Part shown: positions 1 to 64,000 of the stretch, one piece after another
Position numbering within the stretch: the first letter of the stretch is position 1
How the letters are laid out: each line of letters opens with the position of its first letter
Assembly (NCBI GenBank): GCA_035758565.1
Contig: DASTXL010000002.1
Span: forward strand, 211,118 to 275,117
From: Candidatus Saccharimonadales bacterium
Lineage (GTDB): Bacteria; Patescibacteriota; Saccharimonadia; Saccharimonadales; UBA10212
Length of the DNA: 64,000 bases
Direction: 5' to 3'
The notes under the pieces: model-generated
What the model was told of the DNA's origin: nothing
The model's database searches: none
The model's input: only the letters and a program-made list of their open reading frames with translations
Translations under genes and position numbers: made by a program

Positions 1-429
1 ATCATAGGCAAAAAGAATGCTGCGTAGCATGCGGACAAAATTGCGGAAGAAAATCAGGAACAGAAATGCCAAACCAAAACCGTACACCGGCACTAACCGG
101 GCCGGGAAAATTTGGCGATTAACGGCGTAACCATAGCTGATAATAAACAGTAGGCCGACAAAGGATCCAACTAGCAAGCGTCCCATTTCGCGGAAACGCT
201 TCTCGTAAATGTTATTGCTATAGAGGCCCAGTAAACCAAATAGTAGAATCCAAAACGGCAACAGCGCCAGAAAAGCTCCTAAATAAGTAGTCCCGCTAAT
301 CGGGTGAGCAACCGGCACCTTGCTTAAGTGGCCGCGAATGAAAAAGGCTGCAGCAAAAGCTGCCAATACGGCCAGATAATCGCCCACCACTAGGCACAAA
401 CTGTAAATTAGCGAGGCGTTGCTTTTCAT
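1..429 (-). CDS. Sugar transferase / polyprenyl glycosylphosphotransferase (WbaP/CpsE-like), N-terminal 143 codons; continues beyond left window edge
   Basis: Own reverse-strand translation from ATG (CAT at 427-429): MKSNASLIYSLCLVVGDYLAVLAAFAAAFFIRGHLSKV...YSNNIYEKRFREMGRLLVG..., open to position 1. The multi-TM N-terminus is typical of EPS/O-antigen priming transferases. Divergent from an O-antigen-ligase-like gene. Not in the ORF track because no stop lies in the window. Confidence 0.5.
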   Translation of the reverse strand, partial: MKSNASLIYSLCLVVGDYLAVLAAFAAAFFIRGHLSKVPVAHPISGTTYLGAFLALLPFWILLFGLLGLYSNNIYEKRFREMGRLLVGSFVGLLFIISYGYAVNRQIFPARLVPVYGFGLAFLFLIFFRNFVRMLRSILFAYD

Positions 430-455
430 TTCGTTATACTAAGATTGTAACACTT

Positions 456-1805
456 ATGGATATTGATTTTAGAGTGGCTAAACTTGCCCGCTGGTTGAGT
501 TTTCTCGCGGGCCTCATCATTGTTTTGCTGCCATTTCATGAGTTTTTGGCGGTTTGGCTGGGCAGCAATATCGGCCACCTGGATTTAATCCGTATATGGA
601 AAGAAATTCTGTTGGCGGTTATGGCGGCGCCAGTAGGTTGGCTGGCTTGGCGGGCGCCAAGCTTGCGGACTTGGATCCTAAAGTCGTGGATCTTCAGATT
701 GTACGCTGTCTACATACTACTGCATCTAACAGTCGGCTGGTGGTCTTTATCAACGCACCAGGTTAACCGAGTGAGTCTTATTTACGCATTGTTGATCAAC
801 TTGCGTTTTATCGGATTTTTCTTTATTTGCCTGGTGCTGGCTGCCTACAATAGCTGGCTAAAAAATAATTGGATACGCTTGGTCGTTTGGCCATCCGGTA
901 TAGTCATTGTCTTTGCCTTGTTGCAAAGATTAGTTTTGCCTTACGATTTTTTGAAGCATTTTGGCTACGGACCGTCCACAATTCCCGCTTATCAAACGGT
1001 CGACGCCAACCTAAGCTACCAGCGCGTGCAGTCAACTCTGCGTGGGGCTAATCCGCTCGGCGCTTATTTGGCGTTAATTGTTTCGGCCGTAGTAATTAAC
1101 TTAAAGAAAAATAGAAATCTTAAAACTCTCCTGTTGTTGGCGGCACTTTTGGCAATGTTTTATACATATTCTCGTAGTGCGTGGGTGGGTTTGGTTTTGT
1201 CTTTGGCGACGCTTGCCTATTTGGCGATAAAGAAACTTGATCGGCGTCTAATTTATGCCGTTCTGGCCGTGGTCATTGTTGCTGGCGTTGGTTTATTTAT
1301 ATTTAGAAACACTCAGTCGGTACAAGATACTTTGCTGCACACTAGCGCTAGCTCACACAAACAAAGCTCTAATGCGGCGCGCAACTCGGCTATAGAGCAG
1401 GGCGTTAAGGATGTTTACCACCAGCCATTAGGTCGAGGGCCGGGAACCGCTGGGCCGGCAAGCTTTAGAAATAGCGGTCACCCGGCACGTATTGCCGAAG
1501 ATTACTATTTGCAAATCGGCCAGGAGGTCGGGCTGGAAGGGCTAGCTGTCTTTTTGGCCATAAATCTTTTGGTGGCTTGGCAATTGTGGCAAAGACGGGC
1601 CGACAATCTAGCCAAGATTTTGCTGGCCAGCTTGGTGGGAATTAGCTTTATCAACCTGGTTTCGCACGCCTGGGCGGATGATACCCTGAGTTTGCTCTGG
1701 TGGGGACTAGCTGGGATTGCTTGCGCGCCTGTTATACTAAAATCAAAGAATAAGCACTATGGCAAAAACCAACCAAAATCACCGCTTGCTCGTCCAGTTC
1801 GCTGA
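456..1805 (+). CDS. O-antigen ligase / polymerase (Wzy_C-type) family membrane protein
   Basis: 449 aa with about 10-12 hydrophobic helices. YTYSRSAWVGLVLSLA segment followed by a large hydrophilic loop (HTSASSHKQSSNAARN...GRGPGTAGPASF), as in O-antigen ligase domain proteins. Confidence 0.7.
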   Translation: MDIDFRVAKLARWLSFLAGLIIVLLPFHEFLAVWLGSNIGHLDLIRIWKEILLAVMAAPVGWLAWRAPSLRTWILKSWIFRLYAVYILLHLTVGWWSLSTHQVNRVSLIYALLINLRFIGFFFICLVLAAYNSWLKNNWIRLVVWPSGIVIVFALLQRLVLPYDFLKHFGYGPSTIPAYQTVDANLSYQRVQSTLRGANPLGAYLALIVSAVVINLKKNRNLKTLLLLAALLAMFYTYSRSAWVGLVLSLATLAYLAIKKLDRRLIYAVLAVVIVAGVGLFIFRNTQSVQDTLLHTSASSHKQSSNAARNSAIEQGVKDVYHQPLGRGPGTAGPASFRNSGHPARIAEDYYLQIGQEVGLEGLAVFLAINLLVAWQLWQRRADNLAKILLASLVGISFINLVSHAWADDTLSLLWWGLAGIACAPVILKSKNKHYGKNQPKSPLARPVR

Positions 1806-2244
1806 ATACATGGTTAGCGGCGGGGTATATTTTTGGGCTGGTTATGCTGCCTTTGCGGTTTTTTGGTCGGGCCTGCACTGGAATTTATGGTGGTCAACAA
1901 TAGTCAGCAACGTTTTTGGCTGGTCGGTTAACTTCATATTGCAGCGTTACTGGGTATTTAAAAACAAAGGGCTCGACAAACAGCAGAGCCAGGTTACCGG
2001 CCGCTACATTTTTATAACACTGGTAGATTTTGGCATGAATTATCTGATTTTAGCCGGACTAAAGCGCGTTGGCATTAGTCCCTACATTGGCCAATTCTTG
2101 AGTGCTGGCTTCTTTACGGTTTGGAATTATCTTTGGTATCGTTTCTGGGTTTTCCCGGACAAAGCAGACAAAGTTAATTTGAAACTAACGCTGGCTCGCT
2201 TTTTTGCCCACCGAGCCCACAGCCATAGTACGGCACGGAGCTAA
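1759..2244 (+). CDS. GtrA family membrane protein
   Basis: 161 aa, 4 TM. QFAEYMVSGGV, ILQRYWVFKN and WNYLWYRFWVF are GtrA-like hallmarks. Overlaps the upstream gene by 47 nt. Confidence 0.75.
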   Translation: MAKTNQNHRLLVQFAEYMVSGGVYFWAGYAAFAVFWSGLHWNLWWSTIVSNVFGWSVNFILQRYWVFKNKGLDKQQSQVTGRYIFITLVDFGMNYLILAGLKRVGISPYIGQFLSAGFFTVWNYLWYRFWVFPDKADKVNLKLTLARFFAHRAHSHSTARS

Positions 2245-2245
2245 C

Positions 2246-2716
2246 ATGGCTGAGACCATTCGTCCGACCAAAAAACAAAGAGAGCTCCTTGGTTTTATCG
2301 AAGCTTTTATTGCCGAGCATGGCTACAGTCCTAGCTACCGTGAGATTATGAGCGGTCTAAATTACACGTCTGTAGCTACGGTGAGTCTGCATATCAACAA
2401 CTTGATTCGCCGTGGCCATTTGGTTAAGCGTGATCATTCGGCTCGCTCGCTAGAGCTTGTTAAGTCGGCCGAAACTCACGCCAATGTAGTGCCCAAGCAA
2501 CTGAAAGCCAGCGAAGAAAAATGGCTAGTAGATAAAGTTGAGCTGTTTTTTAAAGAGGTCGAGAATTCGCCAAAAATCGTAGAGCGCGAACTAGACCAAC
2601 TTTATGTATTAATAGGCGCCCTAAAGGTCCTTGGCGTCGAAGGAGCGGCGCAAGCATTCATAGCCCGATTAACTGATATCAAAAAGAAACAGACCGAAAA
2701 CCAGTACGTAGCTTAA
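2246..2716 (+). CDS. LexA-type winged-helix DNA-binding domain protein without S24 peptidase domain
   Basis: TKKQRELLGFIEAFIAEHGYSPSYREIMSGLNYTSVATVSLHINNLIRRGHLVKRDHSARSLELV matches the LexA N-terminal DNA-binding domain. The remaining ~85 aa show no Ser/Lys-dyad peptidase motifs. ATG 2246 preferred over track start 2204, which overlaps gtrA. Confidence 0.65.
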   Translation: MAETIRPTKKQRELLGFIEAFIAEHGYSPSYREIMSGLNYTSVATVSLHINNLIRRGHLVKRDHSARSLELVKSAETHANVVPKQLKASEEKWLVDKVELFFKEVENSPKIVERELDQLYVLIGALKVLGVEGAAQAFIARLTDIKKKQTENQYVA

Positions 2717-2723
2717 AGGACAC

Positions 2724-3533
2724 TTAGCGTTCGTGATTGACGTTAATCTCTTGCCAATGTGTCGCCGGCTCAATGGTCTTCACGCCTAAGGCTTTGGATA
2801 GACGGCGCAAATTACCGAAGTCGTAGTCCCGAGCTAGATTATCTTCGGTACCGGCTAGCCACTGACGAATATTCTCTCGACCGACCAAAATCTCAAGCTC
2901 GAATACGGGGTTGCTCATTCCAAAAGGCAACTCAACGTGCTCATCAAAGTGGGGTCTTAAGGGTGAGTCAAGCAGCTGCCCAAGACAAAAACCATACATT
3001 GTTTCCATATAACCAAAACCATCAACTGCTATCGGCTCTGATGATACCAGGGGTTCTCCGCCGAAATCTCTGTCGCTATCTTGAATCTGCTTAGCCACCG
3101 GCAGTCTGGCGGTTTTTGCCTCGTAGTCAAACTCTATCTCATGCTTTTTGCCAAGCTGGCCCACCGTCGTAGCGGTTTTTAAAGAATAGCTAAGGTGGCC
3201 GCCAAAGCCGGAGCAGCCAGAGGATTCGATGAACCGTCTGATTAAGACAACCAAATCGTCGCTCTCTACTTCAGCAAGCTCGCTAGCTATTCGCTCATAG
3301 CGCTCTACCACTTTAGAATTAGTCTTCTCGCCGTAAAGAGCAATGATGCCGTCATGTAGCGGATTGCCGGTGCCGCCTTCGCCGGCTATAATTTGGCGCT
3401 GCATCTCGGCAATTTCAGTCCGGGACTCGGCCCTGGCTGCATCAGCAGCTTCTCTGGCTATCCTAGCCGCTTCTTCTGATTCAGCTGTTTTTTGCTTGGC
3501 CCCACCCCAAATATCTTCTAAACCTTTTCCCAT
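2724..3533 (-). CDS. Hypothetical protein (Ala/Glu-rich N-terminal helix)
   Basis: 269-aa ORF with normal composition. No motif I recognise. Confidence 0.55.
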   Translation of the reverse strand: MGKGLEDIWGGAKQKTAESEEAARIAREAADAARAESRTEIAEMQRQIIAGEGGTGNPLHDGIIALYGEKTNSKVVERYERIASELAEVESDDLVVLIRRFIESSGCSGFGGHLSYSLKTATTVGQLGKKHEIEFDYEAKTARLPVAKQIQDSDRDFGGEPLVSSEPIAVDGFGYMETMYGFCLGQLLDSPLRPHFDEHVELPFGMSNPVFELEILVGRENIRQWLAGTEDNLARDYDFGNLRRLSKALGVKTIEPATHWQEINVNHER

Positions 3534-3571
3534 AGGGCCTCCTATTTAAGGCCACTATAGACCCGCAAATT

Positions 3572-5206
3572 CTAAAATTCAACAGGAGTGTGGGCGCGGA
3601 CGTCCTGGGCTTCTTCTTTGGGTTCGACTGCGTTACTGCCGCGCAAAGGCGCTTCGCGCAAAAACAGAGCAGTGATGAATGCAGCCAGCGCAAACGGGAT
3701 ACCGATCAAGAACATATCGTGGAAAGAGCTGACAAAGGCCTGCAAAACGTCGTGCTGAACCTGCGGAGGCAGGTGGGCTAGCTGAGACGTTCCGCCCGTG
3801 GTGATATTCTGGGTCGAAATCTGGCTGGCCGACGCAGCGGGCAAGTTTTGACTTAGATGATGAGTTAGTCTGGAGATGAGAACTGTACCAAAAATCGCAC
3901 CGCCCAAACTACTGCCGATACTACGAAAGAAGGTAGTACTGGAGGTTGCCGTACCCATTTGCGATCGCTCCACCGAGTTTTGAACGGCCAGCGTGGCAAC
4001 TTGCATAAACGATCCGAGGCCAAGACCGATAACCACCATCCAGGCCGATAAAGCCAGCGCGCTGGTGGTTAGGCTAACGTGACTGAACAGCCACATGCCA
4101 AGAACCAGCATCAAAGTGCCAAAGATCGGAAACGGCTTATAGCGACCGAACTTGGTGATCAAACGGCCAGAAGTTATGGACGCTGTCAGCATTCCAATAA
4201 CTAGCGGAATGGTGTAGAGGCCGGACTTGGTTGGTGAGTAGCCGCGAACAACTTGCTGGTACTGAGGAATGTAGAGAATGGCAGCGAACATGGCCAAACC
4301 GGTAAGCAAAGATAGTATTACCGACACCGAGAAGATATCATTCTTGAACAGATGCATTGGTATTAACGGTTCTTCGGCTCGGCGTTCGTGCCAGGCGAAC
4401 AGTGCTCCAAAAACGATGGTGCTAGCCAGCAAACTGATTATTTGCGGACTGCTCCAAGCGTAAGTTACGCCTGCCCAAACAGTTACTAATATCAAGCTAA
4501 TGACCGATATGCTCATCATGGCAGCGCCAGCGTAGTCAATTTTGTGTTCGCGTCGAATGGCCGGCAAGTGTAAGCGAGAAGCGACGGCCGACAGAGCAAC
4601 TATGCCGATTGGCAAGTTGATATAGAAAATCCAGCGCCATCCGGCGACGCCAAAGATAGAGTGGGCGTCGGCAAAGAAGCCGCCAAGCAGCGGCCCAATG
4701 ACGCTCGCGACACCAAAAACGCCGCCAAAATAACCTTGGTAACGGCCACGTTGCCGGGGCGGAATAACATCGCCAATAATCGCGAGAATCAGGCTCATTA
4801 GTCCGCCGGCGCCGATGCCCTGCAAGGCTCGGAAAGCCACCAGCTGGTCCATGTTTCGGGCTAGGCCACACAGGGCCGAGCCAACCAAAAAGATAATAAT
4901 AGCCGTCTGGAAAATCTTTTTGCGGCCCAAGAGGTCGCCGATCTTACCGTAAATTGGAGTAACGATTGCGCTAGTTAGTAGATAAGAAGTGGCTACCCAA
5001 GAATATTTATTGAGGCCGTTTAAATCGGTGGCTATCTTTGGCAAGGCCGTAGAAACGATAGTCTGGTCAAGAGCAGCTAACAGCATAACTAGCATTAGCG
5101 AGGTCATGACTACCATGATCTCGGAATGGCTGCGCTCGCCGTGCAAATCCTGGGGCGCCGGCGCGGCCGTTGCCGAACTTAGTTTTTTAGTTAATTTTTT
5201 TATCAT
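3572..5206 (-). CDS. MFS transporter, DHA2 (EmrB/QacA-type, 14-TMS) drug:H+ antiporter family
   Basis: 544 aa with about 14 hydrophobic segments. [11 protein letters not shown] (MFS motif A) and [10 protein letters not shown]. Coupled to the upstream marR (ATGA overlap). Confidence 0.85.
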
Positions 5207-5655
5207 TCTTGCCTTTCTTTTTGGTTCTTTAGCCTTGTAGCGTTCGCCACCATTTTTTTATAAATCGCATTAAGCTTGCCGATGTCTTCATTGCTGAGCG
5301 TTCCAATCATAGCTCGCATACCGCTCACAAGATCGTCGCGAAGATTTTTAACAGATTCCTTACCCTTGATGCTCAGACTCAAGTAGACAATGCGACGATC
5401 TTTTTGATCTTGCTCGCGAGCAATGAAGCCATCGTTTTTGAGGGGATCAGCCAGTTGCGAGATGGCGCTCAAACTTACACCCAAGTAGTCGGCAGCTTGC
5501 TTAACGCTAAGTTTTTCATGAAAGAAGAGCAGGTGAAGTAGCTCTAATTGAGCTCTAGACAAAAGTAAAGAACCAGTCTTGCGCTCGGCCAAGGCCAAGT
5601 GCTTTAGACGGTGGGAATTTTCAAGTATCTCTTGAATCTGATCTTCTTTGTCCAT
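5203..5655 (-). CDS. MarR family transcriptional regulator
   Basis: 150 aa. w[53 protein letters not shown]. First gene of the marR-MFS pair. Confidence 0.85.
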
Positions 5656-5660
5656 AAAAA

Positions 5661-5697
5661 ATAGTTTAGCTACTTAATACTTTAGCAGCTAAACTAT
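5661..5697. promoter_or_regulatory. Perfect 11-bp inverted repeat ATAGTTTAGCT-N15-AGCTAAACTAT immediately upstream of marR (candidate MarR operator or terminator of the upstream gene)
   Basis: Arms at 5661-5671 and 5687-5697. On the minus strand it is followed by a T-run and then the marR ATG. Confidence 0.4.
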
Positions 5698-5706
5698 TCG
5701 TGTCAA

Positions 5707-5937
5707 CTACTTTGTCAGGAAGTAGGCAACGACTACGACTACCACTACGACAACCAGACCAACGACTAGCAGGGTGCGGTTACTTTTACCTGCTGGTTGT
5801 TTAGGGGCTGGGCCGTCTGCTGGTGGAGTTGGACCACCGGCGGGTGCTGGTGCACCTGGAGTTGGCTCCGCTGGTGGAGTTGGTGGTGTTGGCGCCGGAG
5901 CGTCTGCTGGTGGAGTTGGAGGAGTTTGTGGTTCCAT
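5707..5937 (-). CDS. Small Pro-rich protein with C-terminal TM anchor (hypothetical)
   Basis: 76 aa. PTPPA repeats followed by LLVVGLVVVVVVVVVAYFL. Confidence 0.45.
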   Translation of the reverse strand: MEPQTPPTPPADAPAPTPPTPPAEPTPGAPAPAGGPTPPADGPAPKQPAGKSNRTLLVVGLVVVVVVVVVAYFLTK

Positions 5938-6050
5938 AATTAGCTAAGTGTCCTTTATTAATATCTTAAATTGTAACACGAGAAGACTTAAGCGTTATAG
6001 GCCTGGATGGCATTTGCTAGCGTGGCACGACAAACGTATACTTAAGCGAT

Positions 6051-6719
6051 ATGGATGCCGCCAGCAAAGACAGGAATAACAAGCGGAACTATCTGATAGG
6101 CTTTATTGTTGGACTTATAATTTTTGTGCCCAGTCTGGTGATTGCCAAGCATCATAGTCTGACCGGCTTTCAGTTGACAGTATTTCATGATGTTAATAAT
6201 TGGTCTGATTCTCTAAAGACCCCAGCCCTCTGGATAACCGAAGGCTTGGGCGCTGGTTATGCTATTGCGGCCTGTATTTTGGTATCACTCATCTTAAAAT
6301 ATTATCGATTGGCCTGGCGTTTCTTTATAACCATCGGTGGTGCTGGAGTGGTGATGGAAATTGCCAAACAAGTCACTAAAGAACCGCGCCCAGCAGCCTT
6401 ACTTCACGGCAATAACCTGCACTTAAGGGCAGTAGAAAATGGTCTTAACGGTTTTCCGTCAGGCCACGTAACAGTTACCACGGCAATGGCCTTGACGCTT
6501 TGGTTAGTACTGCCTCGCCGCTGGCGATGGTTAAGCGTAGTCTGGATTTTGATTGTTGGCGTTTCACGCCTCTACCTCGGCGTCCACACACCCAATGATA
6601 TTATTGGCGGTTTTTCTATTGGCTTGGCTGCCGTCTGCTTTTTGGAGATATTGCCACAGGAGTGGTTGCAGAAACTGCACCTCGGGTCAAGTAAACTTCT
6701 GGTTAAGAACAAATTTTAA
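6051..6719 (+). CDS. PAP2 superfamily phosphatase (membrane)
   Basis: Tripartite PAP2 motif: KEPRP ... PSGH ... SRLYLGVHTPNDI. 222 aa, multi-TM. Confidence 0.8.
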   Translation: MDAASKDRNNKRNYLIGFIVGLIIFVPSLVIAKHHSLTGFQLTVFHDVNNWSDSLKTPALWITEGLGAGYAIAACILVSLILKYYRLAWRFFITIGGAGVVMEIAKQVTKEPRPAALLHGNNLHLRAVENGLNGFPSGHVTVTTAMALTLWLVLPRRWRWLSVVWILIVGVSRLYLGVHTPNDIIGGFSIGLAAVCFLEILPQEWLQKLHLGSSKLLVKNKF

Positions 6720-6739
6720 CTCAAAGCCCAAAGAATGGG

Positions 6740-6889
6740 CTAAACCCTTCGATGGCTTGCAGTAACTAGGTGCCAAACAAGGCCGATCAAGGCAACAATT
6801 AGTAAGATATGAATGAAGGCACCTAGGTTAAGCACCAGCCAGCCGAGCAGCCATAAAACTATCAAAATAGCGATTATAGTTAGTACCAT
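6740..6889 (-). CDS. lmo0937-family small membrane protein (49 aa)
   Basis: Own translation: MVLTIIAILIVLWLLGWLVLNLGAFIHILLIVALIGLVWHLVTASHRRV. The pattern (ILxVLWLLG...G..IH.LL[IV][IV]A...RRV) is typical of this family. Below the track size cutoff. Confidence 0.55.
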   Translation of the reverse strand: MVLTIIAILIVLWLLGWLVLNLGAFIHILLIVALIGLVWHLVTASHRRV

Positions 6890-6967
6890 TTTAGCTCCTT
6901 CGTTTTAACTCATATAAGAGTAAATAAAAATGATTTAACGAGCTGTAATAAAGGTCACAGGCTGGCT

Positions 6968-7411
6968 TTAAGTGCTGGCAGGCGTCAATTTATGCTTTTC
7001 GCTTTCTAGGCGAGTAGCAATAGATGCCCAGCGATTCTTTTTGGCGTAGTCGATGGCCCGGTCTAGAGCATCAATGCACTTGTCTACCGCGCCGGCGTCA
7101 CGCCAAATGCGGGCGATGTTTATTAGTAAGCCGCCGCGGGCTTTGTTAAGTTCTTGCTCCAAAACCGGTGCAGGCGCTTGCTTTCTAGAGATATCTAGTT
7201 GTTGGGTTAGCTGCTCTTCGGCAATCTTTTTATAAGTGTTAAGTACGGCTTCGGCTTTATCCGGGCCGCTTTGTCTGGCCGTTTCTATAACCCTCTGCTC
7301 AGTTTCAATAAGCCCCGGAGCGGCATCGCTTCTGAAATTAAGAATGTCCGATAAGCCGTCGAGCTGCAAACTCGATAGGCGCTTTTTAATCGGCACTTCG
7401 AGATCGCCCAC
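6968..7411 (-). CDS. Hypothetical protein
   Basis: 147-aa ORF, last gene of a three-gene minus-strand cluster. Confidence 0.55.
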   Translation of the reverse strand: MGDLEVPIKKRLSSLQLDGLSDILNFRSDAAPGLIETEQRVIETARQSGPDKAEAVLNTYKKIAEEQLTQQLDISRKQAPAPVLEQELNKARGGLLINIARIWRDAGAVDKCIDALDRAIDYAKKNRWASIATRLESEKHKLTPAST

Positions 7412-7421
7412 TGAAACCTCC

Positions 7422-7691
7422 TTATTCTTCCGGACTACGTAAAACTTCCCAAGGCTGATCTTGTTCTTCGGTGCTCATCATCTGGATTTGCTCACTGCGG
7501 GCCGTCAGATCCTCGGCATTCGCGAAAGCTTCGTCTTGTGGAAAACTACGGTAAAATTCAATAACCCGTCGATCGGCTCCTTCGGCAGTAGCTAGATCTG
7601 CTAAAGCCGCGGCATTAACTGGATAGCTGGCAACACTGTCAATCAAGTTGTGAAGCTCATCAAGGCTGGGTAGTTCTTCCACTGCGATCAT
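7422..7691 (-). CDS. DUF2795-like small protein
   Basis: 89 aa. SYPVNAAALADLATAEGADRRVIEFYRSFPQDEAFANAEDL resembles the YPA.K..L...A...GA...V...L..LP...Y pattern. RBS AGGAGG upstream. Confidence 0.5.
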   Translation of the reverse strand: MIAVEELPSLDELHNLIDSVASYPVNAAALADLATAEGADRRVIEFYRSFPQDEAFANAEDLTARSEQIQMMSTEEQDQPWEVLRSPEE

Positions 7692-7704
7692 AAGAGCCTC
7701 CTTT

Positions 7705-7854
7705 CTAGCGAAACTGGTTATTAGAGTTGGTGCCTTTGGGTGGCGCCGGTGAAAGCTGTTGCTGGTTAGTTGGTGTGAGCCGCCTAGAGTTTAGTGATGC
7801 TCGTTTTGGTCTAGAAGAGTGCAACTTCTCATCAGCGGATTTATGCTTGCTCAT
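7705..7854 (-). CDS. Small hydrophilic protein (49 aa), hypothetical
   Basis: Own translation MSKHKSADEKLHSSRPKRASLNSRRLTPTNQQQLSPAPPKGTNSNNQFR. Very strong RBS AAAGGAGGAGG 3 nt before the ATG. Stop lies 13 nt before the next gene's start. Confidence 0.45.
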   Translation of the reverse strand: MSKHKSADEKLHSSRPKRASLNSRRLTPTNQQQLSPAPPKGTNSNNQFR

Positions 7855-7922
7855 AACCTCCTCCTTTACGCCAAATCTAAGTATGGCATCAAGGGGCTTT
7901 TACCGCTGTGGTATATGCCACA

Positions 7923-9143
7923 CTAACTCTTTTGGGGTTCTTGGATGCGAATTACGAAAAATAAACTAACTATTGTTAATAAACCGGCCACCCACCAGAA
8001 CGCAGCATAGCCGTTGGTGCTCTTAAAAATTCCACGCGTACTGATTACGGCCACGCCGGTTAGCAGCGGTCCAAGGAACGAACCTATACCGCGGCTTAGG
8101 CCAAATAAGCCGCTGGCCGCGCCATGACGGTCGCTGCCAATCAACTTCATTAGAGTGGCGTAAGGCAATATCATGGTAAAAGTGGCCGCTGCGGCAACAA
8201 CCGGTATTACCAAAATCACCCAGCTTTGTTGGGTAATACCGGCAATAAGTGACCCAAAGCCGAAAATTGCTGCCGCGATACTTAAGGATTTCACGTGGCC
8301 AAACCTTTCGCCGATCTTGCCGGAAATAGGAGCCATGATCAGAATGCCTATGGCCGCTACCGGAAAAATTACGCCCGATACAAAATGGGTGCTGCGATGC
8401 AAACCTTCGGTAAAGAAAATAACCACAAAAGCTTGAATAGATTGCAGCGTAGCATTCCAAAAAGAGTTGGCAATGGCTAGATTTCTGATATCTTTATTGT
8501 TCGCCAAAAAACTGCGAAGATATCGCATTGACTCGCCGAATGTTTCGACATGTTGATGGATGGGCCGGTCTGCCCGCTTAAGAACCATGACCAACAAAGT
8601 TAAGGTAACGGCAACCACTAGTCCTGCCGATATAACAAAAGGCAGCGGCTCCCACAGTGTTATTAAAAAGCCGCCAGCCAGCAAGGCGATAAAAGCTCCG
8701 ACAACGCGCAAAATACCTTCTATACTTCTTGATCGGCTAGCAGATTCATCGGAAACAAGGTCGGGATAAATGGCCCAGTAGGGCGCAAGGTAGGCAAAAT
8801 ATCCTACATAAAAAAGCGCGACCATAGGTACGATTATCCAAAGATTTTCAAAAACGCCCATCAAGACAAGTGACACTGCTATAGCCGCGGTGGCCGGCGT
8901 CATATATTCGAACCGGCCTCTTACGGTACGGGCCCGGTCCGATAAAAATCCAAAAACAATCGGCGCAAAAAGTCCAAAGAATCCCTCGGCGCCGATAATA
9001 AGACCGATAAATAGCGGGCTAGTTAGTTCGGTTAATTCGGTTGGTAAGAAAGCGGTCAAAATCGTTACCGCAAAGGTCAGCCCAAAGCTAGGTATCCCGA
9101 GCAACATTAAAAAGGGCGTGCTGTCACGTTCGGAATCTGTCAT
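7923..9143 (-). CDS. MFS transporter
   Basis: 406 aa, 12 hydrophobic segments, loop motif FLSDRARTVRGR. Confidence 0.8.
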   Translation of the reverse strand: MTDSERDSTPFLMLLGIPSFGLTFAVTILTAFLPTELTELTSPLFIGLIIGAEGFFGLFAPIVFGFLSDRARTVRGRFEYMTPATAAIAVSLVLMGVFENLWIIVPMVALFYVGYFAYLAPYWAIYPDLVSDESASRSRSIEGILRVVGAFIALLAGGFLITLWEPLPFVISAGLVVAVTLTLLVMVLKRADRPIHQHVETFGESMRYLRSFLANNKDIRNLAIANSFWNATLQSIQAFVVIFFTEGLHRSTHFVSGVIFPVAAIGILIMAPISGKIGERFGHVKSLSIAAAIFGFGSLIAGITQQSWVILVIPVVAAAATFTMILPYATLMKLIGSDRHGAASGLFGLSRGIGSFLGPLLTGVAVISTRGIFKSTNGYAAFWWVAGLLTIVSLFFVIRIQEPQKS

Positions 9144-9204
9144 ATTCTAAAGCCTATAATGAATCTAAGACTACCGGTTTGGCAAGTTGCGGGCCGTGAT
9201 AAAT

Positions 9205-9753
9205 CTAACGGCCGACTCGGCTGTAAATGGGGTCGAGCAGGCCATGCAATTGCTTCAGTTGGTCCTTGAACCAGTAAGAATAAGCTTCCGGATCTTTGGC
9301 TATAAGACTATCTACTTCATCCCAGCTTGCCCATTTGTAAGCTTCGACCTCGTCCGGGTTAGGTGCCGGTTCACTATCCACCGCGCCAACAAAGACCGGA
9401 CAAATCTCGTTCTCTATAATCCCATTATAAGGAGGCGTCTTGTATCTGTAGTTTTCTAGAATCGGGCGCAAGTCTTTAACATCTGGCAGACCGAGCTCGT
9501 ATTGAGCGCGCCGCCTGATGGCGGCCTTGATATCCTCGTTAGGTGCCGGGTGGCCGCATACGCTGTTGGTCCAAACTCCAGGCCAAACTTTTTTAGACAA
9601 GGCTCTTTGGGTAAGTAAAAATTGTCCCTTTTTGTTAAATAAGTAGCAAGAAAAAGCGAGGTGCAGAGGCGTATTTGCAGTATGGGCTGCTAGTTTGGGG
9701 GCTGTCCCGATCGGTTTCCCCTCGTCGTTGACTAAAACAATCTCTTCGTTCAC
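9205..9753 (-). CDS. idi: Isopentenyl-diphosphate delta-isomerase, type 1 (Nudix fold)
   Basis: LHLAFSCYLFNKKGQFLLTQRALSKKVWPGVWTNSVCGHP ... ENEICPVF. 182 aa. Confidence 0.85.
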   Translation of the reverse strand: MNEEIVLVNDEGKPIGTAPKLAAHTANTPLHLAFSCYLFNKKGQFLLTQRALSKKVWPGVWTNSVCGHPAPNEDIKAAIRRRAQYELGLPDVKDLRPILENYRYKTPPYNGIIENEICPVFVGAVDSEPAPNPDEVEAYKWASWDEVDSLIAKDPEAYSYWFKDQLKQLHGLLDPIYSRVGR

Positions 9754-9773
9754 TTAGGGTATGATAACAAATC

Positions 9774-10280
9774 TTAAGGATCGAGTTGAGCGCAAAGGAT
9801 CTGTTTGCCTAAGGCATCGACGCAAGTCGAAACCGTGGTACCGCTTGTTCCAATATTAACGCCGGTTCCGGTGCCTGACGGTGAGCTGCTGGTTACGGGC
9901 GCTTGAGGAGTGGTTGCCTCGCCGCCGCCCAGACCGCCAACCGTGGGCAGGGAGGCATTCAAATCTGATGACGGTAAGTTTGAGCCCAAGCTATTAATGC
10001 TCATTGTGGGCGCAGCCGCAGTAGGTGCCGGCGGGGTAGACGAACTCGAATTACTAGCCGAAGGTTTTGATTCAGACTTGTTTTGGGAATTGAGTGATGT
10101 GCTCAAGTTTTTTGGTTTGGCCTGGATGTAAGGGTTTTGCCCGGCACCATACCTACTGCTAAACGAGAAAATTGCGATCACCAAAAACAACAAGGCGAGC
10201 AAAGGCAGGCTTATGGTGGTGCCGCGGAATAATCGGGCCTTCATTTGTTTATCCACCCCGTGACTAGCGGTATAAATCAT
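9774..10280 (-). CDS. Membrane-anchored Ser/Pro/Thr-rich protein (hypothetical), paralog of 12366-13289
   Basis: RBS AAGGAGG. N-terminus MIYTASHGVDKQ followed by a TM helix, then a low-complexity S/P/T tail. Confidence 0.6.
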   Translation of the reverse strand: MIYTASHGVDKQMKARLFRGTTISLPLLALLFLVIAIFSFSSRYGAGQNPYIQAKPKNLSTSLNSQNKSESKPSASNSSSSTPPAPTAAAPTMSINSLGSNLPSSDLNASLPTVGGLGGGEATTPQAPVTSSSPSGTGTGVNIGTSGTTVSTCVDALGKQILCAQLDP

Positions 10281-10368
10281 AGACTGCCTCCTTTATAAAG
10301 CAGTTTTATTCTTAGTTTAAGGTTAACCAAAACCCGTAAATCGGGCAGTGAATTATCTAACGGGCGGC

Positions 10369-10452
10369 TTACCAAAAGTCCTTACTGTCTTCGCTTAGAA
10401 TCTTGCGAATTTCGCGGCGCTCGCGTCGGTGCTCAATAAGTTCTCTAATCAT
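10369..10452 (-). CDS. Possible 27-aa micro-ORF
   Basis: GGAGGAGCC then ATG. MIRELIEHRRERREIRKILSEDSKDFW. Supported only by the strong RBS. Confidence 0.3.
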   Translation of the reverse strand: MIRELIEHRRERREIRKILSEDSKDFW

Positions 10453-10531
10453 GGCTCCTCCTAGCTGACTTACATCATAGTTGAGGGCTGATAAACTTTC
10501 TGCGAACTATATCACCTCATATCGCTCATGC

Positions 10532-10560
10532 TTGCTAGCGGAGTGAATTAATAACATAAT
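10532..10560 (+). promoter_or_regulatory. Sigma70-type promoter for the Gam-like gene
   Basis: TTGCTA (10532-10537), 17-nt spacer, CATAAT (10555-10560). Confidence 0.5.
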
Positions 10561-10611
10561 TTGTCTACTAGATTCTATCTTCGCACTTCGACTCGATTGG
10601 AGGAATCCCGC

Positions 10612-11160
10612 ATGGCAACCCGCCTGAGAATGGCCAAGACCGTTGGCGAGCTGGACGCCTATGCGCGCCAGCGCGATGAGCAGGTCCGCAAGGAAGCCGA
10701 GAACGACGCGCTCTATGCGCCGTTGATCGCGGAGTTCGAGCGGGCGCTCGAGAAGGTCAAGCGCCGGTACAGCCGGGCCACCGGCCGGATTGAGGCCAAG
10801 ATCAAGCGGCTCGATTCGGCCATGTTGCGCTCAGCCAGGAAGCTGAGAAGGCAGCTGATCCCGGGCACGACCAAGACGGCCAAGCTTCCCTCGGGTGGCG
10901 AGATCAGCTTCCGCAGCCAGCCGGACAAGCCGGTGGTTCAGGACGAGAAGGCCGCGATCGCCTGGCTCGCACAGGCCGGCCCCGAGATCGCCGGCAAGTA
11001 CCTTCGGGTCGAGCCGGAGCTCAACCTCGAGGCACTCGGTCTCGAGGCCAACCGCCAGGAAGCCGAGGCGATCCCCGGCATCAACTTCGAGGAGCAGGAG
11101 GAACGGATCTATTACCTGCCGCCGAGCGGTGGTAAGAAGATCCAGTTGAAGGAGGACTAG
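10612..11160 (+). CDS. gam: Phage Mu Gam-like host-nuclease inhibitor (DNA-end-binding) protein, GC-rich foreign gene
   Basis: GGAGGA lies 7 nt before ATG 10612. ...TTKTAKLPSGGEISFRSQPDKPVV...YLRVEPELNLEAL...AEAIPGINFEEQEERIYYLP aligns by eye with Mu Gam (GGKVKTANLVTGDVSWRVRPPSVSI...FIRTKQEINKEAIL...VAGITVKSGIEDFSIIP). About 65% GC in the stretch I counted. Confidence 0.75.
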   Translation: MATRLRMAKTVGELDAYARQRDEQVRKEAENDALYAPLIAEFERALEKVKRRYSRATGRIEAKIKRLDSAMLRSARKLRRQLIPGTTKTAKLPSGGEISFRSQPDKPVVQDEKAAIAWLAQAGPEIAGKYLRVEPELNLEALGLEANRQEAEAIPGINFEEQEERIYYLPPSGGKKIQLKED

Positions 11161-11162
11161 CG

Positions 11163-11195
11163 GTTCCGGGCGGTGCTCAGCCGCCCGGAACTTTT
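11163..11195 (+). terminator. Rho-independent terminator of the Gam-like gene
   Basis: Perfect 11-bp stem GTTCCGGGCGG / CCGCCCGGAAC, 7-nt loop, TTTT. Confidence 0.8.
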
Positions 11196-11209
11196 GCACT
11201 TTAAGAACA

Positions 11210-11243
11210 ATCAAAAGAGCGGCTTTCGAATTAGCCGCTCTTT
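11210..11243 (-). terminator. Rho-independent terminator of the small minus-strand gene
   Basis: 10-bp stem AAAGAGCGGC / GCCGCTCTTT. T-run on the minus strand. Confidence 0.6.
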
Positions 11244-11269
11244 ACTTTTAGAGGAAGGTCGCTATCTAC

Positions 11270-11386
11270 TTAAGCCTCAATATCTTCTGCTAGCTTCAGT
11301 TTATCTTCTTTGCTGACGGCGTCTGGACTAATGCCTTGCTTTTCAATCATCTCGTCAACCTTTTTCATTGTGCTCTCGTCTGCCAT
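11270..11386 (-). CDS. Small acidic protein (38 aa), hypothetical
   Basis: GGGAGG lies 6 nt before ATG 11386. MADESTMKKVDEMIEKQGISPDAVSKEDKLKLAEDIEA. The track ORF is extended upstream without an RBS. Confidence 0.45.
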   Translation of the reverse strand: MADESTMKKVDEMIEKQGISPDAVSKEDKLKLAEDIEA

Positions 11387-11518
11387 GTTTGCCTCCCAAC
11401 GTTTACATTTATAACCATAACTAAAACTATCTAAGCTCACTATGAAATTTATTACGCTGCTTGATAATTGTGCGCGTCTAGGCATATAGTGAAAATAACC
11501 TTAAAGGAGGTTCGTAAA

Positions 11519-11677
11519 ATGGGACGACGAATTTTAGCGGCGGGACTTTTACTAGTAGTTATAAATTTCTTGTGGCTGGCGGACTCTACCAACCACGTCA
11601 AAATTGGCCTTATTTGGCTGGCAGTCGATGTGGCCTTGTGGCTGCCGGAACTCCGCGAGCTAAGCGCCCGGCTTTAG
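11519..11677 (+). CDS. Small membrane protein (52 aa), hypothetical
   Basis: AAGGAGG RBS before ATG 11519. MGRRILAAGLLLVVINFLWL..., two hydrophobic helices. Confidence 0.45.
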   Translation: MGRRILAAGLLLVVINFLWLADSTNHVKIGLIWLAVDVALWLPELRELSARL

Positions 11678-11680
11678 TTT

Positions 11681-12331
11681 TTAAGCCAGGTGGGCGTGAT
11701 CGTTATAAATCCATAGCCGCCAAGCATGATCTTGTTCGAATTCGGGTTCGTAACGCAGGGCGCTCAAAGCCGTGTTGTCCATGCTCGTCATGTTATGAAA
11801 ATGCCGAAGACTTGACCCATCTAGAATTTCTCCGAGCAAAACACGCGCCACTAAAGTTCGCAAAAAGAGCCCATGGGTGACTACTAAGATTCTTTGTTCC
11901 GGTCTTTGCTTTAGCAATTGCAATACCCTATCTGCGCGCTTGACTATATCGTCAAAGTTTTCGCCGTCTTCAACCCGCATGCCAGGCGTATACAGACTTT
12001 CCGTCCATTGCCGCCAGGTATCATTGGCTTTCTGATCGGTGTACGGCTTGCCATTGACGCTGGTTGGCTTAATTCGTTCTACGAATAGGTCAGAAAATTC
12101 AGGATTCTTGCCGGTAGCTCTTGCTATGGCTTCGGCAGTTTGTCGAGCGCGGGGGAGCGGGCTTGCTAGCATAGCTTCGAATTTCAGGTTTGCTGCCCGT
12201 GCCGCTATCTTTTTTGCTTGGGCTTGTCCAACGGCACTAAGGGGCGAATCCAGCCCCTGAAATACGGGCGCGACATTGTCTTCGCTTTGGCCGTGCCGTA
12301 CGAAGTAGACAACTTTTGTCTCTTTACTCAT
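11681..12331 (-). CDS. Histidine phosphatase family protein (phosphoglycerate-mutase-like)
   Basis: N-terminal VYFVRHGQSEDN (RHG motif) and later VVTHG. 216 aa. Confidence 0.85.
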   Translation of the reverse strand: MSKETKVVYFVRHGQSEDNVAPVFQGLDSPLSAVGQAQAKKIAARAANLKFEAMLASPLPRARQTAEAIARATGKNPEFSDLFVERIKPTSVNGKPYTDQKANDTWRQWTESLYTPGMRVEDGENFDDIVKRADRVLQLLKQRPEQRILVVTHGLFLRTLVARVLLGEILDGSSLRHFHNMTSMDNTALSALRYEPEFEQDHAWRLWIYNDHAHLA

Positions 12332-12365
12332 CCTATCTAGATGATACCAGCTTTAGGTGCTGAGA

Positions 12366-13289
12366 CTATAAGTTTAGTGCGCCACCGACATTAACAGTTT
12401 GGCCGCCAATCTGTGCGCTGGGGGCAGGCAAAGGTAGGCCTGTGTTCGGAGTCGAGGTGGCAGATGTTGTCGGGGTGCTGCCGTTACTGCTTGCTCCTGG
12501 ATTGCTAGCACTAAACGACGGCGGTATTACTTCGACCGATGGCGCAGTAACTTGGACAGTGGGCGTAGAAATTGTGCCTGATCCTACAGCCGCTACCGGC
12601 TGATTCCTGCCGGCGGTAGGGCTGAGATTCACCGACGGAGTGGTTATCTCGGCAACCGGAGTTTTGACGGCTGCTGAAGGTACGCTCGCGATTGGCGGAT
12701 TGGTGCTAGCGGAAACGGGCGGAACGGTCGTCGAACCCACAGGAGTATTTGCGGTGATTGCTGGAGTAGAAACGGTGGTTTCTGGAGGTAAGCTGGTGGT
12801 AACGAGCGGGGTAGAAGGAACTGACGGAAGACTGGTCTTTGGCACCGGTGCGGCAGTGGGCAGAGGACTTAGAATAGGCGCAGCGGGCGGTGGGGTTTTT
12901 GCTAGGTTGGCTGTCGAAGTTGATGAATCCGTCGGGGTACCGGTGCTAGGCTTTTGGGTTGAGAAACTTCCATTAGCCGAACCGCGTTCCGCTGTTTTGG
13001 CGGCCAGGACTGCAGGGCCTTTCTGATCAGAATTTTTATTATTTTTTGACGAAGAGCTGCCGTGGTTACCGGTTCCGGCACTAGATCCCAGCGTTAGGGT
13101 TGCGGCATTCGGAGCCGCTGCCATCGCTACGGCAATGTGCGGGTTACGTCCATTGGCGCTGTTGATACTAAATGTTAAAAGGGCTGCGGCCAGAACCGTG
13201 GCCGACAATACCGGCAAAGTTAGAGAGCCGTCTCGAATCGCTCGAGGACCTATTTGTTTGTCTACTCCTTTTTCTAATGTGTAAACCAT
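12366..13289 (-). CDS. Membrane-anchored Pro/Thr/Ser-rich protein (hypothetical), paralog of 9774-10280
   Basis: RBS AGGGGGA. MVYTLEKGVDKQ followed by a TM helix and a ~250-aa P/T/S/A low-complexity region. Confidence 0.6.
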   Translation of the reverse strand: MVYTLEKGVDKQIGPRAIRDGSLTLPVLSATVLAAALLTFSINSANGRNPHIAVAMAAAPNAATLTLGSSAGTGNHGSSSSKNNKNSDQKGPAVLAAKTAERGSANGSFSTQKPSTGTPTDSSTSTANLAKTPPPAAPILSPLPTAAPVPKTSLPSVPSTPLVTTSLPPETTVSTPAITANTPVGSTTVPPVSASTNPPIASVPSAAVKTPVAEITTPSVNLSPTAGRNQPVAAVGSGTISTPTVQVTAPSVEVIPPSFSASNPGASSNGSTPTTSATSTPNTGLPLPAPSAQIGGQTVNVGGALNL

Positions 13290-13497
13290 AATTCCCCCTA
13301 TAAAATTCGATGTCTAAAGCTAGATCATTGCTTAACAGTTACCAATGATAGGGGAGTTCGGCCAACAAGGCCGTCAGCCAAGTTACGACATGGCAGCTAA
13401 AATTTTACGCATAACTTTGTGGCATTTCGGACTAGTCAAATTAGATAGTGCGGGGTGTATAATTAAATCGTAATTTAAAAACAGAAAGGGGGTAATC

Positions 13498-13566
13498 TTG
13501 AGTAAAAGTCCTAAATCTTACAGGCAGGTTCAAGTAGCTATGTCGCGGGAGGTACGCGCCAGCTAG
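13498..13566 (+). other. Orphan micro-ORF (22 aa, TTG start) or small RNA
   Basis: TATAAT at 13458-13463. AAAGGGGG lies 5 nt before TTG. MSKSPKSYRQVQVAMSREVRAS. Followed by a plus-strand terminator, with no other plus-strand gene nearby. Confidence 0.3.
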
Positions 13567-13614
13567 TTCTACCCCACTTTAGGTAAGGCTTGCCAAAGTA
13601 GGCCAGAATACCTT

Positions 13615-13643
13615 AGCCGCCCCGGATCCCGAGGCGGCTTTTT
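13615..13643 (+). terminator. Rho-independent terminator (plus strand)
   Basis: AGCCGCC ... GGCGGCT stem followed by TTTTT. The T-run is present only on the plus strand. Confidence 0.55.
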
Positions 13644-13665
13644 GCTGGTTGTGGCTAGGTCTAAA

Positions 13666-14145
13666 CTAGCCGGCCAGGTATTTTTCTAACTTGTCGAACT
13701 GCTGAGCAAAGCCGTACTTCATGCCTTCGATGGCGGCGCCAGCCTTTGGCCCAACAGACTTAACGGTGACTTTTAGAGTCATTTTGGTTTTGCCGTTTTC
13801 TTCGTTGAAGCTGAGTTCTTGAATTTGGTCAATTAATGTAGCTTCTTTGTCGCCTTCGGTGTATGCCTTCGCAGCGTAAACCAGCTTAGAGTTGGGCTCA
13901 ACGACCGTAAACTTGGCCTCCATTGGCCAGCGGGTACCGGCGTATTCGCCCATGCTCTCGTCGGCTTCCATAACTATGTAAAACCGGCCGCCGACCTCAA
14001 GCTCTATTTCGCATTCAGGTATGGTCACATTGTTCGGCCCCCACCATTTTTTGAGTTCTTCCGGATTTGTCCAGGCCTGCCAGACCTTTTCAACCGGTGC
14101 GTCATAAGTCCGTTCAAACACTACTTCTTTTGCTGCTCCCATCAC
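13666..14145 (-). CDS. SRPBCC (AHSA1/START-like) domain protein
   Basis: VFERTYDAPVEKVWQAWTNPEELKKWWGP is typical of Aha1-like SRPBCC proteins. Confidence 0.8.
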   Translation of the reverse strand: MMGAAKEVVFERTYDAPVEKVWQAWTNPEELKKWWGPNNVTIPECEIELEVGGRFYIVMEADESMGEYAGTRWPMEAKFTVVEPNSKLVYAAKAYTEGDKEATLIDQIQELSFNEENGKTKMTLKVTVKSVGPKAGAAIEGMKYGFAQQFDKLEKYLAG

Positions 14146-14160
14146 GGCTCCTTTCTTAAA

Positions 14161-14619
14161 CTAATTTGTTGCTGCTTGCTCAAGTTCATTAATATCAAGC
14201 TTCTTCATCTTTAAGATAGCGGCCATAGCCTTCGGATTTTCAGAAAACTCGGCAATATTTTTTGGCACGATCTGCCAACTGACGCCGAATTTATCTTTGC
14301 ACCAGCCGCAAATTTCAGACTCGGGAACAGCCGACAACTTTTCCCAATAGTAATCAATTTCTTCCTGGTTTTCGCACGGCACCATAAATGATATTGATTC
14401 GTTGAACTTAAATTCAGGGCCGCCGTTTATAGCCGCAAAATCTTGGCCGTCAAGCTGAAAATAAACAGTCAGTACGCTGCCGATGGGTTTATGCGACGGA
14501 GAGTCATTGGTATATTTTGTTGTTTTTAAAATCTTAGAATTCTTAAAAACCGAAGTATAAAATTCAGCCGCTTCTTCGGCTTGGTCGTCGAACCATAAAG
14601 AGGGCGTTATTTTTGGCAT
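14161..14619 (-). CDS. VOC/PhnB-like (3-demethylubiquinone-9 3-methyltransferase domain) protein
   Basis: MPKITPSLWFDDQAEEAAEFYTSVFKNSKI... and DKFGVSWQIVP. Confidence 0.8.
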   Translation of the reverse strand: MPKITPSLWFDDQAEEAAEFYTSVFKNSKILKTTKYTNDSPSHKPIGSVLTVYFQLDGQDFAAINGGPEFKFNESISFMVPCENQEEIDYYWEKLSAVPESEICGWCKDKFGVSWQIVPKNIAEFSENPKAMAAILKMKKLDINELEQAATN

Positions 14620-14623
14620 AAGC

Positions 14624-14953
14624 TTATCCTTTCGCTTCTTTTAAATACTTATCGAGCGCGTCAAGCCGGTCTTCCCAAAGCTTGCGATACCACTCTAAAT
14701 AATCGTCGGCACTTTTTAGCGCGGAAGGTGATAGGGCAACAAATTGCTGCTTGCCGTGGCGGCGCTTAACAATCATTTTGGCTTTTTCTAAAACCTTTAG
14801 GTGCTTGGATATGGCGGCAAAAGACAGTTCATAATTACCGGCGACTTCGCCAACCGATAGTTCTTTTGTGGCCACGCGCCGTAAAATATCGCGCCGAGTT
14901 GGGTCAGCCAAGGCGCCAAAAACCGAGTCTAATTGAAATGTATATTCAACCAT
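14624..14953 (-). CDS. ArsR/SmtB family transcriptional regulator
   Basis: ALADPTRRDILRRVATKELSVGEVAGNYELSFAAISKHLKVLEKAKMI. Heads an ArsR-VOC-SRPBCC cluster. Confidence 0.85.
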   Translation of the reverse strand: MVEYTFQLDSVFGALADPTRRDILRRVATKELSVGEVAGNYELSFAAISKHLKVLEKAKMIVKRRHGKQQFVALSPSALKSADDYLEWYRKLWEDRLDALDKYLKEAKG

Positions 14954-15010
14954 ATGGTTGAATGATATATCAGGCCTGGTTCTTAGTCAAGGAAAGGATT
15001 AACAAATTTA

Positions 15011-15322
15011 TTATTTGGACTTAGATTGTTTAGAAAGGGCCCACTTTACCGACGGACTGATTGGCTTATCGGTGCGGTGGATGCAACCAATCCAGCAGCA
15101 TGGCCGGCGCATTCCGTCTTTGAGTTCGGAGACCACGCGCTTAACGTGCTCATCCCGGGTCTTCTGTTGCTTGACCGTTATTGTCCAGCAGATCCACTCG
15201 TTGCGGGCCAGCGGCGTGATATCTTCCCAGCGCTCCAGCGCCAGTGCGTCAGCTTCTAGGGCTTTGGCTAGATCAGATGGCAGAGCGTGTACTACACCAC
15301 CAGAAATTGTCTTGCTGCTCAT
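15011..15322 (-). CDS. YdeI/OmpD-associated (OmdA) family protein
   Basis: LPSDLAKALEADALALERWEDITPLARNEWICWTITVKQQKTRDEHVKRVVSELKDG. Confidence 0.65.
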   Translation of the reverse strand: MSSKTISGGVVHALPSDLAKALEADALALERWEDITPLARNEWICWTITVKQQKTRDEHVKRVVSELKDGMRRPCCWIGCIHRTDKPISPSVKWALSKQSKSK

Positions 15323-15333
15323 ATACTTCCTTT

Positions 15334-15747
15334 TTATTTCAAATGAAGATTTATGTCAAAGCGGTTTAAAAACTCGCGTACGTTTGGAAATAAATCTTCT
15401 TTGGCGGCCTCGTCGACGCTGAAGTAGCGCAGCTCAACGCACTCATCCGAAGGCGTAAAGTTGAGGTCTTTGAGCTTCACTTCGTAAATGACGTTGGCTA
15501 TATAAGAGTCGTGCTCTAGCCGGGGCGAGGTAATAAAGTATTTGGGCGACGGCGAAACATAGGTAACCACTAAGCCGGTTTCTTCGTGAACTTCACGCTT
15601 AAGGCCGACTATCGGATCCTCACCGTGGTCGAGCCCACCTCCCAATAGTTCCCATTTGCCGTTACTTTCTTTTGATAATAAAAAGCGGCCGGTTTCATCT
15701 AGGGGTAAAGCTTTTACGCTGACCCGGTAATAGCACTGCTCGTTCAT
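15334..15747 (-). CDS. NUDIX hydrolase
   Basis: Nudix box GGGLDHGEDPIVGLKREVHEETGL. Confidence 0.8.
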   Translation of the reverse strand: MNEQCYYRVSVKALPLDETGRFLLSKESNGKWELLGGGLDHGEDPIVGLKREVHEETGLVVTYVSPSPKYFITSPRLEHDSYIANVIYEVKLKDLNFTPSDECVELRYFSVDEAAKEDLFPNVREFLNRFDINLHLK

Positions 15748-15776
15748 CTAAAAAGTATAGCAGCATGGCGGGCGGG

Positions 15777-16328
15777 CTAACCGGTGTCGCCCACGCCCAA
15801 ATCTTTGAGCAGGATTATCAGCCGGTCCTTTTCTATATCAGCGCAATCAATCTCCTGTTCGTGGGCGATAATATATCCCTGTAGCAGTCTTTGCAGCAGC
15901 AAGGCATCGCCCCGCCACATAAAATTTACCGAGTAGGGGTTGGCCACAAAGTAACGCGAAGATATTCGCACCGATCCAAAAAACGGCCCGACGTTGGCTT
16001 CGACGCTCAAGATGTCTCGAATGGGTGTACTGGTAATTGTAGCTACCTTGAAGAAGGCGCGAGTGGCGATGGTTAGTTTTTCGCGGTCTAGGGTGATTGT
16101 ATCCGGGAACAAAGTAAAAGGAAAAACAGTGTTGGCCTTGAACAGAATATCGTGGGACTTTACCGCTACGCCAATCAATTTCCTGGGACTTGGTTGGCCT
16201 CGGGACTTATCTTTATCCGGTGTTTTTTGACGAATAAGTCCACGTCGCATTACGGCCCGCTTGATAGCTTCAAAAACATCAATTACGTCTTCAGGAGAGC
16301 CGCTGTCCAAGTTAGTCTTGCGTACCAT
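15777..16328 (-). CDS. Hypothetical protein
   Basis: 183-aa ORF. No confident motif (possibly a bacterial PH-like fold). Confidence 0.55.
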   Translation of the reverse strand: MVRKTNLDSGSPEDVIDVFEAIKRAVMRRGLIRQKTPDKDKSRGQPSPRKLIGVAVKSHDILFKANTVFPFTLFPDTITLDREKLTIATRAFFKVATITSTPIRDILSVEANVGPFFGSVRISSRYFVANPYSVNFMWRGDALLLQRLLQGYIIAHEQEIDCADIEKDRLIILLKDLGVGDTG

Positions 16329-16481
16329 TTTGACCTCCTGTGGTCTTGCTAAAAGTTTAGCTGGCTTGACTTGTTTGGGCAGTAAGTTTTACCACATCGC
16401 TTGCAGGTTCTAGGCTCATACAGGCAGATTTAGTTGACCCGCAGCTATCTCAGGCCTATATTCTTAAAACAGGGATTAAAA

Positions 16482-16646
16482 ATGGACAAAATCGTAACAC
16501 ATATAATTTTTGTACTAATAATGGCGGCCGTTATAATTGCCGTGGACATGGCGTTTTTTAGACACCACTTTTGGTACAGGCTAATGGTAAACGCCGGAAT
16601 CGCGCTGGTTGCCGTAGCTTTCTATCTGAGGTTTCTCAACCGATAA
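16482..16646 (+). CDS. Small membrane protein (54 aa), hypothetical
   Basis: MDKIVTHIIFVLIMAAVIIAVDMAFF..., two TM helices. Start moved to ATG 16482. Confidence 0.45.
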   Translation: MDKIVTHIIFVLIMAAVIIAVDMAFFRHHFWYRLMVNAGIALVAVAFYLRFLNR

Positions 16647-16746
16647 GACCACACAGCATTGGAATACTAAGTTATCCCTTAAGGCAACAGATCGCTTTTA
16701 CGGACTTTCTTTCTCTGGAAAGATTAATATATCTAGTCGGGGTTGG

Positions 16747-17478
16747 CTAACGACTTCCCAAGACGTTCTGAACTCTCCGGCGTTCATCTTCTTCGGTTGG
16801 CAGCCACGAATATCCCGCCATATCATTTTTTGCCATGGTATGGGCTGGTACGTAAGAAGGTTGCTCGCGTTTATTTTCATGCTCCAAGCGCTGCCGTTCG
16901 ATGTGTCTGGCGAATTTTTCGGCGCAGTGAAGGTTAACAAATCTAAAATCATAGTTTTTGACGGGTGTATGTAGTATCACGGTCGCAAATAGCGTGTGGA
17001 CATCGAACTCAACTCCGGAGATGACATCGTAGCTGACTTCGTCGAACAGTTCGACCATTGGTTTTTTATCCAAGTAGACAATCCTTTCTGACGTAGCGAT
17101 TAACATGGCCGAGTTGGGTCCGTGCTGGCCGTAAATTGCGGCTTCGATATGTTCGTTGTCGTGAAGTATTTTTGGCAGGTAACGGCTCTCGGACTTGAGC
17201 AGTCCGTAGGCTGTAACGCCGGCATCCAAAAGTTCGTGCCTGATCCTTGCTGCTTTTTGTTTGGGTGTTTCACGAAGTGGGTTGCGGTAGCGTAAAGGAC
17301 TCACGGACTGAAGGGCAGGTCTTTTTCTTGCCACGCTGTTGTTTATACGAAGGCTGACTTTGCCAAGCCGGTCTAACCCTTTATTTACAGCTTCGACTAT
17401 ATCGATGGACACCTCATCCGGCAAAAATATGATTTGTCTTGCTTGAGCGCTTGCCACTACATCTTCTCCCACTGCCAT
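16747..17478 (-). CDS. Hypothetical protein with bacterial PH-like central domain
   Basis: IEAAIYGQHGPNSAMLIATSERIVYLDKKPMVELFDEVSYDVISGVEF resembles YokE-type PH domains. Confidence 0.5.
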   Translation of the reverse strand: MAVGEDVVASAQARQIIFLPDEVSIDIVEAVNKGLDRLGKVSLRINNSVARKRPALQSVSPLRYRNPLRETPKQKAARIRHELLDAGVTAYGLLKSESRYLPKILHDNEHIEAAIYGQHGPNSAMLIATSERIVYLDKKPMVELFDEVSYDVISGVEFDVHTLFATVILHTPVKNYDFRFVNLHCAEKFARHIERQRLEHENKREQPSYVPAHTMAKNDMAGYSWLPTEEDERRRVQNVLGSR

Positions 17479-17526
17479 TATGGGAATCGCAGACGTTGCT
17501 ATCTATGTCTTAAATCACGTACGCTT

Positions 17527-18177
17527 TTACAAATCTTTGCCTAGAAATTCCTCTAGTTTCTCCAAATTGGGAATTTGAAGCTCTTGCCGGTTTTTGATAA
17601 TCAGCTCCCTTTTGCCTAAATTGCTTAGACTTCGGCTAACAGTTTCTCTGGTGAGGCCAGCTCGGTTGGCTAGCTCTCTTTCATTTAGCTTTAAAACAAT
17701 TCTGCCATCAGCCTCAATTTGACCAAAGCGCCTTGCTTGATTAATAAGTTCATAGAGCAACCGTGTATTGGCGGTGCCGCCCATGAGGTGCGCCATTCTC
17801 CGCAGGACTCCATCGACGCCGGAGTAAACGCGCGCTAGCAAATCAAGCATTACGTCCGGATTAGATTTTAAAAATTTTAGGACATCGTCTGGTGGGGCTA
17901 ATTTGACGGAAGCATCGGTAGCGGCCTCAAAAAAGTAATCGTTTTCTGTTTTATCTATTGCCCAGCTCATTGGGAAGAAGGCGGGAGGCTTAAATATGTT
18001 CACAATAACTTTTTCACCAGCCGGCGAAATATCATATTGCTCTATTTGGCCTTCGAGAAGATGGATGATTTTTGTGGGACTGTCATAAGCCTGAATGATC
18101 ACTTCGCCCTTCTTGTAGTCGGCGGAAGGGTAGCTAGAAAAAAACTGTTCGATCTTGTTTTGCGTGTCTGCCTCCAT
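17527..18177 (-). CDS. Crp/Fnr family transcriptional regulator
   Basis: N-terminal cNMP-binding-like barrel plus C-terminal HTH ELANRAGLTRETVSRSLSNLGKRELI. Confidence 0.85.
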   Translation of the reverse strand: MEADTQNKIEQFFSSYPSADYKKGEVIIQAYDSPTKIIHLLEGQIEQYDISPAGEKVIVNIFKPPAFFPMSWAIDKTENDYFFEAATDASVKLAPPDDVLKFLKSNPDVMLDLLARVYSGVDGVLRRMAHLMGGTANTRLLYELINQARRFGQIEADGRIVLKLNERELANRAGLTRETVSRSLSNLGKRELIIKNRQELQIPNLEKLEEFLGKDL

Positions 18178-18458
18178 AATTACGACTATATGCCAGCGTC
18201 GATATTAATCAAGTGCCACCTGCGTGCACAAACCCCACGCTCTATAAGAGCACTACCAATTCAGAAATTTAGAAGCTAGTTCTGGTCTGTAGACAATTGC
18301 CACAGGAAAATTGAGCTGGGATTGATAAGCATTTAAAAATATTCTTCTGGCTCCCGCTAGTGGACGCACTTCGGAACTTTGAATTCCTAGCAGACTATGA
18401 CCCTATTGCACTTCCTTAACTCTTATGGTTAATTATGGATGTAACCTAAAAAACAAAA

Positions 18459-19181
18459 ATGCTTCTCGAAACTTCGTCCCACGCCGAGCACAAAGAACCC
18501 TTTAATCCCGACAAGATTGTAAGTGTTGGCGAAGTCGTGTTAGAGGAGTCGGTTGAAGCGTCTAAAAACCTCTTAGGAGAACTAGATCCTTTAAAAGCTA
18601 CTGCTGAAGCCAGAATGCAGGATCGGCGCCAGTCGCTAGTTAACGATTTAATCCAACAGGGTTTAATAGATGAGAGCTTCAAAAGTAGACTTGAAGCTTT
18701 CAATATAACTGCGAGCAGGGATCGTAAAAAATGTGTAGACTCGTTAGAACATATATTGCTTGGCGATAGACATGGTGGATGTCATCACCTTCGAACAATT
18801 CTAGCCTTAGATGAATCAAGGGGCGCTCGACCCCCAACCTTCTACAGAGGAGTTGGCTCACCTGTTGGGGGCAATAAAGCAAAAAAATTAAGAAAAAAAC
18901 AGACTGTACAACCAAATGGGGCGTATTGGGCATTTCATATTGATATAAATGGGCGTGAAAAAAAGCGGGGCTCAGCCATGTTCCCCGATAACTGGTCGAC
19001 CAAAAAAGTACTCAATTCAATTCTAGAAGTATCAAAAGCAGAGCCAACAAATGATGTTCTAAATGAATCAGTTTGGAAGCACCAAGCAGCAGTCGATGGA
19101 GTGTTGGTTATTGTCAAAACGCGTAAAGCGAACGGAAAGATCATCGCAGCATTCCCCGATCCGTTTTGGAGGCCAAAGTGA
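18459..19181 (+). CDS. EndoU-like RNase toxin domain protein
   Basis: The C-terminal ~140 aa carry HILLGDRHGGCHHL ... GSAMFPDNWSTKKVLNSILEVSKA ... NGKIIAAFP, the layout of bacterial EndoU nuclease toxin domains. No signal peptide. Confidence 0.65.
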   Translation: MLLETSSHAEHKEPFNPDKIVSVGEVVLEESVEASKNLLGELDPLKATAEARMQDRRQSLVNDLIQQGLIDESFKSRLEAFNITASRDRKKCVDSLEHILLGDRHGGCHHLRTILALDESRGARPPTFYRGVGSPVGGNKAKKLRKKQTVQPNGAYWAFHIDINGREKKRGSAMFPDNWSTKKVLNSILEVSKAEPTNDVLNESVWKHQAAVDGVLVIVKTRKANGKIIAAFPDPFWRPK

Positions 19182-20581
19182 GCGATTACGAAAGAACTGC
19201 TGCTCCAGACCCAGAGCTAGAAGAGGGTCTAAGAATTGCAGAAGAAATAATACAAGAAAATGTAGGCCAAATTTACCATAACGATCCATCTAAGTTAGCT
19301 GGCGAACTTGATCAAGTAATCAGAGGTGAGCACGGCGAAGGATTCATTATCGAGGATGAAGGCGAGCTAAGATCTTTAAGTGTGGGCAAGGACCAGACGA
19401 CAATAAGGGACGAGACCGGCCCCGAAACTCAATTTTATAATGTTCCAAGCGTTTCCCTCTCTAGCCTTGTGCATCAGATTACGCATGATTCACAGGAAAG
19501 TCGTAAGCCTGGCTTTAACGAGCTCCAAGCAGTGTCTGAAAACGAAAAACCGCTTGAGGCTGTCCGAGTAGATAATAGAGTGACGTGGGTTAATCCAGAC
19601 TTTAACCACCCCTTCAATCTTCATGTAGATGAACCAACACCACTAGGCGTAATGGTTAAACCGCACATTTCGGATTTGGAAAAGGACACTACTGTGCTGG
19701 GACTTTTTAATCACAGACGTAGTGTCTTATTGGAAAGGGTTCAATTTACGGATAAGCAAGGAGTGGTCTACAGAGACATTGACTCGAAAGGCTCTGGCTT
19801 TGTGCTGCCTGTCGATGGGGTGTTGAAGGGCCATGGAACAAACACATGGGAAGTCACCCGCGGCAGAGGTCTATTAAATTTAGATAAAGCCGAAAGAGAT
19901 TTACAAAATGGAGAGGCTTTCTACAAGGCTGGCATAAGAACCGTAAGAACGCTAGCAATTGTTGAGTTAAATGAACTACTTGATGACGAAGGAAATAAAA
20001 TTACTCCTAATGAAGCAAAATCACGAGGTTTAATAGATGACCGATTTTCTCCTGTGCTTGAACTGAGGGCGTTCGGTACAAGAGCCCGGATGAGAGACCT
20101 TCTGTTTGACTCAGACGGTGAAGGGCTAATTAAGGATGCGATATCACTAGTAGCCGCAGAAATTGGGGTTGAGCCCGATGAATTTAGCCCCGAAGACTAC
20201 CTAATCTGGTTTGCCAAAACGCTTGGGGAGAATATGAGAAAGATACATGAGTTAGGCTATGTGCATGGGTCTTTGCACGAAGGCAATGTTACCCTGGACT
20301 GCAGATTGGTTGATTTCGATGGTGTGAGAAGTTTATCAGGTGGTGATGATGACACAAAAGCTAAATACTTTTATGCTGAATCAAAAGCATCGCACATAGT
20401 TTGGGATGCTCTCAGAGAATCAGTTGCAACAGCCTTTCCAAATATAGGTAGTTCATATGCTAAGACTGGAGTCAAAGACGAATTGCACGAGAGCATTGAG
20501 AACGCTTTCGAGCAAGGTTATGGTGGGGGGAGAGACCAGTTATTAGATAGGTACATATACGGCGAAGATTGGAACGACTAA
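19178..20581 (+). CDS. Kinase-fold (Kdo/WaaP/APH-like) protein with Ser replacing the catalytic Asp; partner of the EndoU gene
   Basis: GGAGG lies 5 nt before GTG 19178, which overlaps the upstream stop (GTGA). YRDIDSKGSGF ... IHELGYVHGSLHEGNVTLDCRLVDFDG, compared with the HGDLHxxN...DF motif. The CDS is confident; the function is tentative. Confidence 0.55.
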   Translation: MSDYERTAAPDPELEEGLRIAEEIIQENVGQIYHNDPSKLAGELDQVIRGEHGEGFIIEDEGELRSLSVGKDQTTIRDETGPETQFYNVPSVSLSSLVHQITHDSQESRKPGFNELQAVSENEKPLEAVRVDNRVTWVNPDFNHPFNLHVDEPTPLGVMVKPHISDLEKDTTVLGLFNHRRSVLLERVQFTDKQGVVYRDIDSKGSGFVLPVDGVLKGHGTNTWEVTRGRGLLNLDKAERDLQNGEAFYKAGIRTVRTLAIVELNELLDDEGNKITPNEAKSRGLIDDRFSPVLELRAFGTRARMRDLLFDSDGEGLIKDAISLVAAEIGVEPDEFSPEDYLIWFAKTLGENMRKIHELGYVHGSLHEGNVTLDCRLVDFDGVRSLSGGDDDTKAKYFYAESKASHIVWDALRESVATAFPNIGSSYAKTGVKDELHESIENAFEQGYGGGRDQLLDRYIYGEDWND

Positions 20582-20627
20582 GCCCTGAAAAACTTAAAAT
20601 AAGCACTTCTTTCAAAATGCTTATGCT

Positions 20628-20643
20628 TGGCTCCGGGGACTGG
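20628..20643. repeat. 16-bp perfect copy of the tRNA-Asn 3' end (att-like)
   Basis: TGGCTCCGGGGACTGG is identical to 20803-20818. Confidence 0.85.
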
Positions 20644-20769
20644 GTGACGCTTCGCTACTATCGTCGTCGCATGCTCGATGCAGGCATCTGCGCGTGCTCC
20701 TAGCTATCGCACCAGCGACTATCGCCAGCAAGCTGTCTAGTCGCTGAACCAAATCAGCCCAGAATAATA

Positions 20770-20794
20770 CAAAAACAGCCCACGAAGTGGACTG
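20770..20794 (-). terminator. Terminator downstream of tRNA-Asn
   Basis: Minus-strand CAGUCCAC-UUC-GUGGGCUG (8 bp including one G:U) followed by UUUUU. Confidence 0.6.
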
Positions 20795-20802
20795 CTTTTG
20801 TA

Positions 20803-20877
20803 TGGCTCCGGGGACTGGATTCGAACCAGCGACCTAGTGGTTAACAGCCACCCGCTCTACCGCTGAGCTACCCCGGA
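20803..20877 (-). tRNA. tRNA-Asn (anticodon GTT), CCA encoded
   Basis: Reverse complement TCCGGGGTAGCTCAGCGGTAGAGCGGGTGGCTGTTAACCACTAGGTCGCTGGTTCGAATCCAGTCCCCGGAGCCA folds as a 75-nt cloverleaf. Anticodon loop is CTGTTAA. Confidence 0.92.
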
Positions 20878-20880
20878 ATA

Positions 20881-21115
20881 AATTGTTTTATGAACTCTCG
20901 CCCTTGATGACTCTTGAGCTGCTTTTCTCTCTTTAGAGCTTCAGAACGAGTGGCAACAGACTCTTTGTAAATCAGTTTCCATTCACCCTGAAACTTAGCG
21001 TTAAAATGGTCACCCACCTTACGATTATTGCTTCCAGACGCCTACTTAAGTCTTCGGTTTGACCAACGTACGTTTTACGACTTTGGAGATTATAAATTGC
21101 GTAAACTACATACAC
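20881..21115 (-). pseudogene. GIY-YIG nuclease family gene (COG2827-like), apparently frameshifted by 1 nt
   Basis: From GTG 21115: VYVVYAIYNLQSRKTYVGQTEDLSRRLEA. After a frame slip near 21021-21033: NNRKVGDHFNAKFQGEWKLIYKESVATRSEALKREKQLKSHQGREFIKQL. Adding one base restores RRLEAHNRKVG. There is no stop before the tRNA. Confidence 0.55.
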
Positions 21116-21124
21116 AATTCAATT

Positions 21125-21164
21125 TTAACAGCCACCCGTCCGGCAGCTGCCGGACTACCCCGGA
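21125..21164 (-). other. tRNA-Asn 5'-half copy with the D-arm replaced by a 16-nt perfect palindrome
   Basis: TCCGGGGTAG + TCCGGCAGCTGCCGGA + CGGGTGGCTGTTAA. The flanking parts are identical to tRNA positions 1-10 and 26-38. Confidence 0.6.
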
Positions 21165-21167
21165 CCG

Positions 21168-21251
21168 TTAATGAGACAAACCTTACGGTTTTTCTCATCG
21201 CCCAGTCGGCAAAGCCGACCCTTGCGGGCAAGCTGGGCTGCTCTTTTCCCT
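21168..21251 (-). repeat. Left copy of an inverted structured module (sense on the minus strand)
   Basis: The reverse complement contains AGGGAAAAGAGCAGCCC ... GCGATGAG-AAAAACC-GTAA-GGTTTGT-CTCAT, matching 22541-22620. Confidence 0.55.
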
Positions 21252-21312
21252 TTAATCAAGAACGGAAAATAACAGATTGATTATAGCCGGCCACCACTGT
21301 TTGGTCAACGAT

Positions 21313-22377
21313 TTAAGCTTGACTTAGGCGCGGGGTACTTCTGCTGTAGTGAATGATGGAGCTGCTGGCGCCCAGATCAATAATTTGATTTCCGAGTTCC
21401 GCGACCTGGTCCATCATGTTTTCTACTTGCCAGAGCATAAAGCGGGACTTTTCTTCACGGTTGAGTCCCTTTGCCGGTTTTTGAATAGGCATAAATGTTC
21501 CAGCCAGAATCTCGTCGTTTACAATCGCTATAGGTAAACCAACGCCGGCAAAACCAATTAGCCTAGCGGCGTTTTCATCTATTGGATCCATTTGGCCGCT
21601 AATTATGTTGCCGCTATCATCCCGCACCAAAGTGGTGCGATTGCCGCTAGCGAAGACTCTTATTTTGCCGCCGCGCAGTGCTTCGGCAATCGGTCGGGCA
21701 CCTTTGTTGTTTATATATCTGGCGATTTCTTGATAGTCAGTTTCGTTGAGCCCGGCGAGCTTTAAAATAGTCGGCACGCTTTTGGTCCACGGCGCCACGT
21801 AGGCCACCTCACCAAATGGCGCGAGTGTTTCCGGCACCGGCGCTTCGTAGATTGTTTCGAAAGCCAACGTTTTGCTGACTACTTCGCCAACGGCGTCGAG
21901 GTATTTGGGTCCATATGCTGCAATTAGCGATGAACGCAACAAACCAGTCGTCCGCGGAACATCCGTAAGACCGTTGTCTAGGTGACCAAGTAACGGCGCT
22001 ACGCCTATGCCATGGCTTAAGTAGTCTTGATCCAGTACTTCCAAATAGCTACGTCCGCTGTTGTCCGGGTAGGGTCGGTCAAGCGAGGTTAAAAACCTCT
22101 GAGCTTTTTCGGGGTCTTTAAAGCTGAAAGCGACGCGCATTCGAATATCCTCGGCAAAATCCTCCAGACTTTCTCCTGCCTCGGGCATGGCGGCAGGGGT
22201 AATCGGTACGTCTGGATCTTGAGCTGTGTGGTGTTCTAAGACGCCGGCTTCGGCGATCTCGTTATCATGCTTTTTTGCCCAAACAGAAAAGAACAATTCA
22301 ATATTAGCCTTAATACGAGCTTGTTGCTCATCTTCGCTCGCTAATTCTCTTGGTGTAATATGCTCGGCTCTGGCCAT
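21313..22377 (-). CDS. Hypothetical 354-aa protein flanked by the inverted modules
   Basis: Long ORF with ordinary composition. No motif I can assign. Confidence 0.65.
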   Translation of the reverse strand: MARAEHITPRELASEDEQQARIKANIELFFSVWAKKHDNEIAEAGVLEHHTAQDPDVPITPAAMPEAGESLEDFAEDIRMRVAFSFKDPEKAQRFLTSLDRPYPDNSGRSYLEVLDQDYLSHGIGVAPLLGHLDNGLTDVPRTTGLLRSSLIAAYGPKYLDAVGEVVSKTLAFETIYEAPVPETLAPFGEVAYVAPWTKSVPTILKLAGLNETDYQEIARYINNKGARPIAEALRGGKIRVFASGNRTTLVRDDSGNIISGQMDPIDENAARLIGFAGVGLPIAIVNDEILAGTFMPIQKPAKGLNREEKSRFMLWQVENMMDQVAELGNQIIDLGASSSIIHYSRSTPRLSQA

Positions 22378-22540
22378 GACTCGGTAGGCGAATTATATCA
22401 AGACAATCAACTAGTGAAAATGAAAAAACTACTACGAAACTGCCTAGACAATGGGTGTATTATAAAGTTATTAACAAACAAGAGCTGGAAGCTAGTGAGA
22501 ATCTAGCACTGTGCCGCAACGGTAATCAGCTTGTTGCTCT

Positions 22541-22620
22541 AGGGAAAAAGAGCAGCCCGAGTCGGCGGATTTATTCCGCGACCCGGCGCGATGAGGAAAA
22601 ACCGCATGGTTTGTCCTCAT
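22541..22620 (+). repeat. Right copy of the inverted structured module (sense on the plus strand)
   Basis: AGGGAAAAAGAGCAGCCC ... GCGATGAGGAAAAACC-GCAT-GGTTTGTCCTCAT, a 13-bp hairpin with one mismatch. Confidence 0.55.
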
Positions 22621-22697
22621 AAGGCGAAGCCGTAAGTCCGATACAGCTAGAAAAGACTCCCGAGCAGGAGCACTAAAACGCTTAACTTGTTAAGCAA

Positions 22698-24287
22698 TTG
22701 AAAACCCCTGCAACTCCGGGAACAGGGGTTTTTAATTTGAGCGAAAGTTTTCCATCCGCGATAGCTACAGAAAGTCGAGTTGCTCCGTCATCGGATTTAA
22801 TTCTGGAGCCTGCTGAGCTTGATGAATATTCGACTGGCAGCAAGATAGAAGGAATGACACAGGCGGAAGTAGATGCCGCCGCAGCAGAGCTAGAATCTGC
22901 TTTGTCTATTGTGGTTGAGTATGCTAATGAAATCGTTGTTTGCGAACGTCTGGGTGGCGCCGAGATGACTCTTGGTGCGGCCGTAAATGCTATTTGGCCC
23001 CCCGAAGCTACTGGTGCCATGATTAAGGAAGGCGTAGGCTCGGTTAGAGCAGAAATTGAAAGAATGTTAGCGACGGCAAAAGAGACTCAAGAAGAAAAGC
23101 TGGAGGAAGTTGGGGTCGAAGAGGAACTGGAAGAGGCTGTTGAAGAGGCAAGAGCGAACATAGTTGAAGACAAGAAGCAGAAAAATGATATTCAAGAATC
23201 AAAAGCCAAACCAGAGTTGGTGGCTATTGAAAACGAGAAGACTCAAGAGGCCCAAAATTTAGCCGAGCTAGAAGCAGAAGTTAACCAGCCAGGGCAAATC
23301 GAAGAAGTAGCTGCAATAGACGGATCCAAACCGACGCCGCCGGCAAACCAAAAAAATACGGACAAAGCTGCCCGTGACGCTGTGCAACCAGAAGCCTTTA
23401 CTGCCGAACTAAAGACTACTCACGCAAATCAAGAAGCGGCAGAAGAGCCTGTGGTAACAGGCAATTTAAATTCCACGGTGGAGCCTGCTGTCGTTGAGCA
23501 CGAAGCGGCAAAAAAGATTGATCAAGCTCTAGAATCTCAGAAAACTAGATCAGATCCGGAAATTCTTGCGCCAGAGGTCGACCTGCAGATAAATCTGGAA
23601 GCAGAAATCGAAGCCGACCAAGCAGAAGTCTACAAGTTTGCCAGTTTTATAGAAGGCGAAGAGGTCTGGATCGAGCACTTTGGTGAACCAGAAGACGAAC
23701 GGATTGAGGATCCAATACTGGTGGCTGAAGATGGCGTATTCGAATTCGAAAAGCTACAGGAAAACTTTTTAAGCATGGAGGTAGAGGTGCGAACCGAACG
23801 GCCCGAGCAGCTTGTTGAGACAGCTGCCATGATCGAAGCAGTCCAAGAGCCATTTACGCAGCTGGTAGAAAAAATTGAATCGAGCGAACCGGAAGAAATA
23901 GAAATAGCCAACGAAATCATAAATAAAATTATCGAAGTGCCTATCAGACTCGAGTCTCAAACAGAAGAGCTTATCAGTGAAGAGCAAGCCGAAGCCGAAC
24001 TAATCGAGCTATATGAGGAATTATTTGAGTATATGCAGATTGAATATACGCCCGAGCTGGTTGAAGCTTTGGTAAAGCTCACTCTCAAGTGGAACTTAAT
24101 AGATGAAATCAAAAAAACCAAAAAAGAAGAGGGTGATGAGCTGCGGGCTCAAGACGGCACGCACGAAATTATCAAGAAAATTATTGTCATGTTAAGCAAG
24201 ATTAAAAAAGCTATCATGCATGCCGGCCGCATTGGTAGATCCGCTATGCGGCTATATTTCTTTGGCTTTTCGGCTCAGCCCGCTTAA
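22698..24287 (+). CDS. Highly acidic Glu-rich protein with basic amphipathic C-terminal tail (hypothetical); true start probably downstream (TTG 22737 or ATG 22854)
   Basis: 529-aa track ORF. Its first 12 codons lie inside the terminator hairpin. Confidence 0.6.
   Translation: MKTPATPGTGVFNLSESFPSAIATESRVAPSSDLILEPAELDEYSTGSKIEGMTQAEVDAAAAELESALSIVVEYANEIVVCERLGGAEMTLGAAVNAIWPPEATGAMIKEGVGSVRAEIERMLATAKETQEEKLEEVGVEEELEEAVEEARANIVEDKKQKNDIQESKAKPELVAIENEKTQEAQNLAELEAEVNQPGQIEEVAAIDGSKPTPPANQKNTDKAARDAVQPEAFTAELKTTHANQEAAEEPVVTGNLNSTVEPAVVEHEAAKKIDQALESQKTRSDPEILAPEVDLQINLEAEIEADQAEVYKFASFIEGEEVWIEHFGEPEDERIEDPILVAEDGVFEFEKLQENFLSMEVEVRTERPEQLVETAAMIEAVQEPFTQLVEKIESSEPEEIEIANEIINKIIEVPIRLESQTEELISEEQAEAELIELYEELFEYMQIEYTPELVEALVKLTLKWNLIDEIKKTKKEEGDELRAQDGTHEIIKKIIVMLSKIKKAIMHAGRIGRSAMRLYFFGFSAQPA
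22705..22733 (+). terminator. Rho-independent terminator ending the intergenic RNA/leader
   Basis: CCCCTG-N12-CAGGGG followed by TTTTT. Confidence 0.6.
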
Positions 24288-26041
24288 GACTTGGATTTTG
24301 TTAGGGCGGCCATGCTTTCGACAATCGTGTGGCCGATTTTTTGATGTTCGATTGCTTCTTCATCCAATATGCCGAACTGGTCTTCTAGGTATTTAAGGTG
24401 TTCGTCGCGGAACTTTTTAAAGGCCGTTTTCTTTAGGCCGGATTTTTTAACGAAAGCACCGATTTGTTCGCCGCCGATAAAGTGCGGCAAAATTACGTAG
24501 CTGGCGCCGTGGCGGTAAAGTTCGGCTGCTTGCTGGGCGCTATCTGCCTGGGCGATCACCACGGCATCCGACTCTTTGGAGCTTAAGAAATTTAATAATT
24601 GCTTGGTCGTCTCAAAGTCGGTGATTGTCGAAACTACTAGTTTAGCCTTATCGACACCGGCTTCTTCGAGTAGCTCCATGTCGGTTGCATCGCCGTATAG
24701 GTGGTTAATCTTTCGTTGCTCAAGAGTGTCAATTACCTCTGGATCGTAATCTATGACTACGAAATTCTTGCTGATTTGCTTAAAAACACGCACAAATTCG
24801 TGGCCGCCCTTTTGGTAGCCAAGCAACACCAGCTCGTAGTTGGCTTGGACTCGTGGCTCGGCATTGGTTTTGCGGCGTTCGAACAAATCCAAATGTACTT
24901 CTAAATTGGCAAAAAGCTTGTCACTGAAAGTTACCAAGTAGGACGAGACAGCAATAGAAATTAGGGTAATAAGCGTGATAGTCGAAGCCAGGTCGCTATT
25001 GATCAAGCCGCGGTTACGCCCAAGCACGATCAATACAATCGAGAACTCGCTGACTTGAGCTAGCGCTACCGACGCCTTAAAACTAGTGCGCTTGGTGTAG
25101 CCAAGCAGGCCAAGTCCGGCCATAGCCACCAATGGTTTTACGATCACGGCCACAGTTACCGAGGCTATCACTAGGCCAAGCATGGCGCTGAAGTCATAAA
25201 AGGTAAGTCCGGCGCCCAAAGTTATGAAGAAGACGATCAAGAAGAAATCGCGCAACGGTCTGAGTCGCGAGCTTATTTCTTGAGCATAAGGCTGGCTGGC
25301 TAAGCAAATTCCGGCCAGCAGGGCGCCAATCTCACTAGACAGGCCAGCCTTGGCAAACAGGCTGGCGCCGCCCAGTCCGCAGGCAATAGCGAACAAAAAT
25401 AAAAACTCTTGGTTATTTGAGATGGTTTTTTGCAACGATGGCAAAATCATCGATGTAAACCAATACATAGCAAGGGCTATTAGGGCGCCCTTGACGGTCA
25501 ATGCCAGCACCGAGCTGATGGCTAAATTCTGATCGCTGCCGCCACTAGTAATAACCACCAGAGCAATAGCTACGAGGTCTTGAACCAGCGAAATACTAAT
25601 GGCAATTTTGCCGTACAGGCGGCTTTGTTCTTTTTTGTCGGTTAAAAGTTTCAAGATGATAATGGTACTAGAAAAAGCGAGTGACGCGCCCAAAAAAGCC
25701 GCCGGCGTGCTAGATAAGCCAAAGCCCAGGCCGATCAGCCAGCCAAGCACGGTAATAATTGCCACCTGGCTAAGGCCCACAACGGTAGCGGTGTGGCCAA
25801 CCTCCCTAATAACTCGCGGATTAAGTCCAAGACCAATGATAAAGAGCAGTAAGGCAACGCCAATATCAGAAAAAACTTGGAAGGTTTGTTGATCTTTGGT
25901 GAGATGTAAAACAGCCGGGCCTACAATAACTCCCGTTAGAATGTAGGCGATGATTAGCGGCTGGCGGATTGCTCGCATAGCGAGCGCCATCAAGGTGCCG
26001 ATGACTAAGATTAGGCTTAATCCTGAAAAAATATTATCCAC
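24284..26041 (-). CDS. Cation:proton antiporter (CPA2/Kef-type) with C-terminal TrkA-N/RCK domain
   Basis: About 12 TM Na_H_exchanger-like N-terminal part, then a Rossmann-like VLLGYQKGGHEFVRVF segment. Confidence 0.85.
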   Translation of the reverse strand: MDNIFSGLSLILVIGTLMALAMRAIRQPLIIAYILTGVIVGPAVLHLTKDQQTFQVFSDIGVALLLFIIGLGLNPRVIREVGHTATVVGLSQVAIITVLGWLIGLGFGLSSTPAAFLGASLAFSSTIIILKLLTDKKEQSRLYGKIAISISLVQDLVAIALVVITSGGSDQNLAISSVLALTVKGALIALAMYWFTSMILPSLQKTISNNQEFLFLFAIACGLGGASLFAKAGLSSEIGALLAGICLASQPYAQEISSRLRPLRDFFLIVFFITLGAGLTFYDFSAMLGLVIASVTVAVIVKPLVAMAGLGLLGYTKRTSFKASVALAQVSEFSIVLIVLGRNRGLINSDLASTITLITLISIAVSSYLVTFSDKLFANLEVHLDLFERRKTNAEPRVQANYELVLLGYQKGGHEFVRVFKQISKNFVVIDYDPEVIDTLEQRKINHLYGDATDMELLEEAGVDKAKLVVSTITDFETTKQLLNFLSSKESDAVVIAQADSAQQAAELYRHGASYVILPHFIGGEQIGAFVKKSGLKKTAFKKFRDEHLKYLEDQFGILDEEAIEHQKIGHTIVESMAALTKSKS

Positions 26042-26254
26042 TGCAACCTCGCGCCGCGTTGGCCTGCTTTACGGCCAAGCCGTAAACTCTGCCAACGCTC
26101 TTGGAACTCTGCTGCGTTAGTCGCTGTGGTACTCCCTCAAAGTATTGAATATACATTTCGGTCCGTGCCTCGCGACTGCCTAGCATAGTTCTCAAGCGCG
26201 AGGATTGCGGGCTACTTTTCATCCTCTCTATTTTACCTTAAAAATGCTTAAGTT

Positions 26255-27673
26255 CTAAAATAGCGCCCAGATGGCGGCAATACCGGACAGGGCCATCAAA
26301 CCGGTGATAGCCCAACCCAACCAGGTGGTAAATGGCCGGTTAACCCATTCACCCATGATTTTCTTGTCACTGCTCAAAGAAACTATAAAGACCAGAATTA
26401 TTGGCGCAACAATGCCGTTGGCAACCGCTGAATAGATAAGTGCTTTTATGGGGTTCATGCCTATAAAATTCATGCCTAAGCCAACCAGCATGGCAATGAT
26501 TATGGTGCCGTAAAAAGCGTGCGCTTGACGCAAGTTGCGATATAGGCCCTCTTTCCACTTAAAAGTTTCGCTAACCACATAGCTAGATGAGCCAGCCAGC
26601 ACAGGAATAGCCAGTAAACCGGTACCAATGATACCAACGGCAAATAGCCAGTATGTTAAGTTTCCAGCGAACGGCCTTAGGGCATCAGCAGCTTGAGCCG
26701 CCGAATCTATCTGAGTTATGCCCTTCGGGAACAAAATTGCACCACAGGCGGCAATGATAAAAAACATCACCAGTTCGGATAAAAGCATGCCGCTCCAAAC
26801 ATCGATACGCATACGCTTAACCGGTTCTGGGCTGCTGCCTTGGCGAGAAGCAATGGATGTTTTACCTTCCATAATTTGCTCTTCAACCTCTTGGCTAGTT
26901 TGCCAAAAGAAAAGATACGGGCTGATAGTTGTTCCTAAAATAGCGCAGATCAAGAGCAGCTGATCTTTATTCCAATGAATCGTAGGCGTGACAGCTTTTT
27001 GTAGTACATGGCCCCAATCCAAATGCGCCATCAGGGCCGAGGCGATATAGGCAAACAAAACCATGGCTAACCACTTTAAATAATGAGCATAGCGGGCATA
27101 AGGCAAAAAGATTTGCAAAAGCAGCATCACAACAGAAAACCCAATAACCAAAAGGGTAAAATTCAAACCTTTATCTAGTAGCTGTACGCCTTTGGCCATG
27201 GCGCCGAGGTCGGCACCAATGTTAAACGAGTTGGCCGCAAAGACCAACAGCATGCAGACGTATAAAACCTTTTTAGAAAAATGGGCTCGCAGGTTGGAGG
27301 CCAGCCCTCGTCCGGTAACGATACCGATGCGGGCGCACATTTCTTGGATTGCTCCGGCTAACGGATAGCAGAAAAGAGCTAACCATAGAAGTTGAAAACC
27401 ATATTGGGCGCCCGTTTGGCTGTAAGTTGCGATACCAGCCGGATCGTCGTCGGCCGCGCCGGTAGTTAGGCCCGGCCCCAAAGTATTCCAGTATTGCCTG
27501 GCTTTTTGGCCGCTTTTGGCGGTTGGCATTTTGTGGGCCACTTCTTCGGTTTTTTGAAGAGTTGTATCAAGTAGCGCGGCCGGTGCCTCGGCTACTTTCT
27601 CAACGATGTCTTTGTTAGCCATAATTCTTAAGCTTAATCTTATATGTTCTTGAGCCGCTAAACAATATGCCAT
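26255..27673 (-). CDS. mntH: NRAMP family divalent metal cation transporter (start may be ATG 27622)
   Basis: GPGLTTGAADDDPAGIATYSQTGAQYGFQLLW is the NRAMP N-terminal signature. 11-12 TM. Confidence 0.85.
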   Translation of the reverse strand: MAYCLAAQEHIRLSLRIMANKDIVEKVAEAPAALLDTTLQKTEEVAHKMPTAKSGQKARQYWNTLGPGLTTGAADDDPAGIATYSQTGAQYGFQLLWLALFCYPLAGAIQEMCARIGIVTGRGLASNLRAHFSKKVLYVCMLLVFAANSFNIGADLGAMAKGVQLLDKGLNFTLLVIGFSVVMLLLQIFLPYARYAHYLKWLAMVLFAYIASALMAHLDWGHVLQKAVTPTIHWNKDQLLLICAILGTTISPYLFFWQTSQEVEEQIMEGKTSIASRQGSSPEPVKRMRIDVWSGMLLSELVMFFIIAACGAILFPKGITQIDSAAQAADALRPFAGNLTYWLFAVGIIGTGLLAIPVLAGSSSYVVSETFKWKEGLYRNLRQAHAFYGTIIIAMLVGLGMNFIGMNPIKALIYSAVANGIVAPIILVFIVSLSSDKKIMGEWVNRPFTTWLGWAITGLMALSGIAAIWALF

Positions 27674-27777
27674 GCCAAAAACTTGACTTTTGCATAAGCG
27701 TCTTGCATTATCAAAGTACCATTAGTAGTTTTGGGAACTACCGGTAAACAAAAAATAAAACAAACAGGGGAACTAAC

Positions 27778-27876
27778 ATGCCTATCAAGGTATTATTCCG
27801 GCCTAGCAGGCCGCAAAAAGTAGTCGTCCGCGTGCGAATAGTACGCGAAGGCTGGCAGAGATTCTTGGTTTACTAA
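27778..27876 (+). CDS. Possible 32-aa basic micro-ORF downstream of a near-consensus promoter
   Basis: TTGACT-17-CATTAT at about 27682-27710. AGGGG lies 7 nt before the ATG. MPIKVLFRPSRPQKVVVRVRIVREGWQRFLVY. Confidence 0.25.
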   Translation: MPIKVLFRPSRPQKVVVRVRIVREGWQRFLVY

Positions 27877-28593
27877 CTATTGCTTAGCCGGTTGTTTTTT
27901 GGCGATTTCGGCGTCTATTAGTTTGGCGAAGTTGGCCACGGTTTTCGTGGTGTCTAGCCCGGTGCCCTGGCTGTTGACTACGCCTAGCTTGGCGTTGTCT
28001 AAAGCCTTGCCGTCTAAGAAGAAGGTAGGCGTGGCCATGGCTTGGCCGGTTTTAGAGAAAGCGTTGAGATCGGCGTTAATGGCGTTGTTGGCCTGATCAC
28101 TTGAGTAATCTTGCTTGAACTTATTAATGTCTTTAATGCCAATATCTTGAGCGAACTTTACAAAATAGTTATCAAGAGGGTCTTTAGAGGCTACCCAGCC
28201 GGTGGCACCGGCTGGATCCTGATTCTCATAAAGCGCATCATGCATCTGCCAGTATTTGCCTTGAAAGCCGGCGGCTTCGGCGGCGCGAGCGCCAGCAAAG
28301 GCATTGGGGTGAATTTGGCTCAGTGGCAAGTTGCGGAACTGGAAGTAAATCTGGTTGGAATATTGGCTGGCTACTTGCTTGACAGACGGGTAATAACTGC
28401 CGCATACCGGACATTCGTAATCGCCATATTCGATTAGTTTTACGCCGGTAGTGCCTTTGCCCTCTACGTGGTTAGTCGGCTGGTTACTGCTACTGCTGCC
28501 GCCCGAACCGTTGTTGGAATTTTGGGTAACCGCGAATATCACGACAAATACAACGACGATAGCCGCCAGTATGCCTAAGAAACGTCTGTCCAT
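27877..28593 (-). CDS. DsbA-family thiol:disulfide oxidoreductase, membrane anchored
   Basis: N-terminal TM helix. Thioredoxin-fold active site YGDYECPVCGSY. Confidence 0.8.
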   Translation of the reverse strand: MDRRFLGILAAIVVVFVVIFAVTQNSNNGSGGSSSSNQPTNHVEGKGTTGVKLIEYGDYECPVCGSYYPSVKQVASQYSNQIYFQFRNLPLSQIHPNAFAGARAAEAAGFQGKYWQMHDALYENQDPAGATGWVASKDPLDNYFVKFAQDIGIKDINKFKQDYSSDQANNAINADLNAFSKTGQAMATPTFFLDGKALDNAKLGVVNSQGTGLDTTKTVANFAKLIDAEIAKKQPAKQ

Positions 28594-28639
28594 TTAAGTT
28601 AAATCTCCCTATTTCTAAGGAATAGTCTAGCACACTGGG

Positions 28640-29656
28640 TTAACCGCGGATGCCTAGTTCCAAAGTGCCGTCGGTTAGAGCCATGGCAGTGCCTACGGCG
28701 TACATGACGTTGGCAACTATCATTCTGCGCTGGGCGCCCTCGTCGCTGGCGTAAACGGCTCGGGCCCGATCCACCGCGTGCCAGTAGTCGTAGTTGAAAG
28801 ATTGGGCTAGTCCTTCGGTATCTTCGGCAAAGCCGTCGCGGTCGAAAGTCGTGCCTTGAATTTTATTAACAGTAAGTAAAACCTCACGGTGTTCACCGGC
28901 TAATTTTTCTACGGTGTGAATGTTTTGCTTGTGGCCAATGGACTTCACTTTCTTGAGCAAGCGCTTACCAAAGCTTTCTTTGCCATGACCCTTTGGCAAA
29001 TAGCTATCTCGCAGCTCGGTTAGAATCATCTCGGCATTGGCGATAACTTCTTCTACTGCATCTGCTAGGGCGTCGTCGCTGACTTCTGGCTCCACAATGG
29101 CTCTGGCATAAGCGAACATTGCTTGCCGGTCGCACATGAGTTCCAAGATGCCGATCATCTTATCAATGGCGCCGCAGCCGGTTTTTTCTTCGCTAGCAGC
29201 ATTAGTTTCGTCTTCGTGCGCGCCCGGCGGGAAGGGCAAGCCTTCTATAAGTTGGCGGTACTCTTCTAGATCGCTTTCAATAGTCGCGCCGGGTTTCCAA
29301 TTGGCTAGTCGATAGCAGAGTGCCATTACTGGCGTGCCGCCAGGGACTTGCGGGCCCAGAGGTTCACGTGCCGGGCGCTGGCTTTCGCTGCGGCCATCTA
29401 TGCAACGGACGCTAGAAAGAACATCTGCCAGACGAAAACGATTGGCGGCCAGTTCTTTTAAGCGATTCATAATTGCTGGGACCTCAGATTCGCTGCTGCC
29501 GAATCGTTTGGCTACAATTTCGGGCTTAGCAGATATGGGTCCCTGCCAAATGTTAGGATGAGGATTTTCGCCGCCAACCGGTCCTTTCCATTCAATATTT
29601 ACCGGTGATTGGTCAAATTCATGATCTTCGCCCATAGGGAACCTTTCTTTCGGCAT
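28640..29656 (-). CDS. Hypothetical protein (CIDGR ... H ... GCGA motifs)
   Basis: 338-aa ORF. See the finding on a distant beta-carbonic-anhydrase-like motif. Confidence 0.6.
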   Translation of the reverse strand: MPKERFPMGEDHEFDQSPVNIEWKGPVGGENPHPNIWQGPISAKPEIVAKRFGSSESEVPAIMNRLKELAANRFRLADVLSSVRCIDGRSESQRPAREPLGPQVPGGTPVMALCYRLANWKPGATIESDLEEYRQLIEGLPFPPGAHEDETNAASEEKTGCGAIDKMIGILELMCDRQAMFAYARAIVEPEVSDDALADAVEEVIANAEMILTELRDSYLPKGHGKESFGKRLLKKVKSIGHKQNIHTVEKLAGEHREVLLTVNKIQGTTFDRDGFAEDTEGLAQSFNYDYWHAVDRARAVYASDEGAQRRMIVANVMYAVGTAMALTDGTLELGIRG

Positions 29657-29802
29657 TAAAAATAAATCTCCTCGATTATTCAGGCTCGGGCTTTTTACTC
29701 GGACCTTTGTTTTAGAACAACAGTTTTTTAAGTTACTCCCAGCGCCAAAATTTGTAAAGGGTAAAACTTACATTGCACCAGATGTGATACATTAGAAATA
29801 CG

Positions 29803-30879
29803 ATGAAGCTAGTGTTTATTCTTGCCCTCTTAGCCCTGTTGAAATCGGTTCTGCTTTACCGCGTTTACCACCTCTTGCCGCTTTATGAGCTAAGGCGCCG
29901 CGCCCGGGCGCATGATCCCCAGGCCTCAGCCATATATAAAGTTGCTGCCAACGACCAACCACTCGACGTGCTGTTATATATTGTTGGTTTTGCGGCGGCA
30001 ACTTACTTAATCATTGCCGCCGCTGGCTATTCTTGGTGGTGGGCTTCGATTGTTATTTTATTTATTGCTTGGCTGTCCATCTGGGCACCCAAGCCAAAGG
30101 TCGGCGGTTTGCTTTGGCGGTTCAGCGTCTGGGCGTCACCGTATACTTTTAAAATCCTGTCGTGGCTACAGCCAGGCCTGTCGCTCATTGCTAACTTTTT
30201 GCCGGGCCACGGCGAACTATACGTTCACAGCGGGGTTTACGACAAAGAAGATTTGCTAGAACTTATCAACGCTCAGAATAATCGTGCCGATAACCGCATT
30301 TCAGAGCAAGATTTAAAAATCGCTTTTGGCGCTCTAAGCTTTGGCGATATTAAAGTATCCAAAATTATGACGCCGCGCCGTAAGGTTAAGTTTGTCGGCG
30401 AAAACGATGTTGTTGGGCCAATGCTAATGGACGAGTTGCACAAAACCGGCTTTAGCCGCTTTCCGGTAGTTAACGGTTCGACTAAGTCTAATATGCCAAA
30501 TGTCGTCGGCACCTTGTTTTTGAAAGACATTGTAGAGATTAGCCAAGAAGATAAAGGCAAAGTCAAAGACAGCATGAAGCGCGGCGCCTATTTTATCAAC
30601 GAAAGCTGCGATTTAAACCAGGCACTAGATGCTTTTCTAAAAAACCAGCACCACCAACTGGTTGTAGTGAACAATTTCGAAGAAATGGTAGGTGTGATTA
30701 CGCTCGAAGACGTACTCGAGCAAATCATCGGCCAGCCGATACTCGATGAGTTTGATAAATACGATAATTTGCGGGCTGTCGCCAACATTGAAGCCGAACG
30801 CGAAAAGGCTGCGCACAAAGAAATAGAGCCCGAGCCAGCTGCGGAAGAAACCGCCGAACCCGAACCCGCCGTCGAATAG
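29803..30879 (+). CDS. CNNM/DUF21 transmembrane + CBS-pair domain protein (HlyC/CorC family)
   Basis: Four N-terminal TM helices. MTPRRKVKFV...GFSRFPVV and VGVITLEDVLEQIIG CBS pair. Acidic tail instead of a CorC_HlyC domain. Confidence 0.75.
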   Translation: MKLVFILALLALLKSVLLYRVYHLLPLYELRRRARAHDPQASAIYKVAANDQPLDVLLYIVGFAAATYLIIAAAGYSWWWASIVILFIAWLSIWAPKPKVGGLLWRFSVWASPYTFKILSWLQPGLSLIANFLPGHGELYVHSGVYDKEDLLELINAQNNRADNRISEQDLKIAFGALSFGDIKVSKIMTPRRKVKFVGENDVVGPMLMDELHKTGFSRFPVVNGSTKSNMPNVVGTLFLKDIVEISQEDKGKVKDSMKRGAYFINESCDLNQALDAFLKNQHHQLVVVNNFEEMVGVITLEDVLEQIIGQPILDEFDKYDNLRAVANIEAEREKAAHKEIEPEPAAEETAEPEPAVE

Positions 30880-30943
30880 TTGCTTGCCATAAGCGGTTTA
30901 AGCGCCTATACTGCTACCAATTTGGCTTGAATTAGGAGGAAAA

Positions 30944-31471
30944 ATGGGCGAAAAAATAAATATGCCGCCGTCAGAGGCTATGACCACATCGGCGAAAAGG
31001 TTTCTCGACTTTATTATCAACTTCCCAGTATCGGATCAAATCTCCCCGGAAACATTCCGGGGATTTTTAAATGACTACGATATTGCTAGAGAAATATGCA
31101 ATATTGGCTGCAACTTTGGCCAAGTCTATTTAAATTCTGCCGGCTACCAACAGCTGCACGCAAATAGCGAGGGCAGTTATATGGTGGCGACTTATTATCC
31201 CGGCGAGACAGCTGCTTTTCACGCGTTCTTTGGGCCCGGCGGCCAACACCAGGAAACGACTGCCATAACCTTATTCGAAGATGGACGGCCACCGGTTGCC
31301 CAAAAAGCAATTCCGCTGGATCGCTACGGCCGCAAACAAATTATTGAGCTGGATAAGCCGACTGAAGTGTGGGCTGAAATCCAGGTTTTAGCCGGCCTGA
31401 TCAGAACGTCGTTGCCAGGCGAACAAGAAGAACCGCAAGTAGATCTGCAGATCGAGCAACTGGCTGCTTAA
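30944..31471 (+). CDS. Hypothetical protein
   Basis: 175-aa ORF with RBS AGGAGG upstream. Confidence 0.55.
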   Translation: MGEKINMPPSEAMTTSAKRFLDFIINFPVSDQISPETFRGFLNDYDIAREICNIGCNFGQVYLNSAGYQQLHANSEGSYMVATYYPGETAAFHAFFGPGGQHQETTAITLFEDGRPPVAQKAIPLDRYGRKQIIELDKPTEVWAEIQVLAGLIRTSLPGEQEEPQVDLQIEQLAA

Positions 31472-31630
31472 GTTTTGCTGCGCTTATCAGAGGTGGTAAA
31501 ATAACTTCGATGCGTTATTTGGTTGATAACAACTTGAATTTACGGACCGGCGAACTTACTATCGCCGCGTAAGTTTCGCTTTCGGTCCAAATTTCAGGCA
31601 ACTTATCAACCATAACTCCTAAGGAATATT

Positions 31631-33370
31631 ATGAAACGAACACTAGCGACCGAAACAACTCATAAAGTAGGCGAACAAGTTACAATTGCCGGGTGGGTAA
31701 ACTCGCGGCGCGATCACGGCGGTCTGATTTTTATAGATGTGCGAGATAACACTGGTGTTGTGCAGTTGGTAATTCAGCCAACTAACGAATCTTTTAAGAT
31801 TGCCGAACAGCTGCGCGACGAATTCGTAATTCAAGCAACCGGCACCGTAAAAGAACGCGCCGAAGATTTGAAAAATCCGCATATTGAAACCGGCTCGGTA
31901 GAAGTTTACGTAGACGAACTCAAAATTTTAAACCGTGCCGAGGCTTTGCCGTTTCCAATTCACGACGTTGGCGTTAACGAAGAAATGCGCCTGCGCTACC
32001 GTTTTTTGGATCTACGCCGGCCTAAGATGCAGCGCATGCTAAAAAAGCGCGCCGAGATGTACCAGATAATCCGCAAATTCATGGAAGAGCGCGATTTTAC
32101 AGAGGTTACCACGCCGATTCTAGCTAACTCCAGCCCAGAGGGCGCCCGCGACTTTTTGATTCCATCGCGCATCCACCAAGGCAAGTTTTACGCTTTGCCG
32201 CAGGCACCGCAGCAGTTCAAGCAGCTATTAATGGTTGGCGGTATTCCGCGCTATTACCAGCTGGCCGCCTGTTTTCGCGACGAAGATCCGCGGGCAGATC
32301 GCTTGTACGGCGAGTTTTACCAAATCGACCTAGAGATGAGCTTTGTGGAAGACGGCGAAGAAGTCCGCAGCCTGATGGAGCCGCTGATCGTCGAGCTAGT
32401 CAGAGATTTTGCCGGCAAGAAATTATTGTTCCAAGATATTCCACGCATCCCATACCAAGAAGCCATGGATAAATATGGCTCCGACAAGCCAGACTTGCGC
32501 TTTGGCATGGAGCTAGTAGAACTAACCGAGGATTTGCGCGGCACCGAGTTTGGCGTGTTTAAAAATGCCGAGTGCGTTAAAGCCATTTGCGTTAAAGGCG
32601 GGGCAGACTTAAGCCGTTCGCAAATAGATAAGTTTACCGAAGTTGCTAAGAATGAGGGAGCCGGCGGCTTGGCTTACATTACTTACCAAAACGGTGAGGC
32701 TAACTCGCCGATCGCTAAGTTCTTGAATGAATCAGAACTAGCTGCTATTAAATCAAAGACTGGTGCGCAGGACGGCGATGCCGTATTCTTTGGCGCCGAT
32801 CGCCGCGGCGTGGTCAACAAAGTTCTAGGCAAACTTCGCAGCGAATTTGCCGATCATTTTAACCTAAAAGATCCGAACGTTATTGCCCTGGCCTGGATTG
32901 TCGACTTTCCGTTTTACGAGCTTGATGAAAAAACTGGCAAGCTAGACTTTGGTCACAACCCGTTCAGCATGCCAAAAGGCGGCCTAGAAGCGTTGGAGTC
33001 AGAAGACAAGCTAAGCGTCTTGGCCGACCAGTACGACATGGTCATGAACGGTTACGAGATTTGTTCTGGCGGCGTGCGCAACCACAACCCAGACGTGCTT
33101 TACCGCGTGTTCCAGGTGCTGGGCTTTAGCAAAGATTACGTAGAAGCTAAGTTCGGAGGTATGCTCAACGCCTTTAAGTACGGCGCGCCACCGCATGCCG
33201 GCTGTGCGTTCGGTATCGACCGCATGTTCATGGAGCTTATGGGCGAATCTAACATTCGCGAAATCGTCGCCTTCCCCAAAAATGGAAGTGGGACCGACGT
33301 AATGATGAACAGCCCATCAACGGTAGAGGATTCTCAGCTCAAAGAACTTGGTATTAAGCCGTTACAATAA
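31631..33370 (+). CDS. aspS: Aspartate--tRNA ligase
   Basis: 579 aa. N-terminal OB anticodon-binding domain, FRDEDPRADR (motif 2 region), GGVRNHN, GCAFGIDRMFM (motif 3). Confidence 0.95.
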   Translation: MKRTLATETTHKVGEQVTIAGWVNSRRDHGGLIFIDVRDNTGVVQLVIQPTNESFKIAEQLRDEFVIQATGTVKERAEDLKNPHIETGSVEVYVDELKILNRAEALPFPIHDVGVNEEMRLRYRFLDLRRPKMQRMLKKRAEMYQIIRKFMEERDFTEVTTPILANSSPEGARDFLIPSRIHQGKFYALPQAPQQFKQLLMVGGIPRYYQLAACFRDEDPRADRLYGEFYQIDLEMSFVEDGEEVRSLMEPLIVELVRDFAGKKLLFQDIPRIPYQEAMDKYGSDKPDLRFGMELVELTEDLRGTEFGVFKNAECVKAICVKGGADLSRSQIDKFTEVAKNEGAGGLAYITYQNGEANSPIAKFLNESELAAIKSKTGAQDGDAVFFGADRRGVVNKVLGKLRSEFADHFNLKDPNVIALAWIVDFPFYELDEKTGKLDFGHNPFSMPKGGLEALESEDKLSVLADQYDMVMNGYEICSGGVRNHNPDVLYRVFQVLGFSKDYVEAKFGGMLNAFKYGAPPHAGCAFGIDRMFMELMGESNIREIVAFPKNGSGTDVMMNSPSTVEDSQLKELGIKPLQ

Positions 33371-33409
33371 GCTCTGGTGTGCATGTTACAATAAAGTCGG
33401 AGACAAGCT

Positions 33410-33616
33410 ATGAGCAATGACGAGAGGGTGAAAAAGCTAGAAAAACTTTTAGACGTCGCTCTAGAGCGCGCCGATACCCTTGAAAAAAAACAAACTGCTT
33501 CAAAACCAAATAAAGCAAAACTCAAGAAATTAGCTAACGATATCCGAAAAAACCTTGAGGAATATTCAGTTGAAGCTTCAGTACACAGCGACCTTACCTA
33601 CCGACCTCAGCACTAG
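33410..33616 (+). CDS. Small Lys-rich coiled-coil protein (possible antitoxin-position gene)
   Basis: 68 aa. Overlaps the PIN-like ORF by 62 nt, so one of the two starts is uncertain. Confidence 0.4.
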   Translation: MSNDERVKKLEKLLDVALERADTLEKKQTASKPNKAKLKKLANDIRKNLEEYSVEASVHSDLTYRPQH

Positions 33617-34118
33617 ATACATATTGGTCGACTCTACGGCACTAATACATGCTGCTTATTCTGATGAGTTTTTAAAATTACTAACAGATATTGTCGGAGC
33701 TGGCTGCACTCTTTTTACGATCCCATCGGTTGTTTACGAGTATAGTCGTTCTGCTGATACGCCAGCAAAACTCAAACAAAGATTAGAGTTTATTAAGGAG
33801 CTCAAAATTGCGGTTCTTAACCGTGTCGAGGAGGAAATAGAAAAACACAGCATTTTTCTAGTGGCCTACAATCGTACATTCAACAAAAGGAATCCCGGTC
33901 CCAGCTATACTGATTCGCTTCTGTGCGCCATGGCCTACAGATTTAAGCATATGCAACCGCTAATTCTGTCGGCTAATCATAAGGACATTCCCCAAAGTAT
34001 CTTTGATCGTACGGAGCTTATTACCATTGATATTTCTGGAGGTCTCCAAAACGAGGCCCTGTACGAATTTTCAGAATCCAAGTTCTCCAAGCTCTTAGAA
34101 GAGCTAGAGAAAACTTAA
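33555..34118 (+). CDS. PIN-like domain protein
   Basis: Acidic quartet context: RYILVDSTALI, SVVYEYS, SYTDSLLCAMAY, ILSANHKDI. Confidence 0.5.
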   Translation: MRNIQLKLQYTATLPTDLSTRYILVDSTALIHAAYSDEFLKLLTDIVGAGCTLFTIPSVVYEYSRSADTPAKLKQRLEFIKELKIAVLNRVEEEIEKHSIFLVAYNRTFNKRNPGPSYTDSLLCAMAYRFKHMQPLILSANHKDIPQSIFDRTELITIDISGGLQNEALYEFSESKFSKLLEELEKT

Positions 34119-34145
34119 CAATACCGCTCAAAACAACCGAGCAGC

Positions 34146-34565
34146 TTATTTTTTGGCTCGGTTGGTTTTGTACCATTCTTTTTTGGGCCATTTGATCACC
34201 CAGATGCTAGTAAAATTGATTAGCGCGCCGATAATCACTAATATCGGCCAAGAGTAAAGGAGCCCAACCATGGCTAAAGCCAAGCCGCCCACGACGCCTA
34301 TAACCATAAACGGATGCTGCAATAAGCTCAAAAACAAATCTTTAAAAAGTTTGCCCGTGCCACCTTTGACCCCATAGGTGCTTATATATATGCAAGCGAG
34401 TATGGTGAACAGCCAAAGGGCTAAGATGTCCCAAAAACAGGAAGACCAGCTTGTATTGTGGCTAAATAAAGAACTAATTACCGCAGATTGTCTAAGTCCG
34501 ACAACCACTATTATCCAAAAGACCAAAGATAACATTCGGAAGCGGTAACTTGACATTTTCATCAT
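34146..34565 (-). CDS. Integral membrane protein (4 TM), hypothetical
   Basis: 139 aa, strongly hydrophobic. Confidence 0.55.
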   Translation of the reverse strand: MMKMSSYRFRMLSLVFWIIVVVGLRQSAVISSLFSHNTSWSSCFWDILALWLFTILACIYISTYGVKGGTGKLFKDLFLSLLQHPFMVIGVVGGLALAMVGLLYSWPILVIIGALINFTSIWVIKWPKKEWYKTNRAKK

Positions 34566-34583
34566 AACTTCAGATTATACACT

Positions 34584-35396
34584 TTAAAGTAACTGAGCGG
34601 CTTGAATATGAGAACAAATGCCAGGACGGCCCGCGTACGCGCCTTTGCCATTAAATAGGTCGCAATCGCATGCCCAGTCGTCGCCAGTTTTTACTACACG
34701 GTGGCTGGCGTGGTTGCCGTTGACTTTGTAATGATTATCGTCGGTGCGCTCGACTCTAAATTCGGCCAAATAAACGACAGCGTTATTAAATAGTTTTTTA
34801 AACTGAGTGAAATCCGATCTCGCAAGATATTGTTTTGCCATTGCTATGATCATTCTTTTTTGGTCGTCGCTTAGATTATTGAATAGACCTGCGGCCTTCG
34901 CGGCAGCCACAAGGCAGTCTTCAATCTCTTTGTGATTATTGCCTGCAAGGGTGAAAGTAATTACGTCATTTTTGGCAGTGAACTCCCGGGTCCAATCATC
35001 GCCGTAGCGAATCGTGGCTAGAATATTAAAGTTTTTTGAGAAAAGATCTAAAACTGCTTTTTTAAACGTCGGAGACAGCATTTGCATTCGCCCAATTTCA
35101 TCTATGGCCACAAATTTATCTTCTGGTACCTTGGAAATTAGCTGTGTAAAAAGCCTATCTATTGTTTTGATATCAACTAGATAATCACCTAGCGTAGCCT
35201 CGGACTTGACTTCAGTCTTATGGGCAAATACACTGCTTGCTCCGTCTGACGAGCGAGCTTTAAAGCCAATTCTTTGCCCGCCCAAATCTCTTAGTTCTTC
35301 GGAAACAATCCACAAATCACAGTCAAGGCTCGGCAAGATTTTTCTAAAAAGAGTGGTTTTGCCTGTGCCAGGCAACCCGGTTAGCAAAAGTTTCAT
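34584..35396 (-). CDS. THEP1-type P-loop NTPase fused to a C-terminal SWIM zinc finger
   Basis: MKLLLTGLPGTGKTT (Walker A), FVAIDEIGRMQ (Walker B). C-terminus WACDCDLFNGKGAYAGRPGICSH matches the CxCxnCxH SWIM pattern. TATAAT lies 6 nt before ATG 35396, so the mRNA is possibly leaderless. Confidence 0.7.
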   Translation of the reverse strand: MKLLLTGLPGTGKTTLFRKILPSLDCDLWIVSEELRDLGGQRIGFKARSSDGASSVFAHKTEVKSEATLGDYLVDIKTIDRLFTQLISKVPEDKFVAIDEIGRMQMLSPTFKKAVLDLFSKNFNILATIRYGDDWTREFTAKNDVITFTLAGNNHKEIEDCLVAAAKAAGLFNNLSDDQKRMIIAMAKQYLARSDFTQFKKLFNNAVVYLAEFRVERTDDNHYKVNGNHASHRVVKTGDDWACDCDLFNGKGAYAGRPGICSHIQAAQLL

Positions 35397-35444
35397 AACC
35401 GAATTATACGCCCTAAAAATAAACGAACAGGGTAGAATTAAGTT

Positions 35445-35978
35445 ATGCACGAGCAAGGGCAGTCATCACGGCTAATAGAAATTCATGGGCCGGATGGAGT
35501 TGTGCTTAGAGAACTGACTGTTGACGACGCTCAACGCTATTTTGACTTGGTTGATTTTGACCGTGATCACCTCAGCCAACACGGTGAGCCGACAGCTCAG
35601 AATTACTCCAGTCTAGAAAAAGCCAGAGAAAGACTAGCAAATCCAGGCGAAAAGCAGCGGTTTGGTATATGGGTCAACGGCGAGATGGTGGGTAGCATTA
35701 ACCTGACTCCTCAAGAAGATACGGCGGAACTAGGTTATTGGATTGGCAAACAACACGTGGGCCACGGCTATGCCGCAAAAGCGACGCAAGCTTTAGTTAA
35801 ACATGCGTTTGCGGTCGAACCCTGGAACTACATATTCGCGATAGTCGATAAAGACAACCAAGCCAGTGTTCGGACTCTAGAGAATGCCGGTTTTATACCC
35901 GCCGAAAGCCGGCCAGCTTTAGAACAAAAAAGAATGTTTATAACAACGAAGTCGCGTTCACAAAGGGAAGGCTCCTAA
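35445..35978 (+). CDS. GNAT family N-acetyltransferase (RimJ/RimL-like)
   Basis: IWVNGEMVGSINL ... ELGYWIGKQHVGHGYAAKATQALVKHAF. Confidence 0.8.
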   Translation: MHEQGQSSRLIEIHGPDGVVLRELTVDDAQRYFDLVDFDRDHLSQHGEPTAQNYSSLEKARERLANPGEKQRFGIWVNGEMVGSINLTPQEDTAELGYWIGKQHVGHGYAAKATQALVKHAFAVEPWNYIFAIVDKDNQASVRTLENAGFIPAESRPALEQKRMFITTKSRSQREGS

Positions 35979-35991
35979 TTTGGCAAGAAAG

Positions 35992-36204
35992 CTACGAGGG
36001 TTCGGATTCCTCGGGCGGTGCTGGTGGCGGTGGCGGCCGGAGTTGCACTTCGGAATAATTAACGCCGGCGCCACGGATTAGGCCAATGCGGCCGATTGGA
36101 CTGGCCAGCCCGGCTTCTCTACGGCGTGCTTCGAGCAGCCGGAGAATGCGTTGAGCCTCTTCGCGGTTTTCTTCGGCGAACGTGCGTCGTTTCTCCTCGC
36201 TCAT
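35992..36204 (-). CDS. Small protein with Pro-rich C-terminus, hypothetical
   Basis: 70-aa ORF. Confidence 0.4.
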   Translation of the reverse strand: MSEEKRRTFAEENREEAQRILRLLEARRREAGLASPIGRIGLIRGAGVNYSEVQLRPPPPPAPPEESEPS

Positions 36205-36280
36205 GAATCAAAATATAGGCTAAAGGAGCAGGGTGAACAGTTAAAATTAATACTTTACAAATGGGTGCGGTTCTTTAAAA

Positions 36281-36306
36281 AACAGCGCCAGGTTTCCGGC
36301 GCTGTT
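36281..36306 (-). terminator. Terminator after the small membrane-protein gene
   Basis: AACAGCGCC / GGCGCTGTT 9-bp stem flanked by A-run and T-run. Confidence 0.55.
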
Positions 36307-36315
36307 TTTAGGGGC

Positions 36316-36492
36316 TTAGCCCCAGTTGAAGGTTTGGCCAAGCAGCCAGACGCAGAAGGCGATTGAGATAAAAAATAATCCCAATCCAACTGGCGAACCC
36401 CAGCTGAACCACGAACCCCACGCACGCCAGTGCTTCATGGAGTTTTCGTGGTACTTCATGGCGTCTTCTGTGCTCATTTTTTCGTGAGCCAT
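36316..36492 (-). CDS. Small membrane protein (58 aa), paralog of 39750-39872
   Basis: Own translation MAHEKMSTEDAMKYHENSMKHWRAWGSWFSWGSPVGLGLFFISIAFCVWLLGQTFNWG. Confidence 0.5.
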   Translation of the reverse strand: MAHEKMSTEDAMKYHENSMKHWRAWGSWFSWGSPVGLGLFFISIAFCVWLLGQTFNWG

Positions 36493-36625
36493 ACGAATCC
36501 TTTCAAACGTTAGTTAGTAAAGGTCCGCTTATTTATCAATGTTCTTAGGTTGCGGTGTGTCGCTTCTAGCGGTCCGAGCGCGCAACAATTCTACTAAGAT
36601 TAGTTTTATTATACAAAATGTTTGC

Positions 36626-36850
36626 TTACTTGTTTTTTATTCTATTAATCGCCCACCAAGTTTCAAGAGCGTCAAGGGCTTTTTCAATCCGCTGCTTACG
36701 GTCGGCAGACTTTTTAACTTCTGCAATGTTGTGAATTAGTTTGTGCTTGCGCTTGGTGGGCATTTGCTCAAATGCGAGCCTTGCGACGGGCCGCTCAGCC
36801 AGAGCACGGTTTAGCTCGGCAATAGCATTTTCGATATTAGTCGTTGGCAT
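36626..36850 (-). CDS. YdeI/OmdA-like small protein
   Basis: AERPVARLAFEQMPTKRKHKLIHNIAEVKKSADRKQRIEKALDALE. Confidence 0.5.
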   Translation of the reverse strand: MPTTNIENAIAELNRALAERPVARLAFEQMPTKRKHKLIHNIAEVKKSADRKQRIEKALDALETWWAINRIKNK

Positions 36851-36903
36851 AGTTTTAAATTAACAAATATTTACGCGCAATTAGTAAGTTACAATATTCT
36901 CAT

Positions 36904-37737
36904 ATGAACATTTGGAGCTTACTAGGCGCAGCCATCGGCTTTAATCTTATTGGCTTTGGCATTGCCTACGGCGAGGCGAGTGATAAACTCACCGACTTTA
37001 GCTACGGCGCGACTTTTATAATTTTGTCGATTTTGGCCTTTTTGAACGGCGATCATCACTCAGCACAGACCCTTCTGTTGGTTTTGATATGCTTGTGGGG
37101 CGTTAGGTTATCTGGCTTTTTGGTGCTCAGAATTTTGCGAATTAATCGCGACCACCGTTTTGACGGAATACGTGAAGACTTTAACAAGTTCGGCACGCTC
37201 TGGATTAGCCAGGCAGTCGCCGCTTGGATTATTTTGCTGCCGGCAATTTTTGTTTTGAGCAGCCACCAAAATAGCTTCGGCGCCCTGACGCTTGTGGGTT
37301 GGATTATCACCTTTCTGGGTTTAGTAATCGAAAGTGTTGCCGATGCTCAAAAATACAACTTTAACCTTGAGCCGGACAACTACGGCAAGTTTATTCGCTC
37401 GGGTTTGTGGCGCCTGAGCCGGCACCCAAATTATTTTGGCGAAATTATGGTTTGGGCCGGCATTTACATTTATTGCTTTGATTTTATGGATTTTGGTCAA
37501 AGATTCTTTGGGCTTGCCAGCCCTTTGCTCATTACTTATTTATTACTGCGTGTGACTGGTGTGCCGAGACTTGAAAAATACGCTGACCAAAAATGGGGCA
37601 AAAGCGCTGAATATAGAAAGTATAAGAACGGCGCCCGGATTCTTGTACCGCTACCAAGGGCGGCAGAAGCTAAGAGCTGGCTTGCTTCTATAAAAGTCGG
37701 CCCGTGGGACTACGAAGATTGGTCGGCTGGGCGCTAG
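36904..37737 (+). CDS. DUF1295 / steroid 5-alpha-reductase-like membrane protein
   Basis: GLWRLSRHPNYFGEIMVWAGIY signature. Multi-TM. Confidence 0.8.
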   Translation: MNIWSLLGAAIGFNLIGFGIAYGEASDKLTDFSYGATFIILSILAFLNGDHHSAQTLLLVLICLWGVRLSGFLVLRILRINRDHRFDGIREDFNKFGTLWISQAVAAWIILLPAIFVLSSHQNSFGALTLVGWIITFLGLVIESVADAQKYNFNLEPDNYGKFIRSGLWRLSRHPNYFGEIMVWAGIYIYCFDFMDFGQRFFGLASPLLITYLLLRVTGVPRLEKYADQKWGKSAEYRKYKNGARILVPLPRAAEAKSWLASIKVGPWDYEDWSAGR

Positions 37738-37789
37738 CGAAGGATTCCGACTTAGTTTTTGTTAGAGCCGGATGTTGTAGAATAAGCAT

Positions 37790-38890
37790 ATGCCTGATGA
37801 TAATCCGGCAAGCCAAGTTCCTGAACCACCGGTAAATACTACCGACCCTTCTGCTGTGTCGGGAAAGTCCAAGAAGAAGTTACCGATTTGGGCAGTCGCA
37901 GCTCTTGTTATCATAGTGGTCGTCGTCGGAGCATTTTGGCATTTCCGCTCAAATTCAAAACCGGCGAACTCAAACCCTACCAACTCGTCGAGCAAATCTG
38001 ATCAAACAACTAGCTCTACGGCAAACTTGCCGGGCTTGCAGCTGGATCCTACTAAAAATTACGGTAACAAATACGCCGACGGTTTGCTGCCAGTTGGTGA
38101 TGGCAGATATGTCACCAGTGCTCCAAAAACCGGCTATATCTATACATGCAGCGGTTACGCCAACAACATCCAGGTAGAAAGCGGCGGTGCTGGCAAGCGC
38201 GGGCCGTGGTTCACTAATAACAATACTCAGTACGACATCAACAAAAAGATCCACGTCGAGGGCAGTGTGATGTGGCAGGCCGATTTTTCTAACCAAGTTA
38301 ACGGCAATGTGCGTACGATAGTTACCAATGACTTACCAAGTCACCCCACTGGCACTTTCCCGATCAGCCCTAACGACCCAGCCTATGTTTACGATCGTAA
38401 TCCAAATAGCATCAAAGGCCAAACGCTGACTTATTCGCTTAATGCTAATCCTACTTATAATGCTACGCCACAATGTATGGGCGGCCAGTCGGGCATAATG
38501 CTTACCGGCATAGCATTATTTAACGGCTTTGATGCCGGTGGCCGCGACGCCGGCGCCTGGGAAATTCAAGACAGCTGCGACGGTCATCCGCAAAGCGAGG
38601 GTATTTATCACTACCATACACTCTCGAGTTGCATTAAAGACGTAAACGGCAAAACCGTAATTGGCTATGCGCTAGATGGCTTTCCAATTACCGGGCCGAA
38701 AATTAGCGACAATAACATTCTGACTACGGACGATCTGGACGAATGCCACGGTATAACCAGCCAGATAGTTTTAGACGGTAAGCCCGTCACGATGTATCAC
38801 TATGTGATGACTCAAGATTTTCCTTATAGCGTCAGCTGCTTTAGGGCTACGCCAATTCAGCCGCCCGGTCAAAAGCCTCAGCCACATTAG
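37790..38890 (+). CDS. YHYH domain protein, membrane anchored
   Basis: N-terminal TM anchor. GIYHYHTLSSC and GYALDGFPITGP motifs. Confidence 0.75.
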   Translation: MPDDNPASQVPEPPVNTTDPSAVSGKSKKKLPIWAVAALVIIVVVVGAFWHFRSNSKPANSNPTNSSSKSDQTTSSTANLPGLQLDPTKNYGNKYADGLLPVGDGRYVTSAPKTGYIYTCSGYANNIQVESGGAGKRGPWFTNNNTQYDINKKIHVEGSVMWQADFSNQVNGNVRTIVTNDLPSHPTGTFPISPNDPAYVYDRNPNSIKGQTLTYSLNANPTYNATPQCMGGQSGIMLTGIALFNGFDAGGRDAGAWEIQDSCDGHPQSEGIYHYHTLSSCIKDVNGKTVIGYALDGFPITGPKISDNNILTTDDLDECHGITSQIVLDGKPVTMYHYVMTQDFPYSVSCFRATPIQPPGQKPQPH

Positions 38891-38905
38891 GAGTAAAATA
38901 AAATT

Positions 38906-39703
38906 ATGGATGAGCAACCAGATAATCCATCCACCGAAGAGAGCCAGCCTACTCGTGAACCGGTCGGTCCCTCTTATTGGCAAAAACCTAAGCGCCATTG
39001 GCTACGCTACGGCTTGATAGTGCTCTTGATTGCGGTCGTAGCCGGGGTAATTTACTGGCTGTGGCAACACCCTAAAAAATCTACGCCAGTTAATACTCCA
39101 ACCACTAACGCAAACCAGAAAACCAATCAAACCGTGCAGCAAACCGCTCCAGCTACGGCTCACTTTGATTCGTCGAACTTTAATCTGAGCTTTGATTATC
39201 CTAAAGATTGGACGGTGACCGATAGCGGCAACAATCAATTGACGGTGCGTTCTACCAACATGAACTTGACTACGGCTAGCGGGCAAACCATAACCGCCCA
39301 GGTGCTAATGACCATCGCGCCAAAAGGCCAGAACTTGAGTGTTTTTAATGCCGGTAGTGCGGTTGCTGTACTTGGTAGCCAAAAGATCTCATATACTAAA
39401 CCTACCCAAAACCAGCGCGCCGATACTTATTTAAGCTTTTTGCAATATGCCAACACTACGGCCGCCGGAGCGCTCGACGCCATTGATATAACCGGTAACT
39501 ATGGTTACACAAAAGGCCAAGATATTCCGAAAACTGACATTGCCGGCATTGATCCTCTAGTTAATATTTCATTTTTGAAATGCGCCAGCACGGCTTGCCC
39601 AGCCGGCACGACCACGGCTACTTCGATTGCTTCGTCCAATTGGAATGACAGTTTGTTCTCAGCGCCGATCACCAAAATGCTTGAATCCTTGAGTTTCAAT
39701 TGA
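38906..39703 (+). CDS. Membrane-anchored hypothetical protein
   Basis: 265 aa with an N-terminal TM helix. FNLSFDYPKDWTV (PsbP/DUF1795-like beginning). Confidence 0.55.
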   Translation: MDEQPDNPSTEESQPTREPVGPSYWQKPKRHWLRYGLIVLLIAVVAGVIYWLWQHPKKSTPVNTPTTNANQKTNQTVQQTAPATAHFDSSNFNLSFDYPKDWTVTDSGNNQLTVRSTNMNLTTASGQTITAQVLMTIAPKGQNLSVFNAGSAVAVLGSQKISYTKPTQNQRADTYLSFLQYANTTAAGALDAIDITGNYGYTKGQDIPKTDIAGIDPLVNISFLKCASTACPAGTTTATSIASSNWNDSLFSAPITKMLESLSFN

Positions 39704-39749
39704 ATAGCACCCTAAGATAAGGGTGCTACGATAGTTACTTCTTCGAATG

Positions 39750-39872
39750 CTATTTGTTGCGGCGATCCCACCAGCTACGCATGTAGTTTCTGGTGAAAAT
39801 GCCCAATCCAGCCAGGAATACGCCTAGGCCAATTGGTGAGCCCCAACCAAGAACCTGGTTCCAATCTGTCAT
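39750..39872 (-). CDS. Small membrane protein (40 aa), paralog of 36316-36492
   Basis: Own translation MTDWNQVLGWGSPIGLGVFLAGLGIFTRNYMRSWWDRRNK. Confidence 0.5.
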   Translation of the reverse strand: MTDWNQVLGWGSPIGLGVFLAGLGIFTRNYMRSWWDRRNK

Positions 39873-39993
39873 ATTGGTTATCCTTCCTAGCTATGATAGT
39901 AGCACAAGCGGGATAGGCGTGCTCATAACTAAAGCCGACTTTACTAGACGGGCAGTTTATTGATGGTTATAGTTTTTCTCTAAGAGGAGAGAC

Positions 39994-40692
39994 ATGGCAT
40001 ACGAGGCAAAAATTCATGAAGCGCAAATAAGTATTTTGCGCGAGTTGCTGTTCCAGCCCGAGGCCGGCTATGGGCAGCTGCAAAAGCCAACCAGTCTAAC
40101 CAGCGACCATTTTAATTTTCATATCAAGCAGTTAGTCGAAACCGGATATGTAGAGAAAGTTTCGCGCGGCAAATATCGGCTGACGCCGCGCGGTAAAGAA
40201 TACGCCAACAAGCTAGATACTGATGCCAATGTCATAGAACGTCAGCCAAAAGCGGCGGTGATTTTGGCAATTCAGAACGGCGATAAGTGGTTATTCCAGC
40301 AGCGCCTCAAGCATCCTTATTTTGGTTTTTACGGCTTTCCGAGCGGCAAAATTCGTTGGGGTGAAACCATTATAGAAACCGCTGCCCGCGAACTAAAAGA
40401 AGAAACCGGCCTAGCTGCTGACTACGAATATAAAGGTGTATATCACGAACAGGTTTTACAAGCCGAAACCGGCGAGCAACTAGAAGATAAAATTTTTCAT
40501 GTAGTCTTGTGTACCAAGCCTCGCGGCGAATTAAAGGCAGAGTTCGAAGGCGGCAGTAATGGCTGGATGAACCTGGCAGAAGTGGACGCCAAACCCAAAA
40601 AGTTCGAAAGTTATAAACACGAGCTCGATATTGCCTTAGGCAATCTTAACTTTATTGAACGCACCGTTAAATATTCTAAAGACCAGTTCTAA
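39994..40692 (+). CDS. Winged-helix + NUDIX hydrolase fusion protein
   Basis: N-terminal wHTH (HFNFHIKQLVETGYVEKVSRGKYRLT) and Nudix box GKIRWGETIIETAARELKEETGL. Confidence 0.8.
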   Translation: MAYEAKIHEAQISILRELLFQPEAGYGQLQKPTSLTSDHFNFHIKQLVETGYVEKVSRGKYRLTPRGKEYANKLDTDANVIERQPKAAVILAIQNGDKWLFQQRLKHPYFGFYGFPSGKIRWGETIIETAARELKEETGLAADYEYKGVYHEQVLQAETGEQLEDKIFHVVLCTKPRGELKAEFEGGSNGWMNLAEVDAKPKKFESYKHELDIALGNLNFIERTVKYSKDQF

Positions 40693-40732
40693 AACTTGCC
40701 TAAATGTGGGCTTTAAGCATAAGCTTAAATTT

Positions 40733-42463
40733 ATGCAGGACGACCAGTCGAATACCGATCCACAATCATCGGTTCCTACACCGCCAAAAGCTGAGCCAGA
40801 AACTAACAATCTAGATTTGACCTTGCCGGAACCTCCAAATGAGCCCGAGAAACCTTCGCGGTTTTTTCAAATCAAAACCTGGATAGTAGAGCATAAAAAA
40901 GTATCCATCCCAATTGCTCTACTCTGCCTAATTATTATATTGGCGGCAATCCCCTGGAGCCGCTACCAATTAGCCGGACTCGTTATTAAGAAAGATTTCC
41001 AAATTCAGGTAATGGATCAAACTGCCGGTACTCCAGTCAGTGGAGCGGCAGTTGCCAGCGGCAACGAGAGCGGTCAAACTAACGGCAACGGAATAGCTGT
41101 TTTGCATTTGCCGGTGGGCAAGCATCAATTTAAAGTAACCAAAAAGTATTACATTACCGGGCATGTAGCGGCAACGGTCCCGCTCTTTGGTCGTAAAAGT
41201 ACCAAGCTGGAGCTGGTGGCTACCGGCCGGCAAGTTAGGGTGACACTCAAAGATACTTTGAGCGGCAAAGCTTTAAGCGATGTTGATATTCTAGTGGCCG
41301 ATATCAGTGCCAGGACAGACGTTGATGGCAAGGCACTTTTAGTGGTTCCAGCGGGAGTTTCCAAAGAACAGGCGAACCTAAGTTTAGCCGGCTACAACGA
41401 TACCACGGCTACTTTAACAATTTCCGATAAAAATATCGAAGACAACCCGTTAAACATGACTCCAGTCGGCAAGGTTTACTTTTTATCTAAACGTACTGGA
41501 AAGTTAAACGTTATGAAGGCTAACTTGGATGGCACTGATCCTGAAGTTGTCGTAGCGGCGACCGGCCAGGAGCAAGTAGATTCATCGGCCCTTAGTCAGT
41601 CCCCCGACGGCCGTTACGTGGCACTAGAAACCCAGCGTAGTGCAGCAGACAAGGTGCCGCAGCTTTACGTAATTTCGACCGCTGATGATCGCCTTCTAAC
41701 TTTCGACTCCGGCGACTTTGACTTTTCTATCGTAGGTTGGTCCGGAGATGACTTGGTATATAGAGTGAGTAACAACGAAGCGCCTGCCTGGCAAGCCGGC
41801 CAACAAAAGATCAAAAGCTACGATGCTTCGACTGGCAAGACATACATCATTGACTCCAGCGCCGGTACAGATCCGGATAAATCGGCCGGTGAATCTTATG
41901 GTGAAGTTTTCTTGACGGCCAGCAAAGTAGTTTTTGACAAAAGCTGGGGCAGTAACGGCAGTGATACCCTAGATGGCCGTAAAAATACTGTTATGATCGC
42001 TGATCCAACTGGCCAGAATAAGCAAACAGTAAGCAACTACGATGCATCCAGTACTAATATCTTAATGTTCCAGTACGCCCCCAACGGTTTTTATATAGAA
42101 TCGGACGATTCCGGTACGGGCGATTCAACTTATTACGACTATATACCAGGCGGCGGCCTCAAAAAGATCAACGCGCCCACCAGTGATCAGCTTTACAGCA
42201 ATCCTACTTATTATTTCTCGCCGCAGGGCAACCAGACTTATTGGTCGGAACGGCGCGATGGTAAGTCCACTCTCATCACGGCTGATGCATACGGCAGTGC
42301 TGGTAGCCAAAAGATCCTATCCGTTGGCTATGAGGCTGCGGGTTGGTACACTGACAAATACGTGTTAGCCACAAATGACGATCAAAACGAACTCTACATT
42401 TTGAGTGCCAGTGGTGGTAAGCCTGTCAAAATTTCCGACTATCAGTCTACCTACATTTACTAA
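40733..42463 (+). CDS. Membrane-anchored protein with carboxypeptidase-regulatory-like domains and TolB/PD40-like beta-propeller
   Basis: Start moved to ATG 40733. QVMDQTAGTPVSGAAV...NGIAVL repeats and SPDGRYVALE PD40-like repeats. Confidence 0.6.
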   Translation: MQDDQSNTDPQSSVPTPPKAEPETNNLDLTLPEPPNEPEKPSRFFQIKTWIVEHKKVSIPIALLCLIIILAAIPWSRYQLAGLVIKKDFQIQVMDQTAGTPVSGAAVASGNESGQTNGNGIAVLHLPVGKHQFKVTKKYYITGHVAATVPLFGRKSTKLELVATGRQVRVTLKDTLSGKALSDVDILVADISARTDVDGKALLVVPAGVSKEQANLSLAGYNDTTATLTISDKNIEDNPLNMTPVGKVYFLSKRTGKLNVMKANLDGTDPEVVVAATGQEQVDSSALSQSPDGRYVALETQRSAADKVPQLYVISTADDRLLTFDSGDFDFSIVGWSGDDLVYRVSNNEAPAWQAGQQKIKSYDASTGKTYIIDSSAGTDPDKSAGESYGEVFLTASKVVFDKSWGSNGSDTLDGRKNTVMIADPTGQNKQTVSNYDASSTNILMFQYAPNGFYIESDDSGTGDSTYYDYIPGGGLKKINAPTSDQLYSNPTYYFSPQGNQTYWSERRDGKSTLITADAYGSAGSQKILSVGYEAAGWYTDKYVLATNDDQNELYILSASGGKPVKISDYQSTYIY

Positions 42464-42492
42464 AGTTTATTTTTATGGCAAACTCCTAAACC

Positions 42493-43068
42493 GTGAGTTA
42501 CTTGACTAATAGTTTTGACGAAAAGATTATTGAGCTGCTAAAAAACGGCGGTGTTGGTTTTGTGCCCAGCGACACGATTTACGGCCTATCTTGTCGTGCG
42601 CTGGACGAAAAAGCCGTCGTGCGCTTACGCAACCTCAAAAGCCGCAGCCAGCATAAGCCGCTAATCGTTTTGTTTTCAAACATTGAACAGCTGGCTGATT
42701 TAGGCATGCCAACAGCCGGTTTAGAGAAAGCCCTGGCGTATTGGCCAGGGCCGCTAAGTCTGGAGTGGGACGCGCGTAAAAGCCCGCCGTGGCTGCACCC
42801 GGCCAGCGAAACATTCGCTATTCGCATGCCGGACAAACCGGAGCTAGTTGAGCTTATTAACAAGGTCGGTCCAATAACTAGCACCAGCGCCAATCCGGAA
42901 GGTGCAGAGCCGGCCAAGTCAGTCAAAGAAGCCGAAAATTATTTTGGTGAAGGCTTAGATTTTTACGTTGACGCCGGCGAAATCACAAGCGGCGCTAGTT
43001 CTACCTTGGCTCGGTTAGCAAACAGCCAGTTCGAAGTCTTGCGCCAAGGTGCTTTGAAGATTATTTAA
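42493..43068 (+). CDS. tsaC: L-threonylcarbamoyladenylate synthase (YrdC/Sua5 family)
   Basis: VGFVPSDTIYGLSC ... SLEW ... FAIRMP ... PITSTSANPEG. Confidence 0.85.
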   Translation: MSYLTNSFDEKIIELLKNGGVGFVPSDTIYGLSCRALDEKAVVRLRNLKSRSQHKPLIVLFSNIEQLADLGMPTAGLEKALAYWPGPLSLEWDARKSPPWLHPASETFAIRMPDKPELVELINKVGPITSTSANPEGAEPAKSVKEAENYFGEGLDFYVDAGEITSGASSTLARLANSQFEVLRQGALKII

Positions 43069-43200
43069 GCTTAATAACTGTCGATAGTGTCGGCAAAGAC
43101 ACATATAAACGATTCCATTAGTTTTATCTATATAAGCCCCAATCCATAGGTCGTACCAAGCAAATTTGAACTGTATTTTCATCTTGAATTTAAGCTCCAT
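43015..43200 (-). CDS. Possible small protein (WYDLWIG motif), overlaps both neighbours
   Basis: 61-aa ORF. FAWYDLWIGAYIDKTNGIVYMCL resembles small phage-type hypothetical proteins. Overlaps the tsaC 3' end on the opposite strand. Confidence 0.3.
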   Translation of the reverse strand: MELKFKMKIQFKFAWYDLWIGAYIDKTNGIVYMCLCRHYRQLLSLNNLQSTLAQDFELAVC

Positions 43201-43825
43201 GTCTCGAAGGTTTGTCCAAGCTTTGCCACAAGTACCAGGCCGCTATGCTCTCGTACGGATGCCAGCCGTTTTGGTTAGAGATGGTGACAATTTGTTCTGG
43301 TGTCGGCAAGCTGTCGAGCCCGTATAGTTTTTGAATAGCCTTTCTGACACCCAGGTCGCCGACTGGTAAAACGTCCAATCGGCCTAGGCCAAAAATCATA
43401 AACATGTGCGCGCTCCATTCGCCAATACCTTTCACGGCGGTCAGTTGCTCGATCAATTGATCGTTGGGCATGGTGGCTATATGGTCCAAATCTAGCCGGC
43501 CGTCAATTATGTGCTGAGCTAAATCTTTAACGTATTTAACTTTCGCCCAAGATAAGCCAACATCGCGTAGCTTCTGATCTTCAATTTTGATAAGTTGTTT
43601 TGGTGTTGGCATTTTGCCGTCAAACAAATCTAAAACCCTGCGCCATATGGTGCCGGCTGCCACTGCAGATAGCTGTTGCCCAACTATACTGCCTACAAGT
43701 TCGCCGTAGTGGTCGTTGTGTGGTTTTATCCGGCACGGACCGCTAAGCTTGATGACTCCAGCCAATCGCTTATCGCTCTTGCTGAGGTACTTAGCAGCAG
43801 TGGTTAAATCGTCAGAAAAACCCAT
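43190..43825 (-). CDS. DNA-3-methyladenine glycosylase II family (HhH-GPD, AlkA-like)
   Basis: LTAVKGIGEWSAHMFMIFGLGRLDVLPVGDLGVRKA. Confidence 0.8.
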   Translation of the reverse strand: MGFSDDLTTAAKYLSKSDKRLAGVIKLSGPCRIKPHNDHYGELVGSIVGQQLSAVAAGTIWRRVLDLFDGKMPTPKQLIKIEDQKLRDVGLSWAKVKYVKDLAQHIIDGRLDLDHIATMPNDQLIEQLTAVKGIGEWSAHMFMIFGLGRLDVLPVGDLGVRKAIQKLYGLDSLPTPEQIVTISNQNGWHPYESIAAWYLWQSLDKPSRHGA

Positions 43826-43885
43826 GCTTTTATTAAAACAGACAGGGCAAACTTAGCTTAATGGTTATGTTATAATTTGCTTTAG

Positions 43886-44533
43886 ATGAAAAGGGTAGGG
43901 ACTGTGCTACGGCGATGTAATTTTATCGGTCAAATAGCCTTAGGTTTGATTGCCGTTTTAATATTGAGCGGCGTAGCTTGGGCGGCCGACACTAGTAGCG
44001 AAAATCCGATTATTGTGCCGCCCGATCCCGAACAAGCGACCTCCCAGGCCGAGCGTATTATTCAACGCCAAACTGCCTATAAAGTAGAGATGCCCACCGT
44101 TCCTACCTCGAAAGTTGTCAGTAAATGCAGCCAAGCCCAAAGCGCCGTAAGCAAAGTGTCTACTCAAGACGAGGTAGTTTATAGCACACGCCTCGCGACT
44201 TACGATCAACTAGCCCACCAAATAGCCGACGACATAACCGAACTAAAGGCCCAGGGCGTGAGCAATACTGATTTAAGCAACGCTGCCGCAAAATACTACA
44301 AAGACGTTGACACTTTTTTGACCGACCACTCAAATTATAAGGCGGCTATTGACGATCTTGGCACCATCAACTGTGCGGCCGATCCGGCCGGTTTCGAGGC
44401 AACGGTTTTTGACGCCAGGAAGCTGCGTGCTCAGTTGGCTATCGACTCCTCTACGATAAAAAGTAACATTGGTCCTCTGCAAACCGCCCTGCAGACGGTA
44501 AAGACACAGCTAGAAAACAGCGGAGACCAATAA
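43886..44533 (+). CDS. Secreted/anchored hypothetical protein
   Basis: 215 aa with an N-terminal hydrophobic signal or anchor. Confidence 0.55.
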   Translation: MKRVGTVLRRCNFIGQIALGLIAVLILSGVAWAADTSSENPIIVPPDPEQATSQAERIIQRQTAYKVEMPTVPTSKVVSKCSQAQSAVSKVSTQDEVVYSTRLATYDQLAHQIADDITELKAQGVSNTDLSNAAAKYYKDVDTFLTDHSNYKAAIDDLGTINCAADPAGFEATVFDARKLRAQLAIDSSTIKSNIGPLQTALQTVKTQLENSGDQ

Positions 44534-45039
44534 TGAATCCTAACCCCGTAAGCCAATCAAGCAACCCATTGCAGCCACCAGACCAGCCGACCACCACTCC
44601 CGCGCCAGCTGCCATTGATGTTGTGTCCGCGCCGGCCCAAACCATCCCAGTGCGCCAAACCGCGCCAGCAAATCCAATAGGCGGCGGAATTGACGCCCCG
44701 CCAGCTCAGTTGCCCACACAGACTCCAGCAGCTGATCAAAAACCACCAGCCAAAGTCTCGGCGCCCAAAAAACAGTTTAATCTTAAGAGATTATGGCCGG
44801 CCTTGGCCGCGCTTGCAGTTGCTGCCGTGCTGGCAGTTGCTGCGGTTTATGCGCTTAAAACCATCAATAATCCGGTTAGTGATAACTCGAATCAATCTAG
44901 CGGCAACTCAAGCCAAGCTACTCCGCTGACCGCCAGCGATATTGATAAACTCTCTAACGATATAGGCAACCTGAGTAATCTAGACGATACTCAAGATTTT
45001 TCGGCTAACGCACTGAGCGCCCAAGCCATAGGTTTCTAG
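44533..45039 (+). CDS. Pro/Ala-rich membrane-anchored hypothetical protein
   Basis: 168 aa. ATGA-type junction with the upstream gene. Central TM helix. Confidence 0.55.
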   Translation: MNPNPVSQSSNPLQPPDQPTTTPAPAAIDVVSAPAQTIPVRQTAPANPIGGGIDAPPAQLPTQTPAADQKPPAKVSAPKKQFNLKRLWPALAALAVAAVLAVAAVYALKTINNPVSDNSNQSSGNSSQATPLTASDIDKLSNDIGNLSNLDDTQDFSANALSAQAIGF

Positions 45040-46493
45040 AAATTTTGTCTAAGCCACTCATCGAGCGAGCCAGCCCCGCCGGCACTCAGGCAGAGAACTA
45101 GGTCGTCATCAGTAGCATGGTCTTTGATTTTAGCGGCTAGCTTCTCATTTATTTGACTAGCTTCGGCATGCTCCTTAGACGATTTACTTAACAAGTTAAC
45201 TAAATCGGCAGGGGAGAGGGTTGGCAAATTGGGATCTTCGCGGGCTAGGTAGCTAGGCACGACATAAAGCTTTTTAACATCGTCAAATAAGTTAGCTAAG
45301 TCATCTTTTATAAAGTGTTGGCGTAAATTATGCAGACCTTCGTACACCACCACCACGCCAGGCCCGCCGGCCGCATCAGACTGCTTATCGGCAGAGCCGA
45401 TAACCCTCTGATGCTCTTGGCGCAGTGCTTTGTCAGTAACGCTCTTTCGCTCACTCACCGTACCAGTTGTACGGCTCGCTCGCTCCTCGCTACTTCCTTG
45501 CACTGCATCCAAGCCGGAGACCCTGGAGCGCTGATTGATGACCTCAAACGCTAGTTGCAGGGCGCCACGAATTTTGCCGGGTGTATGGGCAGAGTCGCTA
45601 TAAATATTAGCTGCAATTTGCTCAAAGCGTCGTGAGACGCCCGGAAATTGATTTAGTACTTTAACGATTTCTTGGCGCGGTTTATCTAGCAGTTCGGCCA
45701 GCCCGGAGGCTACCAGCCAAGCGTTCTGGCGATTCACTAAGCCAGCCAGTTTAACCTGGTTAATTTCTGGGTCGTCTTTGTCTAAAATCACAAACTTTTC
45801 CGCCGCTTTAATGCCCAGTTTTTCGGCATCATCGCTCCAAACCATCGCCCGGCTAGACTGGTCCAGGAATTCACTAAAGGCTTGATAATAACTTTCGCGG
45901 GTTGGGTAAATGTCCGGGTGATCCCAATCAATGCCTGAAATCATGGCGACCTCAGGATAAAAACTCAAAAAGTTGCGGTCGTATTCATCTGTTTCATATA
46001 CAAAGTATTCGCTTTTTGCGTCAAACTCAGCCACGTCGCCAAAGCTTAGCTTAGCGCCGCCAGAGTAGCTCACGGGCATGTTCATTTGCTTGAAAACCCA
46101 GGTCGCCATGGCGGTGGTGGTAGTTTTGCCGTGGGTGCCGGCGATTGAGATCAGCTTCAAGCCTTTCTCTTTTATCAAATGGCTCAAAAATTCATCGCGC
46201 TTGGACTGCTTAATACGGTGGGTCTTGCAAAATTTAAATTCCGGATGGTCTGGAAAATCAATCGGTTGGGCCGAACCATATATAAACCAATCAATAGGAT
46301 TTTTAGCATGAATCTGCTCGATAAACTCATCGTCAACGCCTATATGCGTCTCGGTCACTCCATGATCGCGCAAGTACTCTAAGTACCCGCTGGGCCGGGC
46401 GTCCGAACCGCTTACTTCAAATCCGGCTTCGTGTGCTATTAGGGCCAGCGATGCCATGGCCGTGCCGCCAATACCAGAAACATAAATATGCAT
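45036..46493 (-). CDS. Mur ligase family protein (MurC/Mpl-type) with a ~59-aa low-complexity insertion
   Basis: GIGGTAMASLALIAHEAGFEVSGSD, IAGTHGKTTTTAM, DSAHTPGKI. The insertion spans residues about 321-379. Confidence 0.8.
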   Translation of the reverse strand: MHIYVSGIGGTAMASLALIAHEAGFEVSGSDARPSGYLEYLRDHGVTETHIGVDDEFIEQIHAKNPIDWFIYGSAQPIDFPDHPEFKFCKTHRIKQSKRDEFLSHLIKEKGLKLISIAGTHGKTTTTAMATWVFKQMNMPVSYSGGAKLSFGDVAEFDAKSEYFVYETDEYDRNFLSFYPEVAMISGIDWDHPDIYPTRESYYQAFSEFLDQSSRAMVWSDDAEKLGIKAAEKFVILDKDDPEINQVKLAGLVNRQNAWLVASGLAELLDKPRQEIVKVLNQFPGVSRRFEQIAANIYSDSAHTPGKIRGALQLAFEVINQRSRVSGLDAVQGSSEERASRTTGTVSERKSVTDKALRQEHQRVIGSADKQSDAAGGPGVVVVYEGLHNLRQHFIKDDLANLFDDVKKLYVVPSYLAREDPNLPTLSPADLVNLLSKSSKEHAEASQINEKLAAKIKDHATDDDLVLCLSAGGAGSLDEWLRQNF

Positions 46494-46523
46494 AATTTAA
46501 AGTTTACCAACTAAAACAGATAA

Positions 46524-47135
46524 TTAGCCAGCTGTTTCGACTGCAACTTGCCCCAGATTTTGATGCTTGCTAATTATTCTGTCAATCAAACCGCAGACAG
46601 CTTCGTCGACTATTGCAATTATTCCTGCCGTTTCTCCTTCTTCTAGAGAGTGACTGCCGAAGTCGGAGTGATCCGTCCGATAGAAAGGCCTGCCGTCCAT
46701 CCTAGCTAACCCTATCTCTGAAAGGACTATTCCGGCTTGTTTATAAGGAGTAGCAACACCCTTATTTTTGTCTACTAGGCTGACCCACGGTAATATTTCG
46801 CGTCGCGTCCACGGGGTGTTCAATATATCTCTATTTGAGTGGATTTTATATTCCACCCGCACCTCCGCCACGACTCCTGGCTCACTAGTCTCAATAGTGG
46901 CTGGGGCCGACTCGCTCGCAGAGGGTTCGGCGTGGTTATAACGATATGGAGCGTTGGAGTTATTAGCGTATTGTTCCAGTATAGACATGGCAACTCGCAT
47001 GCGCTGTTCGACGTCAAGCGCCATATATTCTTCACGCGATTTGGGAAAACGGTAAGCGACTTCGCTTAATCCAGCTTCAGTTGATTCTAGTTCCTGGAAC
47101 AGCTTTCGTCCTATAACACCATCTTTGTAAATCAC
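46524..47135 (-). CDS. Hypothetical protein
   Basis: 203-aa ORF. Confidence 0.55.
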   Translation of the reverse strand: MIYKDGVIGRKLFQELESTEAGLSEVAYRFPKSREEYMALDVEQRMRVAMSILEQYANNSNAPYRYNHAEPSASESAPATIETSEPGVVAEVRVEYKIHSNRDILNTPWTRREILPWVSLVDKNKGVATPYKQAGIVLSEIGLARMDGRPFYRTDHSDFGSHSLEEGETAGIIAIVDEAVCGLIDRIISKHQNLGQVAVETAG

Positions 47136-47234
47136 TTGCTAATAATAAGTCTGCTTTTTACAAACTGCAAGTATCAGCTTTTTGACGTTTTGACGCTCGC
47201 GTGTAAACATTAAGGCAGTAAAATAAAAATAAAC

Positions 47235-47816
47235 ATGAGTAACTTTAGACATTCCCGTCGTGCGACTTATCAATTATTCCTACTACTTCTTATCATTAGT
47301 AGCTTAACTGCCATCTTTGCCTTACGCCACAATAACGAAACAATGATTAGCTTGCGCGACAAAGTCTATGCTGCCGACAAAGACGGCGGCGATGTGAATG
47401 CCGCCCTAAATAACCTGCGCAAATACGTGTACGGCCATATGAACACTAATCTTTCCAGTGGCGGCAACGCCGTTAAGCCTCCAATCCAGCTCAAATACAC
47501 CTACGAGCGGCTAGAGGCCCAAGCCCAAGCGGCGGCTAACAACAGCGGGCTTTATACCGCGGCCGAAAATTATTGCCAAAGCCAAATTCCTACCGGCTTT
47601 TCTGGCCGCTACCGCATAAGCTGCGTCCAGGACTACATTATGAGCCATGGCGGCTCCCAGGCCGCGGCCATACCGGCTGGCCTTTACGAATTTGATTTTG
47701 CCAGCCCTAGCTGGAGTCCCGACCTTGCTGGCTGGAGCTTGGTAGTCAGCGCACTTACTTTAGTTGGTTTTCTTATAACCTTTACAGCCAGCCGATTTAA
47801 TCGGTTAATTAAATAA
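47235..47816 (+). CDS. Hypothetical membrane protein (N- and C-terminal TM)
   Basis: 193-aa ORF. Confidence 0.55.
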   Translation: MSNFRHSRRATYQLFLLLLIISSLTAIFALRHNNETMISLRDKVYAADKDGGDVNAALNNLRKYVYGHMNTNLSSGGNAVKPPIQLKYTYERLEAQAQAAANNSGLYTAAENYCQSQIPTGFSGRYRISCVQDYIMSHGGSQAAAIPAGLYEFDFASPSWSPDLAGWSLVVSALTLVGFLITFTASRFNRLIK

Positions 47817-47843
47817 AACAACCCCGGTTTCCCAGGGTTGTTT
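47817..47843. terminator. Bidirectional terminator between convergent genes
   Basis: AACAACCC / GGGTTGTT 8-bp stem with an A-run upstream and a T-run downstream. Confidence 0.55.
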
Positions 47844-47860
47844 CTCAAGCAAGTTCTAAA

Positions 47861-48523
47861 TTACTGCTTGTTGCTAGTGCTGTTGTTAGTACTAGTGTTG
47901 GTTGTAGCGTTGTTGTTGGTGTTGGTGCTGTTCTGAGCGCTGGAGTTGCTGCTAGTTGAGCTGCTTGCTTGGTTACAGTTAGGACCATTTGGATTTTGCT
48001 GTTGGAACTGCTTGATAGCTTGTACCACTTTACCGCTGTCTTGTAGGTTCTCCCAGAAGGCCACCTGATTGCGGTTGATGACCATCTCATCCAACGGTGA
48101 GTGCAATTGCTGACAGCCGAGCTTGGTCAACTGTGGGTTAGCACTAGAGCTGGTGCTGGTATTGTCGGTGGTCAGGTAGTAAACATCCTTCAAAATCATG
48201 TACTTGTCGTTCAAAGTTGTGACATGGCCAAAGTAGGTCGTATAAGCAACCGAACCACTTGTGGCGCCGCCATTTAAGAAGACTGCTTGATACTTGCCTT
48301 TATCTACTTGATTACCTTCGGTGTAGCCAACGTTACCGGCAAAGATTGCCCACAAAATGACTACAGCCAAGATCAAAGCACAGCCCAAAGTTAATATAAA
48401 TAGTTCAATACGCACCGAGCGGGTTTCCCAGTCGATGTGTCGGCTTCGGCCGCGTGCGCCCTGAGGAGCTGGGCCGGATGGCTGAGGCGCTACATTACCC
48501 CTGCCGCGGGACATAAATTCCAT
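47861..48523 (-). CDS. Membrane-anchored protein with Asn/Ser/Thr-rich C-terminus (hypothetical)
   Basis: 220-aa ORF with a TM helix at residues about 50-75. Confidence 0.55.
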   Translation of the reverse strand: MEFMSRGRGNVAPQPSGPAPQGARGRSRHIDWETRSVRIELFILTLGCALILAVVILWAIFAGNVGYTEGNQVDKGKYQAVFLNGGATSGSVAYTTYFGHVTTLNDKYMILKDVYYLTTDNTSTSSSANPQLTKLGCQQLHSPLDEMVINRNQVAFWENLQDSGKVVQAIKQFQQQNPNGPNCNQASSSTSSNSSAQNSTNTNNNATTNTSTNNSTSNKQ

Positions 48524-48704
48524 ATGTTTGTTCCACCTTATTTACTTAAATACCCCCATATATTAACGCATAAGCGTTTTGCCTTGCAATAGCCATTAGC
48601 GAAATACGCAAAAGAGGTTGTTGTACTAAATACTTGTTGACAAGAAAATTCTTATAGGGGTATTTTAGGGGTACCATTAACTTTAACGGAGAGGGACATA
48701 AGCA

Positions 48705-48902
48705 ATGGCTTATAAACACACTAACAGTAAGGGTGTTACCTACTACCTGAACGCAAAGCAGGTTACACTGCGCGGGGGCAAGACACAAACAATCTATTAC
48801 TTTTCTAAGGACGAGCGTGCTGACACTGGCGTAGATCTGCCAGCTGACCGCACTGTCAACGAGAATCCACGCAACGGTTTCTTGACTCTAAAGCGCAAAT
48901 AG
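48705..48902 (+). CDS. Small hypothetical protein (65 aa)
   Basis: RBS GGAGAGGG upstream. Followed by a strong terminator. Confidence 0.5.
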   Translation: MAYKHTNSKGVTYYLNAKQVTLRGGKTQTIYYFSKDERADTGVDLPADRTVNENPRNGFLTLKRK

Positions 48903-48924
48903 TTTTTGCCTTTTTAGAACCTGG

Positions 48925-48949
48925 CCCGCCTCAAAATGAGGCGGGTTTT
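48925..48949 (+). terminator. Rho-independent terminator
   Basis: CCCGCCTCA-AAA-TGAGGCGGG (9 bp) followed by TTTT. Confidence 0.8.
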
Positions 48950-48985
48950 GGTTTTAAGGACTGAGTTGGTTATCATAAAGGGCAT

Positions 48986-49747
48986 ATGTCCGACGTAATC
49001 TTAAAAGTAAAAGACCTGCGAAAAAAATACGGTGAGCACGAAGCTGTTAAAGGCATAAGTTTCGAGGTCAAAAAGGGCGAGATCTTTGGAATCTTGGGCC
49101 CCAACGGTGCTGGTAAAACTACCACGCTAGAAATGATCGAAACTTTGCGCACGATTGACGGCGGCAGCGCCGAAATCGCCGGCGTGGATGTGGCGACGAA
49201 CCCTTATGAAATTCGCGGCATGATCGGCGTTCAGCCGCAAACACCGGGCTTTCAGGACAAAACCAAGCTAACCGAGCTTATTCAAATGTTTGCCGCTGCT
49301 TATGGTGAACGAGTAGACCCCAGGAAGTTCTTAGACGAAGTCAACCTGGGCGACAAGGCCGACAGTTACGTAGAGAACCTGTCTGGTGGTCAGAAACAAC
49401 GCTTCTCGATCGTCGCGGCGCTGGTGCACAATCCTAAAGTATTTTTCTTGGACGAACCAACTACTGGCCTCGATCCGCAGGCCCGTCGTAACTTGTGGCG
49501 CTTAATCGAAGAGGTCCGCGACCGTGGTATCAGCGTGATTTTAACGACTCACTACATGGACGAGGCCGAAGTCCTTTGTGACCGAATAGCCATCATGGAT
49601 CAAGGCGAGATTATCGCCCTGGATACACCAAAAAACTTAATCAAGGCTCTCTTAAAGCGTGGATTTAAGAAAGAGCAGCGGGTCGAACAAGCTAACTTAG
49701 AGGATGTGTTTATAGATATGACAGGGAAAGGCTTGCACGAGGAATAA
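48986..49747 (+). CDS. ABC transporter ATP-binding protein (ABC-2/DrrA-type)
   Basis: Walker A GPNGAGKTT, signature LSGGQKQR, Walker B VFFLDEPTTGLD. Confidence 0.9.
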   Translation: MSDVILKVKDLRKKYGEHEAVKGISFEVKKGEIFGILGPNGAGKTTTLEMIETLRTIDGGSAEIAGVDVATNPYEIRGMIGVQPQTPGFQDKTKLTELIQMFAAAYGERVDPRKFLDEVNLGDKADSYVENLSGGQKQRFSIVAALVHNPKVFFLDEPTTGLDPQARRNLWRLIEEVRDRGISVILTTHYMDEAEVLCDRIAIMDQGEIIALDTPKNLIKALLKRGFKKEQRVEQANLEDVFIDMTGKGLHEE

Positions 49748-49750
49748 TCT

Positions 49751-50977
49751 ATGAAATGGCTTTGGATATTAATCGCGCTATTCGTAATAATCAGGCTGGC
49801 AATGCGTTTTAAGGTTTTTCCGCGGGGCAAACAGCCGCAAACCAAGGGCCTTAAGCCAATCGACGCCCGTTGGAAAAAACTCTACACGGTTTGGACATTT
49901 TTCACGATCAACTTGCGTCGTTTGTTTCGAGACCGATTGGCGCTGTTCTTTACTTTTTTGTTCCCGTTAATCTTTTTGTTTGTTTTTGGTTCGCTCAATA
50001 GCCATACTTCCGATGTATCTTTCAATGTGGCTATAATTAACGAATCCAAGTCGCAACTGGCTAGCCAGTTCGTCGCTAACGCGCAGTCTAAGGATCAAAA
50101 ACTACTTAAGGTAGATAAAGACGTGGCTAACTTTACTCAAGCTAACGAAAAAATGAGCCGCGGTGAAATTGATGCCACCATCGAACTGCCGCCTAGCTTT
50201 GGCGATTTTAAAAATGGCGTACCAAGCGGCCAGGCCATAGTGCACTACACCAACAATAATCAATCGGCGGCTACGACCTTAATATCCGTGCTAACCAGTC
50301 AGTTCCAGGGTATTAGCGCTAAATACGTAAAAACCGCCGACCCCCTAAAAGTCGTCGGTAAGCAAAATAACGAACACGCTCTAAGCGCTTTTGACTATAC
50401 CTTTACCGGCCTATTAGGTTTCTCTATCTTGGGCGCTGGCATATTCGGTCCAATGAACGTTTTTCCAGAGCTAAAGAAAATGGGTATTTTACGACGTTTG
50501 CACACCACGCCTATCCGCGTTTGGCAGTATTTCTTGGCCAATATGCTAGGCAACGCCGTTACGGGACTCATGAGCATAGCCGTAATGTTCGTCGTGGCTA
50601 TGGCGGTCTTTAATCTTAAAGTCGTCGGCAACTTGTTTGAGCTGGCGGTCTTCCTGGCTTACGGAATAATCGTAATCTTAGGCATTGGTCTAGCTCTGGG
50701 CGGCTGGGCAAAGAACGAGCGCCAGGCGGCGCCTCTCGGTAATATCATTGTCTTTCCGATGATGTTTTTGACGGGTGTGTTTTTCCCAAGGTTTTTGATG
50801 CCTCATTGGCTGCAGGGAATTACGACCTACATGCCCTTAACACCAGTAATTGATGGCGCGCGTATGATTTTGACCGAAGGTAAAGGGTTGCTTGATTTGG
50901 GTAGCCAGCTAGGAATTATGACGGTCTGGCTGGTAATCGTTTACTTGATTGCTTTCCGAGTGTTCCGCTGGGAGTAG
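49751..50977 (+). CDS. ABC-2 type transporter permease
   Basis: 408 aa. N-terminal TM, large extracytoplasmic loop and 5 C-terminal TM helices. Starts 4 nt after the ATPase gene. Confidence 0.8.
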   Translation: MKWLWILIALFVIIRLAMRFKVFPRGKQPQTKGLKPIDARWKKLYTVWTFFTINLRRLFRDRLALFFTFLFPLIFLFVFGSLNSHTSDVSFNVAIINESKSQLASQFVANAQSKDQKLLKVDKDVANFTQANEKMSRGEIDATIELPPSFGDFKNGVPSGQAIVHYTNNNQSAATTLISVLTSQFQGISAKYVKTADPLKVVGKQNNEHALSAFDYTFTGLLGFSILGAGIFGPMNVFPELKKMGILRRLHTTPIRVWQYFLANMLGNAVTGLMSIAVMFVVAMAVFNLKVVGNLFELAVFLAYGIIVILGIGLALGGWAKNERQAAPLGNIIVFPMMFLTGVFFPRFLMPHWLQGITTYMPLTPVIDGARMILTEGKGLLDLGSQLGIMTVWLVIVYLIAFRVFRWE

Positions 50978-51049
50978 GGCAACTATACTTTGGGCGGCCA
51001 AAGTAGCAAAGCCGCCGGGCGCTTTCCTGGCTTGATAAGCTTGCTAGTC

Positions 51050-51119
51050 AAACAAACAACAGGCTGCGGAACTCGGGCTTTTGCCCTCAAGCAGTCCTCG
51101 CCTAATTAGTTGTTTGTTT
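51050..51119. other. 70-nt imperfect long hairpin of unknown function
   Basis: Outer arms AAACAAACAAC / GTTGTTTGTTT are perfect (11 bp). Inner pairings are AGGCTGC/GCAGtCCT and GGGC-TTTT-GCCC. Confidence 0.4.
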
Positions 51120-51359
51120 TACGCAACCTTTCAGGCCGCTAAAGCACGCCCGGACCCACTATCCGAACAGGAGCTGTTTATAAGCCAGATGTTTGAGAAA
51201 GTAAATTATTACTTGACTTGTTAAGTATTCTTTAGGCATGAAGTAAGCGCCATGATAGGTGGCGCCGCGGCCGCATAAAATGCAGGCGCGCCCATGGCGC
51301 TGTGGCGGAAGACCAAGATTTGGTCTCCCGCCAGATTCTTCGTGAGGAGTCGTTGGCGA

Positions 51360-51683
51360 TCAGTCGTCTGGCAGGCTACGTCGTCTCGGCCGAGGCACGA
51401 AGAAGTGCAACATCACACGCTGCTTGTCGTTGGCATGAAGAGCCGTTGCGACGAGCAAGCCGTCCTTGTTCAGCTCGGGGTCTTCGCGCCAGCGAAACGA
51501 ACCGTCTCCCGGCGAGCTGGCGATGATCGCCTCTCTGAACGCCTCTCTTGAGCACGCGTTCTTGGTCGACCTCAGCACCATCACCGTGTCAGCCTTGCCG
51601 TCCGATGACGGTCCCTGACCGATGAGCGTGAAGACACCGCCCTCGCGAACGCTGTGCTCGAGAGTTTCTACCAAGTCCAACAC
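51360..51683 (-). CDS. Orphan GC-rich ORF (107 aa, GTG start), hypothetical
   Basis: GGAGG lies 4 nt before GTG 51683. By my hand count about three quarters of codons end in G/C, versus about two thirds for the overlapping plus-strand ORF, whose product is Arg/Trp/Ser-rich and looks antisense. Confidence 0.5.
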   Translation of the reverse strand: MLDLVETLEHSVREGGVFTLIGQGPSSDGKADTVMVLRSTKNACSREAFREAIIASSPGDGSFRWREDPELNKDGLLVATALHANDKQRVMLHFFVPRPRRRSLPDD

Positions 51684-51761
51684 AGAACCTCCGCTTGAAG
51701 ATGAACTAACCTCGACCGAAGCCGAAGATTAGTTCGGTTGACGAATCGAGGTGATATACTT

Positions 51762-51790
51762 ATTCTACAATAAATTTACTTAAATAGCAA
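51762..51790 (-). promoter_or_regulatory. Sigma70-type promoter for the GC-rich ORF
   Basis: Minus strand TTGCTA-17-TAGAAT. About 75-nt 5' UTR containing a hairpin (CCTCGA...TCGAGG). Confidence 0.45.
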
Positions 51791-51850
51791 TAAAATTAAG
51801 GAGATTTTTGGGTTCTAAAAGCTTACGCCTGTCTTTATAATTGATTGGTA

Positions 51851-53470
51851 ATGGCTAACTGGTTCAAAAGTCGTGCCACGGGGCGCTTATCGCTCACAAG
51901 CGCTGCTACATTACTTATTGCCTCGTCGTTCCTGGGGCAAATTTTGGGTTTCCTCCGAACCAAGCTGGTTAACGCCAACTTCTCAGCCGTTGGCCCGCAT
52001 AGCACTGATACGTACTTTGCTGCCTTTAACATCCCGGACTTTTTCTTTTACACCTTGGCAGCCGGTGCCTTGGGCGTAGCTTTTATGCCGGTGCTCGCTG
52101 AACGTCTAGAAAGAGGCGATCGCAAAGGCATGTGGGAGTTGTCCTCTAGTTTGCTCAATCTCTTGGCTATAGTTATGGGCGTCGTAGCCATTATTGTCTT
52201 GGTCTTCGCAAATCAGCTAATTCATTACATCGTGGCACCTGACCTCTCGCCCGCTCAGTTGCACACAGCGGCGACTATCATGCGTTTTTTGGCGCTCAAT
52301 CCGCTCTTGTTCACAATCTCCGGTATTTTAGCCAGCAGCCAGCAAAGCATGGGGCGGTTTTTCTTTTTTGCCATCGCGCCGCTATTTTATAACGCCAGCA
52401 TCATTGTTAGCACCATGGTTTTTAGTGAGGCGCGCGGCCATTATGGCGGTCCGGGGCATCTTGGCATAGAAGGCTTGGGCATAGGCGCCCTAATTGGTGC
52501 CGTACTACAACTTTTAGTGATAGCCGTTGGTGTGCTGGGCCTAAGATTCCGCTGGCAACCAAAAATCATGTGGCGCAATCAGGATTTTCGAGTGATTTTG
52601 CGCAACTTGCCTCCGCGCAGTATTGACCAAGGCATGGATCAGATTGAGTCAATTGTAGAAACTAACTTCGCTCGCCGGCTCGGCGAGGGAAATATTAGTT
52701 ACTACTACAATGCCTACATTCTGCAGACGGCTCCGATAATTTTGATTGGTACAGCAATCTCAACGGCTGCTTTTCCGCGCTTGACCAACCGTCTGGCGCA
52801 AGGACGCCCAGATCTGTTCAGACGGGATTTTTTGATGGTACTTAGAGCTATGATTTGGATAATTTTGCCGGTAGCCATCCTTTGTTTCTTCTGTCGCGGC
52901 TATCTGGCCCGCCTGATCTTTGCCAACGACGCGCCAGTTATTGCTCGCATTTTTGGATACTTAACAGGTGCAATTATTTTTAGAACACTTTACGCAATCA
53001 TCAGCCGGTGGTTTTACGCCCAAAAAGATACCCGCACGCCTTTATATGTTTCGCTATTCTCGATTGGTCTTAACGTAGTTTTAGTGTACCTGTTCAGCAA
53101 GCCCAGCGCTTACGGCGTGGAGGGCCTGGCTATGGCTCAGTCGCTAGTGGCTATGGTGGAGGTTTTTGCATTGTTGGTTATTATGATTTGGCGTGATCAC
53201 CGTTTGTTTACGGCGGAGTTTTGGAGCGACCTGACCAGAATATTCTCGGTAACAGGGTTTACCGTTATAACAGCCTACATAATGATCAGTCTGGTGCCGC
53301 TGGAGACGTCCGACAAAGGCTTTATAACTCTAACGGCCAAGGTATTGTTTATAGTCGTGCCTACGCTGGTGGTGCACATTGCGATTTCGTCGCTATTTGG
53401 ACTGGATGAGGTGCGGCCAGTGATCCGCAAGCTCCGCAAACTTGTTCTAACTCCTGTTCGTATCCAATAA
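51851..53470 (+). CDS. murJ: Lipid II flippase MurJ (MviN family)
   Basis: About 540 aa, 14 TM. SFLGQILGFLRTKLVNANFSAVGPHSTDTYFAAFNIPDFFF is a typical MurJ N-terminus. ATG 51851 preferred over TTG 51845. Confidence 0.85.
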   Translation: MANWFKSRATGRLSLTSAATLLIASSFLGQILGFLRTKLVNANFSAVGPHSTDTYFAAFNIPDFFFYTLAAGALGVAFMPVLAERLERGDRKGMWELSSSLLNLLAIVMGVVAIIVLVFANQLIHYIVAPDLSPAQLHTAATIMRFLALNPLLFTISGILASSQQSMGRFFFFAIAPLFYNASIIVSTMVFSEARGHYGGPGHLGIEGLGIGALIGAVLQLLVIAVGVLGLRFRWQPKIMWRNQDFRVILRNLPPRSIDQGMDQIESIVETNFARRLGEGNISYYYNAYILQTAPIILIGTAISTAAFPRLTNRLAQGRPDLFRRDFLMVLRAMIWIILPVAILCFFCRGYLARLIFANDAPVIARIFGYLTGAIIFRTLYAIISRWFYAQKDTRTPLYVSLFSIGLNVVLVYLFSKPSAYGVEGLAMAQSLVAMVEVFALLVIMIWRDHRLFTAEFWSDLTRIFSVTGFTVITAYIMISLVPLETSDKGFITLTAKVLFIVVPTLVVHIAISSLFGLDEVRPVIRKLRKLVLTPVRIQ

Positions 53471-53494
53471 CTACCTCTGTTATAATCTAGGCTA

Positions 53495-55273
53495 ATGACT
53501 CAAGACCATATCCGGAATTTTTGCATAATAGCCCATATTGATCACGGCAAGTCGACCTTGGCCGACCGGCTTTTAGAATTAACTAATACGGTGCAGAAGC
53601 GGGAAATGAAGGCTCAGGTGCTCGACAAGATGGAACTGGAGCGGGAGCGGGGAATTACCATCAAACTAGCGCCGGTCCGTATGAAATATAAAGACTACGA
53701 GCTGAATCTAATTGATACGCCCGGGCATGTGGACTTTAGTTATGAAGTCAGCCGCAGCCTAGAGGCGGTTGAAGGAGCCATCCTGGTTGTTGATGCCAGT
53801 CAGGGCATTCAGGCTCAAACACTTGCTAATGTTTACCTGGCTATGGAAGCCGATTTAAAAATTATCCCCGTTATGAACAAGATCGACTTGCCGGCCGCCG
53901 ACCCGGACCGCGTGGCCACTGAAATCATAAGCCTGCTGGGCTGCAAACGCAAAGATATTTTAGAGGTTAGCGCCAAAACCGGGCAGGGCGTAGACATTCT
54001 GTTGGATCAAATCGTGAAGCAGGTTCCAGCCCCAATGGGTAAGCCCGAGGCACCAACCCGAGCGCTAATATTTGATAGCTACTATGACGATTACCGGGGA
54101 GTAATCTTGTATTTGCGCGTAGTCGATGGGCAAATCGCGAAAAATTCGCAGATTAAAATGATGGCCACTGGTGCCACCGGCATTGCCTTGGAAGTTGGAT
54201 CTTTGAGCCCAGAAATGAAACCAGCTGATAAGCTATCGGCTGGCGAAGTCGGCTATATTGTCACGAACCTCAAGACTACGCGTGAGGCTAAGGTTGGCGA
54301 TACGGTGAGCTTAGGTATCCATGGGTCTATTTCACCACTGCCCGGTTATAAAAACGTCACGCCATTTGTTTATGCGGGCTTTTTCCCTGATAGTCACGAA
54401 AACTATCAGTTATTAAAAGACGCCGTGGAGCGACTCAGCTTAAGTGATTCGTCACTGCAGTTCTCTCCGGAAAATTCGCCGGTCTTGGGCTTTGGGTTCC
54501 GCATTGGTTTTCTTGGACTGCTACATATGGACATCGTTCGCGAACGGTTGGAGCGGGAATATAACCTTGAATTAATCGTTACCAATCCGAGTACGGACTA
54601 TAAAGTGACGACTTCTGGTGGCGCCGAACTGGATATTAAATCAGCTGCCGAATTGCCTGATATGAGCGAAGTCGCGGAAATTCGTGAGCCATGGGTCAAA
54701 GGCGAAATCGTGACACCCGGAACTTACGTCGGCGCCATTTTGCAGCTGGTGGTTGGTGCCCGCGGCCGGCAAAAGCACATCAGCTACATGGACAACCTGG
54801 CGGTGATTGATTTTGAGGCGCCGCTGGCCAACCTGCTGACCGATTTTTACGACCAGCTCAAAAGTATAACCAGCGGCTACGGGTCGTTTAATTACGAACT
54901 GGCTGATTATCGGCCCGAAGATCTGGTGCGTCTCGATTTCTACGTGGCCGGCGACCGGGTCGACGCGCTTAGCATTATGACTCATCGAACCGAAGCTGAT
55001 CGCATCGCTCGTTCGGCTGTGGCCAAACTCAAAGAAGTTATTCCGCGTCAAAACTTTAAAGTAGCCCTGCAGGCGGCCATTGGCGGCAAATTTATCGCCC
55101 GCGAAGACCTTAGCGCGTATCGCAAGGATGTTACTTCCGGCCTATACGGTGGCGATGTATCGCGCAAGAAAAAAGTTTTAGCCAAGCAGAAAAAAGGCAA
55201 AGAGCGCATGAAAAGGTTTGGAAAGGTTGATATCCCCGCCGAGGCGTTCGCTGTGATGTTAAAACGGGACTAA
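53495..55273 (+). CDS. lepA: Translation elongation factor 4
   Basis: IRNFCIIAHIDHGKSTLADRL, DTPGHVDF, NKID and the LepA C-terminal domain. Confidence 0.95.
   Translation: MTQDHIRNFCIIAHIDHGKSTLADRLLELTNTVQKREMKAQVLDKMELERERGITIKLAPVRMKYKDYELNLIDTPGHVDFSYEVSRSLEAVEGAILVVDASQGIQAQTLANVYLAMEADLKIIPVMNKIDLPAADPDRVATEIISLLGCKRKDILEVSAKTGQGVDILLDQIVKQVPAPMGKPEAPTRALIFDSYYDDYRGVILYLRVVDGQIAKNSQIKMMATGATGIALEVGSLSPEMKPADKLSAGEVGYIVTNLKTTREAKVGDTVSLGIHGSISPLPGYKNVTPFVYAGFFPDSHENYQLLKDAVERLSLSDSSLQFSPENSPVLGFGFRIGFLGLLHMDIVRERLEREYNLELIVTNPSTDYKVTTSGGAELDIKSAAELPDMSEVAEIREPWVKGEIVTPGTYVGAILQLVVGARGRQKHISYMDNLAVIDFEAPLANLLTDFYDQLKSITSGYGSFNYELADYRPEDLVRLDFYVAGDRVDALSIMTHRTEADRIARSAVAKLKEVIPRQNFKVALQAAIGGKFIAREDLSAYRKDVTSGLYGGDVSRKKKVLAKQKKGKERMKRFGKVDIPAEAFAVMLKRD
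55203..55273 (+). repeat. Direct repeat copy 1: functional lepA 3' end
   Basis: The 56-bp core 55203-55258 matches 55340-55395 at 54/56, followed by a tail that is diverged in nucleotides but nearly conserved in peptide (one K/R change). Confidence 0.85.
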
Positions 55274-55339
55274 CAAGACATAATTTTATGCGTTCTTTCA
55301 ATCGGGGTCCCCGCAAAATTTATTTTGTGGGGTGATAGT

Positions 55340-55410
55340 AGCGCATGAAAAGGTTTGGAAAGGTTGATATTTCCGCCGAGGCGTTCGCTGTGATGCTCCG
55401 CAGAGATTAA
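55340..55410 (+). repeat. Direct repeat copy 2: displaced lepA 3' end fragment
   Basis: Encodes in frame MKRFGKVDISAEAFAVMLRRD*, compared with lepA MKRFGKVDIPAEAFAVMLKRD*. Confidence 0.85.
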
Positions 55411-55436
55411 AAAAATGCTATGATAGCATTAGCGTT

Positions 55437-56672
55437 ATGCCAAAAGCTAAGGAATCGTTGCAACCGTCCACTAAATCTTTGTCGCCGGCTTGGCCCGAGC
55501 GGCATATTATTCACGTTATTTTGCCCTTTATCTTATTGATTATCGTTGTGATAGGCGGGCTATGGTTGGCCAGCCGTGACGATGGCTCTTCTGCGTCGTC
55601 TGGATCACCACACTTAGTTATTGACGACTATAATTCCAGCACTCTATATTTGAGCGACGCTAACGGCAAACAGCAGTACAAGCAGAGCTATCCCAAGTTC
55701 AGTTACTTGAACTTTGAAGCTTCTTCACCCAAAGGCAAAGTGCTTTTGTCGCGCGGCATAACCACCGCTGCCGAGGACTTTTCGATTATTTCTGATGGCA
55801 AGGCGCAGACCTTATCGGCCGCCGCGACTAAAGCTTTGCACCAAGCGATTGTTTTAGACAACTCTCATCATTCTTTCTTCTTAGGCGAAGATAACTTGGT
55901 TTACGTGACCTGCCCGCAGACCGGCACCTGCAAACTTATGAATCTTGATTTATCTAGTAACCAAGCTAAGCAAGTTATCGATACGGGTGCTAAGCCAGCA
56001 TTCACCGGTCTGCCACCGATTTATCCGCTGGGTGTGAGTAGCGATGACAAAACTATTTATCTTAGAACAACGGTGGATAACAAACTCGGCAAAACGGCCG
56101 CCGCCGTTTATGCCGTAGACTCAAAGGGCAAAGTATCGAACAGCTGGTCGATGCCGCGCAATGCCGACTACACTCCAGTGCTTTCGCCAGATACCAAACA
56201 AATTGTCTATAAAATCAGCGGATCTATAACTGAGGCCAAATCTGGCATAAGCATCAGTATCCTAAACTTAAGCAACAATAAGACGTCTACTGCCAAATGG
56301 ACGGGCGGCGAAATTTCTGACACGCCAGATTCGCTTGTTTGGTCACCGGACAGCAGAAAAGTTTTGATTGTTGGCTCCAATGCCTTATTGCCTGGCGCGC
56401 AAACTACTTCGACATATGATGTTAACTTTGGATATTTAGATGCGGCTAGTAATCAGATAACCAAACTTCCATCTGTTAAAGATTCTACCCATCACCAAGT
56501 AGTTAATCCCGCTTGGCTTAACGACGATGCGGTTGTTTATGAACAAGATACCTCAACCAAAGCTAATGACTTTTCTAACCCTCAGGTCCAAATTGACAAA
56601 CTAAGCTTGGGCGGCAACGTTAGCCAAATCAAAACTCCAGCTGGTGAGCTTAAAGCGACTATCTTCTACTAA
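55437..56672 (+). CDS. Membrane-anchored PD40/TolB-like beta-propeller protein (hypothetical)
   Basis: N-terminal TM helix. LSPDTKQIVYK and WSPDSRKVLIVG repeats. Confidence 0.55.
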   Translation: MPKAKESLQPSTKSLSPAWPERHIIHVILPFILLIIVVIGGLWLASRDDGSSASSGSPHLVIDDYNSSTLYLSDANGKQQYKQSYPKFSYLNFEASSPKGKVLLSRGITTAAEDFSIISDGKAQTLSAAATKALHQAIVLDNSHHSFFLGEDNLVYVTCPQTGTCKLMNLDLSSNQAKQVIDTGAKPAFTGLPPIYPLGVSSDDKTIYLRTTVDNKLGKTAAAVYAVDSKGKVSNSWSMPRNADYTPVLSPDTKQIVYKISGSITEAKSGISISILNLSNNKTSTAKWTGGEISDTPDSLVWSPDSRKVLIVGSNALLPGAQTTSTYDVNFGYLDAASNQITKLPSVKDSTHHQVVNPAWLNDDAVVYEQDTSTKANDFSNPQVQIDKLSLGGNVSQIKTPAGELKATIFY

Positions 56673-57273
56673 ATTCATCCAGACCGGCGATAATTGCCGC
56701 GGTGACCTCGTCGCGCGGGGTTGTGCCGTCTACTTCTATTAACAGTCCTTGGTTACGGTAAAAGTCGACTACTGGCAGAGTTTTTTCGCGGTACTCTTGC
56801 AAACGGATCTGTAAAGATTCCAGCGTATCATCGGCACGTAAACCATGGCTTTCGCGGGGCGGGGCCACTTCCCAGCGTTGCCAGACTTCAGCCTCTTCCA
56901 TCTTTAGGTGCACAACGGCCCGCAGGGAATGATTAGACGCCGCCATGGCCTCTAAAAAGCCTGCTTCTTCGCCGTGCCAACGGCCAACCGAGCTCAGAAT
57001 TAAAGGCTTGCCTCTAAAATCATTCTTCTTTAAGTAAGGCAGCACAATCTCTAGATAATCTTCGGTAGGCACTAGCTTACCGGCATGCATCAGTTCTTTT
57101 ACATGCTCAGGGATTTCGCTGCCACGCAAGATATCTCCACCCCCCAGCAATACGCCGCCAAGCAGTTCGGCTAACTTTTTGCCTTGGGTGTCTTTGCCGG
57201 TGAACGGTCGACCGAAAATATTTACCGAACCTTCACCGAGCCAGTCTTTTATATTTTGTATTTGCTTTTCCAT
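56659..57273 (-). CDS. Adenylate-kinase-family nucleotide kinase (divergent P-loop)
   Basis: IFGRPFTGKDTQGKKLAELLG compared with Adk GPPGAGKGTQ. GDILRG and LVPTEDYL. 204 aa. Confidence 0.55.
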   Translation of the reverse strand: MEKQIQNIKDWLGEGSVNIFGRPFTGKDTQGKKLAELLGGVLLGGGDILRGSEIPEHVKELMHAGKLVPTEDYLEIVLPYLKKNDFRGKPLILSSVGRWHGEEAGFLEAMAASNHSLRAVVHLKMEEAEVWQRWEVAPPRESHGLRADDTLESLQIRLQEYREKTLPVVDFYRNQGLLIEVDGTTPRDEVTAAIIAGLDEFSRR

Positions 57274-57302
57274 TTATTAACTATAGCAGCCGGCTAGAAG
57301 TC

Positions 57303-57881
57303 GTGCCACGGCAAAACGCTTGCGCTTATAAGCGAGCAGGACTATTGTTAGAAATTATGAGGCCGTTACGAGCAGAGTCTGCTGCTCCCTGGATGCTTTC
57401 GCCGGAAGAAAAACGCTACCGGGAGGCTCGCCGTCACCCGACCGCTCTTGAGCTGCAAAGGCCCCTCCCGAGGCAGCGGTTACTGGCGACTCAAGCGTGC
57501 TTGGAATTAACAAAGCAACTTGCCGACGAAGATCCGACCATAACAAAATTAGCTGATCAAGGTATATTTATTTGGCCCGAAACAGAATTCAACGGCGTAG
57601 GAATGCATCTCAAAATGGAGCACGGTCGAAGCTTTGAGGCAAAAGCCCGAGTGGGTTTGAGCGAAGAAGGAATAGATCGAATATTCATGGAGTGGAAAGA
57701 CTCCGGCACTACTGTCGAACTAGTATTGCCAGATTCCGGTTCGGCTCCGCCTCAGGCCCTGCTTTTTTGCCTGGACGCCATAGCTGAAACCGAGTTGGCT
57801 ATCGAAAGATCCAGTCGAGTTTATACGGGCGTTCACTATTTAAACTTAACTCGAGATCCGGCCCACAGAACTTATTACTAG
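57303..57881 (+). CDS. Hypothetical protein (start uncertain; ATG 57357 possible)
   Basis: 192-aa ORF. Confidence 0.5.
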   Translation: MPRQNACAYKRAGLLLEIMRPLRAESAAPWMLSPEEKRYREARRHPTALELQRPLPRQRLLATQACLELTKQLADEDPTITKLADQGIFIWPETEFNGVGMHLKMEHGRSFEAKARVGLSEEGIDRIFMEWKDSGTTVELVLPDSGSAPPQALLFCLDAIAETELAIERSSRVYTGVHYLNLTRDPAHRTYY

Positions 57882-58011
57882 CACTCTTGACCGCGCAGAA
57901 ACTCGCCCTTTATGACAAAGCCTCGAAAAATATTCTCGGCTTTTGTCCTTACGGGCGGTTTCTGCTTCCCCTAAGCTTTATTCTCAAAGCTTAGGGACCC
58001 TTGTAGCAGTC

Positions 58012-58040
58012 TTGACACACAATTGCTAAAAAAGTAAACT
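58012..58040 (+). promoter_or_regulatory. hrcA operon promoter
   Basis: TTGACA (58012-58017), 17-nt spacer, TAAACT (58035-58040). Confidence 0.65.
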
Positions 58041-58065
58041 GGCACTCAGAAGGGTAGAGTGCTAA
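58039..58065 (+). promoter_or_regulatory. CIRCE operator (HrcA binding site)
   Basis: CTGGCACTC-AGAAGGGTA-GAGTGCTAA compared with consensus TTAGCACTC-N9-GAGTGCTAA. Abuts the hrcA ATG. Confidence 0.85.
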
Positions 58066-58767
58066 ATGACCCCAAGACAAGAAAAAATATTACAGGCCAT
58101 AGTTGAACAATATGCCGAAGTCGCCGCTCCGGTAGGTTCAAGTTTGCTTGCCAAGGCTTTTGATGTGTCTAGCGCTACCATACGTGCCGAGATGGCCGAG
58201 CTGGAACGTTTGGGTTATATCCATCAACCGCACACCAGTGCCGGCCGCGTGCCGACCGACAAGGGCTATCGTTATTATGTAAACTCCCTCAGTGAATCTC
58301 ACTTGAGTGATTCACCGGGCGCGCAACGGGCGTTGACCGCACGCGTACAGTCGGCTGGCGCAGCCGATCAAACTATCCGCAATGCCGTGGATACTCTAGT
58401 GGAACTAACTCACAACCTTGGCCTGGCCACCATTGGCGACCAGTTCTATATGAGTGGCCTTTCTAATTTGTTTGGCCAGCCTGAATTTATGCATCCTGGC
58501 CAGGTTCAAGAAGTTGCTCGCTTGCTAGATAATCTGCAGCCCTGGCTTTACGAAGCCGCCCCCAACAAACCACTTTCTGTTTACATCGGGCAGGAAAATC
58601 CAATCGGCCGCAGTGCCGGTGCCAGCTTAATTATCAGCCGGTTCCGCAGTCCGTTTTCTGATAGAAGCTACATCGGCGTCTTAGGCCCGACCCGCCAAAG
58701 CTATCGTGATGTGATGAGCCTGGTTGGCCGCGCCGGCCGCGCCCTGGAGGAAACGCTTTATGTCTAA
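58066..58767 (+). CDS. hrcA: Heat-inducible transcription repressor HrcA (short form, 233 aa)
   Basis: RQEKILQAIVEQYAEVAAPVGSSLLAKAFDVSSATIRAEMAELERLGYIHQPHTSAGRVPTDKGYRYYV. Confidence 0.85.
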   Translation: MTPRQEKILQAIVEQYAEVAAPVGSSLLAKAFDVSSATIRAEMAELERLGYIHQPHTSAGRVPTDKGYRYYVNSLSESHLSDSPGAQRALTARVQSAGAADQTIRNAVDTLVELTHNLGLATIGDQFYMSGLSNLFGQPEFMHPGQVQEVARLLDNLQPWLYEAAPNKPLSVYIGQENPIGRSAGASLIISRFRSPFSDRSYIGVLGPTRQSYRDVMSLVGRAGRALEETLYV

Positions 58768-59224
58768 AAACCCGACGGTCTCTGAACTTGAGCAAAAAAT
58801 CGCCGAACTGACCGAGGCGCTGCAGCGCGAGCGGGCTGATGCAATTAATGTTCGCCGCCGCACAGAAGAAGAGCGAATCCAAATGGCGGGATTTTACAAA
58901 GCGATGGTTGTACGTGAACTCTTGCCAGCGCTGGACAACTTAGAACGCGCCTTGAAACATGCGCCTAAGGATCTGACTGAGCATGATTATGTTAAAGGCG
59001 TGCAGGGCGTAGTCAAGCAGTTCGACTCAGTGCTAAATTCGCTTGGCGTAGAGCGCATCAAAACTGTCGGCGAAGTTTTTGATCCCAAACTGCACGAGGC
59101 TGTGCATATGGAAGATGGCGACGGCAACGTTGAAATTGTTTGCGAGGAACTTCAACCCGGCTACAAACTTGGCGATGAAATCATCCGCCACGCCATGGTC
59201 AAAGTAAAGATGGAGAAGGAGTAA
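58760..59224 (+). CDS. grpE: Nucleotide exchange factor GrpE
   Basis: ATG 58760 overlaps the hrcA stop. RERADAINVRRRTEEE ... LLPALDNLERAL ... GEVFDPKLHEAV ... GYKLGDEIIRHAMVKV. Confidence 0.9.
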   Translation: MSKNPTVSELEQKIAELTEALQRERADAINVRRRTEEERIQMAGFYKAMVVRELLPALDNLERALKHAPKDLTEHDYVKGVQGVVKQFDSVLNSLGVERIKTVGEVFDPKLHEAVHMEDGDGNVEIVCEELQPGYKLGDEIIRHAMVKVKMEKE

Positions 59225-59445
59225 TGGAGAGGAAAATTCAGATACGAGATTGGGCGGCAGAATTAAAGCGAGCGGAAGAGTCGGGAGATGATGATGAATA
59301 CTACGGATTGATTCTTCAAGCTCAGCAAACTGGTTTGCCTGAAGAGGAAATTTTAAACTTGATAAATGTCGACAACAGAAAAATTAGCGATCTGGACCTT
59401 GCTGACGATCCAGCCTGGCAACGATTAATTGAAAAGGAGGAATAA
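59224..59445 (+). CDS. Small acidic protein inserted between grpE and dnaK (hypothetical)
   Basis: 73 aa with TAATG junctions at both ends. Confidence 0.55.
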
Positions 59446-61349
59446 TGGCAAAGATTATTGGAATCGATTTAGGAACGACTAATAGCGCGATGGCGGTAAT
59501 GCAGTCCGGCAAGCCGGAAATCATCGCTAATTCCGAGGGCAATCGCACAACGCCAAGCGTAGTTGCGATTAATAAAAACGGCGAGCGTTTAGTTGGCCAA
59601 GTGGCCAATCGTCAGCGCGTCACCAATCCGACCAACACGATCTTTGGCGTCAAACGTCTGATTGGCCGCAAGTTCGAAGATAAAGAAGTCCAGCGCGACA
59701 TCGAGCTGATGCCTTATAAGATCGTTAAAAGCGGCAGTGGCGTAAAAGTCACCATGGCCGATAAAGATTACAGTCCTGAGGAAGTCAGCGCTATGATTCT
59801 ATCTAAGCTCAAAGCCGATGCAGAGAGCTTCTTAGGCGAGCCAGTCACCGAAGCCGTGATTACAGTGCCCGCTTATTTTGACGACGCCCAACGTCAGGCC
59901 ACCAAAGATGCTGGTAAAATTGCCGGCCTGGAAGTTAAGCGTATTATCAACGAGCCAACCGCAGCTGCCTTAGCTTATGGTCTAGATAAAGCCAAAGAAG
60001 AAAAGATTGCCGTCTTCGACCTTGGCGGCGGTACTTTTGACGTTTCAATTCTCCAGCTTGGAGATGGTGTTTTTGAAGTTCTTTCGACAAACGGCGATAC
60101 TCACCTCGGCGGCGAAGACTTCGATCTTAGGATCGTCAATCACTTCGTAGAAGAGTTCAAAAAGGAATCCGGTATTGACGTCAAAGACGACAAGGCTGCT
60201 ATGCAGCGTCTTAAAGAAGAGGCCGAAAAGGCCAAGAAAGAACTGTCTACAACCGAGACGGCCGACATCAATCTGCCGTTCCTAACCGCTGACGCCGAAG
60301 GCCCGAAGCACTTTGAATATAAATTGACCCGCGCCAAGCTGGTTGAGTTGGTCCAAGATCTGATTGATGCGACTGCCGAACCGGTCAAAAAGGCTTTGAA
60401 AGACGCCAAATTAGACGCGAAAGACGTTAACGAAATTGTTTTGGTCGGCGGTATGACCCGTATGCCAGCCGTGATCGAAAAGGTTAAAAGCATCTTTGGC
60501 AAAGACCCATTGCAAGGTGTTAACCCAGACGAAGTTGTTGCCGTAGGTGCCGCCATTCAGGGAGGCGTGTTACAGGGCGATGTTAAAGACGTTCTACTGC
60601 TTGATGTGACTCCGCTTTCTTTAGGTATTGAAACTCTGGGCGGCGTCACTACCAAACTGATCGAACGCAATACAACTATTCCAACCAGTAAGAACGAAAC
60701 GTTCAGCACGGCTGCCGATAATCAAAGCAGTGTAGAAATCCACGTTTTGCAGGGCGAGCGCGAAATGGCCGCCGACAACAAGAGTCTTGGCCGCTTTGTG
60801 CTCGACGGCATCCCGCCGGCCCCGCGCGGCGTTCCGCAGATCGAAGTTACCTTTAACATCGACGCTAACGGTATTTTGAACGTTACCGCCAAAGATAAAG
60901 GCAGCGGCAAAGAGCAGTCCATCACTATCCAAGGTAGCGGTAATCTCGATAAAGACGAGGTAGAAAAGGCCGCCAAAGAAGCCGAAGCGCACGCCGAAGA
61001 AGATAAGAAAAAGCGCGAGGCTATCGAGGCCAAGAACCAGCTCGAAAGCTCAATCTACCAAGCCGATAAAATGAAGTCTGACTACAAAGACAAGATCAGT
61101 GAAGACGATGTAAAGGCGATCGACTCTGCAGTCGAAGAGGCCAAGAAACACCTGGAAGCCACCGACAAAGAAGAGCTAGAGGCTGCCGCTAAGGCCTTGA
61201 CTGATGCAATCATGCCAATTGGCGCCAAGATGTACGAACAAGCTGAAAAAGGCGAGTCCACCGAAGAAAAATCCGACGACAAGAAACAATCCGATAAGGA
61301 AGAACCGATTGAAGGCGAAGTCGTCGACGACGACAAGAAAGAAGACTAA
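59445..61349 (+). CDS. dnaK: Molecular chaperone DnaK (Hsp70)
   Basis: [30 protein letters not shown]. 634 aa. Confidence 0.97.
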
Positions 61350-61505
61350 GTGAAGCCAGCCAACTTTCTGCGCTATGTGCTGCTGCCAATAGCGGCGCTA
61401 GCCGCGGGAGTTAAGCTAGGTTTCAAATACTCACAAGATCATTACGTGGTTCGCGATAAAAAGTTTATCGAAGGTAAAGTAGTAAATAAGGATAGAATAG
61501 ACTAA
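61350..61505 (+). CDS. Small single-TM protein (51 aa, GTG start) between dnaK and orf170
   Basis: GTG immediately follows the dnaK stop, and its stop overlaps the next ATG (TAATG). MKPANFLRYVLLPIAALAAGVKLGFKYSQDHYVVRDKKFIEGKVVNKDRID. Confidence 0.45.
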   Translation: MKPANFLRYVLLPIAALAAGVKLGFKYSQDHYVVRDKKFIEGKVVNKDRID

Positions 61506-62017
61506 TGCCCGAAAGAGACAGGCAAACTTTTACCGAACAGCTAGAAGTTGCTTCGCATGTGGATCGGCTGACTTTTTATGCCCACGATATCCTGGCGGAC
61601 GCAGCTGTCTTCGCGGCCCTTTATCACGGATGCATTGCCGGCGTCGCCCGCGAGTACAAAGATAATGTAGTTGTTGATGGAGTTCACTACGGACTAACGG
61701 TTAGCGAATTTGGCTTGCCTCGTGGCACAGGCGAACATTTCGTAGAAGATTTTGGAGAAATTTCCGTAGAAAGGCATCCGCTTATGTCTACTGGCGGCAA
61801 ATTTGTAGTCCATACTGCCAGGTGGGGCATCAACAGTCTGCCAGATGCCGAATGGGTGGGCCGCCGGGTGGATGGTACCAATTGGTTCGGGCGCTATAAA
61901 AAGGGTAGGCTAATCGAAAAATCGTACCCTGGCGCTCTAGCCGGCCAAGAGTGGATTGCTAAAACACTCAAAGCCACCGGCAAAGTAGAGGAGGATGGGC
62001 TTGATGGCAAAGCGTGA
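61505..62017 (+). CDS. Hypothetical 170-aa protein between dnaK and dnaJ
   Basis: ORF with ordinary composition and no motif recognised. Confidence 0.6.
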   Translation: MPERDRQTFTEQLEVASHVDRLTFYAHDILADAAVFAALYHGCIAGVAREYKDNVVVDGVHYGLTVSEFGLPRGTGEHFVEDFGEISVERHPLMSTGGKFVVHTARWGINSLPDAEWVGRRVDGTNWFGRYKKGRLIEKSYPGALAGQEWIAKTLKATGKVEEDGLDGKA

Positions 62018-62115
62018 TTATTACCCCAGCACTAAAAACTTGATGTTTCGCAATCTGATTGCAGACTGCTTCGCTCAGGTTTTAGTGCGGGGCAGGCGAA
62101 GTTTTGGAGGGGCAA

Positions 62116-63225
62116 GTGACTAAAAGAGACTACTACGAGGTACTTGGTGTACCTAAAGGCGCTAGCGCCGACGAAATCAAGAAGGCATTTCGCCGTTTAG
62201 CCGTGCAGCACCACCCTGACCGTGGTGGCGACGAAGAAAAATTCAAAGAGGTCAACGAAGCCTACGAAGTCTTAAAAGATGAATCTAAGCGCAAGCGCTA
62301 CGATCAGTTCGGTCACGCCGGCGTAGGTTCAAGCGCGGCCAGCGACGGCAACCCATTCGGTAGCGGATTCGGCGGCTTTAATGCAGAGAACATGAACTTT
62401 GACTTTGGCGATCTTGGTCTGGGCGATATTTTCGGTAGTTTTTTTGGCGGCCAACAGGGTGGCGGCCGATCCCAACAGCGCAACCGTGGGCGCGATGTAG
62501 AAACAGATATAGAAATCAGTTTTGAACAAGCGGTGTTTGGTACAGAAGTAGATCTAAGACTTGATATCGAAGATGTTTGCGAACATTGCAAAGGCACCCG
62601 TACCGAACCCGGCTACGAACTGAAAACCTGCGATAATTGTAAAGGCAGCGGCCAAGTTACTAATGTCATGCGCACCGTTTTTGGCAACATTCAGCAGGCC
62701 GCGCCGTGTCCAGTCTGCAAAGGTCGTGGCAAAATCCCAGAAAAAGAATGCAGTGTTTGCCGCGGAGCTGGCACTAAACGCAAAACTCAAACCATTGCTC
62801 TGAAGGTTCCGGCGGGCATTGATGATGGCGCGGTGATTCGTTTGCGTGAACACGGCGAAGCGATCGCCGAAGGCCCCAAGGGTGATCTTTATGTAAATAT
62901 TCGCGTCAAACCACACAAAAAATTCACCCGTGAAGGCGACCTGATTTTATCTAACGAGCACGTCAGCATGGTAGATGCCGCATTGGGGGCGGAGGTAGAG
63001 GTAGAAACCGTTGACGGCCTGGTTCGCATGAAGGTTCCAGCGGGTACCCAGAGCGGCAGCGATTTTAAGCTATCTGGCCACGGCGTGCCGCACATGAATA
63101 AATCTAGCCGCGGTGCTCACATTGTGACAATTTTAGTAGATACGCCAACCAAGCTAACCAAAGTACAAAAAGAACTGCTAGAAGACTTACGCGATCAGAG
63201 CGGCAAAAAACGGTTTGGTCTCTAG
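62116..63225 (+). CDS. dnaJ: Molecular chaperone DnaJ
   Basis: GGAGGGG precedes GTG 62116. J domain with HPDR, G/F-rich linker, four CxxCxGxG zinc motifs. Confidence 0.93.
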
Positions 63226-63962
63226 CTGTCGTTTAGCCTTTCGGCTAAATCGTGTCGGCCAGCATCTTCTAGCATTTTTTTTGCCCGGGCAATGGATTCA
63301 GCTTCGAAATTAGGCTCCTGGCGCTCTAATTCGTCTCTGGCAGTGTGGTGACTGTTCTTTGCGTTGTAAAGAAGAACATCAGCCTCGCGCGAAAGCTCGC
63401 CTGCGTCTTGACCCGGTTTCCAAAGCACCGCGCCGATAGCTAAATCGACTATTTTTTTTCGGTGTAACTCCTGAATACCCTCCGGTTGGGTGGCGAAGAA
63501 AGCCTCTTTGCACTCGTTAAAACGTTCAATAACAGCGACTAAACGCTCCTCAGGACTATATTTTTTAGTGCGCTCAACTTCTTCCTGGTGCTCGGCTTCA
63601 TAAATTTCACGGGGTTTTAGGTCTAAAACGATATCAATTTCGTCGCCGCCAACACGACCGATAATGGTGATGGCGTCCTCTGGCCTGAACCAGCCTGGCA
63701 GCGCAGCCGCTAAATCAGCGACGTATTTATCGCCGGCTTCGTGACCCAACGTATCGTTAATTTTTTTAAAGCCGTCGGTATCGGTTTTGATAAGCGCCAG
63801 GGTTGGCTCGTCTTCAACCTGTTCGCTAGCCTCGGTAATTCTATTGGAGAGAATATCTTCAAAAGCAGTTTTATTAACCAAGCCTGTCGGAGCGTCGATA
63901 GTGGCTCTCGCTTCTATTTCACCCAGCTTCCTTTCTTTATCGACATAGGCTTTAAATGGCAC
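63222..63962 (-). CDS. GGDEF domain protein (diguanylate cyclase-like); N-terminus may extend toward the window edge
   Basis: [46 protein letters not shown] (GGDEI variant). Its 3' end overlaps dnaJ by 4 nt, convergent. Confidence 0.75.
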
Positions 63963-64000
63963 CAGAGCTGGGCCTTGTTGTTCGCCGCCGAATATTTCTG

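Follow-up and report, generated by a model that had tools for sequence, protein, structure and literature searches.

A solitary GC-rich Mu Gam-family gene with a conserved native leader in Saccharimonadales

We identified a solitary chromosomal gene in a soil Saccharimonadales which, judged from its sequence, belongs to the Mu Gam (Ku-like) family. The family is a known one, of which the gene is a divergent member; what is unusual is a compositional anomaly which is confined to this single gene and is stationary among relatives, combined with a conserved native leader. The unit of promoter, leader, GC-rich ORF and hairpin occurs not only in the 64-kb stretch of DNA analysed here (the window) but also in four further lineages (L002, L003/L004, L032/L033 and L034), and the evidence on this unit therefore comes from five metagenomic lineages. 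We favour the reading that the Gam gene is a long-resident and self-contained gene which has retained its GC-rich coding composition over the reading that it was repeatedly replaced, and give the former about an even chance of being correct.

Protein family and genomic neighbourhood

The ORF is located on the plus strand at 10612..11160 (549 bp, ATG at 10612, stop codon TAG at 11158..11160) and encodes a protein of 182 amino acids. The protein matches the Pfam family PF07352 (Phage_Mu_Gam) with 47.9 bits (cutoff 28.3) over positions 6-147 of the 149 profile positions, and PHROG 491 (Mu Gam-like end protection) with an E-value of 9e-16, in agreement with the original prediction that it belongs to the Mu Gam family. 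The motifs KTAKLPSGGEISFRSQP, RVEPELN and IPG align with 26 homologues, and the protein contains the family motifs KT..LP.G..[FW]R..P and IPG. An identical protein is annotated at NCBI as 'host-nuclease inhibitor Gam family protein [Candidatus Saccharimonadales bacterium]'. In the AlphaFold2 model (pLDDT 91.8) a 67-residue N-terminal helix is followed by a small mixed domain. In the PDB neither a sequence relative nor a match by fold was found, and NCBIfam and PADLOC gave nothing meaningful for the protein. A match to Ku was absent from both the Pfam search and the fold searches with the model.

Mu Gam is a relative of Ku; it binds the ends of double-stranded DNA and blocks exonucleases (PMC3809393; PMC1378119). 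The most probable role of the protein would be to cap and protect double-stranded DNA ends. By homology, the gene product would probably be a dimer which caps these ends and shields them from exonucleases, and it may serve the cell's own DNA as a stand-alone factor for end protection. Purifying selection acts on the gene, as a comparison with the orthologue in L002 gave a dN/dS of 0.24 at a dS of 0.43.

The Gam gene lies between two surface-protein genes which are paralogous, as had been predicted: their first 52 residues are 40% identical (E 5e-13). The upstream neighbours encode Wzy, GtrA, a protein with a LexA DNA-binding domain (2246..2716), MFS transporters, MarR, PAP2 and NUDIX proteins, and the downstream neighbours a histidine phosphatase, AHSA1, ArsR, OmdA and Crp. 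Two small conserved ORFs on the minus strand are native neighbours. The first, s27 (27 aa, MIRELIEHRRERREIRKILSEDSKDFW, 10369..10452), is divergent from the Gam gene and marks the orthologous site; it has homologues in L006 (6918..7058) and in L003 (9744..9833), where the homologue (s29) is located directly upstream of the Gam gene. The second, s38 (38 aa, MADESTMKKVDEMIEKQGISPDAVSKEDKLKLAEDIEA, 11270..11386), is convergent with the Gam gene and was called in L001 and L002, with homologues in L006 (6235..6354) and L032 (469..579). The sole tRNA gene of the window (20803..20877) is about 10 kb away and was the only Rfam match in the window; no known RNA element was found at the Gam gene.

No phage-family Pfam match was found among the window genes scanned, which comprise most long ORFs of the 64 kb, and the gene is thus solitary, as originally claimed. 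A prophage remnant or Mu-like early region was rejected, as these genes included no transposase, Mor, GemA or other phage genes. The L001 gene list contains no recombinase or integrase within 10 kb of the Gam gene, and no terminal, direct or inverted repeats flank the unit; a MITE-like element was rejected on the absence of flanking repeats and recombinase. An anti-phage defence context was also rejected, since PADLOC gave no match for the Gam protein or its uncharacterised neighbours.

The jump in composition at the Gam gene, described below, is the one observation that would fit an assembly chimera or contamination, in which a high-GC fragment was joined into a Saccharimonadales contig. The junctions agree between the NCBI MAG (a contig of 355,811 bp) and the Logan assembly of SRR25158471 (L001, a 34-kb contig), and matching junctions in L002, which comes from a different sample and is 85% identical at the nucleotide level, exclude a chimera. 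In addition, the architecture is repeated in L003/L004 from two further archives, and the boundaries of the GC-rich segment coincide with the start codon and the hairpin. We consider the probability of an assembly artefact to be negligible.

Composition and expression signals

The GC content of the ORF had been put at about 65% against a background of 45-50%. Windowed GC and GC3 analysis confirmed this, with 65.0% for the ORF (GC1 0.650, GC2 0.426, GC3 0.874) and 48.1% for the whole window. Among all 549-bp stretches of the 64 kb the Gam ORF is the GC peak (z of about 5.3-5.8), and the maximum elsewhere is 58.5%. The GC3 of the 63 other long ORFs in the window is 0.51 (sd 0.056). In its codon choice the gene uses AAG (15/15), GAG (19/22), CAG (9/9) and ATC (10/11), and it does not use GCT (0/24). 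A two-change-point likelihood fit delimited the GC-rich segment to 10607..11188, that is, from 5 nt 5' of the ATG to a position inside the 3' arm of the hairpin. By hand count the 30 nt preceding the ATG already have about 60% GC, and the switch is therefore located some 5-30 nt from the start codon. The sharp switch in composition that had been predicted was thereby recovered at both ends of the gene.

The proposed promoter was found by a consensus scan as a predicted sigma-70-type promoter on the plus strand (10532..10560), consisting of TTGCTA (10532..10537), a spacer of 17 nt and CATAAT (10555..10560), and matching the consensus at 9 of 12 positions. It is followed by an AT-rich leader of about 50 nt (10561..10611), the predicted 5' UTR, the composition of which is host-like, as had also been noted. 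Alignment of the Gam leaders revealed a conserved CTAG element (TCTACTAGATT, 10564..10574), and a ribosome-binding site GGAGGA (10599..10604) is present 7 nt before the ATG. The sequence TCTACTAGAWT is found once in the window, and the pattern [CT]ATAAT.{4,12}CTAG[AT][ATG] matches all available Gam leaders and just three other places in 2 x 521 kb. A generic promoter or leader motif was rejected, as the CTAG leader is specific to Gam loci.

The stop codon is immediately followed on the plus strand by a G+C-rich hairpin (11163..11195), with a core stem of 11 Watson-Crick base pairs (11163..11173 / 11181..11191), a loop of 7 nt and then TTTT. Its folding energy is -27.9 kcal/mol (z -5.1). The original prediction of an own, GC-only terminator holds for the 11-bp G+C stem; the terminator scan left the hairpin below threshold because just four T come after the stem. 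Between the window and L002, which overall differ by 15%, the stem has not changed and is therefore constrained. Conservation does not extend to the T tail, which L002, L003 and L032 lack. Further downstream, the scan found a bidirectional terminator of native composition (AAAGAGCGGCT / AGCCGCTCTTT, 11214..11243) which folds on both strands and is common to the Gam gene and the convergent s38. In L002 this terminator carries one compensatory stem change (GAGCGGCT/AGCCGCTC to GAGTGGCT/AGCCACTC). We propose that the Gam gene may be expressed as a unit with its own promoter, a CTAG leader of about 50 nt with a strong ribosome-binding site, an ORF of 182 codons, a G+C hairpin and the terminator of its neighbour.

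The unit in relatives and its origin

The closest relative of the gene was found in L002 (sample SRR31761992), with a Gam protein that is 84% identical to that of the window (85% at the nucleotide level). The GC3 of this copy is 0.880, and the leader, the hairpin stem, the second terminator and the 38-aa gene are all as in the window; synteny with the window stops further downstream.

A far more divergent, syntenic orthologue is present in L003, a 60-kb JGI contig which is also found in ENA. The region that is syntenic with the window includes the genes for Wzy, the LexA-like protein, the MFS transporter, the histidine phosphatase, OmdA and Crp. The order in L003 is s29, a promoter (TTGCTT-17-TATAAT), a CTAG leader (TTAGTCTACTAGAAT), the Gam gene, a hairpin and an AT-rich bidirectional terminator. 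By hand count the spacer between s27 or s29 and the Gam unit is 80 bp in the window and 87 bp in L003. The L003 Gam protein is only about 36-37% identical to that of the window, and its gene has a GC content of 62.0% (GC3 0.775) against a background of 46.3%, which is the maximum of the locus. Its hairpin is a perfect G+C stem of 16 bp with a sequence unrelated to that of the window.

The divergence between the window and L003 was analysed at four-fold sites within identical amino acids. In the flanking genes the identity at these sites is 0.28-0.32, compared to 0.25-0.27 expected from composition, and in the Gam gene it is 0.35, compared to 0.38 expected. The Gam four-fold sites are nevertheless still 86% and 76% G+C. 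As the identity is no greater than the compositional expectation, the synonymous sites have been turned over completely while the composition of the gene is unchanged. The Gam unit is thus old in this lineage, as leader and site are the same in a relative that has reached saturation at synonymous sites.

Two further lineages carry the unit at other places. The L032/L033 Gam is 34-35% identical to that of the window and has a GC content of 68.6% (GC3 0.917), with a GC3 of 0.40-0.62 in the flanks; homologues of the 38-aa gene and of a surface protein nearby link it to Saccharimonadales. The L034 Gam is about 25% identical over its full length (40-42% over a core of 90 residues) and has a GC content of 63.6% (GC3 0.738), with a GC3 of 0.38-0.51 in the flanks; L034 is tied to Saccharimonadales only via a Dus gene that is 59% identical to one in a named genome. 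In both, a G+C hairpin closes the GC island, the start of which lies at most 15 nt from the start codon, and the promoter consists of TTGCAG or TTGCAT, 16-17 nt and TATAAT, followed by a CTAG leader. The layout TTGCwn-16/17-yATAAT upstream of the gene is therefore also present in L003, L032 and L034. The change-point fit gave the ORF plus hairpin as the GC-rich segment in all four lineages tested, and few other GC islands of comparable size were found in 511 kb of related sequence. Control loci behaved differently: neither a true Mu-like prophage Gam (L039) nor a Gam in a uniformly GC-rich contig (L035) is a GC island, a Gam in an unrelated contig of 48% GC (L038) has native composition, and the Gam leader is absent from all three.

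These results bear directly on the claim of the original prediction that the gene is a recent single-gene import which came from a high-GC donor and has newly acquired a native promoter. Its atypical composition with sharp boundaries, its foreign codon usage and its absence from the equivalent site in L006 are what would be expected after such an import. However, the 84% identical orthologue in L002 and the 37% identical syntenic copy in L003 share both the anomaly and the leader, synonymous divergence between the window and L003 has reached saturation, and no donor was found among the proteins, clusters and phage records searched. Because distant relatives carry an equally GC-rich unit, a recent import of the Gam gene is not supported, and we regard this explanation as very improbable. 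Equally GC-rich orthologues at the same locus in all relatives had been named as an observation that would refute the claim; such copies were found wherever the gene occurs, and some relatives are without it.

The distribution of the gene is patchy. Among 27 loci fetched via the conserved MFS neighbour, nearly all from species representatives of Saccharimonadales/Saccharibacteria, none (0/27) has a Gam gene within 10 kb. In L006 the homologues of s27 and s38 are present with a gene for a 137-aa acidic membrane protein between them and no Gam gene at the site, and in L007 and L009 different genes are found at the corresponding places, with no Gam gene near the conserved MFS gene. Several other relatives either lost the Gam gene or never had it. 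A tree of the MFS plus LexA-like proteins is star-like and does not place the window and L003 as exclusive sisters. The patchy distribution therefore requires either several losses or movement.

Movement among Saccharimonadales of a moron-like cassette of leader, ORF and hairpin from a GC-rich phage or plasmid reservoir would fit this distribution. It would also fit the self-contained nature of the unit with its own promoter and hairpin, and the neighbours of the unit, which vary from Dus in L034 and an NTPase in L032 to s27/s29 in the window and L003. Yet no repeats, integrase or phage genes are found nearby, no viral contig carries the unit, the composition of the leader is host-like, and the window and L003 share the exact site with nearly the same spacing. 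Moreover, phages are rarely 15-20 points richer in GC than their hosts. Such a mobile cassette is an unlikely explanation.

Searches for a donor were carried out at several levels. An exhaustive search of 1.84 billion representative proteins returned the L003 orthologue and then nothing above 36% identity, and a word-indexed search of 5.8 billion clusters returned three clusters of the window Gam subfamily in all. No match was obtained by tblastn in 50,697 phage records, no relative in IMG/VR viral contigs and nothing in the GTDB representative genomes searched with Gam patterns, and a search of metagenome contigs re-found the L003 contig and nothing else. A profile of 27 diverse Gams added nothing among the matches listed. 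Among homologues in GC-rich contexts, the closest has an identity of 35%. An actinobacterial host or host phage, suggested as donor in the original prediction, was not recovered from the protein, phage and viral-contig collections searched. As sampling of the family is thin and consists mostly of singleton clusters, the missing donor only makes an origin from the host or a host phage less probable. An ultimately foreign, high-GC origin is plausible, but it would be old and is not traceable here to Actinobacteria or their phages. The gene was probably foreign once.

The main competitor of the favoured reading is repeated replacement, in which a native slot of promoter and leader received an ORF plus hairpin separately in each lineage from different high-GC donors. 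The donors envisaged are actinobacterial hosts or their phages, with DNA taken up by competent epibionts, and the copies would be relatively young. Several observations agree with it. The GC-rich segment corresponds exactly to ORF plus hairpin in the four lineages tested, and the hairpins of L003, L032 and L034 lie at the equivalent place with unrelated sequences; T-less G+C stems resemble terminators of high-GC organisms. The Gam proteins of the window and L003 are just 37% identical, compared to 56-75% for the flanking proteins. The L034 Gam, which is nearer to mainstream Gams than to the window subfamily, is in a different subgroup from the L032 Gam although their leaders are similar, and given the sparse sampling of the family an unsampled donor would not be surprising. 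The unrelated hairpins and the divergence of the Gam protein also count against retention, as they would be seen likewise if ORF plus hairpin had been swapped in separately; the placement of the L034 Gam and the patchy distribution with its star-like tree weigh against retention as well. On the other side, neither attC-like boxes nor terminal or direct repeats were found, no recombinase is encoded within 10 kb, no donor above 36% identity turned up for any lineage, and the Gams in truly GC-rich contexts (L035, L039) have unrelated upstream regions. The Gams of the window, L003 and L032 are each other's best matches, which fits common descent. Furthermore, we know of no mechanism for a precise swap of an ORF between the start codon and a downstream terminator. 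We consider repeated replacement possible but doubtful.

Long residence with retained composition remains the reading we prefer. The anomaly is shared at saturated divergence, and the composition of the Gam genes (GC3 of 0.74-0.92, compared to about 0.5) would thus represent a retained state and not a fresh foreign signature.

Maintenance of the composition and comparison with known systems

If the composition has been retained, a gene-specific constraint on codons or mRNA may now hold it. In the amelioration model of Lawrence and Ochman, foreign genes are said to drift neutrally towards host composition, and we know of no force that would hold one gene about 35 points above the GC3 of its genome. 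Codon bias of highly expressed genes was rejected as a cause, since the GC3 of native genes such as DnaK (0.546), GrpE (0.569), LepA (0.555) and AspRS is just 0.55-0.57. An overlapping or antisense gene was also rejected. The five other frames were screened for their longest open runs, with synonymous permutations as reference, and no conserved second frame emerged; L002 and L034 have an unusually open +3 frame, which is closed in L003 (44 codons). Biased gene conversion would be expected to blur into the leader and the neighbours, yet the boundaries are sharp, which would argue against this process.

The mRNAs of the five Gam copies are predicted to fold more stably than permutations with synonymous codons (z -1.95, -4.39, -1.61, -2.67 and -2.08), and ten native control genes in the same fold test gave a mean z of -0.83 (sd 1.09). 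A rank test of Gam genes against controls gave, by hand estimate, p of about 0.03, or about 0.08 without the non-independent L002. This excess of structure is a weak hint of selection on the Gam mRNA.

A more speculative extension is that the GC-rich coding 'dialect' is a selected adaptation in an epibiont of high-GC hosts, serving codon-gated translation or mRNA stability or an expression tied to the host. This extension is compatible with the data because the composition is stationary and confined to ORF plus hairpin, with a slight excess of mRNA structure, but we consider it improbable. In its codon-gated form, G/C-ending codons alone would be used, as in transcripts which depend on tRNA wobble modification. 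In its host-tied form, Gam would be made when G/C-rich nucleotides derived from the host abound, during the consumption of host DNA with its free ends and nucleases; alternatively, Gam would act in or with the actinobacterial host.

The window Gam resembles Mu Gam in its match to PF07352/PHROG 491, its size of 182 aa, which agrees with the roughly 170-190 aa of the family, its conserved motifs and its predicted long N-terminal helix and small mixed domain. It differs in being located outside a Mu-like prophage, in contrast to the true Mu-like context of L039, and in belonging to a rare divergent subfamily (nearest outsider at most 36% identical) with its own promoter and leader, which is GC-rich in a genome of 48% GC. 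With bacterial Ku of the Ku-LigD system it would share the nature of a chromosomal, stand-alone end-binder, as predicted for Gam, which could protect breaks in non-growing cells, and Gam is regarded as a relative of Ku (PMC1378119). Unlike that system, it has no Ku match in Pfam or by fold, and no ligase D family was found among the neighbours scanned within about 10 kb. A role of the window Gam in end joining would be pure conjecture.

Phage morons and genomic islets are likewise autonomous units of promoter, ORF and terminator with deviant composition and patchy distribution. The Gam unit, however, is found outside a prophage, and its host-like promoter and leader are conserved across lineages. 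It also differs from islets in that its anomaly is shared by orthologues at saturated synonymous divergence, where amelioration should have erased it. Integron cassettes show a similar combination of a resident promoter, an ORF of foreign composition and a hairpin that differs between copies. The Gam hairpins are instead perfect G+C stems which by eye lack RYYYAAC/GTTRRRY boxes, and there is a single ORF without an array. With no attC boxes and no integrase within 10 kb in the L001 gene list, an integron cassette was rejected.

It is common practice to infer recent horizontal transfer from an atypical GC content. Since the anomaly of the Gam gene persists in orthologues with randomised synonymous sites, this inference fails here. 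If the composition is actively maintained, the gene would offer a natural example, of unusual clarity, of gene-specific selection on codons or mRNA in an epibiont with a reduced genome; if it results from repeated precise replacement, it would point to a new route of cassette exchange between Saccharibacteria and high-GC hosts. The gene may represent a rare, divergent and domesticated subfamily of Gams that has a promoter and leader of its own, both conserved, and its product, a candidate stand-alone end-protection factor, would be placed in a lineage that lives by the uptake of foreign DNA.

Genes and small reading frames around Gam

The solitary GC-rich Mu Gam family gene (Gam) is flanked by two very small conserved ORFs, both on the minus strand, which encode a 27-aa product ending in ...LSEDSKDFW (window 10369..10452) and an acidic 38-aa product with the sequence MADESTMKKVDEMIEKQGISPD... 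(window 11270..11386). Good ribosome-binding sites precede both ORFs, and homologues of both are present at other Saccharimonadales loci, including that of the Gam-less genome L006. Ser/Thr/Pro-rich membrane-anchored proteins are encoded at window 9774..10280 (-) and 12366..13289 (-), at L006 7838..8350 and at 3..356 of L032, a more distant locus with a GC-rich Gam. The members of this family have a common N-terminus (M-x-Y-x3-G-[VI]-[DE]) and several paralogues occur in each genome; no member has a Pfam match.

A 156-aa protein with a LexA DNA-binding domain, in which a peptidase S24 domain is not detectable, is encoded at window 2246..2716 (+) and at 6119..6601 of the syntenic orthologous locus L003. 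This protein adjoins the MFS transporter across Saccharimonadales, is conserved at 64-75% identity and is a candidate regulator, conceivably of the conserved AT-rich CTAG leader of Gam. Further downstream in the window, a bacterial EndoU nuclease-domain protein (18459..19181, +) is followed by an overlapping gene for a 471-aa protein (19166..20581, +) with no family match. The two proteins may form a toxin-type pair.

Gam-less relatives and contig labels

The leader pattern has three matches that are not associated with Gam, one of which (CATAATCTATACCTAGAT) is located on the minus strand at about 330..418 of the Gam-less locus L009. The sequence that follows this match is rich in G+C and looks structured; it contains no obvious ORF and may represent an RNA gene. 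In L006, a 549-aa resolvase-like ORF (3652..5301), read from its sequence as a putative large serine recombinase, lies about 1 kb from the homologue of the 38-aa ORF. This proximity points to the integration of an element close to the variable site.

The GTDB representative records of L025, L026 and L013 are titled 'uncultured actinobacterium', 'Streptomyces griseus' (46-47% GC) and 'Candidatus Dormiibacterota'. The MFS genes of these contigs are 47-64% identical to the Saccharimonadales MFS gene, and a 46% GC contig under a Streptomyces label looks misbinned or mislabelled.

Other GC-rich single-gene islets

A second small GC-rich islet in the window (51240..51700) contains a 107-aa ORF (51360..51683, minus strand; 60.8% GC, GC3 0.75), which is flanked by the genes for an ABC-2 permease and MurJ. 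Comparison of its product with Pfam and PADLOC gave no match in either. G+C palindromes are found 3' of its stop codon and a hairpin within its leader, and the gene is likewise called in the independent Logan assembly. The Saccharimonadales-like contig L034 carries, together with a GC-rich Gam, a GC-rich single gene of 199 aa (1537..2136, minus strand; 64% GC, GC3 0.93) with no Pfam match. Small one-gene GC-rich islands may be a recurring feature of these genomes.

Follow-up and report, generated by a model that had tools for sequence, protein, structure and literature searches.

The window, that is, the whole 64,000-nucleotide stretch of DNA analyzed here, encodes on its minus strand a functional tRNA-Asn(GTT) with an encoded CCA end (20803-20877; ARAGORN and Rfam tRNA model, 70.5 bits). 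Directly 5' of it lie the two pieces of a broken GIY-YIG nuclease gene and, beyond these, the 5' half of a second tRNA-Asn interrupted by a palindrome. These elements had been noticed in a sequence-only reading of the locus, and all of them are indeed in place. The half-tRNA opens with tRNA-Asn positions 1-10 (TCCGGGGTAG; 21155..21164, minus strand, 10/10 matches), continues with the palindrome TCCGGCAGCTGCCGGA (21139..21154, minus strand), a compensated variant of the consensus TCCGCCAGCTGGCGGA of the family described below, and closes with a relic of positions 25-38 (21125..21138, minus strand, 14/14 matches) comprising C25, position 26, the 5' strand of the anticodon stem and the anticodon loop. 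Alignment thus upholds the reported identity of the half-tRNA to the real gene on both sides of the palindrome. The palindrome is perfect, reaches 18 nt when G10 and C25 are counted, and occurs once in the 64 kb, compared with 0.01 copies expected by chance; the 14-mer of positions 25-38 has exactly two occurrences in the window. The duplication had been described as ending at the 3' edge of the anticodon loop, which holds insofar as the match runs through position 38, but this match partly coincides with a -10-like box (TAAAAT, 21127-21122). The palindrome, the relic and the nuclease gene are referred to below as the cassette.

A putative sigma-70-type promoter (TTGACC, 17-nt spacer, TATAAT; 21280..21308, minus strand, 11/12 consensus matches), apparently the native promoter of the tRNA-Asn unit, lies just past the stop of an upstream gene encoding 354 aa. 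On the 3' side of the tRNA, an intrinsic-terminator-like hairpin (CAGUCCAC-UUCG-UGGGCUG followed by a U run; 20770..20794, minus strand) was recognized by reading the sequence and as an inverted repeat, and is absent from a simple terminator scan. The TATAATCAATCTGTTAT motif of the promoter recurs in the cassette-free locus L092, where it stands directly 5' of tRNA-Asn. The ORF list of the window contains no recombinase gene between 21164 and 20803, and an Rfam scan of the window returned no group I intron. The 354-aa flank protein had no relatives in the genome and metagenome collections searched, and the downstream flank protein of 471 aa had no exact database record.

Two minus-strand ORFs, 20972-21115 (GTG start) and 20868-21017, are the halves of one GIY-YIG gene. 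As located from the sequence and from homolog alignment, the reading frame is broken by the missing C of a His codon, GCA[C]ATAAT, between 21029 and 21028. The N-terminal part up to this deletion (VYVVYAIYNLQSRKTYVGQTEDLSRRLEA; 21029..21115, minus strand) covers PF01541 profile positions 1-27 (E=1.9e-5), and the C-terminal part (20868..21028, minus strand) continues in the -1 frame to NRKVGDHFNAKFQGEWKLIYKESVATRSEALKREKQLKSHQGREFIKQFIPG and a stop, its last 10 nt overlapping the tRNA. Taken alone, the N-terminal half passes the PF01541 cutoff of 22.6 bits (25.3 bits) and the C-terminal half falls just under it (21.7 bits); restoring one base, as the sequence-only reading had proposed, yields a protein that matches the profile with 60.6 bits (E=1.8e-16), in support of a frameshifted stand-alone GIY-YIG gene. 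That reading erred on the C-terminus, which is KQFIPG rather than KQL, and on the supposed lack of a stop, as the frame closes with a TAG at 20870-20868, corresponding to tRNA positions 8-10. The sequence recurs with 100% identity over 463 nt, deletion included, in a Logan contig (L087, from SRR25158471), so that the deletion is not one assembler's artefact; the underlying reads may be the same. Judged by its sequence, the window nuclease is dead, with a 1-nt deletion in the catalytic His codon and a GTG start codon.

The family protein is of ~82 aa and aligns over its whole length to the catalytic core; no DNA-recognition domain beyond this core was found by profile, alignment, AF2 model or fold comparison. 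Residues Y16, G18, R26, H30, E53 and E65 (numbering of the repaired protein) are invariant, and N31 is invariant in 15 aligned sequences and nearly so in 23. Database homologs were used in place of the repaired window protein as queries for the structure and representative searches. The AF2 model (pLDDT 93.8) has a GIY-YIG fold with topology E-E-H-H-E-H-H, and its fold matches were 1zg2, 1ywl, Slx1, UvrC-N and I-TevI, the closest being UPF0213 and the structure-specific nuclease Slx1. UPF0213/YhbQ-like proteins (PDB 1ywl, 1zg2) and the Slx1 domain are the best matches in both sequence and fold and are likewise single domains of about 80-100 aa; they differ in that identity is 27-29%, neither tRNA overlap nor palindrome is reported for them, and Slx1 needs Slx4. 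The model of I-TevI-type group I intron endonucleases, TIGR01453, gave 26.5 bits against a cutoff of 56. The family ORFs have a median dN/dS of 0.15 and are under purifying selection. IMG/VR viral contigs yielded no relatives.

GTDB species genomes contained 229 relatives, and all 80 of those fetched belong to Patescibacteria; the wider family comprises 1,131 clusters at 50% identity. The ~82-aa gene lies directly 5' of tRNA-Asn(GTT) in 70 of 83 distinct loci from several Patescibacteria phyla, and 5' of tRNA-Lys in one (L082). In essentially all loci, the gene is preceded by a half-tRNA with the palindrome TCCGCCAGCTGGCGGA, in junction types A, B and C. The cassette, about 290 bp in size, joins the tRNA in the D-arm, and cassette lineages differ in whether the junction follows position 8, 10 or 13/14. 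This location speaks against the anticodon-loop att site that had been considered. Family-wide, identity to the resident tRNA is 98% for the segment preceding the palindrome and 58% for the relic. The ORF stop is the U8-A9-G10 of the tRNA in 47/83 loci (55 with eight intron-split or truncated tRNAs added), the acceptor strand and U8-A9-G10 supplying the last three protein codons and the stop; I-[P/R]-x, specified by the acceptor stem, forms the C-terminus of 99 of 120 close homologs. The stop inside the tRNA is thus the normal design of the family and unrelated to decay of the window copy. No description of the cassette was found in the literature searched, and the family, sporadic across Patescibacteria, seems previously undescribed.

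Insertion into a tRNA gene, as first proposed from the sequence, is borne out by loci without the cassette. In the empty alleles L165, L106, L148, L167, L156, L164 and L103, the hairpin of the window's upstream flank stands 8-10 nt before an uninterrupted tRNA-Asn that matches the window's at every one of the 72 nt searched; the shared flank abuts tRNA position 1 in these alleles and the half-tRNA in the window. Because cassette-free contigs whose tRNA-Asn is identical have these flanks too, the half-tRNA represents the native 5' end of the gene and the cassette is the insertion. Exact matches to tRNA positions 1-73 (72 nt) were found in at least 120 metagenome stretches, and neither cassette nor palindrome is present in any of the 61 informative contigs with the identical tRNA. 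The flanks of the empty alleles are about 77-80% identical to the window's, and no two near-identical genomes were recovered of which one carries the cassette and the other lacks it. The locus family thus shows presence/absence polymorphism at one precise site, as is characteristic of a free-standing homing endonuclease gene. What is inserted is not the whole replacement tRNA that had been suggested, as no more than the first ~25 nt of a tRNA come with the cassette; L027 and L036 retain the resident anticodon stem and carry a foreign one in the relic.

The ORF clades, obtained by identity clustering and not from a full phylogeny, track junction type and not host taxonomy: the type B clade includes members from both Saccharibacteria and Microgenomates, and Saccharibacteria host types A, B and C. 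Two divergent cassettes stand in tandem in L020, at least three identical units were found in L055, and L010, L066 and L069 contain second units without the ORF. Clades, tandem cassettes and foreign relics together show horizontal spread and repeated invasion, as expected of homing genes. Another frameshifted copy of the cassette was found in L208-L210.

The window locus is probably a degenerating copy of a homing-type mobile cassette that occupies the 5' portion of tRNA-Asn genes in Patescibacteria (CPR bacteria). Such a cassette consists of the conserved 16-nt palindrome, a relic of an older tRNA 5' half reaching the anticodon loop at most, the gene of the ~82-aa stand-alone GIY-YIG nuclease, and a new duplicate of the tRNA's initial 8-14 (up to ~25) nucleotides. 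Its insertion into the D-arm region strands the original tRNA 5' end upstream, beside the palindrome, and rebuilds an intact tRNA downstream, the U8-A9-G10 of which doubles as the nuclease stop codon. Spread would most likely occur by homing, where the nuclease, or a complex that contains it, breaks cassette-free tRNA-Asn genes and repair of the break copies the cassette from the occupied allele. The window copy would then represent the expected end stage of the homing-endonuclease life cycle.

Several observations sit badly with this model. A catalytic core of ~80 aa without a DNA-binding domain counts against homing, as characterized GIY-YIG homing enzymes such as I-TevI require a DNA-binding domain for site recognition. 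The tRNA-Asn of the occupied allele is intact and identical over 72 nt to that of the empty alleles, which would leave a carrier unprotected if the nuclease recognized nothing but the tRNA sequence. For transfer between species, the left-side homology of merely 8-14 nt also counts against homing. Strong purifying selection is also compatible with a function beneficial to the host, and palindromes in other hairpin loops of cassette-bearing loci are not predicted by a simple homing model.

The hairpin formed by the palindrome is itself conserved. Over 21 distinct variants, 99.2% of the cells of the stem are paired, and compensatory changes are found in 4/6 pairs; none of 500 shuffles attained the observed value. 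The U·G wobbles of the stem occur in the sense orientation only, and the hairpin region of the window folds with -31.6 kcal/mol (z = -4.2). The compensated stem changes identify the hairpin as a cis element under selection. The earlier idea of a functional tRNA-like RNA element survives to this extent, but not as regards the likeness to a tRNA: ARAGORN and the Rfam tRNA covariance model, even at E up to 10, made no call in the upstream half copy and found only 20803-20877. The idea that the palindrome mimics the acceptor stem of tRNA-Asn was rejected, as the two do not co-vary across loci.

Within the ±2.5 kb inspected around each cassette, cassette-bearing loci contain additional palindromes: in the T-loops of decayed tRNA 3' relics, in terminal loops of the group I introns of tRNA-Asn, in the loop of a terminator, and nested in the palindrome's own loop. 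Such copies would be expected had the palindrome come first, as a 16-nt GC-rich mobile mini-element that enters the loops of stem-loops, prefers the D-loop of tRNA-Asn and depends on an Slx1/UPF0213-like GIY-YIG enzyme cutting hairpin or cruciform tips, with the tRNA duplication a by-product of repair. Rare variants of the palindrome co-occur within a genome (the observed value was reached in 8/20,000 permutations), although gene conversion among neighboring copies could account for this concordance. No copies were found in 474 kb of cassette-free tRNA-Asn loci or in five distinct cassette-free intron loci; however, copies are known from within ±2.5 kb of cassettes only, and the intron comparison (4/8 vs 0/5) is not significant. 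The kinship in fold to UPF0213 and Slx1 would suit this course of events, but a GIY-YIG enzyme inserting a palindrome is without biochemical precedent and the window holds a single copy in its 64 kb. We regard this origin as unlikely. It is similarly doubtful that the minimal GIY-YIG protein has the palindrome as its cognate substrate or handle, the pair making up a new mobile system that recognizes structure (hairpin or cruciform tips, among them the tRNA D-loop, the T-loop and intron loops) or is guided by a transcript of half-tRNA plus hairpin, and does not rely on protein-based sequence recognition. Were such a partnership real, it would explain both the near-exclusive targeting of tRNA-Asn by the 82-aa core and the spread of the palindrome to other stem-loops of the same genomes.

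The strong purifying selection, the constant genomic position, the occurrence in many CPR phyla and the lack of relatives in viral contigs could also be read as signs of a domesticated host gene, vertically inherited, co-transcribed with tRNA-Asn and acting, for example, in repair or RNA processing, which would be ancestral to Patescibacteria and often lost rather than mobile. This appears quite improbable given that the gene is present in 0/61 contigs with the same tRNA, that its clades follow junction type instead of host taxonomy, and that one locus holds two divergent cassettes and others tandem arrays. The relic anticodon stems foreign to the host tRNA, the copy moved to tRNA-Lys and the pseudogenes tolerated in the window and in L208 argue in the same direction.

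How a homing-type cassette would express its nuclease can be read in part from the signals around the start codon. In the window, a putative extended -10 promoter is followed by a leaderless start (TGT-TAAAAT, 6 nt, GTG; 21113..21130, minus strand). It fits the family pattern, in which TAnnnT stands exactly 6 nt 5' of the start codon in 21/66 loci, and in at most 4 at any other spacing, so the -10-like box before the nuclease start may function as a promoter. Roughly one locus in three has the hairpin overlapping the -35 region of this leaderless-type promoter, and in many others the hairpin buries a GGAGG Shine-Dalgarno sequence. Most likely, the hairpin would be an RNA or DNA structure that marks the left end of the cassette and limits nuclease expression. 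The nuclease gene is part of the pre-tRNA, and its stop codon belongs to the mature tRNA; cleavage by RNase P would therefore yield an mRNA without a stop, which might limit expression further.

A transcript of the half-tRNA could instead serve as a guide, with the hairpin as protein handle and the flanking 8-14 nt pairing with the target tRNA-Asn gene, which would lend specificity to the 82-aa nuclease. A conserved hairpin with sense-only U·G wobbles, a protein lacking a DNA-binding domain, and a flank 98% identical to the resident tRNA even though acceptor stems vary by lineage are what such a guide would require; yet a simple duplication during insertion accounts just as well for a left segment identical to the tRNA, and the carrier's own tRNA would also be a target. 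Moreover, the ORF promoter of leaderless-type loci lies downstream of the hairpin, so co-expression is not required, and RNA guidance is not known for any GIY-YIG enzyme. We consider guidance by RNA very improbable.

A serine recombinase gene lies directly 3', often antisense over the 3' end of the tRNA, in 13/51 cassette loci, but the view that large serine recombinase elements using tRNA-Asn as attachment site placed the cassette as cargo is largely refuted and scarcely credible, since the gene is missing from 38/51 cassette loci and from the window, occurs in 4/40 cassette-free loci, sits on the 3' and not the 5' side, and differs in presence between L001 and L002, which share the same cassette; these counts also led us to reject serine recombinases as the mobilizing enzyme. 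Group I introns are present in at least 6, possibly 9, of the 83 cassette loci, compared with 15/95 in the background. Dependence of the cassette on the 35/36 intron ('collaborative homing') is unsupported, as the intron frequency is close to background. An intron origin of the cassette is plausible; in L215-L217, a decayed exon end, the HNH endonuclease ORF of the intron and a complete tRNA follow one another in the same layout as the cassette.

Free-standing GIY-YIG homing genes are known from T4-like phages (Seg proteins), with SegB located within a tRNA gene cluster, and in 'collaborative homing' a free-standing endonuclease sits next to an intron-containing gene (F-CphI/psbA). Mobile GC-rich palindromes include the GC clusters of yeast mitochondria and the Rickettsia palindromic elements. 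As in the Seg and F-CphI systems, the GIY-YIG gene of the cassette is non-intronic and lies in or beside its presumed target gene region, with presence/absence polymorphism, decay of copies and association with tRNA genes. Unlike the Seg proteins, which exceed 200 aa and have DNA-binding domains, the cassette protein is the catalytic core alone, and the cassette is chromosomal in CPR bacteria and not phage-borne. It further differs from Seg genes as described in that the nuclease gene lies inside the tRNA gene itself, the 5' part of the tRNA is duplicated, the stop codon is shared and a palindrome is conserved. SegB is mentioned in PMC13096335.

The cassette resembles tRNA-targeting integrative elements in lying inside a tRNA gene, repeating a tRNA segment at both ends and regenerating an intact tRNA, but it duplicates the 5' and not the 3' part, lacks an integrase, is only about 290 bp long and has its junction in the D-arm. 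With mobile GC-rich palindromes it shares a short palindrome within structured RNA genes and other hairpin loops, nested copies included; in contrast to these, the palindrome is tightly linked to a nuclease gene and one tRNA locus. Group I introns at position 35/36 of tRNA-Asn have been described in Patescibacteria (Nakagawa et al. 2026, PMC13011429); the intron genes reported there are HNH only, and GIY-YIG genes, hairpins and duplications are unmentioned. The cassette occupies the same host gene in the same phylum as these introns, at least six cassette loci carry one, the relic half-tRNA ends in many loci at CTGT, the 5' splice site, and the layout of the cassette recurs around the HNH gene of the intron in L215-L217. 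It differs from them in having no ribozyme core by Rfam and in being unspliced, and the window tRNA-Asn is intron-free.

Although the genomes of Patescibacteria are tiny, selfish DNA crowds their one tRNA-Asn gene, where group I introns occupy the anticodon loop, elements with a serine recombinase the 3' end and the nuclease cassette the 5' part. This raises the question of how a bare 82-aa GIY-YIG core finds one tRNA gene, and the cassette may bear on the spread of the mostly endonuclease-less 35/36 tRNA-Asn introns. In practical terms, the cassettes confuse annotation: the overlap with the tRNA goes unheeded, annotated proteins begin too far upstream and read through the palindrome, and pseudogenes remain uncalled. 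The repeated tRNA segment also breaks assemblies, and the Logan contig terminates inside the tRNA.

A further tRNA-derived element (20626..20762, minus strand) lies downstream of the tRNA-Asn gene, separate from the GIY-YIG cassette and kept in loci without a GIY-YIG gene. It is composed of an inverted T-arm copy, a variable hairpin, a copy of the T-arm 5' part, an insert of ~70 nt and tRNA positions 61-76 (20643-20628). The element is 73-78% identical in L112, L133/L155 and L150, all of which are without GIY-YIG, and equally conserved (73-78%) in L114, a contig holding only 95 nt upstream; the post-tRNA sequence of L165 matches the window only past the element. It shows modest covariation and matched no Rfam family. 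The 159-nt post-tRNA spacer had been considered as the remnant of a group I intron, with GGTTCAGCGACTAGAC resembling an intron core, but this was rejected as there was no Rfam match, and GGTTCAGCGACTAGAC is better explained as the inverted copy of the tRNA T-arm inside this separate conserved element. The copy of positions 61-76 at 20628-20643, with similarity running 10 nt further downstream, is a third tRNA-Asn fragment that the sequence-only reading had missed.

All of the features that the sequence-only reading had described at 20803-21164 on the minus strand were present. ARAGORN and Rfam found tRNA-Asn(GTT) at 20877-20803 (minus) as the sole tRNA in the region, and ORF calling gave a GIY-YIG gene as two overlapping halves, 21115-20972 and 21017-20868 (minus). 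With the halves rejoined by one added base, as that reading had proposed, the product matched PF01541 (E=1.8e-16) and aligned end to end with homologs of ~82 aa. The gene has lost the C of its catalytic His codon (GCA[C]ATAAT, between 21029 and 21028), and the same deletion was found in L087, an independent Logan assembly (SRR25158471) identical to the window over 463 nt. The frame, thought to lack a stop before the tRNA, is indeed open up to it but stops inside it, at a TAG (20870-20868, minus) that corresponds to U8-A9-G10; the C-terminal I-P-x residues are encoded by ATT CCG GGG, the acceptor strand of the tRNA. In the window the cassette (nuclease ORF, palindrome and tRNA 5' relic) is present as a pseudogene copy; the family to which it belongs is widespread and apparently undescribed, and the mechanism of its mobility is putative.

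The proteins nearest to the window ORF (224 matches, ~82 aa) came from Patescibacteria, and 99 of the first 120 carried a C-terminal I-[P/R]-x. Scanning the GTDB species, one genome each, gave 229 relatives, and the loci of 80 of these, from Saccharibacteria, Microgenomates, Parcubacteria, Berkelbacteria and WWE3 lineages, were retrieved for analysis. Among 83 distinct loci, including the window, the gene directly preceded tRNA-Asn(GTT) in 70 and tRNA-Lys(TTT) in one, and its stop codon was exactly tRNA positions 8-10 in 47. Eight further loci showed the same overlap with a tRNA missed by ARAGORN, and four used a TAG at tRNA positions 20-22 in another reading register. At least six of the tRNAs that ARAGORN missed have a group I intron after CTGT, at position 35/36; Nakagawa et al. 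2026 (PMC13011429) described this intron class.

A repeat search confirmed the half-tRNA, a partial tRNA-Asn 5' copy upstream of the window ORF. Its left part is tRNA positions 1-10 (21164-21155, minus) and its right part, the relic, is positions 25-38 (21138-21125, minus) and not 26-38 as first read. Between them on the minus strand lies the perfect palindrome TCCGGCAGCTGCCGGA, of which the window has a single copy (0.01 expected by chance). The half-tRNA and palindrome were as general across loci as the ORF/tRNA arrangement. The consensus TCCGCCAGCTGGCGGA accounted for 52 of 85 palindrome copies and the remaining 20 variants were still paired. Over the 21 distinct variants 99.2% of cells were paired, with compensatory double changes in 4 of 6 pairs; the observed value was reached in 0/500 shuffles, and slid registers were only 25-56% paired. 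Four of the five one-sided stem changes are U·G in sense orientation, a bias weakly favoring pairing at the RNA or single-strand level. The palindrome lies after tRNA position 13/14 with tRNA sequence resuming at 18 (type A, 48 loci), after position 10 resuming at 25 (type B, 18 loci, the window among them) or after position 8 resuming at 12 (type C, 7-8 loci).

The segment left of the palindrome shared 98% identity with the resident tRNA (52/63 loci without a mismatch), a match that holds although acceptor stems vary between lineages; identity over relic positions 26-31 was 58% (perfect in 13/61 loci). Comparison with the tRNA-Asn loci of relatives uncovered cassette-free alleles with the window's upstream flank. 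The terminator-like hairpin GATGAGAAAAACCGTAAGGTTTGTCTCAT of this flank is common to L165, L106, L148, L167, L156, L164 and L103, where it sits 8-10 nt before tRNA position 1, and in the window the flank with this hairpin abuts the half-tRNA. Because the shared flank abuts tRNA position 1 in the cassette-free loci and the half-tRNA in the window, the half-tRNA is the original 5' end of the tRNA gene. The proposed mobile insertion into a tRNA gene was thus largely right, with details corrected. A metagenome scan with the window's exact tRNA-Asn positions 1-73 (72 nt) gave 80 loci among the matches listed, and no GIY-YIG gene or palindrome was found in the 61 whose upstream sequence was long enough to judge. 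Judged from these comparisons, the cassette is an insertion, sporadic in distribution. That the insert carried a replacement tRNA, as had also been suggested, was not supported: in L027 and L036 the relic, AGGAAGC(T/C)GT, is typical of other hosts and the anticodon stem of the resident tRNA is different, and these foreign relics therefore limit the imported tRNA part to < ~25 nt.

Between the strong native promoter predicted by a promoter scan (21308-21280, minus) and tRNA position 1, the window also holds a structured leader of ~108 nt (21165-21272, minus) that begins GGGAAAAGAGCAGCC, contains several hairpins and ends GATGAGAAAAACCGTAAGGTTTGTCTCAT. This leader had no Rfam match and is kept in L165, L106, L156, L164, L103 and L119; in L092 the same promoter is directly before the tRNA.

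A third tRNA-Asn piece, positions 61-76 at 20643-20628 (minus), with similarity running 10 nt further downstream, had been overlooked. Comparison with related loci placed this fragment in a tRNA-derived element of ~135 nt downstream of the tRNA (20626-20762, minus). This element combines an inverted T-arm copy and a variable hairpin with a T-arm 5' copy, ~70 nt inserted in the "T-loop", and the tRNA positions 61-76 together with CCA. The element, 3' fragment included, showed 73-78% identity in L112, L133/L155 and L150, all without GIY-YIG, and likewise in L114, whose contig has only 95 nt upstream; partial copies were found in L136 and L147. In L165, the post-tRNA sequence matched the window only beyond the third fragment. 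Compensatory changes were observed in 7/26 predicted pairs, and no Rfam family matched. As the element is found in GIY-YIG-free loci, the 3' fragment belongs to an independent element on the tRNA 3' side.

Large serine recombinase genes were also observed immediately 3' of tRNA-Asn, in antisense orientation and often overlapping the tRNA 3' end (L027:2785-4329 and L002:4292-5845; also L019, L031, L032, L051, L058 and others), in 13/51 cassette loci versus 4/40 cassette-free loci; the tRNA-Asn 3' end in CPR bacteria is an integration hotspot. L035 (2944-3270) and L060 (3022-3260) have, downstream of tRNA-Asn, a second GIY-YIG gene that is more distant (31-41% identity) and UPF0213-like. A duplicated tRNA 3' end comes after this gene in L035, a layout that suggests a different cassette type on the tRNA 3' side.

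The cassette ORFs are under purifying selection (median dN/dS 0.15; 0.04-0.08 for the closest pairs). Their clusters track junction type, not host: all type B cassettes fall in one clade, which spans Saccharibacteria, Roizmanbacteria, Levybacteria and a Microgenomates MAG, and Saccharibacteria hosts carry types A, B and C. Type A and type B-like cassettes occur in tandem in L020, where the first TAG is lost to the type B junction and the two divergent cassettes (2498-3034) consequently read as a single in-frame double GIY-YIG ORF of 179 aa. L055:2404-3280 has three or more identical units in an array, and a second half-tRNA without an ORF was found in L010, L066 and L069. The two-stretch GIY-YIG proteins P0127, P0148, P0154 and P0188 probably share this tandem origin. 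A second frameshifted copy, uncalled and with a type C junction (L208:1630-1945; also L209 and L210), precedes a tRNA-Asn whose intron encodes an HNH protein. Its frameshift, too, is in the HN motif region, and its host lineage (Saccharibacteria, GCA_020428535.1) is widespread, represented in 56 blocks of the collection. The viral contigs searched yielded no relatives. Twelve cassette MAGs are titled Gammaproteobacteria (L010, L029, L031, L032, L036, L054, L056, L065, L069, L084) or Bdellovibrionales (L049, L073), which clashes with their CPR-type cassette and tRNA-Asn context, and are probably mislabelled or chimeric bins.

Among cassette-bearing loci, extra palindromes were found in T-loops of decayed tRNA-Asn 3' relics (L017:2880; L030:2888 and 3056; L041:1417 and 2043), in the D-loop and T-arm of a complete pseudo-tRNA-Asn (L023:2846-2950), in terminal loops of the tRNA-Asn intron (L007:2859 and 2975; L039:2878 and 2975; L064:2831; L085:1146), in a terminator loop (L076:230), in a coding region (L086:1065) and nested in the palindrome's own loop (L051, L056, L057, L075). 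None was present in 474 kb of cassette-free tRNA-Asn loci or in five distinct cassette-free, intron-containing loci (L211-L217). Rare variants co-occur per genome (observed value reached in 8/20,000 permutations), a concordance that may stem from gene conversion between neighboring copies or from a reader specific to the genome.

In 21/66 loci the start codon is preceded, at a distance of exactly 6 nt, by a TAnnnT box (other spacings, at most 4 each), and the window start region reads TGT-TAAAAT-TGAATT-GTG. This spacing is typical of leaderless mRNAs, and the box is a putative promoter element; with this geometry, the -35 region is covered by the palindrome. In most other type A loci, the palindrome 3' arm and G18-G19 together make up a GGAGG that lies 11-17 nt ahead of the ATG, partly sequestered by the hairpin. 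RNase P cleavage would yield a stop-less message, since the stop codon is inside the mature tRNA. The closest solved structures to the protein were UPF0213 proteins (1ywl, 1zg2), then the I-TevI catalytic domain and Slx1; a confident protein model (pLDDT 93.8) matched the same set, and the score for the I-TevI-type family model TIGR01453 was far below cutoff. The protein is a bare catalytic core.

At L215:1943-2720 (also L216 and L217), an HNH ORF is found upstream of a complete intron-containing tRNA-Asn and not inside its intron, carried in an intron 5' part after a decayed 5'-exon end. This is the GIY-YIG cassette layout with another nuclease and, with many GIY-YIG relics ending at the 35/36 splice site, it suggests that such cassettes may arise from intron-borne endonuclease genes. 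The nearest known systems are free-standing GIY-YIG homing endonuclease genes, tRNA-targeting integrative elements, the tRNA-Asn 35/36 introns, UPF0213 and Slx1 nucleases and mobile GC-rich palindromes; in none of these does a minimal nuclease occur together with a conserved palindrome, a stop codon shared with the tRNA and duplication of the tRNA on its 5' side, as in the cassette. Full-text literature searches found no description of the cassette, and the most relevant literature, PMC13011429 included, does not mention it; the family is apparently undescribed. A search of the protein collection with the HNH protein of the tRNA-Asn 35/36 introns (query L008:2893-3210) gave 1,502 homologs at E <= 1e-10, far above the four HNH genes that complete genomes were reported to carry in such introns (PMC13011429).
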